32,000 bases of DNA from Candidatus Nitrospira inopinata (GCF_001458695.1 NZ_LN885086.1:2550001-2582000), one strand, 5' to 3'; positions 1 to 32,000 are shown, counted from the first letter of the stretch. Made by a program: numbers and translations. The notes: a model not told the origin generated them from the sequence alone.

Positions 1-453
1 GTCCGATGGAGTTGGAAGGTCGAAAACCTGATCCAAAAGAGCGACGTCACGAGAAAAGAAGGAGACGATTATCCGGCAAGGCTTTACATCACGTTCGAGT
101 ACGATCCAGGCAAGGTGAGCGTCGTAAAGAAGCTCAAATTCATGGCGGGCCGGGCGCTGTTCGGCGACATTCCGATCGCGGCGATCAATTACATCTGGGA
201 GACAAAAACCCAGGTCGGCACAGTCCTCGCCAATGCCTATACGGATTTCGTGAAGATGATCGTCGTGCAAAGCGGTCCCCAGAACGTCGGGCAATGGATC
301 GAAGAGTCGCGCAATCTCTACGAAGACTATAAAAACGCCTTCGGGGAAGAGCCGCCGATGATCAACGGGGTGGCCATCATGTCGGACACGGACAATACCG
401 GAGAACGGGCAACGGCCTATTATGGAGACATCACGTTCGCCAAGCAGCCGTAA
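1..453 (+). CDS. DUF3047 domain-containing protein (5'-truncated by window edge)
   Basis: Frame 1 is open from base 1 (VRWSWKVENLIQKSDVTRKEGDDYPARLYITFEYDPGK...) and runs into the 115..453 track ORF. The RWSWKV and DDYPARLYITF motifs match what I recall for DUF3047. Stop TAA at 451-453. Confidence 0.6.
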   Translation, partial: VRWSWKVENLIQKSDVTRKEGDDYPARLYITFEYDPGKVSVVKKLKFMAGRALFGDIPIAAINYIWETKTQVGTVLANAYTDFVKMIVVQSGPQNVGQWIEESRNLYEDYKNAFGEEPPMINGVAIMSDTDNTGERATAYYGDITFAKQP

Positions 454-772
454 CGAGAAGGGCGAAACGGCGTGCCGGTCAACAACAGATCGTCCAAATT
501 CCCTTCGTGAGAAAATAGAACGTACAACATGGTCCCATACAGCCGACCGGTTGATTTTCAAGGGCATCGGCTTGGCTTTCGGCATAGTTTCTTGAGTGAC
601 CGTGACACAGTTCAATCTGTTGGTCCTCCGTCCAGTGCTTCATAGCAACGAGAAAAAGCGGTAACTCGTTTACCTCCGGTCGATTCCTTCGTCAAAGGAC
701 CAGCGGCAGGGGTATGTCCAGAGGAGGATGGACTCGATACACACATCGTGCCTTGCCGCGAAATCCAACCGA

Positions 773-796
773 CGAGATCCCATCGTCGGGATCTCG
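773..796. promoter_or_regulatory. Perfect 9-bp inverted repeat CGAGATCCC-atcgtc-GGGATCTCG (operator or 5'-UTR hairpin) 8 nt upstream of the SD of the cupredoxin gene
   Basis: Read directly: arms at 773-781 and 788-796 with a 6-nt loop. SD AAGGAGG at 804-810, ATG at 816. Confidence 0.35.
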
Positions 797-815
797 CTAT
801 CACAAGGAGGGATGC

Positions 816-2648
816 ATGATCAGAGGGAGTCGAAGAATTCGATTGGTCGGGCGTGTATGGCTGGCTGGATTTCTAGTAAGTTTCGCGGGCTCGTCTTTCA
901 TCGGCGGGAGCGCATTGGCTGCCGACCCGCGGGTGGTGTTCGAATTGACGGATGAGCCGGGCGCATGGTTCAGAAACGCGGCGGGACCGGTCGCGGGATT
1001 TCAGGCCTTGGCGGTGGTGACGCCGGGAACCGAAGTGCGGTTTACGGGCAAGTCCAATACCGTTCATACTCGAACCAGCCTTCTTTTTCCGACCAGGGCC
1101 GTCAACATGCCCTTTGATACGCCGCACCGCAAAGGCTCCGATGACGTGATGCTCCATACTCCCGGCCTTTACGTCTTCACGTGCAAAATTCACCCCTACA
1201 TGTTCGGAGCGGTGATTGTAGATGATCCCGCGACGCCAGGGCTTGACCTCGGCGAATCCATCACCTTGCTGAACGGTGTCACCGTTCCAACCGGCAGCGA
1301 CCTTGCCACCCGTCTGCTGCGCACCTTTTTCATTGCAACCCATCCGTCGAACTGGTTGGATCACACCTCGCCGGCGCCCTGGCACATCACCTATCCCAAT
1401 GTGGATGTTCGTCTCACAGGAGGCGTCGTCGTGAATCTGGACAGAGTTCTGAGCGCCCGTTACGGCAACGATCTCCCCAAAGCTCCGCTCATGAATCCGG
1501 CCACCCCGGCTGTGGGAGAAATCTGGGTTGACACACAGTTTGAAAAAACCAGAGGCAAGACCAAGCCGGGAACGGCAACCGCCGTCAGCGGCCAAACCTG
1601 GAAACCGACCCGAAAGGTCGCCCTTCCCAGCATCAACATGAACAATCCGCACAATCTCTGGACGGATAAAAATCAAACCGTGATTTATCAAACGCAGTGG
1701 TTCGACAGTAAGCTTACGGTGTTCAACCGAACGACCGGCCAGTTTTTGAACAATATCTCCGTCGGCGAGTCGCCGGCCCACGTGATGACCAGAGTCGATA
1801 CGGATCAGGTCCACGTCACGGTGAACGGGGCACCGAATCACGACTCGGTCGTGGAACTCGCTCCCATGGCCATAGGCATTCAGCGACGAATCAACGTCGG
1901 TCGCGGTTACCCACACGCCCATTGGATGAGCCACGACGGCAAGAAAATGGTGACGCCGAACGTCTTTTCGTCCGACGCCACCCAGTACAATTTCTCGAAC
2001 AATTCCATCGATGCGATCTTCCCGGCCGGCATGATCCCTATTGCCACCGCCATGACGCCTGATTCGAAGAAGTCCTACGTGGCCAATCTGCTGGACAGCA
2101 CCATCACGGTCGTCGATACCCAAACCAAGAGGGTCGTCAAAACGATCAATCTGCTGGCCCACTATGATCCGATCAGTGGTGAGATCAGGGGGCCGGTCGG
2201 GGCATTGCCGATTCAAACGCCCGTCAGCCCTGATGGAAAGAGCATGATCACCGCCAATACCTTGAGCGCCACCATCACGGTCGTGGATCCAACCACGGAT
2301 TCGGTTGTGGCGATGTTGCCCTGCGATCCCGGTTGTCACGGTGTTCAGTATGGGGCCAAGCGGGGAGGAGGATACTACGCCTATGTGTCCAGTAAGTTTT
2401 CCAACGGCTTGATCATTGTCGATCCGGACCCCAACGGCGACGGCAATCCTGCCGACGCCGCCATCGTGGGGCGGATTGCCCTCACCGCGATTGCGACAAC
2501 GGCGACCGATGATGCCATCATCGGCAACCGTGGAATGGGAGGCCAGGGGGTGTTGGCGGTTCCGGTCGTCTATAACGGCTGGGTGCAAAATCTCCCGCAG
2601 AGCTGGAGGAATCAGTTGACGCCGGCGCAGCGGGATCCCCTCCGCTAA
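816..2648 (+). CDS. Exported cupredoxin (type-1 Cu, amicyanin-like CxxHxxM) fused to a YVTN-type beta-propeller repeat domain
   Basis: The track ORF 714..2648 is trimmed to ATG 816 (AAGGAGG at 804-810, 5-nt spacer). Signal peptide: MIRGSRRIRLVGRVWLAGFLVSFAGSSFIGGSALA. Candidate Cu ligands are H in NTVHT (1065-1067) and C-K-I-H-P-Y-M (1182-1202). Repeated motifs such as SPDGK..ITANTLSATITVVD and ANLLDSTITVVDTQT are typical of YVTN beta-propeller blades. Confidence 0.8.
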   Translation: MIRGSRRIRLVGRVWLAGFLVSFAGSSFIGGSALAADPRVVFELTDEPGAWFRNAAGPVAGFQALAVVTPGTEVRFTGKSNTVHTRTSLLFPTRAVNMPFDTPHRKGSDDVMLHTPGLYVFTCKIHPYMFGAVIVDDPATPGLDLGESITLLNGVTVPTGSDLATRLLRTFFIATHPSNWLDHTSPAPWHITYPNVDVRLTGGVVVNLDRVLSARYGNDLPKAPLMNPATPAVGEIWVDTQFEKTRGKTKPGTATAVSGQTWKPTRKVALPSINMNNPHNLWTDKNQTVIYQTQWFDSKLTVFNRTTGQFLNNISVGESPAHVMTRVDTDQVHVTVNGAPNHDSVVELAPMAIGIQRRINVGRGYPHAHWMSHDGKKMVTPNVFSSDATQYNFSNNSIDAIFPAGMIPIATAMTPDSKKSYVANLLDSTITVVDTQTKRVVKTINLLAHYDPISGEIRGPVGALPIQTPVSPDGKSMITANTLSATITVVDPTTDSVVAMLPCDPGCHGVQYGAKRGGGYYAYVSSKFSNGLIIVDPDPNGDGNPADAAIVGRIALTAIATTATDDAIIGNRGMGGQGVLAVPVVYNGWVQNLPQSWRNQLTPAQRDPLR

Positions 2649-2688
2649 TTTCCACCCCATCATCTCGTTCTCCGTGTATTGTCCAGGG

Positions 2689-2716
2689 CCGGCCTGCGGC
2701 GCCAGCCGCAGGCCGG
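2689..2716 (+). terminator. GC-rich hairpin (12-bp perfect stem, 4-nt loop) 41 nt after the stop of the cupredoxin gene
   Basis: CCGGCCTGCGGC-gcca-GCCGCAGGCCGG read directly. The following tract TTGCCTATCT is only weakly T-rich, so intrinsic-terminator status is uncertain. Confidence 0.4.
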
Positions 2717-2883
2717 TTGCCTATCTGCCGATTGAGCCTCCTTCGTTCTGAACATGGCCGTTTACCTCCGACGTCCCTGTTCGTCTAAGCCAACAGACCG
2801 GACAGAGAACATGATAGGGGTCTTTCACAATTGAACCGAACGCGATCAACTTTTTCTATGAGGTCAGCAAACGGGAGGAGACC

Positions 2884-4365
2884 ATGCGACAGGGAGGAGA
2901 GCTTTGCACAGTGTTGAGCATCGTCATCCTGGTCGGTTTTCTCGGCGGCTGCGGCAGCGGCGATTCGGTCTCGGCATCGGCAAGCGGTTCAGGCAGTGGT
3001 TCCGCCTCGGCGTCCGGGACGGTCACGGGGTTTGGGAGCCTGTTCGTCAACGGCAAACGATTTGAAACGGAGGGGGCGTCGGTGATGGTCGATGGACAGG
3101 CGGTGCCATCGTGCACGGTGAGCCGATCGAACACCTGCGGTCTGCAAGTGGGAATGACGGTCAAGGTGGCCGGTTCATTCGATGGCCCGTCATACCGAGC
3201 CACGGCGATCGTGCAGGAAGATATGCTTGAGGGACCGATCACAAGCAAGAGTCAGGAGACTTCTACCAGCGGGACTCTGACCGTTTTGGGGCAGACGGTC
3301 ATCGTTGATGAGACGACGCGGTTCGATTCGGGGATCAACCTTGACGCTCTGAATGTCGGTGACCTCATTGAGGTCAACGGCTTTGTCAAAGCGGATGGTG
3401 AGATCGTCGCCACCTTCATCGAGCGAAAGTCGGGAACCGGCTGTGGGCGCGATGGCTGCGAACTTAAGGGTTTTGTCACGAATCACGATCATGCCACGAT
3501 GAGATTCCAGATCGGTGGCTTGACCATCGTGTATGACCGCGATGGCATCCCGCCCGATACGGTGATTCAAGACTTGCCCTCTCCATCGGGCAATAATTGG
3601 AACGGCCTGTTCGTGGAGGTGAAGGGAACTAGGATTGAGGGGACGACACTCCACGCGATGAAGGTGGAACGAGAGCGAGAGAGGATTGGAAGTGCCGATG
3701 ACGTGGATTCCTTCGAGATCGAAGGACTTGTGACTCAGGCCGGCACTGCCAGCGGCCAGACGATCGAATTTATGATCGGAACGACGACGGTCAGGACGAC
3801 GGCCAATACTGAATTCCGAGGTGGAACAATCGACGAGATCGTGGTGGGGGCCAAACTCTCGGCCGAAGGCCGAGTCGTCAATGGGGTGCTCATCGCCAAG
3901 CAAGTGAAGTTCCACGAAAGTGTGCGGTTGGAAGGAGATGCGTCGGTCAGTGGCAATACCCTGACTTTGGCGGGATTGCCTGGCGTGACCGTCATCGTCA
4001 ACAGCCGGACGGAACTGCGAGACGGCGGAGACCGACTCTCCATCCATGATATGGATGGTCGCCATGTCAGGATCAGGGGACGGGTCGCGGGCGGATCTTC
4101 TGTGATCGCCACCCGTATTCAGCGAAGGTCGCCTGATTCCGATATTGTCCTTCAGGGGCCGGTGCAGGCGATCAACGGTGATGACATCGTGATCCTAGGC
4201 GTAACGGTCGACACCGGTACCATCAATCGATTTGAGAGTGTGAGCGGTTCGTCCGTGAGCCGGTCCTCATTCTTGGCGGAGGTCAGCGTGAATTCGATTG
4301 TAAAGGTGAAGGGTGAACGGCGAGGAGCGATCGTCTTCTGGGACGAAGCGGAATTGGAGGATTAA
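2884..4365 (+). CDS. Lipoprotein with about six tandem DUF5666-like domains
   Basis: SD GGGAGGAG at 2873-2880. Lipobox LGGC followed by an SGS-rich linker (GSGDSVSASASGSGSGSASASG). Repeated module pattern: G.V..FGS..V.G..F.T.....V.G / G..V.V.G.....G...A..I. Confidence 0.8.
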   Translation: MRQGGELCTVLSIVILVGFLGGCGSGDSVSASASGSGSGSASASGTVTGFGSLFVNGKRFETEGASVMVDGQAVPSCTVSRSNTCGLQVGMTVKVAGSFDGPSYRATAIVQEDMLEGPITSKSQETSTSGTLTVLGQTVIVDETTRFDSGINLDALNVGDLIEVNGFVKADGEIVATFIERKSGTGCGRDGCELKGFVTNHDHATMRFQIGGLTIVYDRDGIPPDTVIQDLPSPSGNNWNGLFVEVKGTRIEGTTLHAMKVERERERIGSADDVDSFEIEGLVTQAGTASGQTIEFMIGTTTVRTTANTEFRGGTIDEIVVGAKLSAEGRVVNGVLIAKQVKFHESVRLEGDASVSGNTLTLAGLPGVTVIVNSRTELRDGGDRLSIHDMDGRHVRIRGRVAGGSSVIATRIQRRSPDSDIVLQGPVQAINGDDIVILGVTVDTGTINRFESVSGSSVSRSSFLAEVSVNSIVKVKGERRGAIVFWDEAELED

Positions 4366-4420
4366 GACTAAAGAAGAACAGAGACCACCGACAGTGTCTT
4401 TTCACAAAAGGAGATGAACG

Positions 4421-5050
4421 ATGCGAGATCGGAGTTGGAAAGAATTGATTCTAGGAACCGTCACCGGCTTTGCTTTCCTGGTTTCGCCGGCAACCGGCGA
4501 AATGAATAATAGTGGAGATCAATCGGCTGTTCGTCTGGACAATCGTGGGCCCGGTTCGCTGAATAGCGGTCCTGGCTCGATCGACAGTGGACGTCACGAC
4601 GGCCGGTCCGGGCATCAGGAACGATATGGTCACAATCGTCTCATGCTGGCGCAGCGTGGCGATGACATTCGCCAAGAAGATCGACAGAAAGATCGGCGAG
4701 AAGAACGTCGAGAAGATCGCATGGACGATCGGAGGATCGAGCGCCGCGAGGATCGGCAAATCGATCGACGCGAAGATCGCCGAGATACGACACGATCAAA
4801 TGCGGGCGGCGAGCTGCGGGGGCTTGATCGGGCCGATCATGTCGCCGGTGATCATGGACGGGAGGGGCGGGATACCGCCCGTGCCGCCCAGATGGATCGG
4901 CTGAACAGACCGGAGCGAATCGAACGAGTGGAGAAAATTGAAAGGCCGGAACGACCGGACCGTCCGGAGAGGCCGGAAAAGGTTGAGCGGCCAGAACGGC
5001 CGGAGCGCCCAGAGCGACCGGAAAAGCCGGAGCGAGCGGGGCGAAACTGA
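4421..5050 (+). CDS. Secreted low-complexity protein with RED/R-rich block and C-terminal (P-E-R)n repeat tail
   Basis: SD AAAGGAG at 4407-4413 with a 7-nt spacer. N-terminal hydrophobic signal-like segment: LILGTVTGFAFLVSPATG. It sits co-directionally in a tight gene run. The competing antisense and other-frame ORFs are artefacts of the repeat. Confidence 0.6.
   Translation: MRDRSWKELILGTVTGFAFLVSPATGEMNNSGDQSAVRLDNRGPGSLNSGPGSIDSGRHDGRSGHQERYGHNRLMLAQRGDDIRQEDRQKDRREERREDRMDDRRIERREDRQIDRREDRRDTTRSNAGGELRGLDRADHVAGDHGREGRDTARAAQMDRLNRPERIERVEKIERPERPDRPERPEKVERPERPERPERPEKPERAGRN
4910..5035 (+). repeat. 14 tandem copies of a degenerate 9-bp unit (CCGGARCGN) encoding (P/I/V)-E-R triplets
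   Basis: Units read consecutively: ccggagcga atcgaacga gtggagaaa attgaaagg ccggaacga ccggaccgt ccggagagg ccggaaaag gttgagcgg ccagaacgg ccggagcgc ccagagcga ccggaaaag ccggagcga. Confidence 0.85.
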
Positions 5051-5238
5051 CGAACACCGTGTCTGGAAATTGTATGCTGATTGTCTGCTGAAGGGCGGGG
5101 TGCTGTAGTTTGGCATCCTGCCGATCCGTTATCAGGCGTGGTTTTCGTTGAAGCAGAACCACCTCTCGGTTATGGTACGTCTGCGTCATCCCCACAAGAA
5201 ACGCACAAACCATCAGTGATGAAAGGAGCAAGACATTC

Positions 5239-6162
5239 ATGGACAGGGTTCTGCATCGTCTCGGCATCGTGGTTGCCGTCATGATGATGAGCATGATCGG
5301 CTCTCAATCGAAGGCCGTGGCAGCCGGCGAGAAAGAAAAAATGGGGCCGGAGCAGCGACCCTCGGCCGAGCGCAACTGGCAAATTGGGGTCACCCCAAGC
5401 TATAGCAGTGGAAATTTCGGAACCGATGTCAGAAGCGACTTCGTTTATGTCCCCTTCTCGATCCGGCGCCTGTTCCGCGATGGAGACGTGACGGTCGTTG
5501 TGCCGTTTGTCTCGGTCACCAGTAACGGGACAGCCACCTTGGTCGGCGGCCAACCGACCCCCACGTTGCCGGGACGGTGTCTCAGGAGAAGCGGTACGGA
5601 GATCGATACCAGCAAGCCGGAATGTTTGGCTCTGCTGAATGCCGGTCAGGGAGTGACGGCGGGGGAGAAGGTGACCCATTCGGGGCTCGGTGACATCATT
5701 GTGAGGGGACGGTACTATGCCATCGAGGAAAAGGAGTGGTTCCCGCTCGTCGCACTCACGGCCCGGGTCAAAATTCCGACAGCCAGCGAAAGTAAAGGGC
5801 TTGGCACCGGCGCCCTTGACCATGGGTACGGCGTGGAACTGTCCAAAATGCTGGGCGATCGATGGATTGCGTTTCTCGACGGAGGCTACAACTTTATCGG
5901 CGACCCTGAGGGGAGAGAACTTCAAAACCAGTACTGGTTTGACGCCGGGGGCGGGCATTATCTCACCACACACCTCTTGTTCAGCGTGTATTATGAGGAG
6001 TACCGGTCGCTGGTGGCCGACCGGGTCAACATTCGCGACGTGTTCGTGGCGTTCAACTATAAATTCTCCGATGCCTGGCGATTCAACGGCGGCGTGACCG
6101 TCGGTCTGTCGAACAGTGCGCCGGATTACGGGGTATCGCTCGGCACCAACTATCGGTTTTAG
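5239..6162 (+). CDS. Outer-membrane beta-barrel protein (MetA-pathway/phenol-degradation-like transporter family)
   Basis: Signal peptide ending AVAA. Alternating beta-strand pattern, a GLGD motif (HSGLGDIIVRGRYY) and a C-terminal ...GTNYRF ending in Phe, as is typical for OMPs. The antisense ORF 5170..6183 has no such features. Confidence 0.7.
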   Translation: MDRVLHRLGIVVAVMMMSMIGSQSKAVAAGEKEKMGPEQRPSAERNWQIGVTPSYSSGNFGTDVRSDFVYVPFSIRRLFRDGDVTVVVPFVSVTSNGTATLVGGQPTPTLPGRCLRRSGTEIDTSKPECLALLNAGQGVTAGEKVTHSGLGDIIVRGRYYAIEEKEWFPLVALTARVKIPTASESKGLGTGALDHGYGVELSKMLGDRWIAFLDGGYNFIGDPEGRELQNQYWFDAGGGHYLTTHLLFSVYYEEYRSLVADRVNIRDVFVAFNYKFSDAWRFNGGVTVGLSNSAPDYGVSLGTNYRF

Positions 6163-6163
6163 C

Positions 6164-6189
6164 GGAACATCAATCCATTCCATGCCGTT
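6164..6189 (+). promoter_or_regulatory. Candidate ECF-type promoter (GGAAC-N17-CGTT) upstream of the ECF sigma gene
   Basis: GGAAC at 6164-6168 and CGTT at 6186-6189, with a 17-nt spacer between AAC and CGT. It lies 77 nt upstream of the sigma ORF. ECF sigma genes are commonly autoregulated from AAC/CGT-type promoters. Confidence 0.3.
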
Positions 6190-6277
6190 GACCTCTCATC
6201 TCTCCCTTCGTCTAATACATCAGATGAATCAGAGAGGACCGGCGGGCCGGCGATAGCGAGCAAAGGTGATGCCGCCA

Positions 6278-6859
6278 ATGCCGACCGATCGACGTGACGA
6301 CCCCACCGATGCCGAGTTGGTGGCGCGTAGTCTTGCTCGGGATCACGAGGCATTCGGACAGTTGATTGATCGGCACGCGGCCACGATCGTGAACCTGGCC
6401 TATCGGATGGTGGGGAACCAGGCCGAGGCCGAGGACTTGGCGCAGGAATCGTTCATCGCGGCGTTCCAAGCGCTCTCGACCTTTCGATCCGATTCCAAGT
6501 TTTCCACCTGGCTCTATCGGATCGCCTCAAACAAGTGTAAGGATTGGCTGCGAAGCAAAAAGCCCGGGCAGGGCCGGAACGATGTGAACGTAGACGAGGA
6601 ACTTGACCTCCACGTCATGGAGGAACAAACGCCGGAAACCTTGTTGTCTCAGCAACAAGTTGCCGGAGAATTGGAGCGGGCCATTCAACGGCTGCCGCTT
6701 CTCTATCGTGAGGCCTTCATCCTGAAACACATCGAAGGACTGAGCTATGAAGAAATGGAACAGGTCCTGGGTGTCAACAAAGACACACTGAAAATGCGGG
6801 TGTACAAGGGCAGGGTTCAACTGTGTCGAGAGCTTGCGGTTTTCAATCCCATGTCCTAG
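6278..6859 (+). CDS. RNA polymerase ECF-type sigma-70 family factor
   Basis: Region 2 motifs (AEDLAQESFIAAFQAL, FSTWLYRIASNKCKDWLR) and region 4 (LPLLYREAFILKHIEGLSYEEMEQVLGV..DTLKMRVYKGR). I prefer start ATG 6278 (AAGGTG at 6263-6268, 9-nt spacer). Alternatives are GTG 6266 and ATG 6269. Confidence 0.9.
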   Translation: MPTDRRDDPTDAELVARSLARDHEAFGQLIDRHAATIVNLAYRMVGNQAEAEDLAQESFIAAFQALSTFRSDSKFSTWLYRIASNKCKDWLRSKKPGQGRNDVNVDEELDLHVMEEQTPETLLSQQQVAGELERAIQRLPLLYREAFILKHIEGLSYEEMEQVLGVNKDTLKMRVYKGRVQLCRELAVFNPMS

Positions 6860-6880
6860 GTGGTCGGAGAAGGTAAGGCC

Positions 6881-7552
6881 ATGAGAGAAGACGATCTTAT
6901 TCAACGATTCTTGGACCATGAATTGACGCCGGACGAGCGGGTCGCGTTCCTCCGCGCGGTGGATGCCGATCCTTCCCTTCGTCGGCAGTGGCTCAATCTT
7001 GAGATGGTGGTGGCGGAGGCTGCTCGGCTGCCGAGGATTGCCCCCTCGGCCCGATTCATCAGCCAATTGAAAGAACGAACAAGGCCCAAGCCAAGCTTGT
7101 GGGCCGTACTCTGGGCCTCTGCCACCAGGCCGCGGATGCTTAACTGGAACCTGGCCCAGGCCATCGCGGCGGCCTGTGTGGTTCTGGTGGCGGTGGGAGC
7201 GCTCATCCGATTGGTTCCAGAACGGATTGTTGATACGCCGGTGCCGGCAGGGTCAATACAAACCATTTCATCCGAGGCGGCGGAGCCGAAGGTGCTGGTG
7301 CGGCTCGTGTTCGTGCAGCCTGATGCCCGATCGGTCTCGGTGGCGGGAGATTTCAACGGGTGGAATCCGGCGCGGACGACGCTCAAGCGAGCCGATGGCG
7401 GAATCTGGACCGTCACTCTGCTGCTCAAGCCCGGTCGTTATGAATACATGTTCGTGGTTGATGGGACACACTGGATCGCCGATCCGCTGGCGACGGAAGA
7501 GATCGGAGATGGATTCGGTTCACGCAACGCGGTGCTGGACGTGGAGATTTGA
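6881..7552 (+). CDS. Anti-sigma factor, single-pass membrane protein with C-terminal periplasmic CBM48/AMPK-beta-type glycogen-binding domain
   Basis: Lies immediately downstream of the ECF sigma gene. SD GGAGAAGG at 6866-6873, ATG at 6881. The N-terminal helix LIQRFLDHELTPDERVAFLRAV is typical of anti-sigma factors. TM segment: LAQAIAAACVVLVAVGALIRLV. C-terminal domain: VSVAGDFNGWNP...GIWTVTLLLKPGRYEYMFVVDGTHWIADP...GSRNAVLDV. Confidence 0.8.
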   Translation: MREDDLIQRFLDHELTPDERVAFLRAVDADPSLRRQWLNLEMVVAEAARLPRIAPSARFISQLKERTRPKPSLWAVLWASATRPRMLNWNLAQAIAAACVVLVAVGALIRLVPERIVDTPVPAGSIQTISSEAAEPKVLVRLVFVQPDARSVSVAGDFNGWNPARTTLKRADGGIWTVTLLLKPGRYEYMFVVDGTHWIADPLATEEIGDGFGSRNAVLDVEI

Positions 7553-7618
7553 TCATGAGCGGCCTTCTTGCAACCGATCCACGTCTCGATTACGCTCTTT
7601 CGCTCGAAGGAGCGGATT

Positions 7619-7993
7619 GTGCGATTCAATCGAGCCGTCATCATCGTCGGCGTGTGGGTCATCTGGCTGGCCGGCATCGGAGGCTGTACGGCAAACAAGG
7701 CAGGAAGCCCCACCCTCCCCAAACCACAGCCTGGGACTGTTCGATTTATGCTGGAGGCATCGGAAGCGACACGGGTCTCTCTTGTCGGGTCGTTTAACGG
7801 ATGGGCAAAAGACTCGATGCCGCTGAACCGTCTGAAGGGGACATCCTGGTGGTCGGTTGATGTGCCGCTCAGGGCGGGAGAGCACACCTTCATGTACGTG
7901 ATCGACGGAGTCAACTGGGTGACGCCTCCTCAAGCCGATGACTTTGTCGAAGACGAATTCGGCCAGAGAAATGGCGTCGTCATTGTCCGGTAA
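7619..7993 (+). CDS. Lipoprotein consisting of a single CBM48/AMPK-beta-type glycogen-binding module
   Basis: I chose GTG 7619 (GAAGGAG at 7606-7612, 6-nt spacer) rather than the track TTG at 7568. Signal plus lipobox: VIIVGVWVIWLAGIGGC. Mature part: VSLVGSFNGWAKD...WWSVDVPLRAGEHTFMYVIDGVNWVTPP...GQRNGVVIV. Confidence 0.7.
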   Translation: MRFNRAVIIVGVWVIWLAGIGGCTANKAGSPTLPKPQPGTVRFMLEASEATRVSLVGSFNGWAKDSMPLNRLKGTSWWSVDVPLRAGEHTFMYVIDGVNWVTPPQADDFVEDEFGQRNGVVIVR

Positions 7994-7997
7994 ATCG

Positions 7998-8984
7998 ATG
8001 AAGAGAATCCTTTACCTCTTACGACTGCTGGGAGTTGCAGGGGGGTTGGTTGCGGCTCAGGCCCTGGCCGAACCGCTCTCGGTTCAGGATCGGGAGGAAA
8101 TCGTGCGTTTGGGCTCAGCCCAGGGCCGTTCCGCAAGGGATCTTGATCCCCTGTTGGAGCAGGTGGGCAAAGTCGGCGAAAAGGGGTTTCCCACTGAGTC
8201 GATGGTGAACAAGGTGAAGGAGGGATTGGCCAAGGGTGTTGAGCCTCAGCGGATCGATCAGGTCTTGCGCCAGATGACGGAGCGATTGGAATCGGCCCAC
8301 GAAGTGTTGGAGGAGGCCAGGGCTCGTGGCATCGTGGAGGGAAACCGCCAGCGGGCATTGGAGGCCATGGCGGAAGCGCTCGCGCGGGGCGCCACCAAGG
8401 AAGAGGTGCGTGAATTGACCCGGATGTTCCTTGAGGGGAAACAGAAAGTGACACAGGACGTCTTGGCCGCCGGAGCCAAGGGCCTGGCGGTTATGAAAGA
8501 AGCCAACGTTTCTACAAAGGACGGAGCCGCTTTGCTCGGTGAAGGAATTCGCCAGGGGTATCGGGCGAACGAGTTGCTGGACTTGAGCCGGGAAGTAAAG
8601 CGCCGGGGCTCGGACTTCCAAGAAGGACGGGCCAGTCTCCAGCAGCTCCGCGAGCGGATTGGGCGTGGAGAAAAAAGTGATCGGTTGTTTCGAGAAGATC
8701 GAAGCGGATCCGGGAGCGGTGATCGGAGTGGTCGAGGAGATCGGGACCGTTCCGAACGAGACCGGTCTGAACAAGATCGGGCAGAACGGGATGGTCGAGC
8801 AGATCATCGAGCAGATCATGATGACCGAGGCGATCGAGGTGATCGAAAGGTACAGCAGGAACGGTACGAACGGATCGATAGACAGGATCGGTTTGAAAAA
8901 ATAGACCGATCCGATCGTCCGGAACGAATCGATCGTCTTGACCGTCCGGAACGGCCCGATCGTTCCGGGCGGGGACGAGATTGA
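7998..8984 (+). CDS. Secreted helical-repeat protein with C-terminal (D/E)R-rich low-complexity tail
   Basis: The track ORF 7938 is trimmed to ATG 7998, 4 nt after the previous stop, giving a clean signal peptide MKRILYLLRLLGVAGGLVAAQALA|EP. Internal helical repeats include KVKEGLAKGVEPQRIDQVL, MAEALARGATKEEVRELT and GEGIRQGYRANELLDLS. Tail: ...ERYERIDRQDRFEKIDRSDRPERIDRLDRPERPDRSGRGRD. Confidence 0.65.
   Translation: MKRILYLLRLLGVAGGLVAAQALAEPLSVQDREEIVRLGSAQGRSARDLDPLLEQVGKVGEKGFPTESMVNKVKEGLAKGVEPQRIDQVLRQMTERLESAHEVLEEARARGIVEGNRQRALEAMAEALARGATKEEVRELTRMFLEGKQKVTQDVLAAGAKGLAVMKEANVSTKDGAALLGEGIRQGYRANELLDLSREVKRRGSDFQEGRASLQQLRERIGRGEKSDRLFREDRSGSGSGDRSGRGDRDRSERDRSEQDRAERDGRADHRADHDDRGDRGDRKVQQERYERIDRQDRFEKIDRSDRPERIDRLDRPERPDRSGRGRD
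8694..8981 (+). repeat. Low-complexity coding repeat (GAY-CGN dominated; DR/ER/SG units)
   Basis: Read directly: EDRSGSGSGDRSGRGDRDRSERDRSEQDRAERDGRADHRADHDDRGDRGDR...DRPERIDRLDRPERPDR. It creates long spurious ORFs in other frames and on the other strand. Confidence 0.8.
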
Positions 8985-9092
8985 GAAGACCAGCGTATGC
9001 GCCCCAACCAACAGCGGCATCACTGTCTTCATGAATCGTGATAGTGAAGGGACCGGCGAACGTGCGCCGCTGTGTTGTCATCAGTAAGGTCC

Positions 9093-9101
9093 TGCTACAA
9101 T
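9093..9101 (+). promoter_or_regulatory. Extended -10 box TGcTACAAT, 6 nt upstream of ATG 9108 (leaderless-type promoter candidate)
   Basis: Read directly. The 6-nt gap (ggggcc) contains no SD. A possible -35, TTGTCA at 9075-9080, has a 15-nt spacer. Confidence 0.4.
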
Positions 9102-9107
9102 GGGGCC

Positions 9108-11780
9108 ATGGACATTATCGCCACGCACAGTCATGCCGACTTTGACGGCCTGGCCTCCATGGTGGCGGCGCGAAAACTGTTTCCGGACGCCAAGCTGGTC
9201 CTGCCGGCCGGGGCGCAGGAAACGGTGCGCAACTTCCTGGCCGTTCATGATTTGGGGTTGACGAAACTCAAGGACCTTGATCTTGATCAGGTTACTCGAT
9301 TGATCCTGGTCGATACCCAGGCCCCCTCTCGCCTTGGCTCTCTCAAATCCTGCATCGAAAATCCCGCCGTCGAAGTGGTGGTGTATGACCACCATCATGA
9401 GCCCGACTCGGTTTTCGCCGGCCGCTCCACGCAATCCGTTATCGAACCGGTCGGCGCGACGACGACGATTCTCGTCGAGCTGCTTCGACAACGCCGCGTG
9501 ACGATCACACCGTTCGAGGCGACCGTCATGGCCTTGGGCCTGTATGAAGAGACCGGATCGTTCGGCTTCTCCTCCACGACCGGTCGAGATTTGGAGGCGG
9601 GCGCCTTCCTCGTCGCCGCCGGCGCGGATCTGACGGTTGTGACGGATACACTCCGTCGCCCGCTCGATCCGGACGCCATTGCGCTCTTGAACGACCTGTT
9701 GGAACACAGCGAAGTGCATTACCTTGAAGGCCGCAAGGTGTTGGTGGCGACGAGCACCGTCGATCGCTGCCGGGGCGAAGCGGCCGGCGTCGTGCACATG
9801 CTCGCGGAATTGCAGGGCGTCGATGCGGTGATCGTCGCCGTGATGATGGATGATCGCGTGGAGGTGATCGGCCGAAGTCGCAGGCCGGAAATCGACGTGG
9901 GATGGATCGCGCGAGAATTCGGCGGCGGGGGCCATGCCGTGGCGGCGGCCGCGACGGTCAAACGCGCCACGCTCGCGGAAGTCAAAGAAAAGATGGTTCG
10001 TCTGCTGACGACGCACTATCGGCCGACCTTGCTGGCGCAGGATGTCATGACCAAGCCGGTCAAGGCCATCGAGGTGGATACAACGGTCAAGGAGGCGGGC
10101 GAACGGATGACGGCCTATGGGCTTAATGTGTTTCCCATTGTCGATGAGCAGGACCGGTATGTGGGGATCGTCAGCCGCGAATTGATTCAGAAGGCTTTGT
10201 TTCATCGCTTGGGGACCCTGCCGGTGCGCGAGATCATGCAGACCGACGCCTATACCGCCAAGGCGGAGACGCCGTTTCACAACATCGAAACGGCCATGAT
10301 CGAGCGCAACCAGCGGTTCGTTCCGATTCTGCAAGGAGACAAGATCGTCGGCGTCATCACCAGAACGGATCTCTTGCGGACCTTGCACGACGACGTGTTG
10401 AAGCCGGCCAGAATAAGGACCCTGAAAGCGGGCGAGACGGAGGTTGAAACCGGAAGACCGCGCCGCAACGTCACGTCGTTGTTGCGGAGCCGTTTGCCGC
10501 ATCGCGTGGTGGCGTTGCTGGAAGAAGCGGGACATCTGGCCGATCGCTGCGGCATATCGCTGTTCGTCGTCGGCGGCTGCGTGCGGGATCTGCTGCTGGG
10601 AATTGAAAACCTGGACCTTGATCTGGTCGTCGAAGGGGACGGGATCGCCTTCGCGCGTCGGCTCGCGCAGACATTGCACGCGCGGGTCAAGACGCACGAA
10701 CGGTTCGGGACGGCGATCCTCGTGCTGCCGGATGGATTCAGACTCGACGTGGCGACGGCCCGGACCGAGTACTATGAATATCCCACCGCGCTGCCCACCG
10801 TTGAGCAAAGTTCCATCAAGAAGGATCTGTATCGCCGCGATTTTACGATCAACGCGCTCGCGGTTCGGCTGAACGGCAAGGGGTTCGGGGACGTGTTGGA
10901 TTTCTACGGCGGGCAACGGGATTTGAACGACAAGGTGATCCGCGTCCTGCACGGGCTCAGTTTCGTCGAAGACCCGACGCGCGTGTTTCGCGCCATTCGG
11001 TTCGAGGCCCGGTTCGGCTTCCATTTGGGGCGGGATACCGCCGCCTTGATCGCCGGCGCCGTCAAGATGAACCTCTTCGACCGGCTGTCCGGTCACCGGT
11101 TGTTGGAAGAGCTCAAACTGTCGCTGTCCGAGCGGGAGCCGAAACAGATCATCAGACGCTGGGCGGAGTTCGATTTGCTCCGATTCATCCATCCTAAATT
11201 GAGTTGGTCCGATCGGTTGCGGACGTTGTTGGATTCCATTGAGCAGGTGGTCGATTGGTATCGGCTGTTGTACTTAAACCGCAAAATGGACGTTTGGTTG
11301 GTCTATATGACGGGGCTGTTGGAAATGTTGCCGGAACGGGCCGTGGCCGAGGTGCTCAAGCGATTCTCCTTTTCAGAGGCCGAGACGTCCACGCTTCGGT
11401 CGGTCCGCGGTGGATGCCGCGACGTCATGCGCCGGTTGGGACGGGCATCCACTCTCAAACCGGCGGACATCTATCGGCTCTTGTCCGGCCTTTCCGACGA
11501 GGCGCTGTTGGGTCTCATGGCCAAGAGCAAGGGCGATTTGGTGAAACGCCGGGTGTCGGCGTTCCTGACGACCTATCAACAGGTCAAGCCGATTCTATCC
11601 GGAACGGATTTGCAGGCGATGGGATTCAAGCCCGGACCGCAGTTTAAGGAAATCTTAAGCCGCTTGCTCGATGCGCGATTGAACGGAGAGGTGAAGACGG
11701 AAACGGAGGAGCGAACGTTCGTCCTACGTCTGGCGAAACCTTCGCGAGACTTGTCAGTTCAGCGGAAGAACCGTCATTGA
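9108..11780 (+). CDS. DHH/DHHA1 phosphoesterase - tandem CBS - CCA-adding/poly(A) polymerase-family tRNA nucleotidyltransferase fusion protein
   Basis: DHH motifs: IATHSHADFDGLAS, VLVDT, DHHH, and GGGHAVAAAA (the DHHA1 GGGH motif). Two CBS modules lie around aa 325-445. Nucleotidyltransferase head: FVVGGCVRDLLLG..NLDLDLVVEG, RRDFTINALA, EDPTRVFRAIRF. Start is set at ATG 9108 (MDIIATH). Confidence 0.85.
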   Translation: MDIIATHSHADFDGLASMVAARKLFPDAKLVLPAGAQETVRNFLAVHDLGLTKLKDLDLDQVTRLILVDTQAPSRLGSLKSCIENPAVEVVVYDHHHEPDSVFAGRSTQSVIEPVGATTTILVELLRQRRVTITPFEATVMALGLYEETGSFGFSSTTGRDLEAGAFLVAAGADLTVVTDTLRRPLDPDAIALLNDLLEHSEVHYLEGRKVLVATSTVDRCRGEAAGVVHMLAELQGVDAVIVAVMMDDRVEVIGRSRRPEIDVGWIAREFGGGGHAVAAAATVKRATLAEVKEKMVRLLTTHYRPTLLAQDVMTKPVKAIEVDTTVKEAGERMTAYGLNVFPIVDEQDRYVGIVSRELIQKALFHRLGTLPVREIMQTDAYTAKAETPFHNIETAMIERNQRFVPILQGDKIVGVITRTDLLRTLHDDVLKPARIRTLKAGETEVETGRPRRNVTSLLRSRLPHRVVALLEEAGHLADRCGISLFVVGGCVRDLLLGIENLDLDLVVEGDGIAFARRLAQTLHARVKTHERFGTAILVLPDGFRLDVATARTEYYEYPTALPTVEQSSIKKDLYRRDFTINALAVRLNGKGFGDVLDFYGGQRDLNDKVIRVLHGLSFVEDPTRVFRAIRFEARFGFHLGRDTAALIAGAVKMNLFDRLSGHRLLEELKLSLSEREPKQIIRRWAEFDLLRFIHPKLSWSDRLRTLLDSIEQVVDWYRLLYLNRKMDVWLVYMTGLLEMLPERAVAEVLKRFSFSEAETSTLRSVRGGCRDVMRRLGRASTLKPADIYRLLSGLSDEALLGLMAKSKGDLVKRRVSAFLTTYQQVKPILSGTDLQAMGFKPGPQFKEILSRLLDARLNGEVKTETEERTFVLRLAKPSRDLSVQRKNRH

Positions 11781-12455
11781 GACCTCGTGGGGCAGCAGTA
11801 ATGTCGCCACCGGACCGTGCTGATCGTTTCCCTGAATCAGAGCGGACAGGAGGATGGGCTGAGGCACCGCCCCGGGTGGAAAGGCCAACATGGCCGGGAA
11901 ATACAAGAGCGGCGTGAGCGTCGTGTGGCCGACCAAGCGGAGTCGAAACGCCATCAAAACGTCGCGGAGCCGACGAGCCGACTCTTCTTTCAGAAGATGG
12001 TCAGGCGCAATACCGGCTTCCCAGAGGGATCTGGTGACCGTGACCGGGAAGGTGAAACCAAGCTTCTGCGCTTCTTCCGAGACGTCGATCAACCATCCGA
12101 GTTCCAGGGCCTGCTGTCGATCGGTCATGGTTTGGGGGACTGAGGGTGAGTCTTGGTCCTCGGCGGTGGTGCTCGGCTCAACGGCGGATGATTTGCCGGC
12201 GACTTCCGTTGAGGGAGATTCCGTCGAGAGCGACGCCGGTGACCGTTCGACGTCCCCGTTCTGGATGCCGGTCGGTTCTTGGCTCGGCGTTTCGTCCATC
12301 ACGTTTGGCGACAGCGGCATCGCCTGAATCAATCCGTCGTAGACCCGTTTAGCCGATTCCGACCATCGAGGATCACAGGGCCGACCGGCGAACGCCGCTT
12401 CCGCAGCCTTTCGTTCATCGTGGGTCAGGAGCCGTGGAGACCGTGTGCCGTTCAT
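11754..12455 (-). CDS. Hypothetical protein: N-terminal extension + acidic S/T/P-rich linker + C-terminal domain resembling a small ICE/plasmid-borne family (recalled as DUF6573, unverified)
   Basis: ATG at 12455 is preceded by a canonical promoter. The C-terminal part ALELGWLIDVSEEAQKLGFTFPVTVTRSLWE...RLRDVLMAF...LLSALIQGNDQHGPVATLLLPHE matches my memory of the family pattern (A..DG.LVDVSE.A.EAGF..PVA.T.AVW ... LWDVLWM ... GPGD.GEPVITI.LP.ED). Confidence 0.6.
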   Translation of the reverse strand: MNGTRSPRLLTHDERKAAEAAFAGRPCDPRWSESAKRVYDGLIQAMPLSPNVMDETPSQEPTGIQNGDVERSPASLSTESPSTEVAGKSSAVEPSTTAEDQDSPSVPQTMTDRQQALELGWLIDVSEEAQKLGFTFPVTVTRSLWEAGIAPDHLLKEESARRLRDVLMAFRLRLVGHTTLTPLLYFPAMLAFPPGAVPQPILLSALIQGNDQHGPVATLLLPHEVSMTVLPLN

Positions 12456-12461
12456 GGCCGA

Positions 12462-12489
12462 AAGATAATGCGGGGACCGTTCAAGTCAA
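12462..12489 (-). promoter_or_regulatory. Sigma-70-type promoter TTGACT-N16-TATCTT ending 6 nt before ATG 12455 (leaderless-type)
   Basis: Minus-strand read: cTTGACTtgaacggtccccgcatTATCTTtcggccATG. The -35 is at 12489-12484 and the -10 at 12467-12462. No SD is present. Confidence 0.45.
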
Positions 12490-12492
12490 GGG

Positions 12493-13755
12493 TTACTCGG
12501 GCAACCGTCGCCCCTTGGTTTCCGGCGCGAACGCCAGCGCCGCGAGTCCGAGCAGATAGATCAGGGCGATGGTGCTGGCGGCCCGTCCAAATGAGCCAGA
12601 CGAGGCGACGAGCCATCCGGTGAGAAACGGCGAGACGGAGGCCAGCACCCGCCCGGCGTTGAAGCAAAAGCCGGCCCCGGTCGCCCTGAGAAGAGTCGGG
12701 TACAGTTCAGGCAGATAAATGGGGAACCCGCTGAAGATGCCGTTGTTGAAGAATCCAAGAACAGGGAGCAGGAACAATAAATCGGTATAGCTGGTTGGAA
12801 AGAGATAGGTCGTCGGGAGCATCACCAGGCTTCCGAGACACATGAACGCGAAAATCGGCCGCCGTCCGAACCGGTCGGCCAAGGGGCCGAAACTGAGATA
12901 CCCAAAGATCGCGCCGCCATTTAACGCCATAATCGCATAACTGACTTGGGCGGAGGCAGCCGCCTGTTCCAGGTGTTTGACTTCCGGCATCTCCCGCACC
13001 AGGACCGGCGCCCAATTGGTGGCGCCCCACAGCCCAAACACGGCGACAAAGGCCAACGTCGAGCCGACCAAGGTGGATCGCCGCAGGTTGCCTTCAAAAA
13101 TGGCGGAGAGAGGGAGAGCCCGTCGGCGGTGTGCCAGGTGCCATCGTTCGGGCTCCTTGACCCACCATCGGACCAACAAGGCGACGAAAGCGGGAAGCAC
13201 GCCGACCAGGAAGAGTGTCCGCCAACTCGATGCCTTGAGCGCCAGGTTCAATCCGGCGGCCAGAAAAAATCCCACGGCCCAGGCCGACTGTAACAGGCTG
13301 GCCGCCTTGGCCCGTTTCTCTTCCGGCCAAGTCTCCGCGACAATGGAAGCGCCGGCAGCCCACTCTCCGCCGATGCCGAGCGCCGTGAGGAAGCGGAACA
13401 GGGCCAGGTGCCACCACATTTCTGAAAGAGCCGCGGCGCCGGTAAAGACGGCATAGATGAGGATGGTGGCCATCAGGACCTTGGTGCGACCGAATCGATC
13501 GGCCAGGATGCCGAACGTGATGCCGCCGATCGCCCAGCCGATCAGGAAAATCGAGAAAATGATGCCGCCGTACCACCCGATTTGTTCGGAGGAAGGAGGA
13601 CTGTCGCCGACCATGAGCAGTTCATGCAGAGCCGGATGCAGCACGATGGCGTAGATCGTCGCGTCCATGGCGTCGAACACCCAGCCGAGCCAGGCGACGA
13701 ACAACACCAGCCATTGATACGAGGTCACGTTGCTCCACCATGACGTCCCCTTCAC
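12493..13755 (-). CDS. MFS transporter
   Basis: About 12 predicted hydrophobic helices. MFS signature loops [10 protein letters not shown] and [13 protein letters not shown] start at 13755 with GGAG 7 nt upstream. Confidence 0.85.
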
Positions 13756-13882
13756 GAGAGGACTCCGTTGTTGAAATCGACGGTTCGTCGAGAGGACGGA
13801 GGCAACGGAAGCAACGTGGGCATGATCGGCTCAGACTGCATCGTCTGAGGACGGACCGGCACGTGAAGCGGCATCCGGCCCA

Positions 13883-13891
13883 TGCTATAGT
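13883..13891 (+). promoter_or_regulatory. Extended -10 box TGcTATAGT, 7 nt upstream of ATG 13899 (leaderless-type promoter candidate)
   Basis: Read directly. The gap cgccgcc lacks an SD. Confidence 0.4.
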
Positions 13892-13898
13892 CGCCGCC

Positions 13899-14537
13899 AT
13901 GGCATGGGTGGATTACTATCGAATTTTGGGCGTCTCGCGGGAGGCTTCGGACGACGACATTAAAAAAGCTTACCGGAAGCTGGTTTTGCAACATCATCCC
14001 GACCGCAATCCCGGAAGCCGCGAAGCCGAGGAAGCCATCAGAAGAATCAACGCCGCCTATGAAATCATCGGCGACCCCGAGACGAGACGCAGTTACGACC
14101 GGCTGTCCTGGGGGGTCGAGCCTCGCGCCGAGGCGGTTGATCTTGACGCCGTTCTTCACGACATGGAACGGACGCTCTTCGAGGAAGGGCGCAAAGAATT
14201 GTTCGCCGTCATGATGCGGGACCTTCCCCGTATCAAGACGGAGTTGGCGCTTATTCGAGAGCGGACGGTGGCGGCCCAAGGCTATGATTCCTTCGTCGAG
14301 CCGATTGTGCAGGGTCGAGCCGCCGAGATGGTGGACGAGCTTGTGACGGACGTCATGCGGGATCGAGCGGAGCGGCTCGTCAACGTCGCCACGGAGATGA
14401 TGGTGTCGCAGGGAGTGGTCAACCGCCATGATGAACGGGAAGTCCGGCGACTGTCCCATCGGCTTGAGGCCTCCTTGAGAAGGGGACGGTTGCACGGCAT
14501 CGCCTCGGCGCTGGAGCTGTTCTACGAACGACAATAG
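13899..14537 (+). CDS. J-domain (DnaJ-like) protein with uncharacterised C-terminal region
   Basis: [38 protein letters not shown]...[18 protein letters not shown] contains the HPD motif. The track ORF 13740 is trimmed to ATG 13899, where the J domain begins. No G/F or zinc-finger region is present. Confidence 0.8.
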
Positions 14538-14541
14538 ACGG

Positions 14542-15774
14542 TTATTGCGCCAAGGGTCCCGCCACAAAACGCCCCGCCTGCATGACGCCGAGAATCCGGC
14601 TCCGATCACGCAGATGGTCGATATGGGTCAGCGGGTCGCCGTCGATCACCAACAGGTCGGCGATCATGCCCCGCGCGAGCGTGCCGATTTCCTTGTCGAT
14701 GCCGATCAAACGGGCCGCTTGCGAGGTCGAGGCCATGATGGCCTCCATCGGCGTCATACCGAGCCCCATCATCCGCTCAAGCTCCTGAACGTTGTCGCCG
14801 TGATAGTTGAACGGCGTGCCGGCGTCGGTGCCCATCGCGATCAAGAGCCTTCGTCGATGGGCCAGTTTGAAGCCGGCCTGGTGCCGTTTGGTCATGGCCC
14901 TGGCCTTGTCGAGCGCACTGTCTGGGATGCCGCATCCACGCCGGCAAGCGGCGGTGGTGGCCAGGGCCGAGAGGGTGGGAACTACATAAACCGCGTGGCG
15001 TTCAAACAGGTCGGCCGTCTCGTCGTCCAGCAAGGTCGCATGTTCGATCGAACGGGCGCCGGCGCGAATCGCGTTGGCCATGCCGGTCGCTCCATGGGCG
15101 TGGGCGGCGACCTTTCGCCCCATTCGTTTCGCCTCTTCGACCGCAGCCTGAAGTTCTTCGACCGTCATTTGGGCCTGGTCGGGAGAGGTGCCCGGAGTGA
15201 GGACCCCGCCGGAGGCAATCACTTTAATGACTTGCGCTCCCGCGACGACCTGAGCAGCGACGGCTTCACGGACCTGCTCCGTTCCCTGGACTTCCCGCCC
15301 GATAAAACGGGCATGGCCGCCCACCATGCACAAGACTTGACCGGCTCCGATGATACGAGGTCCTGGGTGGAGACCCGCCTCGATCGCCTGTTTCAGGGCA
15401 AAGATCGAGTGGTCCCGTGAACCGACATCGCGGACGGTGGTGATGCCGGCTTCCAACGTCCGCAGTGCGTGCTTGGCGGCTTTGAGAAGTGTGTAGGCCG
15501 GCTGTTCCGATTCCAAAATCGACACCACGTCAGGCTCCGCTCCGAGGCAAAGGTGCACGTGACAGTCGATCAGCCCCGGTAAGATCGTCAGGCCCCGGCC
15601 ATTGATACGCATCGCGTCAGGCGGGACGGTGACGGTTCGGCTGGGGCCGAGGGCCGCGATATGGGGCCCGCGAATCACAATCGTCGCCTGATCGATCGTT
15701 GATCCGGATCCGTCGATGAGACGGGCCCGTTGAATCGCGATCGTCCTGTGTTCTGGTTTTCGGCCCTGCCTCAC
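14542..15774 (-). CDS. Amidohydrolase-family metal-dependent hydrolase
   Basis: N-terminal RLIDGSG..., the GLIDCHVHL (HxH) metal-ligand motif, then AHAHG, IEHAT and GTDAG motifs. GTG start at 15774. Confidence 0.85.
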   Translation of the reverse strand: MRQGRKPEHRTIAIQRARLIDGSGSTIDQATIVIRGPHIAALGPSRTVTVPPDAMRINGRGLTILPGLIDCHVHLCLGAEPDVVSILESEQPAYTLLKAAKHALRTLEAGITTVRDVGSRDHSIFALKQAIEAGLHPGPRIIGAGQVLCMVGGHARFIGREVQGTEQVREAVAAQVVAGAQVIKVIASGGVLTPGTSPDQAQMTVEELQAAVEEAKRMGRKVAAHAHGATGMANAIRAGARSIEHATLLDDETADLFERHAVYVVPTLSALATTAACRRGCGIPDSALDKARAMTKRHQAGFKLAHRRRLLIAMGTDAGTPFNYHGDNVQELERMMGLGMTPMEAIMASTSQAARLIGIDKEIGTLARGMIADLLVIDGDPLTHIDHLRDRSRILGVMQAGRFVAGPLAQ

Positions 15775-15962
15775 GGTCGTTTCCCCCCAATCTTCCGTTT
15801 CGACGCCGGCCCCAGTATAGCCAAGTTTCTACGGGGAGGCCATGGCCCGTTCACACCATATCAGCAAGAGGATGGGCCCATCATTTACTTCCATCTCCTG
15901 CCGCGACTACTTTGGGTTGTCCCTCTAGCCATTTCGAGGGGTAGGGAACCGGCCTTCGGCCG

Positions 15963-15971
15963 TGGTACAGT
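15963..15971 (+). promoter_or_regulatory. Extended -10 box TGgTACAGT, 8 nt upstream of ATG 15980 (leaderless-type promoter candidate)
   Basis: Read directly. It lies inside the 5' part of the track ORF 15962 and argues for start 15980. Confidence 0.35.
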
Positions 15972-15979
15972 CATGCCCG

Positions 15980-17500
15980 ATGACTCCCGATCTTGCTCAC
16001 ACCATGAACCCCCAAAACATGGAAACGGACATGGGGACGGGCATGGGTACGATTGCCCCTGAGCCGGCCCTTCATCGTCCTGCCAATCCGTTCGGGTCGT
16101 CCTTCTCGCATGCGGTGAGTCTGATCTCGGCGGCGCTGCTGCTCTCGGTTTTTGGATCGCTGCTCTGGTTTTCTGCGACGGTGCCGCCGCTTAATCGTGT
16201 TGAAGAGCCGGATCAGGCTCTTGATCTGATGGTCGGGCGCATGATGGAGGCGCAAGAGGAACTTCGCCGTCTTCCCCCCTGGCAACAGCGGCTGACCGAA
16301 TGGATGGTCGGGAGCAACGACTATGAACGGCTGCTCGCCATCCAGTGGTATCAAGAGCTGGTTGAGGCCACGGATGACCCACTCTCGAAGCTACGGCTTG
16401 CGATTCTCCAAGCGGAAGAGGGGCAAGAGCAGGACGTGCTGGCCGAGGTCCAAACGTGGCGGGAGCTTCCCGCGCCGATGCCGCTCTATGCCCGGTGGAT
16501 CGAGGCGGCCTACGGTTCGGAGGAGTTGAAACACGATGAAACGGCCGAATGGCAAGAAGTCTTGACGGACACCCTGCCGGACGGTTGGTTCTCTAGAACC
16601 TTGGCGAGCAGGTTGGCGCAACGGTCGGGAGACGGCGATCTCCTCGTCGCCCTGGAGAAGCCGGTTGAACGGCGGGGATCTCGGCTTCAGGATCGATTGA
16701 ACGGCCTTCTGTTTGCTGAGCTGTTTTGTGTCATCGTCGGTTCTCTTGCATTGGCAACGATCATTCGCCGGCGAAAAGTCCGGCCGGATTGTATCCGTCT
16801 TGCCGGTTCCGGTGTTCCTGCTCCGTGGGCCGCCGAGGTCGGCACGGCCGTGTTGCTGCGCGGGGGCGCGATGGGGGCCCTGATCACCATTGCGTTTCTC
16901 TTGGCGCCGCCAATTGATTCCTTATTGATCAAGGTCGTGGCAATCCCCTTGGCCAACCTTCCCCTCTTGATTCTGGCCTATGTCCATCTCCTCAAGCCGG
17001 CCGGGCTCGATATCCGGAGGGCGTTCGGTTTTCACATTGACCGGGCCGACCTTGGCCGATTGGCTGTCGCGACGTTGGGTACGATTGCGGCGGGACTCTG
17101 GGGCGAATGGGTGATCGGACAGGCTCTTGAACGAGTGGAGATCACGAACCATTGGACGGAATGGTTCGATGCCGATCTGGTCTGGGGGACGGGAGCGGCG
17201 CTGACCGTCAGTTTGCTGGAGTATATCGTCTTCGCGCCGGTCTTTGAAGAAATTGCCTTTCGAGGGCTCTTGTTCGCCACCCTTCGTCACCGGCTGTCGT
17301 TTGCTCCCGCCGCGCTCGTGAGCGCCGCTATGTTTGCCGCCGCCCATGGTTACGGCTTGATCGGGTTTCTCAGCGTGTGGTGGAGCGGAATCCTGTGGGC
17401 TTGGGTCTATGAGAGGACGGGGAGCCTCTTGCCTGGGATGGTCGCTCACGCGACGAACAATCTGTTTGTCTCATTGACGGTCATGGCGTTGCTTCGCTAG
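15980..17500 (+). CDS. CPBP-family (CAAX/Abi) intramembrane glutamic endopeptidase with long N-terminal extension
   Basis: C-terminal motifs FAPVFEEIAFRGLLF, FAAAHG and HATNNL are the CPBP signature. The N-terminal part, about 270 aa, has one TM plus a helical soluble region. The start is uncertain: ATGs at 15980, 16004, 16019 and 16031. Confidence 0.75.
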   Translation: MTPDLAHTMNPQNMETDMGTGMGTIAPEPALHRPANPFGSSFSHAVSLISAALLLSVFGSLLWFSATVPPLNRVEEPDQALDLMVGRMMEAQEELRRLPPWQQRLTEWMVGSNDYERLLAIQWYQELVEATDDPLSKLRLAILQAEEGQEQDVLAEVQTWRELPAPMPLYARWIEAAYGSEELKHDETAEWQEVLTDTLPDGWFSRTLASRLAQRSGDGDLLVALEKPVERRGSRLQDRLNGLLFAELFCVIVGSLALATIIRRRKVRPDCIRLAGSGVPAPWAAEVGTAVLLRGGAMGALITIAFLLAPPIDSLLIKVVAIPLANLPLLILAYVHLLKPAGLDIRRAFGFHIDRADLGRLAVATLGTIAAGLWGEWVIGQALERVEITNHWTEWFDADLVWGTGAALTVSLLEYIVFAPVFEEIAFRGLLFATLRHRLSFAPAALVSAAMFAAAHGYGLIGFLSVWWSGILWAWVYERTGSLLPGMVAHATNNLFVSLTVMALLR

Positions 17501-18314
17501 GAGCTTCCGCCGCGACGATCTGTTCCAAAGACTGAAGCAAGTCGGTATGGAGAAGCGGTACACCGGCTTGCGCCAAGAGTGAGAGGAGCTTGCCGTTGTC
17601 GATACATTTGCCGATCGACCCGTCTTCAACTTCAACTACCGGTTGAACTCCAAATTGCTCCCTCGCCAGGCGGCAGATGTCTTGCCAGGTTCGTGGCGTC
17701 CCGTCACTCACATTGTAAGCTTCTCCCGGCATACCTCGTTCGAGGGCAACTAGACAGATTTCTGCCAGGTCTTCCACGTGGATCAAGTTGACATATTTGC
17801 GCGAAGGACCGACTCGCCCCTGTTTGATCCACTTAAGAGGATGGCGCCCTGGTCCATAGATGCCGGAAACTCTCAACACGATGGCTCGACAAGTGGTTCT
17901 CAGCCATTCATCACCTTGCACGCGAGGTTTTGATCTGTCCAGCGGTGCTGTTTCATCAACCCATGCAGGAGGGTCGTTGCGCGACAAGGTCGTTTGATAG
18001 GCCGAGGTACTGCCCAAGACCACCAGACGGTCGGCCGTCATGTTTATGGTTGCGGCAAATTCTTGAACGAGTCCCAGCGGCTCGGCGGGAAAACACCAGA
18101 GGAGGTTGAAATCGCGAGGGAGATTGCGCCATGTCGTCCGATCTGCAAGATCGAAACGAATTCGACGCTCCGGTGGAACAAAGAGAAGATGGCGATCTGG
18201 ATCACGGCTCGTCGCCAAGACAACCCGATATTGGGCCTGTCCCCTCTCATATACCAATCGACCAGTGTAACCGGTTCCCAGAATGACCAATGGTTTCACG
18301 GTCTCTGCGGTCAC
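17481..18314 (-). CDS. NAD(P)-dependent epimerase/dehydratase-like (atypical SDR) protein
   Basis: The track ORF 17481..18584 is trimmed to GTG 18314, preceded by AAGGAGAGGAG with a 5-nt spacer. Rossmann motif VILGTGYTG lies right at the N-terminus. Also ...SGIYGPGR... and NLIHVEDLA. Confidence 0.75.
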   Translation of the reverse strand: MTAETVKPLVILGTGYTGRLVYERGQAQYRVVLATSRDPDRHLLFVPPERRIRFDLADRTTWRNLPRDFNLLWCFPAEPLGLVQEFAATINMTADRLVVLGSTSAYQTTLSRNDPPAWVDETAPLDRSKPRVQGDEWLRTTCRAIVLRVSGIYGPGRHPLKWIKQGRVGPSRKYVNLIHVEDLAEICLVALERGMPGEAYNVSDGTPRTWQDICRLAREQFGVQPVVEVEDGSIGKCIDNGKLLSLLAQAGVPLLHTDLLQSLEQIVAAEAPSEATP

Positions 18315-18410
18315 GTGTGCTCCTCTCCTTCGTGACCCATCTTGTTCACAAGCACAGAAGAAAAACAACGGGGCTTCTTTATTCATGCCATCGAGTGTCC
18401 TCCCGGGGCA

Positions 18411-18419
18411 TGGTAAGAT
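18411..18419 (+). promoter_or_regulatory. Extended -10 box TGgTAAGAT, 8 nt upstream of ATG 18428 (leaderless-type promoter candidate)
   Basis: Read directly. It overlaps the alternative ATG at 18410 and therefore favours 18428 as the lhr start. Confidence 0.35.
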
Positions 18420-18427
18420 TCCATCCC

Positions 18428-21400
18428 ATGCCGCTTTCCGAGTTTCATCCTTTAATCGCCGACTGGTTCCTATCCCACATCGGCGAGCCGACTGACGTGC
18501 AACGTAAGGCCTGGCCGTCCATTCGATCGGGCTCGGACGTCTTGATCGCCGCGCCGACCGGCTCAGGAAAAACCTTGGCCGCATTTCTTTCTTGTCTCGA
18601 CCACTTGTTCCAACAAGCGTTGGCGCGTGAGCTGGAAGACCGGACTCAAGTGCTCTATGTCTCGCCGCTCAAGGCGCTGAGCAACGATGTGCAGAAAAAT
18701 CTGCAACGGCCGCTGGCCGAAATCGGTCAAGCCGCCTTGCAAGCCGGGCTCCTCATGCCGGATCTGCGCGTGCTCGTCAGGACCGGCGATACGCCCGTCG
18801 CCGATCGCCAACGGATGCTCAAGCGGCCTCCCCATATTTTGGTGACGACGCCGGAGTCGCTGTTCATTCTGCTCACGGCGGATAAGAGCCGTGCGATGCT
18901 CCGAACAGTCCGCACCGTCATTGTGGACGAAATTCATGCGGTTGCCCCCACCAAACGGGGCGCCCATCTCGCCCTCTCGCTGGAACGGCTGGACGACTTG
19001 ATAGGAACCAGACCTCAACGGATCGGCCTCTTGGCCACCCAGAGGCCGGTCGAGTTGGTCGCGCGGTTTCTGGTGGGGAATCGAGATCCGTTCCGTGTCG
19101 CGGGCGAATCCACAAGCGGTTCCGTCCCGGCACTTCATGATCGGAATTCAGTACCCTGCACGATCATCGACATCGGCCATCGTCGGGAGTTGGACCTGGC
19201 CGTGGAGGCGCCAAAGGATGAGTTGAGCGCCGTGGCAACCAACGCGATCTGGGCGGATGTCCATGATCGCCTTGCCGACCTGGTTCGGCACCATCGATCG
19301 ACCCTGGTCTTTGTAAACACGAGACGACTAGCCGAGCGGGTCGCCCATGTGTTGGAAGAACGGCTTGCCGATCTTGGGCCGGATGTGGTGGCGGCGCACC
19401 ATGGAAGCCTCTCACGACAGATCCGTCTCCGGGCGGAAGAACGGTTGAAGACCGGCAAGACGCGGGTCGTGATCGCCACGGCATCCCTCGAATTGGGCAT
19501 CGATGTCGGAACCGTGGATCTCGTCTGTCAGATCGGCTCACCCCGCGCCATCGCGACCTGCCTGCAACGGGTCGGGCGGGCCGGCCATTGGATCACGGCC
19601 ATTCCCAAGGGACGGCTCTTCGCGTTGACACGGGATGATCTGGTGGAGTGTGCGGCGCTGGTGCGAGCAATTCGAAAGGGTCTGCTCGACCAAATCGACA
19701 TTCCTGATGCTCCACTGGATATCTTGGCCCAACAGATTATCGCATCGGTCGCCAGCCGCCCATGGTCAGAAGAAGAATTGTTTGCCCTCTGCCGCCGGGC
19801 CTATCCCTATCGCAATCTCGCCCGTTCGGAGTTTGACCGGGTCATTCACATGCTGGCGGATGGCATCGCCACCAAACGGGGACGGGGGCAGGCCTATCTC
19901 TTCCACGACCGAATCAATCGCAGGCTCAAGGCACGGCGCGGCGCCAGATTGGCCGCCATCACCTCCGGCGGGGCCATTCCCGAAACGGCGACCTATCAAG
20001 TCGTCGCCGAACCGGACGGCACGGTGGTGGGATCGGTGGACGAAGATTTTGCCGTCGAAAGTCTGGCCGGCGACATCATGTTGCTGGGCAATACCTCCTG
20101 GCGCATCAAGGGGATTGAAGCAGGCAAGGTCCGGGTCGAAGATGCTCAGGGAGCCCCGCCGACCATTCCCTTTTGGCGAGGCGAGGCTCCATCCCGCACG
20201 GCCAAACTGTCGGCGGCCGTGGCCGAACTGAGACATGACCTCGAGGGGCGTTTGGTCAAGCAGGGGGTACCGGAGTCGTCCGACGGTGGCCGAGAGGAAT
20301 CAACGAACGGAGCCCTGTTATTGAAAACTTCTCCAGCCGTCCTTCAATGGCTGAAAGAGCAATGTCGCCTGGATGTGAGGGGAGCGCAACAGGTGGTGGA
20401 GTATCTGCTGGCCGGACGAGCCGTGCTGGGTACGGTTCCGACGCAGGAAACCATCGTGGCAGAACGGTTCTTCGACGAAAGCGGCGGCATGCAGTTGGTA
20501 ATCCATGCCCCGTTTGGCGGCCGGATCAACCGAGCTTGGGGCCTGGCCCTTCGCAAACGGTTCTGTCTGACATTCGATTTCGAGCTGCAAGCGGCGGCGG
20601 CGGAGAACGGGATCGTCATTTCACTTGGCGAGCGACACAGTTTTCCATTGGAATCGGTCTTTGGCTATGTCCATTCGTCGTCTGTCCGCGATGTGCTCAT
20701 CCAGGCGCTCTTGCCGTCGCCCATGTTCATGACGAGATGGCGGTGGACAGCCGGCCGATCGTTGGCCCTGCTCCGATTCGCACAGGGCAAGAAAGTCCCT
20801 CCGCACATTCAACGAATGAAGGCGGAGGATTTGCTGGCGGCGGTCTTCCCCGATGCCCTCGCCTGCCAGGACAATATGGTCGGCGAACGGACCAGGCAGA
20901 TTCCCGATCATCCGCTGATAAGAGAGACCTTCAAGGATTGCCTCACGGATGCCATGGATCTGGAGGGATTGCAAACCATCCTCCAACGAATCGAACAGGG
21001 TATCATCCGCTGCGTAGCGGTGGAGACACCGGTCCCCTCGCCCTTCTCGCACGAGATCCTAAATGCCAATCCCTATGCGTTTCTCGATGACGCGCCGTTG
21101 GAAGAACGGCGGGCTCGCGCCGTGGAACTCAGGCGAACTCTGCCCCCTGACTTGGCCGGAGCGATCGGCACGCTCGATCCATCAGCCATCGAATTGGTGA
21201 GACAAGAATCCTGGCCCGTCGTGCGCGACGAAGACGAACTTCATGATGCCCTGCTGACCTTGGGCTGGATGCCGGAGCCGATTCCTGTCGAATGGATGCC
21301 CCATGTCTCTGGTTTGCTCACCGCATCGCGTATTGTGCGGCTGGCTCCATCGGCTTCTTCTCTCTTGCTTCCTCAAGTGGCCGGGTGGGTGGCGGCTGAG

Positions 21401-22885
21401 AACCGCGATCGGATCGAGCAGTTGTTCGCCTGGCAAGACGAAACGGTGTTGGATTCCATCGTCCTGGGCTGGATGGAGAGCACCGGCCCGACAACCGTCG
21501 AGGAGTTGGCCGGGAAGCTTGGCTTTGCGGCCGGACCGGTGGAACAGGCCATGGCTCGTCTAGAGCATTCGGGGCAGGTACTTAGAGGGTCATTTCGGTC
21601 CTCGTTGTCAAACGGTGTTCGAGTTGTCGAATGGTGCCATCGTCGCCTCCTGGCCCGCATCCATCGCCTGACGGTAGGGCGACTGCGACGGGAGATCCAA
21701 CCGGTCACGGCGGCGGACTTCATGCGATTTTTATTGCGATGGCACCACATTGTTCCGTCGGCTCGTCTTCATGGCGAAACGGGACTGGCAGAGATTATCG
21801 GGCAACTGGCGGGTTTTGAAGCTCCGGCGTCCCTGTGGGAGTCACACCTCTTGCGCGTGCGACTGACGCGATATGAACCGGAGTGGTTGGATCGACTCTG
21901 TTTGAGCGGCTCCGTCGGATGGGGGCGCCTTTCCCTCCACGACAGACTCTTGTCCGGTTTTGAAGTGAGCATCGAAAACCGGCGAACTCGTGGCATTGTG
22001 TCAACCAGTGCCACGCCGATCAGCCTCTTTCCCCGTGAAGAGCGCGACTGGCTGCGAGCAGCCGTGCAGGGGCAGTTCGCCGGGGGAGGAGGCCACACAT
22101 CCGGGTTGAGTCAGATAGGGCAAGCCGTCAAGGCTGTCCTTGAGAGGCAAGGAGCCTGTTTTTTTGGCGACCTGGTTCGGGCGACCGGCGCCCTCCCCAG
22201 CGAGGTGGAACAGGGGCTGTGGGAACTGGCTGCTGCCGGACTCGCCACGGCCGACGGGTTCGACAACCTGCGCGCCTTGATCGATCCGCATCGGCGGCGG
22301 GGTGAGGGACGGGCGAGAGGTCATCGTCCTCGTCACGCGAGCGGAAGGTGGTCTCTGTTGCTGTCGATGGACCCAGGTCCGATGGCAATCGACGACCAAG
22401 GGCAGGGGGGCCAATGGTCTGGATCGGCGGGCGAATCATGGCCCGACATTCAGAAAGGGGCCACCGTGGTTGAGTCCGTCGCCCGCCGGCTGTTGCGGCG
22501 CTATGGGGTGGTGTTTCGTGATCTGCTGGGGCGTGACTCGCTGGCGCTCCCCTGGCGGGATCTGCTCGTTCAGTATCGTCGCATGGAGATGGCCGGGGAG
22601 ATTCGCGGCGGGAGATTCGTCACCGGTTTTGTCGGCGAGCAGTTTGCGTTGCCGGAGGCGGTCGAGAGTCTGCGGGCGCTCCGCAAGTTGGAGGAAGACC
22701 GAGAGCAGACGATCAAACTGTCGGCCTGCGATCCCCTCAACCTGACCGGAATCATTCTCCCCGGTCCGCGCGTCCCGGCCGTGACGACGAATTTCGTCAT
22801 TCTGCGAAACGGAATCGTGGATCGTGTCATCACCGGAGGAGAGCGGCAACGGTCAAACGAGCGAGGGGTGGCGGTACCGATTTAA
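18428..22885 (+). CDS. lhr: Lhr-family large ATP-dependent DEAD/DEAH-box helicase (full-length, about 1485 aa)
   Basis: N-terminus MPLSEFHPLIADWF...QRKAW. Walker A AAPTGSGKT, DEIH box (VIVDEIHAV), SLELGIDVG, and motif VI QRVGRAGH. The long C-terminal extension is typical of Lhr. The start could be 18410 or 18428. Confidence 0.9.
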   Translation: MPLSEFHPLIADWFLSHIGEPTDVQRKAWPSIRSGSDVLIAAPTGSGKTLAAFLSCLDHLFQQALARELEDRTQVLYVSPLKALSNDVQKNLQRPLAEIGQAALQAGLLMPDLRVLVRTGDTPVADRQRMLKRPPHILVTTPESLFILLTADKSRAMLRTVRTVIVDEIHAVAPTKRGAHLALSLERLDDLIGTRPQRIGLLATQRPVELVARFLVGNRDPFRVAGESTSGSVPALHDRNSVPCTIIDIGHRRELDLAVEAPKDELSAVATNAIWADVHDRLADLVRHHRSTLVFVNTRRLAERVAHVLEERLADLGPDVVAAHHGSLSRQIRLRAEERLKTGKTRVVIATASLELGIDVGTVDLVCQIGSPRAIATCLQRVGRAGHWITAIPKGRLFALTRDDLVECAALVRAIRKGLLDQIDIPDAPLDILAQQIIASVASRPWSEEELFALCRRAYPYRNLARSEFDRVIHMLADGIATKRGRGQAYLFHDRINRRLKARRGARLAAITSGGAIPETATYQVVAEPDGTVVGSVDEDFAVESLAGDIMLLGNTSWRIKGIEAGKVRVEDAQGAPPTIPFWRGEAPSRTAKLSAAVAELRHDLEGRLVKQGVPESSDGGREESTNGALLLKTSPAVLQWLKEQCRLDVRGAQQVVEYLLAGRAVLGTVPTQETIVAERFFDESGGMQLVIHAPFGGRINRAWGLALRKRFCLTFDFELQAAAAENGIVISLGERHSFPLESVFGYVHSSSVRDVLIQALLPSPMFMTRWRWTAGRSLALLRFAQGKKVPPHIQRMKAEDLLAAVFPDALACQDNMVGERTRQIPDHPLIRETFKDCLTDAMDLEGLQTILQRIEQGIIRCVAVETPVPSPFSHEILNANPYAFLDDAPLEERRARAVELRRTLPPDLAGAIGTLDPSAIELVRQESWPVVRDEDELHDALLTLGWMPEPIPVEWMPHVSGLLTASRIVRLAPSASSLLLPQVAGWVAAENRDRIEQLFAWQDETVLDSIVLGWMESTGPTTVEELAGKLGFAAGPVEQAMARLEHSGQVLRGSFRSSLSNGVRVVEWCHRRLLARIHRLTVGRLRREIQPVTAADFMRFLLRWHHIVPSARLHGETGLAEIIGQLAGFEAPASLWESHLLRVRLTRYEPEWLDRLCLSGSVGWGRLSLHDRLLSGFEVSIENRRTRGIVSTSATPISLFPREERDWLRAAVQGQFAGGGGHTSGLSQIGQAVKAVLERQGACFFGDLVRATGALPSEVEQGLWELAAAGLATADGFDNLRALIDPHRRRGEGRARGHRPRHASGRWSLLLSMDPGPMAIDDQGQGGQWSGSAGESWPDIQKGATVVESVARRLLRRYGVVFRDLLGRDSLALPWRDLLVQYRRMEMAGEIRGGRFVTGFVGEQFALPEAVESLRALRKLEEDREQTIKLSACDPLNLTGIILPGPRVPAVTTNFVILRNGIVDRVITGGERQRSNERGVAVPI

Positions 22886-23745
22886 CGAGCGGCTGGAATC
22901 GCCAGCAGAGGACAACGGGCGCCGCGCAAGACCCGTTCGGTTGTGCTCCCACGCATCATGTCCAGCAACGAATCGTGCCCGCTTGTCACCATGACGATCA
23001 AATCCACGTCGAAGTCTTCCCCCATTCCAAGGATCACGTCCACGACGTCTCCGTGGCAAACCATGGAGCGCCACACGAGCCCCTTCCGCATCGGGTAGGT
23101 GAGGTCCGGCGCCGTCTCGGGCCTGCCGACATGGATGAGAAGCCCTGTTATTCGCTCGCACCCCAACAGGTCGGCCAACTGCGCCGTGAGATCGACGGCC
23201 GCCTGGGGATTGGGTTGTTCATGGACCGGGATCAAGACGCGGCGAAGTGAAACGGTTCCCGTTTCTTTGGAGACGAATCCTTCGACGTGCGCCGGCACAA
23301 ACAGGGTCGGGACGCGGCTCCCTCGTGCGACCGGTTCGGCCACCGTCCGATGTTGCCAGCGATCAAGACCGTCATATTGATGCGTCGTCATGACGAGCAG
23401 GTCGGCTGGATCGTCGGATAAATGCCGCAGCAGGGCTTCGGTCGGGTTTTTAGCGACGGCGCGGACCTTTCTCACGGTCAGTCCCGACCGTGCCATGTCC
23501 TCTTCACCGGCATTGGGCGGAAGCACCTTCCATCGTTTAAGAATCGGAGTGATCCGAGGAAAATCCTCGTAATCCTCGCGGGTCACGTCCGGATCGACGT
23601 GCATGACGGATAATTCACCCCTGACCGCGAGTGCGAGTTTCACGGCATGCAACAGGGCGGTATGGCTGTCGATGGAGAAATCCGTTGGATGAAAAATCCG
23701 CCGAAACGGCTGCGCTGCTTGGATGGAAACGGATGAATCGGTCAT
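22882..23745 (-). CDS. Tandem universal stress protein (UspA-family) domain protein
   Basis: Two USP-like halves: RIFHPTDFS...LLVMTTH and RVLIPVH...DLIVMVTSGH...GSTTERVLRGARCPLLAIP. SD-like AAAGG lies 6 nt before ATG 23745. Confidence 0.8.
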   Translation of the reverse strand: MTDSSVSIQAAQPFRRIFHPTDFSIDSHTALLHAVKLALAVRGELSVMHVDPDVTREDYEDFPRITPILKRWKVLPPNAGEEDMARSGLTVRKVRAVAKNPTEALLRHLSDDPADLLVMTTHQYDGLDRWQHRTVAEPVARGSRVPTLFVPAHVEGFVSKETGTVSLRRVLIPVHEQPNPQAAVDLTAQLADLLGCERITGLLIHVGRPETAPDLTYPMRKGLVWRSMVCHGDVVDVILGMGEDFDVDLIVMVTSGHDSLLDMMRGSTTERVLRGARCPLLAIPAAR

Positions 23746-23904
23746 TGGGAACCTTTCTGTCGGCGTTGACTACGAGGGCTTCGTGGTTTCTCTCGGACCG
23801 GCCTATTGTGGAAGAGCCGCCTGGTTGTTGCAAGATAATCTCGCAGGGCGATGTTGTGACAGAGCTTGAATCGGAGACTCGAACGGGTCTAGCCCTACGA
23901 GATC

Positions 23905-24324
23905 CTACTTTGGAGCACCCTGTCCGCACACCAAGGTCCAGATTCCCTCGTTCATGCTGCCGGGCTCTACCGGACGCCATAGTCCTTCTTGTTCTCCCCA
24001 AGCTATGCGTTTGCCCATGCCCCTGTGCCCGTCATAATCCGCAAACGCCGTCAGTCGTATCAGTTTGTTCGGACAGTTCACTTGTTTTCGCGCGACGGTC
24101 GAATAAAATCTGGTCGGCGATCGCCCGCCTTGCATCACGGTCCAGTCAATCAACACGGAAACGGTCCTCAGTCCGTCCTCCTGCTTGATCGAGTCACGAT
24201 CGACAGAGACCATCCGAAATCCCGGCTCCTGATACCGATGATCCAGCAACGTCCACTCCGCGCGGGCCGGCTCACCGGCTAGGACCGTCGCCGCGAGCCC
24301 GATCACCGGCATGACCCCCGCCAT
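23905..24324 (-). CDS. Secreted surface-adhesin-E-like family protein
   Basis: The track ORF 23905..24636 overlaps the radical SAM gene. I trimmed it to ATG 24324, 8 nt after the radical SAM stop. Signal: MAGVMPVIGLAATVLAGEPARA. Pattern: W.......VSVDRDSI...G...V.VL.DW......S.......V.C......L.....Y........I.....W.PV.PGS.....W..VCG. Confidence 0.65.
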   Translation of the reverse strand: MAGVMPVIGLAATVLAGEPARAEWTLLDHRYQEPGFRMVSVDRDSIKQEDGLRTVSVLIDWTVMQGGRSPTRFYSTVARKQVNCPNKLIRLTAFADYDGHRGMGKRIAWGEQEGLWRPVEPGSMNEGIWTLVCGQGAPK

Positions 24325-24332
24325 CTTGCGCC

Positions 24333-25802
24333 CTAGTTGATGCGAGGCCTGGGTTGAATCTTGGCCCGCAGCCGATCCCATTGATCCGTGACCAAACTGA
24401 ATCGCCCCTTTGACGGATAGGGGAACCGAAACGCCACCGGTTCCTCCTGCGGCGGCAGATGGTTCATGTCTCGATACACGTTGACCGGCGCCGAGTCCGC
24501 CGCGAGGTGGAACATGGAGCGATAGCCCAATCCGCATCCGGCGATGTTTAACAACTCGTGCGCGCCGTTTTGCCTGGCCCGGCCGATCGCCCGTTGCGCG
24601 ATGGACCGATAGGAGTAAAACTGCCCCTTGGCCCATTTGTGCCCCCAGTACAACTGTTCGACGGTCATCTTGGCCGGTTTATAGACGACGTGCTCGCCCG
24701 TGTACATCGTCCAATTCTCGGTCAAAATGCGGCCGGCCGCCTTGAGTTCCGCGAACTGTCTGGTTCCGGGATAGGGAGTCATGATGCGCCAGAGGGCTCC
24801 GGCCAGGCCCATGCGGGTGGCCCACTCGGCGGTCCGTTCGAAATCGTACACGTCTTCATGGTCCAGGCCGCAGATGAAACCCGCGTGAATATCGATGCCG
24901 TGGTCATGGATGCGGCGAATCATGTCTTCATAGAGCTTCGCCGAATTTTGTTTGTTGACCGATTTCAACGAATCCTGATTGATCGATTCCAACCCCATGA
25001 ACATCGCCGAACAGCCGGCTTCCTTGAGCGTTTTGAGCAAGTCGGGATGATGCGCGATGTAGGTCGCGCTCATTTGGCTCATCCATTTTTTCCCCAGCGG
25101 CTTCAAGGCCGCGCAGAGGTCTCTCGTATAGATCGGGTCGGAGAGCAGATCGTCGTCCCAGAACATCACCATCGGCCCGGACATCCGTTCGACCAGCTTG
25201 ACGACGTCGGCGGGCGGTTTTTTGCGAAAGCCGTACTGCCCTCCTCCGAGCGCCAAGTGAATCGAACAAAACGAGCAGCGATAGTTGCAGCCTCGCGTGG
25301 CCGTCAAGGCGTGCCGAAACATGTAGCCTTGGGGCAAGAGATCCCATCGAGGCGGCCGTTCGTCCCATTGTTCGACCATATAGGGCATGGTGTAACGGGG
25401 TTGAAGCCTGCCGTTCTTGAAGTCCGTGAGCAGCCTCGGCACCGTCAATTCGCCTTCGCCGATCACGATGGCGTCGGCATGTCGCTGCGCCTCGTCGGGC
25501 AACGTGGAGGGGTGAATGCCGCCGAGCACCACTTTGGCGCCGCGCTCGCGGAACAGCCGGGCGACCTCATAGGCTCGAACGGCCACGACCGTCGTGACGG
25601 TGATAAAGACCAGATCGTACTCGCGGGTGAAATCGATGGGGCCGACCAACTCGTCCTGAATCTCGATGTCCCATTCGTCTTCGGGGATCAGCGCGGCGAG
25701 GGTGGGAAGGTTGAGGTTCGGCGTGCGAAAGAGTTTCCAAACCGAATCCCACTTTTGGTCTTCGGGGTGGGGAATGATCAGGCCGATTTTATGGCGTCCC
25801 AT
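24333..25802 (-). CDS. B12-binding domain-containing radical SAM protein (class B, with DUF4070-like C-terminal region)
   Basis: Strong SD AAGGAGGG lies 6 nt before ATG 25802. N-terminal cobalamin-binding Rossmann-like region: KIGLIIP...DLVFITVTT...KVVLGGIHPS. Radical SAM cluster motif: CNYRCSFC. Confidence 0.9.
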   Translation of the reverse strand: MGRHKIGLIIPHPEDQKWDSVWKLFRTPNLNLPTLAALIPEDEWDIEIQDELVGPIDFTREYDLVFITVTTVVAVRAYEVARLFRERGAKVVLGGIHPSTLPDEAQRHADAIVIGEGELTVPRLLTDFKNGRLQPRYTMPYMVEQWDERPPRWDLLPQGYMFRHALTATRGCNYRCSFCSIHLALGGGQYGFRKKPPADVVKLVERMSGPMVMFWDDDLLSDPIYTRDLCAALKPLGKKWMSQMSATYIAHHPDLLKTLKEAGCSAMFMGLESINQDSLKSVNKQNSAKLYEDMIRRIHDHGIDIHAGFICGLDHEDVYDFERTAEWATRMGLAGALWRIMTPYPGTRQFAELKAAGRILTENWTMYTGEHVVYKPAKMTVEQLYWGHKWAKGQFYSYRSIAQRAIGRARQNGAHELLNIAGCGLGYRSMFHLAADSAPVNVYRDMNHLPPQEEPVAFRFPYPSKGRFSLVTDQWDRLRAKIQPRPRIN

Positions 25803-26295
25803 ACGTTCCCTCCTTGCGACGTTATGATAGGGCGATGGACTGATGGTATGCCGATCCGGTTCTCCTATCGATTCCGTTCATGTTGGTGAAACGGCTTTCT
25901 CTTGCCGAATCATTGTCACATTGATCGTTCTGTCGTGTGAAGGCATTGATCGCGCAACGACATTCATTGAGCCGAACCAGGAAATTGATCACGTGGAACG
26001 AATCTTCGGGGAGAGGCCGGTGGGTCAGAGCGGAACAGACGGTTTGCCGTTGTGAGCGGCGGAAGAAAGGACGATGGAGTGACCGATGGGCGAGAAGCGG
26101 CATCAGGCACCACCCGGATGTGGCGGCACGATACCCTTCTCTCTAAGCAAGATCAAGGGGTAAATAACAGCCGGTGAACAATTTGCGGGGGCTCATGAGC
26201 AACAATCGGGTGCTGTTCTGACCGCCGTGTCGGAGGAGTCCTTCATCCCATCAGTCGGCGCAAGAAACCGGCAAAAGCGCAGAAAAAGAGCGTGA

Positions 26296-27750
26296 CTATC
26301 GAACCTCGTGCAGTTTCATCAGGTTGGTGCCGCCAGGCTGTCCGACCTGGGTGCCGGAGAGGATGACGATCTTTTCTCCGCCCTTGACCAGCCCTTCGGC
26401 TTTTAATTTCCGCTCCGCCTCCTCCACGCGATCGTCGGTGTGTTCGATCTGCGGGATCAGAGAGGGACGCACGCCCCAATAGAGGGCCATCCGTTGCCGG
26501 ACGGATTCGTACGGCGTGAAGGCGATGATGGGGGAAATCGGCCGTTGTTTCGAAATCAATCGCGCCGTCGCGCCCCGTTCGCTGAAGACGACAATCATGT
26601 CGGCGGCAATGGCCTGAGCCGCGAAATAGGCGGCGGTGCAGACGGCGTCTGGAAACGGCATGGGCTCAACGTCCGTTCGTCGTCTGAACAGGGACGTTGA
26701 TCCGGCTTCCTGCTCGGCAGCCTGGATGATACGGTCCATGACCTGCACCGTTTCGAGGGGATAGGTGCCGACGGCCGTTTCGGCTGACAACATCACTGCG
26801 TCCGTGCCGTCGAAGACGGCGTTCGCCACGTCCGATGCTTCGGCCCTGGTGGGACGAGGAGACTGGGTCATCGATTCCAACATCTGGGTCGCCGTGATGA
26901 CCAGACGGCGGCGGCGGTTGGCTTCCATAATGATCCGTTTCTGCAAAATCGGCACGGCCTCCGGTCCCATCTCGACGCCGAGATCGCCGCGCGCGATCAT
27001 GACGCCGTCCGCTTCGTCCAGCAGCGCATCCAACGCAGCGACGGCCTCCGCCCGCTCGATCTTGGCGATGATCGGTTGATCGCCGCCACAGTCGGCGATG
27101 AACCCGCGGGCGGCCCTGATATCTTCCGGACCTCGGACAAACGACAGGGCGACGTAGTCCACGCCTTGAGCGATTCCGAATCGCAAGTCTTCCCGATCCT
27201 TGTCGGTGAGCGTCGGGACGCTTACGTCGGTGCCGGGAAGGTTGATGCCTTTGTGAGACAAGATTGTGCCGCCTGTTACGACAGTACAGTCAACGTGGGA
27301 GTCGGCGACGCGATCGGCGAACAGCTCGATGAGTCCGTCGTTGATCAGAATTCTCGCGCCTTGTTTGAGGTCGCGCGTGAGGGAGGGATAGAGGATCGGA
27401 ATGTCCGGCAGGGATGAATGAGTGGGGGGAGAAGGCGAGGGCGGTCGGCTTGATGATGGTAGTGAGACCGGCCGCATTCTGACGGATTGACCGGAACGGA
27501 CCGCGATTCCGCCCTCGGGAACCGCTCCGATCCGTATGCGAGGGCCTTGCACATCTTGAACGATCGCGACGGCGACCTGCCTCCGCGCCGCGGCTTGCCG
27601 AATGGCGGCGATGGCGGCGGCATGGGCCTCATGGGTGCCGTGGGAAAAATTGAGCCGGGCCGCGTCCATGCCGCTCTCGATCAGCCGATCCAACATGGTC
27701 GGCGACGCGGTGGCCGGGCCGATGGTACAGACGATTTTGGCTTTGCGCAT
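26296..27750 (-). CDS. pyk: Pyruvate kinase
   Basis: MRKAKIVCTIGPA...MDAARLNFSHG...QGPRIRIG...GVDYVALSFV...IAKIE...DGVMIARGDLGVE...VITATQMLESM...PTRAE..DVANAV.DG.DAVMLS.ETA.G.YP. The track ORF 27828 is trimmed to ATG 27750. Confidence 0.95.
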   Translation of the reverse strand: MRKAKIVCTIGPATASPTMLDRLIESGMDAARLNFSHGTHEAHAAAIAAIRQAAARRQVAVAIVQDVQGPRIRIGAVPEGGIAVRSGQSVRMRPVSLPSSSRPPSPSPPTHSSLPDIPILYPSLTRDLKQGARILINDGLIELFADRVADSHVDCTVVTGGTILSHKGINLPGTDVSVPTLTDKDREDLRFGIAQGVDYVALSFVRGPEDIRAARGFIADCGGDQPIIAKIERAEAVAALDALLDEADGVMIARGDLGVEMGPEAVPILQKRIIMEANRRRRLVITATQMLESMTQSPRPTRAEASDVANAVFDGTDAVMLSAETAVGTYPLETVQVMDRIIQAAEQEAGSTSLFRRRTDVEPMPFPDAVCTAAYFAAQAIAADMIVVFSERGATARLISKQRPISPIIAFTPYESVRQRMALYWGVRPSLIPQIEHTDDRVEEAERKLKAEGLVKGGEKIVILSGTQVGQPGGTNLMKLHEVR

Positions 27751-27858
27751 GGGGACCTTTCCGTCGGAGCCTTGATGAGCGTGATTCTTTGACGGCCGGT
27801 TCACACTATGTTTTGAGCATGATCCCAAAACAGCTTAACATGGTCGAGGGATTTCGTT

Positions 27859-28602
27859 TCAGGCAAGACGAAGTCCGAAGGTGAACGTGGCCGCGTACCC
27901 GTCCTCCATTGGCGTCGGGTCGAGCATGAGACGGTCTCCGCCCTGGCGGAAGATCCAGTCTTGCCGATTGCGGGTGGCGCGAGCCCCTCGCGAGGCATAG
28001 GGCGGCTGCGAGAGAACATGATTCGTCAACTCGTCGTCGAAATAGAGTTGCGATGTGAAATCAAAACTTCGACGGCCAATGGGAGCCGTCCGAATCTTGA
28101 CGTGGATGTGCACCGTTCGTCCGGGGTACCAGCCTGGATAGATCGTGATGAATCGAGCTTCGCCGGCGGCGTCGGTCGTCTGATAGCCGCGGAGGAATTT
28201 CCGTCCCACGGTGTTGAACCAAGGATCTCTGACGTCGGAGTAGAATCCCATGGCGTCGCATTGCCAGATATCAACAACGGCTCCGACCAGAGGCCGGCAG
28301 TCGGTGGCGAAGATGCCCACGGTCCGAATTGTCAGCCGCAAAGGAATTCCCGGTGTGGCCTGTCCCGTTGAGGGATCGGAACGGATGTCGGAACGGTTCA
28401 ACCGTTCGTCGATGAAATAGGGACCTTCCGTCTGCTGAGGGAGGACAAGGCAGGAAGGTCTTGCGCTCTGGGCTGTCGCTCGTCGAGGAACCAAAGCCTG
28501 TTCCATCACCCACGCCGCGCCGGTGATACCAAATCCGGTCAGAACGTCACGACGGGACAGGAGGAGCCTTCTGCGATCTCGGTGATGCGTCACGTCAATC
28601 AC
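27859..28602 (-). CDS. Tat-exported intradiol ring-cleavage dioxygenase-like protein
   Basis: Twin-arginine signal: HHRDRRRLLLSRRDVLTGFGITGAAWV. Dioxygenase core motifs: GAVVDIWQCDAMGFYS and TTDAAGEARFITIYPGWYPGRTVHIHVKI. The GTG start overlaps the slp stop (GTGA). Confidence 0.8.
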   Translation of the reverse strand: MIDVTHHRDRRRLLLSRRDVLTGFGITGAAWVMEQALVPRRATAQSARPSCLVLPQQTEGPYFIDERLNRSDIRSDPSTGQATPGIPLRLTIRTVGIFATDCRPLVGAVVDIWQCDAMGFYSDVRDPWFNTVGRKFLRGYQTTDAAGEARFITIYPGWYPGRTVHIHVKIRTAPIGRRSFDFTSQLYFDDELTNHVLSQPPYASRGARATRNRQDWIFRQGGDRLMLDPTPMEDGYAATFTFGLRLA

Positions 28603-29282
28603 CTTCGTTTGAATCTTGGGGGAATACCGGAAGGAGGAGGAGAGGGGGGCGGTCTCGGCGCGGGACGGGGCTGAACGATGAAGGGGTAGGGCCTCGTCCA
28701 GAAAGGATAGTAACCGTATGGAACGCCCCAGTAGCCGAAGGGCGGATAGTAATAGGGACCGTAAAACGCGGCGGGGGCAGTGTCCGGCTCTTCCATGTCC
28801 ACTGTATTCCAGTCGATCAGATGCTTGATGGCGAGAACGGGGTACAGATACTCGGCTTCATCCAGTCGCCGCGTGATGGAACCTTGCACGGTCCCGATGA
28901 TGGTCACCGGCGTGCCGGGAGGCACAGTGGCCGGGTCGAGAAATTCTTCACGGACGGCGATGAACCGTCCTTCGGACCGGAGACGGTCTTTGGTCGAAAT
29001 CCGGCCCTCTTTTCTCGGCAGTTGCAGGATTTCAAGTTCCGTTTGTTGGGACGTCCGCTTGGCCGCCAAGACGATGCCGCCCAAGCTGACGGTTCGTCCA
29101 AGATAAGAATCGGTGTCGGCCCGGAGGTCGGCGAACGTCACGCCGGTGTCGATCTCCTTTTGTAATTCCAGCGGGATACCGAGCGGGCCTGTCTCGCGCT
29201 GAACTTGGTGCAGCGATTCCGCGCAGGCGGACAGGATGAGGAGTCCGCCGAAGAGGACGACGATCGGGACCGGGCGGGCCAT
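28599..29282 (-). CDS. Slp-family outer-membrane lipoprotein with Tyr/Gly/Pro-rich C-terminal tail
   Basis: GGAG lies 7 nt before ATG 29282. Lipobox LILSAC. Slp-like core: YLGRTVSLGGIVLAAKRT..QTELEILQLP.....R......SEGRFIA....FLDPA...G..VTIIG.V.G. The extra 67-aa tail is AAFYGPYYYPPFGYWGVPYGYYPFW...PRPPPSPPPSGIPP. Confidence 0.75.
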   Translation of the reverse strand: MARPVPIVVLFGGLLILSACAESLHQVQRETGPLGIPLELQKEIDTGVTFADLRADTDSYLGRTVSLGGIVLAAKRTSQQTELEILQLPRKEGRISTKDRLRSEGRFIAVREEFLDPATVPPGTPVTIIGTVQGSITRRLDEAEYLYPVLAIKHLIDWNTVDMEEPDTAPAAFYGPYYYPPFGYWGVPYGYYPFWTRPYPFIVQPRPAPRPPPSPPPSGIPPRFKRR

Positions 29283-29297
29283 GAAGATGCTCCGTTT

Positions 29298-29960
29298 TTA
29301 GAAATGCAGTGAGACGCCGAACAACAGGTGCTGCGCCCGATATCCGCCTTCAAAACCCCCGGCCGGGCCGAAGGCCTTGTCAAAAACGAACGTGGCGCTC
29401 GTGTATTTATATTCGCCGAAGACCGCGACGTGGGAAGTCACGAAGGCCCGCATGCCGGCGAAGGCGTTGAAGCCTCCGGCGACGTCGGAATCCCGTTGCA
29501 CGCCGCCGGAATCGCGCAGGTGAGCGATGACGGGGCCGCCGCCGATTCCGACGTAGGGTTGAAACGTTCGGCCCGGATACCGCGCGACAAGATTGACGGT
29601 GACCGACATCACTCGCAAATGGATTCCCGGAGCATCGACCGTCCCTTTGACGTGAGGAGTGGAATGGAGAAATTCACCCTCGACGCCGAACCAGCCGTGT
29701 CTAAAAAAATGCCCGACCTTCCCGCCCAGGGCGACGGAGTTCTGAAGATCCAGATCCTGAAACAGTAAACCGCCCGTTCCTTCCACGTCCGTGAGACGGT
29801 CGGCGAAGTTGATACCGCCAACCCCGGCCACGTAGGATTCCGCGGGTGCGGAAGCCGGCAGGAAACAGATTCCGATTCCCACACCGAAAAAGAAAACGCT
29901 CCCGATGAAGAATGATTTCATGGTCCGAGCCGTCTTGCTCTTCTTCTGGGAAGCGCACAT
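29298..29960 (-). CDS. Outer-membrane beta-barrel (OMP_b-brl/OmpW-like) protein
   Basis: Signal peptide ...FFIGSVFFFGVGIGICFLPASAPA|E, alternating strand pattern, and a C-terminal LLFGVSLHF. The start is either ATG 29960 (extended -10 box 9 nt upstream) or ATG 29921 (MKSFF...). Neither has a good SD. Confidence 0.7.
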   Translation of the reverse strand: MCASQKKSKTARTMKSFFIGSVFFFGVGIGICFLPASAPAESYVAGVGGINFADRLTDVEGTGGLLFQDLDLQNSVALGGKVGHFFRHGWFGVEGEFLHSTPHVKGTVDAPGIHLRVMSVTVNLVARYPGRTFQPYVGIGGGPVIAHLRDSGGVQRDSDVAGGFNAFAGMRAFVTSHVAVFGEYKYTSATFVFDKAFGPAGGFEGGYRAQHLLFGVSLHF

Positions 29961-29969
29961 TGACGCCTC

Positions 29970-29978
29970 ATGATACCA
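29970..29978 (-). promoter_or_regulatory. Extended -10 box TGgTATCAT (minus strand), 9 nt upstream of ATG 29960
   Basis: Minus-strand read: cTTGGTATCATgaggcgtcaATG. No SD is present. Confidence 0.3.
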
Positions 29979-30230
29979 AGAGGATGTAGGAAAGAGAACA
30001 GCCGACCGGGCACAGGTTTGCCGCGAAGGAGTTTGGGCATGGCCCCCAAAGGAGGACGCGGGCTCGTATGATTCCGCGCCGGAGAGACCTTATGGGCATA
30101 TGGTAGAGCAATAGCGAGATGTTACCGGATCTCCCATGAATAGAGACGCAACCATGTGGAAGTTTCTTTTCGTCTCTCCTTGAGTCGCCGTCTTTCGCCA
30201 AGTACACTTCCGACGATATTTTGAGACGCC

Positions 30231-30794
30231 ATGAACGACAAGCCTTCCGATCCGGCCGATCGTTCCGATGCTTCCTCGCAAGAATCCCGTTCTTCTTCAA
30301 CCCGAAGGGAGCGGGTCGTGAGTCTCGTCGTCATCGGCCTTGTGCTGTCCTCCGCGCTCTGGGCTCTTCGAACGGAAGATCGCCCGCCACGTACTTCGTC
30401 GTCGAGCGCCGGGCCTTCCGGCTCGACCGTCGTCTTGCCGGAAGAAAAGGTTCCTTTGGTGACGGGAGATGAAACGATTCATGAAATTTTTATCCGGGCC
30501 GGCTGCGTCGTGTGTCATCAAATCCCCGGAATTCCGGAAGCGAAAGGTCGGGTGGGCCCGCCCCTGGCATTGGGGAGCACGGGGAAACGACGGCTCGGTG
30601 ATCCGGCTTATCGTGGAAAGGCCAGGACCGTTCACGAATACGTGATTGAATCGGTGTTGGAGCCGGATCGGTTCGTCGTGCCGGGCTATCCGAGCCGAAC
30701 GATGCCGGCCTGGTACGGATCGAAGCTCAGCGCGCTCGCGTTGGAAAAAATCGCCAGGTATTTGGAGCAGCAAACGGGGGATGACGGGGAATGA
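30231..30794 (+). CDS. Membrane-anchored mono-haem c-type cytochrome
   Basis: N-terminal TM VVSLVVIGLVLSSALWAL. Haem motif CVVCH (GCVVCHQIPG). A distal Met candidate lies in SRTMPAWY. Confidence 0.75.
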   Translation: MNDKPSDPADRSDASSQESRSSSTRRERVVSLVVIGLVLSSALWALRTEDRPPRTSSSSAGPSGSTVVLPEEKVPLVTGDETIHEIFIRAGCVVCHQIPGIPEAKGRVGPPLALGSTGKRRLGDPAYRGKARTVHEYVIESVLEPDRFVVPGYPSRTMPAWYGSKLSALALEKIARYLEQQTGDDGE

Positions 30795-30842
30795 AAAATG
30801 GGACGATCGGCCGGCCTTTCGGCGATCTCCGGCTTGTCGCGC

Positions 30843-32000
30843 TCAGCGTTTCCGCAAGGGAGTGATCCTGTCGGTTCGCCCCCCCTGAATCCTGAACGCG
30901 TCGCCCGTTCCTCCGCCGGTTTGCCTGTCCAGCAAGACGTTGACGGCGTCGTCTCCCTTCAAGCCTTCCAGTTTGATCTTCAGCCGGAGATTGTTGGCGC
31001 TGTCGGCGTTGATCAAGGCCTGTTCCAGGCTGATGCGATTGTCCTTGTATAACTGGAACAGCACGCGATCGAACGTCTGGCATCCTTCTTCGTGCCCCTG
31101 TTCCATCGCCTCTTTGAGCGTGTCGACTTCGGCCTTCTTGATCAGATCCTTCACGCGCGGCGTGTCCAACATGATTTCCAACGCCGGTACGCGCCGCCCG
31201 TCGAGCGACGGAATCAACCGTTGGGAGATGATGGCGCGGAGGTTGAGGGACAGTTGCAGATAGATCTGCGCGTGCCGCTCCTGCGGAAAAAAATTCATGA
31301 TGCGTTCGATCGCCTGATTCGCGTTGTTGGAGTGCAGGGTGGCCAGGCACAGGTGGCCGGTTTCGGCGAACGTGATGGCGGCCTCCATCGTCTCGGTGTC
31401 GCGCACCTCGCCGATCAGAATGACGTCGGGAGCTTGGCGCAAAGCGTTCTTCAGCGCGTTTTGGAAATTCAGGGTGTCGAAGCCCACCTCGCGCTGCGTG
31501 ACGATGGATTTTTTGTGTTGATGCACGAATTCGATCGGGTCTTCGACCGTGACGATGTGGCCGGCCTGGACCGTGTTGCGATGGTCGATCATGGCGGCCA
31601 AGGTCGTGGATTTACCGGAGCCGGTGGCCCCGACGACGAGCACCAGTCCGCGTTTAGTCATGGCGATGTCTTTGATGATCGGAGGGAGCTGCAACTCCTC
31701 GACCGTTTGGATTTCGGCTTTGATGTGGCGGAACACGATGCCCACGTTCCCCCGCTGGCGAAAGACGTTGACGCGGAACCGGCCGAGCTCTTTGTAGTAG
31801 AGCGCCAGGTTCATTTCCATTTTTTCTTCGAATTCGCCGCGCTGTTGACCGCGCATCAACGCCAAGGCCAACGCTTCCAATTGGTCGTTGGTGAACGGCG
31901 GCGCGTCGGCCGGTTGCGTCGAACCGTGCACGCGATAAATCGGCGGCGCATCCACGGTCAAATAGAGGTCGGACGCTTCATGGTCCACCATGACCTTGAG
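30843..32000 (-). CDS. pilU: Type IV pilus retraction ATPase PilU-like (PilT family); N-terminus runs off the window
   Basis: The frame stays open to base 32000 (LKVMVDHEASDLYL...), aligning with the PilU N-terminus (..LMVEKGGSDLFI). Walker A GATGSGKST, then EDPIEF, VTQREVG, LRQAPDVILIGEVRD, ETGHLCLATLHSNNA, and a C-terminal ADSANNLRLKIKL, which I recall as PilU-specific. Confidence 0.85.
   Translation of the reverse strand, partial: LKVMVDHEASDLYLTVDAPPIYRVHGSTQPADAPPFTNDQLEALALALMRGQQRGEFEEKMEMNLALYYKELGRFRVNVFRQRGNVGIVFRHIKAEIQTVEELQLPPIIKDIAMTKRGLVLVVGATGSGKSTTLAAMIDHRNTVQAGHIVTVEDPIEFVHQHKKSIVTQREVGFDTLNFQNALKNALRQAPDVILIGEVRDTETMEAAITFAETGHLCLATLHSNNANQAIERIMNFFPQERHAQIYLQLSLNLRAIISQRLIPSLDGRRVPALEIMLDTPRVKDLIKKAEVDTLKEAMEQGHEEGCQTFDRVLFQLYKDNRISLEQALINADSANNLRLKIKLEGLKGDDAVNVLLDRQTGGGTGDAFRIQGGRTDRITPLRKR

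Follow-up and report, generated by a model that had tools for sequence, protein, structure and literature searches.

A four-gene module in Candidatus Nitrospira inopinata, at positions 6266-8984 of the window (the whole 32,000-nucleotide stretch of DNA that was analyzed), encodes an ECF sigma factor, a membrane anti-sigma factor with a CBM48 domain, a CBM48 lipoprotein, and a secreted helical-repeat protein, here called g4. The module is an uncharacterized, widespread variant of the ECF sigma/anti-sigma scheme, and across phyla it is g4, rather than the lipoprotein, that stays with the CBM48 anti-sigma factor. On balance, we think it somewhat probable that this is a conserved envelope-signaling module in which the CBM48 sensor reads a glycan of the cell's own envelope and gates the sigma factor.

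All four genes are on the plus strand. The ECF (group 4) sigma factor gene occupies 6266-6859, the anti-sigma factor gene 6881-7552 (ATG start), the lipoprotein gene 7619-7993 (GTG start), and g4 7998-8984 (ATG start). An earlier sequence-only reading of this DNA had given the same four ORFs, and all of its coordinates and spacings hold. The sigma and anti-sigma genes are co-directional and adjoining, with a gap of 0-21 nt, and an in-frame GTG at 6860 lies directly against the sigma stop codon. Their adjacency is kept in 26 loci from several phyla.

The sigma factor is 197 amino acids long and consists of sigma-2 and sigma-4 domains only. Both Pfam families that the sequence-only reading had proposed to look for are found above their gathering thresholds (Sigma70_r2, 80.1 bits, 1e-22; Sigma70_r4_2, 50 bits, 2.3e-13), and the protein reaches 110.6 bits with the TIGR02937 sigma70-ECF model, whose cut-off is 42.9. 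Its nearest solved relatives are SigW (9.8e-29), chains 6in7_B and 8z6g_B (both about 9e-27), M. tuberculosis SigE (2e-25), and RpoE (3e-24). No NCBIfam equivalog reaches its cut-off for this protein, the best being PRK11922 (142.5 versus 204 bits) and SigW (138 versus 209 bits), and the main text of Casas-Pastor et al. 2021 (PMC7826278) offers nothing pertinent to its ECF group.

The anti-sigma factor had been described as having a sigma-binding N-terminus, one transmembrane segment, and a periplasmic CBM48 domain, and the RsiW profile match, hydropathy, Pfam, and Foldseek all agree with this. Positions 6-73 of the family profile (A1) match residues 9-76 of RsiW (5wuq_C, 5.7e-7), and AlphaFold places helices at residues 3-66. 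Hydropathy indicates one transmembrane segment at residues ~88-110, which a disordered linker of ~30 amino acids is predicted to join to a CBM48 β-sandwich (residues ~138-223), the sole periplasmic domain. The NCBIfam model NF052375 ('antisigma') is sub-threshold in every family member. The window protein has no HxxxCxxC zinc motif and its residues 1-85 contain no cysteine; an Atribacterota homolog (locus L010) has a genuine zf-HC2 anti-sigma domain (3.6e-8) fused to AMPK1_CBM. Together these observations indicate that the family is of the ASD type, but that its member in the window does not belong to the zinc anti-sigma factors. A scan of viral contigs with the anti-sigma factor found no relatives.

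Pfam, PDB profile, and Foldseek searches likewise bear out the proposal that an ECF sigma/anti-sigma pair here carries a periplasmic domain of the CBM48/AMPK-β fold. The domain scores 39.3 bits for AMPK1_CBM (cut-off 26.8) and 39.0 bits for CBM_48 (cut-off 22.4). Its AlphaFold model has a pLDDT of ~80 in the CBM part, with only 65 (low confidence) over the whole chain, and superimposes on the AMPK β1 CBM (1z0m) with a TM score of 0.79, an rmsd of 2.7 Å, and ~25% identity. SEX4 and the AMPK β CBM are matched by Foldseek at E = 2.8e-6. The best sequence and fold matches of the domain are AMPK β, SEX4, GlgB, and a pullulanase; feruloyl-esterase CBM48 structures, one with xylobiose, are also among the fold matches.

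The third gene encodes a linker of ~17 amino acids followed by a single CBM48 domain (AMPK1_CBM, 37.2 bits, 3.3e-9; CBM_48, 32.3 bits; both above gathering thresholds). Its lipobox, LAGIGG|C, has a cysteine conserved in all eight Nitrospira orthologs, with A or T at the +2 position. The domain is 36% identical to that of the anti-sigma factor and paralogous to it, so that this gene does encode, as the sequence-only reading had it, a lipoprotein carrying a second copy of the sensor domain.

The fourth gene had been taken to encode a secreted helical-repeat protein, and the AlphaFold model of g4 (pLDDT 85.4, pTM 0.76) is in accord, being all-α with 12 helices. A predicted signal peptide ends at AQALA|EP, helical repeats span residues ~25-235, and a disordered tail rich in Arg, Asp, and Glu follows. 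Searches of g4 against Pfam, NCBIfam, and PDB sequences gave nothing significant. Thirteen diverse members of its family had insignificant Pfam matches only (T2SSF in four members, at E ≥ 0.06), a PDB profile search gave EpsF at an insignificant 0.014, and Foldseek against the PDB returned no significant match, only designed helical repeats with TM scores of ~0.3. By these sequence and structure comparisons, g4 belongs to a family not described before.

All 30 module loci have a g4-family gene next to the gene for the CBM48 anti-sigma factor; they comprise the 26 loci where both sigma and anti-sigma genes are visible, and L007, L014, L016, and L041. No such gene occurs in the ~53 loci that have only a CBM48 domain. 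These module loci belong to Nitrospirota, Gemmatimonadota, Atribacterota, Myxococcota, Acidobacteriota, and Bipolaricaulota, which makes g4 an obligatory genomic partner of the module in at least six phyla. Most hosts are diderms, and the hosts include Anaeromyxobacteraceae. A second CBM48 protein is present as well in many lineages. In Nitrospira it is the small lipoprotein, which unrelated, larger CBM48 proteins replace in Gemmatimonadota and which Atribacterota lack. The order sigma, CBM48 anti-sigma, CBM48 lipoprotein that had been put forward for testing is kept, with g4, across Nitrospira loci; outside Nitrospira the lipoprotein is not conserved, and the idea of a sensor and lipoprotein co-sensor as the conserved core gives way to one in which g4 is the constant component. 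No site-1 protease gene is conserved near the module among the loci examined; the one S41/PDZ protease gene behind the module, in L019, has no counterpart in the other loci and was rejected as a component. A literature search for an ECF module with a CBM48/AMPK1_CBM anti-sigma sensor, or for one in Nitrospira, found nothing pertinent, in keeping with the statement in the sequence-only reading that its author knew of no dissected ECF system with this input.

Sugar contacts of the rat AMPK β1 CBM include W100, K126, W133, L146, and T148 (PMC2642990), and these residues were mapped onto 26 aligned anti-sigma CBMs. The equivalent of W100 is Trp in all 26 and that of W133 in 24; the same two positions are near invariant in the second CBM48 proteins. 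At the L146 position all 26 have F, Y, or L, and N150 is matched by Asn in 20/26. The K126 equivalent is never Lys (M, A, S, or T instead) and the T148 equivalent is variable, which means that the polar contacts of the AMPK sugar site have been lost. The aromatic platform expected of a sugar-binding CBM48 is thus retained as a Trp-Trp pair, and binding of a glycan by the sensor is plausible from these alignments. Specificity for glycogen is not supported, since K126 and T148 are lost. The earlier claim that the sensor reads a glycan is plausible as far as the platform is concerned; the loss of these polar contacts and the lack of carbohydrate-use genes in the apparent regulon, whose members are envelope proteins, count against it.

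A candidate ECF-type promoter, P1 (GTTGAC-N16-CGTCTAA, 6187-6215, plus strand), precedes the sigma gene by 50 nt and is conserved in loci L001, L005, L084, L085, and L086; it is probably autoregulatory. A second copy, P2 (GTTTAC-N16-CGTCTAA, 2760-2788, plus strand), precedes an operon that begins with a DUF5666 gene and recurs at the homologous intergenic position in the same five loci and in L087. A third (GTTTAC-N16-CGTCAAA, 668-696, plus strand), one base off the consensus GTT(T/G)AC-N16-CGTCTAA in its -10 element, lies 18 nt upstream of the ORF at 714-2648. In 11 aligned intergenic regions only GTTxAC and CGTCTAA are invariant, and the spacer is fixed at 16 nt. The motif has three matches in the window against 0.002 expected, a figure to be read with the motif having been defined after the data were seen, and all three are on the plus strand upstream of plus-strand genes. 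In other phyla, the regions ahead of the sigma genes give no consistent match to the Nitrospira motif. The promoter formerly placed at 6164-6189 (GGAAC-N16/17-CGTT) was rejected: it is at chance level, with three matches against 1.58 expected, and is not conserved in relatives, and P1, the conserved motif, overlaps its 3' end. A scan of 600-9300 for sigma-70 promoters and terminators found no excess over shuffled expectation.

Because the motif recurs at 2760-2788 and 668-696, the upstream envelope genes are probably in the regulon. Putative members behind P2, all on the plus strand, are a DUF5666 lipoprotein with five repeats (2884-4365; Pfam 7.7e-45 over five stretches; lipobox LGG|C), syntenic in every Nitrospira locus; a secreted low-complexity protein rich in Arg, Asp, and Glu (4421-5050); and an outer-membrane β-barrel of the Phenol_MetA_deg family (5239-6162; PF13557, 6.1e-12), also syntenic in Nitrospira. 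The low-complexity protein has orthologs in L001 and L005 (2e-64 to 3e-64) and no Pfam match; its (E/D)RPERP-type repeats resemble the g4 tail, and there are tandem repeats in the DNA. The promoter motif alone marks the ORF at 714-2648 (plus strand) as a further putative member. It encodes a secreted protein of 644 amino acids with a β-propeller (Pfam YNCE, 2.5e-8; surface-layer protein 1l0q in the PDB, 1.6e-24) and a cupredoxin-like C-x2-H-x2-M motif, read from the translation as FTCKIHPYMFG. No glycoside hydrolase or sugar-uptake gene was found behind the conserved promoters.

In the reading we favor, the Trp-Trp platform would bind a glycan chain that belongs to the cell's envelope or matrix and need not be an α-1,4-glucan, and g4 and the second CBM48 protein would modulate, or compete for, this contact. 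A change in occupancy would open the anti-sigma factor to regulated proteolysis, by analogy with SigW/RsiW and RpoE/RseA, and the freed sigma factor would transcribe its own operon and the neighboring envelope genes. Against this reading, CBM48 folds also make protein contacts, some bind non-α-glucans, and the strict co-occurrence of g4 suits a protein ligand equally well. It is possible, if rather doubtful, that the domain is a protein-protein module and not a lectin, its ligand being g4 acting as an RseB-like periplasmic co-regulator. g4 would then shield the C-terminus of the anti-sigma factor from proteases until envelope damage, which g4 would sense through its helical domain or disordered tail, leads to its removal, and the lipoprotein CBM48 would be a decoy that titrates g4. 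That g4 is the sole constant partner and never accompanies other CBM48 proteins speaks for this, as do the missing polar contacts, the envelope character of the apparent regulon, and a sigma factor nearest to SigW, SigE, and RpoE, which serve envelope stress. Against it, the Trp pair that stacks on sugar rings in AMPK β is near invariant in both types of CBM48 protein, as would be expected of a retained lectin site, and g4 has no similarity to RseB/MucB or any known family.

A trans-envelope device of three proteins seems improbable. In it, the two CBM48 paralogs, each on a short linker, with the anti-sigma factor at the inner membrane and the lipoprotein at the outer, would share one partner. 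This could be a glycan strand, for instance peptidoglycan or some polymer of the periplasm or matrix, or it could be g4, and the device would report envelope integrity or spacing to the ECF sigma factor, either by a partner switch through mimicry of the sensor domain or by a bridge across the periplasm; in Gemmatimonadota the outer-membrane tether might be held by a larger protein ending in CBM48. The proposal that anti-sigma factor and lipoprotein are sensor and co-sensor for an α-1,4-glucan of the glycogen, starch, or maltodextrin type, with a response comparable to what CBM-bearing RsgI proteins do in cellulolytic clostridia, is very unlikely. The best matches of the domain are α-glucan-binding CBM48s, the Trp-Trp platform is kept, and polysaccharide-sensing anti-sigma factors that bear CBMs exist (PMC10328401, PMC6852018), but neither the K126 and T148 equivalents nor, outside Nitrospira, the lipoprotein is conserved, and the promoters lead to no genes for sugar breakdown or uptake. 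Nitrospira is a chemolithoautotrophic nitrite oxidizer, and glycogen is cytoplasmic, whereas the CBM48 domain is periplasmic.

Few bacterial signaling devices are as abundant as ECF sigma factors, yet inputs are known for only a minority of their groups. The module described here offers a recognizable lectin-type input domain, a strictly linked partner from an undescribed family and, in Nitrospira, a readable promoter motif with a compact candidate envelope regulon. Its hosts include the key nitrifier Nitrospira and the poorly studied Gemmatimonadota, Atribacterota, Acidobacteriota, and Anaeromyxobacteraceae, so that it provides a well-defined system for asking what these organisms monitor in their envelopes. 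If the CBM48 domain binds a glycan, CBM-based anti-sigma sensing would extend beyond clostridial sigma-I/RsgI to the ECF systems of diderms; if it binds g4 instead, a CBM fold would have been recruited for protein signaling; and if the trans-envelope device were real, g4 would be the first known member of a new family of signaling proteins in the periplasm.

The module resembles B. subtilis SigW/RsiW, an ECF sigma factor whose class I anti-sigma factor undergoes regulated intramembrane proteolysis, in its sigma factor, of which SigW is the closest solved relative, in the RsiW-type N-terminus and single-pass topology of its anti-sigma factor, and in the adjoining genes. It differs in lacking HxxxCxxC, in an extracytoplasmic CBM48 domain unrelated to that of RsiW, and in having g4 and the CBM48 lipoprotein as additional secreted partners; release by proteolysis is here an inference. 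The envelope-stress operons RpoE-RseA-RseB-RseC of E. coli and AlgU-MucA-MucB of Pseudomonas share with it the order of sigma factor, membrane anti-sigma factor, and periplasmic accessory protein, a related sigma factor, and a regulon apparently of envelope proteins. Unlike these operons, the module has the promoter consensus GTTTAC-N16-CGTCTAA, neither its lipoprotein nor g4 matches MucB_RseB or RseC in Pfam or NCBIfam, and in place of the RseA tail its anti-sigma factor ends in a folded lectin-type β-sandwich.

RsgI anti-sigma factors, which are clostridial biomass sensors with C-terminal CBM3, CBM42, PA14, or GH domains, pass polysaccharide binding on to sigma-I (PMC10328401, PMC6852018), and they too are membrane anti-sigma factors that end in a carbohydrate-binding-module fold. 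The resemblance is functional only: the window sigma factor is of the ECF type, the CBM family is another, the apparent regulon has no carbohydrate-active enzymes, a ~30-residue linker stands where RsgI has its autoproteolytic SEAL/periplasmic domain, the RsgI N-domain is absent, and the hosts are mostly diderms. The eukaryotic AMPK β CBM, an allosteric glycogen sensor, provides an earlier case of a CBM48 with a regulatory role beyond mere targeting (PMC2642990). The window domain shares its fold, the equivalents of W100 and W133, and a hydrophobic or aromatic residue in place of L146; it differs in the loss of K126 and T148, in being periplasmic and membrane-tethered, and in having as its output a sigma factor, not a kinase.

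The sequence-only reading described four tightly packed co-directional open reading frames (ORFs), and all four are present in the window on the + strand. The ECF sigma gene (6266-6859) matches Sigma70_r2 (1e-22) and Sigma70_r4_2 (2.3e-13) in Pfam and passes the NCBIfam ECF superfamily model. The anti-sigma gene (6881-7552) and the lipoprotein gene (7619-7993) each match AMPK1_CBM and CBM_48 above the Pfam gathering scores, which bears out the sigma and CBM48 assignments of that reading. The anti-sigma ORF also has an in-frame GTG at 6860, abutting the sigma stop. The fourth gene (7998-8984) encodes the protein here called g4. The closest homologues (62-97% identity) are all named Nitrospira sp. 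Annotation pipelines give CBM48 proteins of this kind one of three labels: 'anti-sigma factor RsiW', 'isoamylase early set domain-containing protein' or 'glycoside hydrolase family 13'.

Gene order, whose conservation that reading had set as a check, is conserved within Nitrospira, and synteny holds down to 65% anti-sigma identity. The order is DUF5666 lipoprotein, charged secreted protein, Phenol_MetA_deg outer-membrane barrel, sigma, anti-sigma, CBM48 lipoprotein, g4, and a DHH-CBS-CCA/polyA-polymerase fusion. The last of these lies directly downstream of the module (9072-11780, +) and is a 902-aa fusion of a DHH-DHHA1 phosphoesterase, two CBS domains and a PolyA_pol/CCA-adding nucleotidyltransferase. 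Most Nitrospira loci keep it there; the ORF called in L085 and L086 (L numbers denote homologous loci in other genomes) covers only the 442-aa nucleotidyltransferase part. Upstream of the cluster in L001 (1-3386) are a family-2 glycosyltransferase with faint chitin-synthase-like matches and a TPR protein that matches a YaiO-type barrel. Together these genes, found upstream in some Nitrospira, look like a set for making and exporting exopolysaccharide; the window lacks this arrangement.

One genome per GTDB species was scanned, which yielded 80 loci with a related CBM48 domain. ORFs were called in these loci and compared first with the window proteins, then with a g4 profile. In 26 loci the sigma gene is directly followed by a gene for an anti-sigma-CBM48 protein of ~180-230 aa, and a g4-family gene lies within the next few genes in all 26, mostly immediately adjacent. 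Four more loci (L007, L014, L016 and L041) also have g4, with the sigma gene cut off or differently spaced. The g4 profile found no member in the ~53 loci that carry other CBM48 proteins. It was trained on 13 g4 sequences, and the remaining hits are independent of the training; such independent g4s (e.g. L012, L020, L022, L027, L028 and L031) match at 1e-30 to 1e-42, and the L046 match is weak (1e-4). Module loci span Nitrospirota, Gemmatimonadota (including Longimicrobiales), Atribacterota, Anaeromyxobacteraceae, Acidobacteriota and Bipolaricaulota. Sigma, anti-sigma-CBM48 and g4 form the conserved core, and the feature is real, more widespread and better defined than could be seen from the window. 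The bacterial CBM48-like family as a whole comprises 10,957 representative clusters at E ≤ 0.001. Its domains are often in tandem, commonly four copies in proteins of ~480 aa and up to 18 stretches in a protein of 1812 aa; to our knowledge the ligands of these arrays are unstudied.

The nearest solved relatives of the sigma factor are SigW, chains 6in7_B and 8z6g_B, M. tuberculosis SigE and E. coli RpoE. SigW, SigE and RpoE are freed by regulated proteolysis of their anti-sigma factors, and by analogy the module sigma is probably released in the same way. An S41 tail-specific protease with a PDZ domain is encoded directly behind the module in one Gemmatimonadales locus (L019, 5111-6583) and in none of the other loci; L019 also has a second g4 paralogue (4234-4956).

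Hydropathy gives the anti-sigma factor a single transmembrane stretch, at about residues 88-110. Profile A1, built from 16 full-length family members that share 35-65% identity with the window protein, aligns over positions 6-73 with the sigma-binding domain of B. subtilis RsiW (E = 5.7e-7); its C-terminal part hits CBM48 modules from a pullulanase, GlgB enzymes and AMPK beta. An Atribacterota member (L010) has a significant zf-HC2 domain fused to AMPK1_CBM. The N-terminal domain of the window protein has no cysteines, and its sequence therefore indicates an ASD-type anti-sigma factor outside the zinc-binding subclass. The AlphaFold model consists of N-terminal helices, one transmembrane helix, a disordered linker of ~30 residues and a C-terminal beta-sandwich; pLDDT is low overall (65) and ~80 in the sandwich. 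Foldseek groups the sandwich with the CBM48 domains of SEX4 and AMPK beta1/beta2 (TM 0.79 and rmsd ~2.7 Å against the isolated AMPK beta CBM) and also matches it to feruloyl esterase CBM48 domains, one of them solved with xylobiose. Pfam, profile and fold comparisons thus agree with the CBM48/AMPK-beta fold proposed earlier for the periplasmic domain.

In rat AMPK beta1, W100, K126, W133, L146 and T148 contact carbohydrate directly, and their mutation lowers glycogen binding (McBride et al., PMC2642990). The 26 anti-sigma CBM48 domains of the module loci and 16 second CBM48 proteins (the additional CBM48 proteins encoded in such loci) were aligned to AMPK beta1. The window anti-sigma equivalents of W100, K126, W133, L146, T148 and N150 are W161, M190, W198, F212, S214 and N216. 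The W100 equivalent is Trp in every domain (26/26 and 16/16), and that of W133 is Trp in 24/26 anti-sigma domains and 15/16 second proteins. At the L146 position the anti-sigma domains have Phe, Tyr or Leu (26/26), and the second proteins have Phe, Tyr, Trp or Leu (16/16). Asn is kept at the N150 position in 20 of the 26 anti-sigma domains. The K126 equivalent is never Lys, being Met, Ala, Ser or Thr instead, and the T148 equivalent varies. The aromatic sugar-binding platform expected from the window is thus retained, and the alignment indicates that it is under constraint; the polar contacts made in the glycogen site are not preserved. These residues leave a glycan ligand plausible; they give no ground for assuming specificity for alpha-1,4-glucan, and a ligand other than a sugar may use the same face.

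The second CBM48 protein differs among lineages. In Nitrospira it is a lipoprotein of ~125-140 aa, whose signal peptide in the window ends in LAGIGG ahead of the lipobox Cys; this Cys, with Ala or Thr after it, is kept in all eight orthologues examined from Nitrospira. The second protein of Gemmatimonadota and Anaeromyxobacteraceae is ~360-550 aa long, with an N-terminal region of unassigned family and the CBM48 at its C-terminus, and Atribacterota module loci lack a second protein. The Gemmatimonadota forms (L013 6316-7446, L041 6872-8038 and similar) have a ~300-aa N-terminal region with no family match ahead of the CBM48; this region may be an outer-membrane anchor, in which case it would be a counterpart to the lipid anchor in Nitrospira. 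The Nitrospira lipoprotein domain is 36-38% identical to anti-sigma CBM48 domains and only 28% identical to the Gemmatimonadota second domains. Of the sensor and co-sensor pair proposed from the window, the CBM48 lipoprotein beside the anti-sigma gene stands; because the second protein is so variable, the co-sensor is not one orthologous, conserved component.

The window g4 starts with a cleavable signal peptide, followed by ~210 residues of helical domain and a tail rich in Arg, Asp and Glu. Members of its family, all named 'hypothetical protein' at source, have no Pfam, NCBIfam or PDB sequence match; their most conserved motif is GLPxEPLxxKxxEGxAKGVxxxRI. Built from 37 sequences, among them Atribacterota and one distant lineage of Nitrospirota, the AlphaFold model has good confidence (pLDDT 85.4, pTM 0.76) and consists entirely of helices, 12 in all. 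With the signal peptide it upholds the earlier description of a secreted helical protein. Foldseek against the PDB found nothing significant, the top matches being designed helical repeats (TM ~0.3). The C-terminal tail is low-complexity throughout, and its composition varies by phylum: Arg/Asp/Glu in Nitrospira, Pro/Gly in Gemmatimonadota and Ser/Thr/Pro/Glu in Atribacterota. The window tail (8700-8984) and the charged 209-aa protein (4421-5050) have in common Arg/Asp/Glu-rich repeats of the (E/D)RPERP type, with short DNA tandem repeats beneath, and the g4 orthologue of L005 matches the charged protein at 1e-4.

The promoter GGAAC..CGTT suggested earlier is not conserved. Alignment upstream of sigma in seven Nitrospira loci reveals GTT(T/G)AC, a variable 16-nt spacer and CGTCTAA, located at 6187-6215 (+) in the window. 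Each Nitrospira locus has one further copy, always ahead of the upstream operon; in the window it precedes the DUF5666 gene (2760-2788, +). In L001, L085, L086 and L087 this copy precedes an extra 146-aa gene (L001 3572-4012), itself before DUF5666. This extra gene, present in many Nitrospira, has no Pfam match and is absent from the window and L084. Across 11 aligned motif regions the two boxes alone are invariant. GTT[TG]AC-N16-CGTC[TA]AA matches the window three times, always on the + strand and upstream of + strand genes, where first-order Markov random sequences give an expectation of 0.002 and three matches in 0/1000; the pattern was set post hoc, and two of its three sites are independently conserved across genomes. 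The third site (668-696, +), GTTTAC-N16-CGTCAAA, has one -10 change and precedes ORF 714-2648 (+). The product of this ORF, whose gene thus follows a near-perfect copy of the motif, is a 644-aa secreted protein with a beta-propeller related to Methanosarcina surface-layer protein 1l0q (1.6e-24) and hydrazine synthase beta; its N-terminal stretch FTCKIHPYMFG resembles a type-1 copper (cupredoxin) Cys/His/Met motif. In other phyla, nothing like the promoter motif was seen ahead of the module. The motif suggests that the module sigma regulates its own gene and the adjacent envelope genes.

Homology, structure prediction and genomic association define an ECF sigma factor, a single-pass anti-sigma factor of ASD type whose periplasmic CBM48 sits on a flexible linker, g4 as an obligatory partner that is secreted and helical, a lineage-variable second CBM48 protein and, in Nitrospira, a promoter motif common to sigma and the upstream operon. 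A glycan would be bound through the Trp-Trp platform, with g4 and the second CBM48 protein as modulators; sigma would be released through regulated proteolysis, and the envelope operons would then be transcribed. Under the main rival to glycan binding, g4 would itself be the ligand of the CBM48 face, an arrangement like that of RseB; the data fit both readings. Among glycan ligands, one that the cell makes for its own envelope or matrix is favoured over a nutrient alpha-glucan, because Nitrospira is a chemolithoautotroph, glycogen is a cytoplasmic polymer, and no carbohydrate-use genes are seen in the apparent regulon.

ECF systems whose sensor domains are still unexplored are common. The input domain and partner protein of this module are uncharacterised so far, and the strict three-gene core over distant phyla, together with a readable regulon, makes it directly testable. 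A literature search found no publication tying an anti-sigma factor to CBM48 or AMPK1_CBM. SigW/RsiW and RpoE/RseA/RseB are alike to the module in architecture, and the clostridial sigma-I/RsgI polysaccharide sensors (PMC10328401, PMC6852018) are alike in concept. The defining features of the RsgI and RseB families were looked for and are lacking, so the module is a member of neither; it belongs to the ECF sigma, ASD anti-sigma and CBM48 families.
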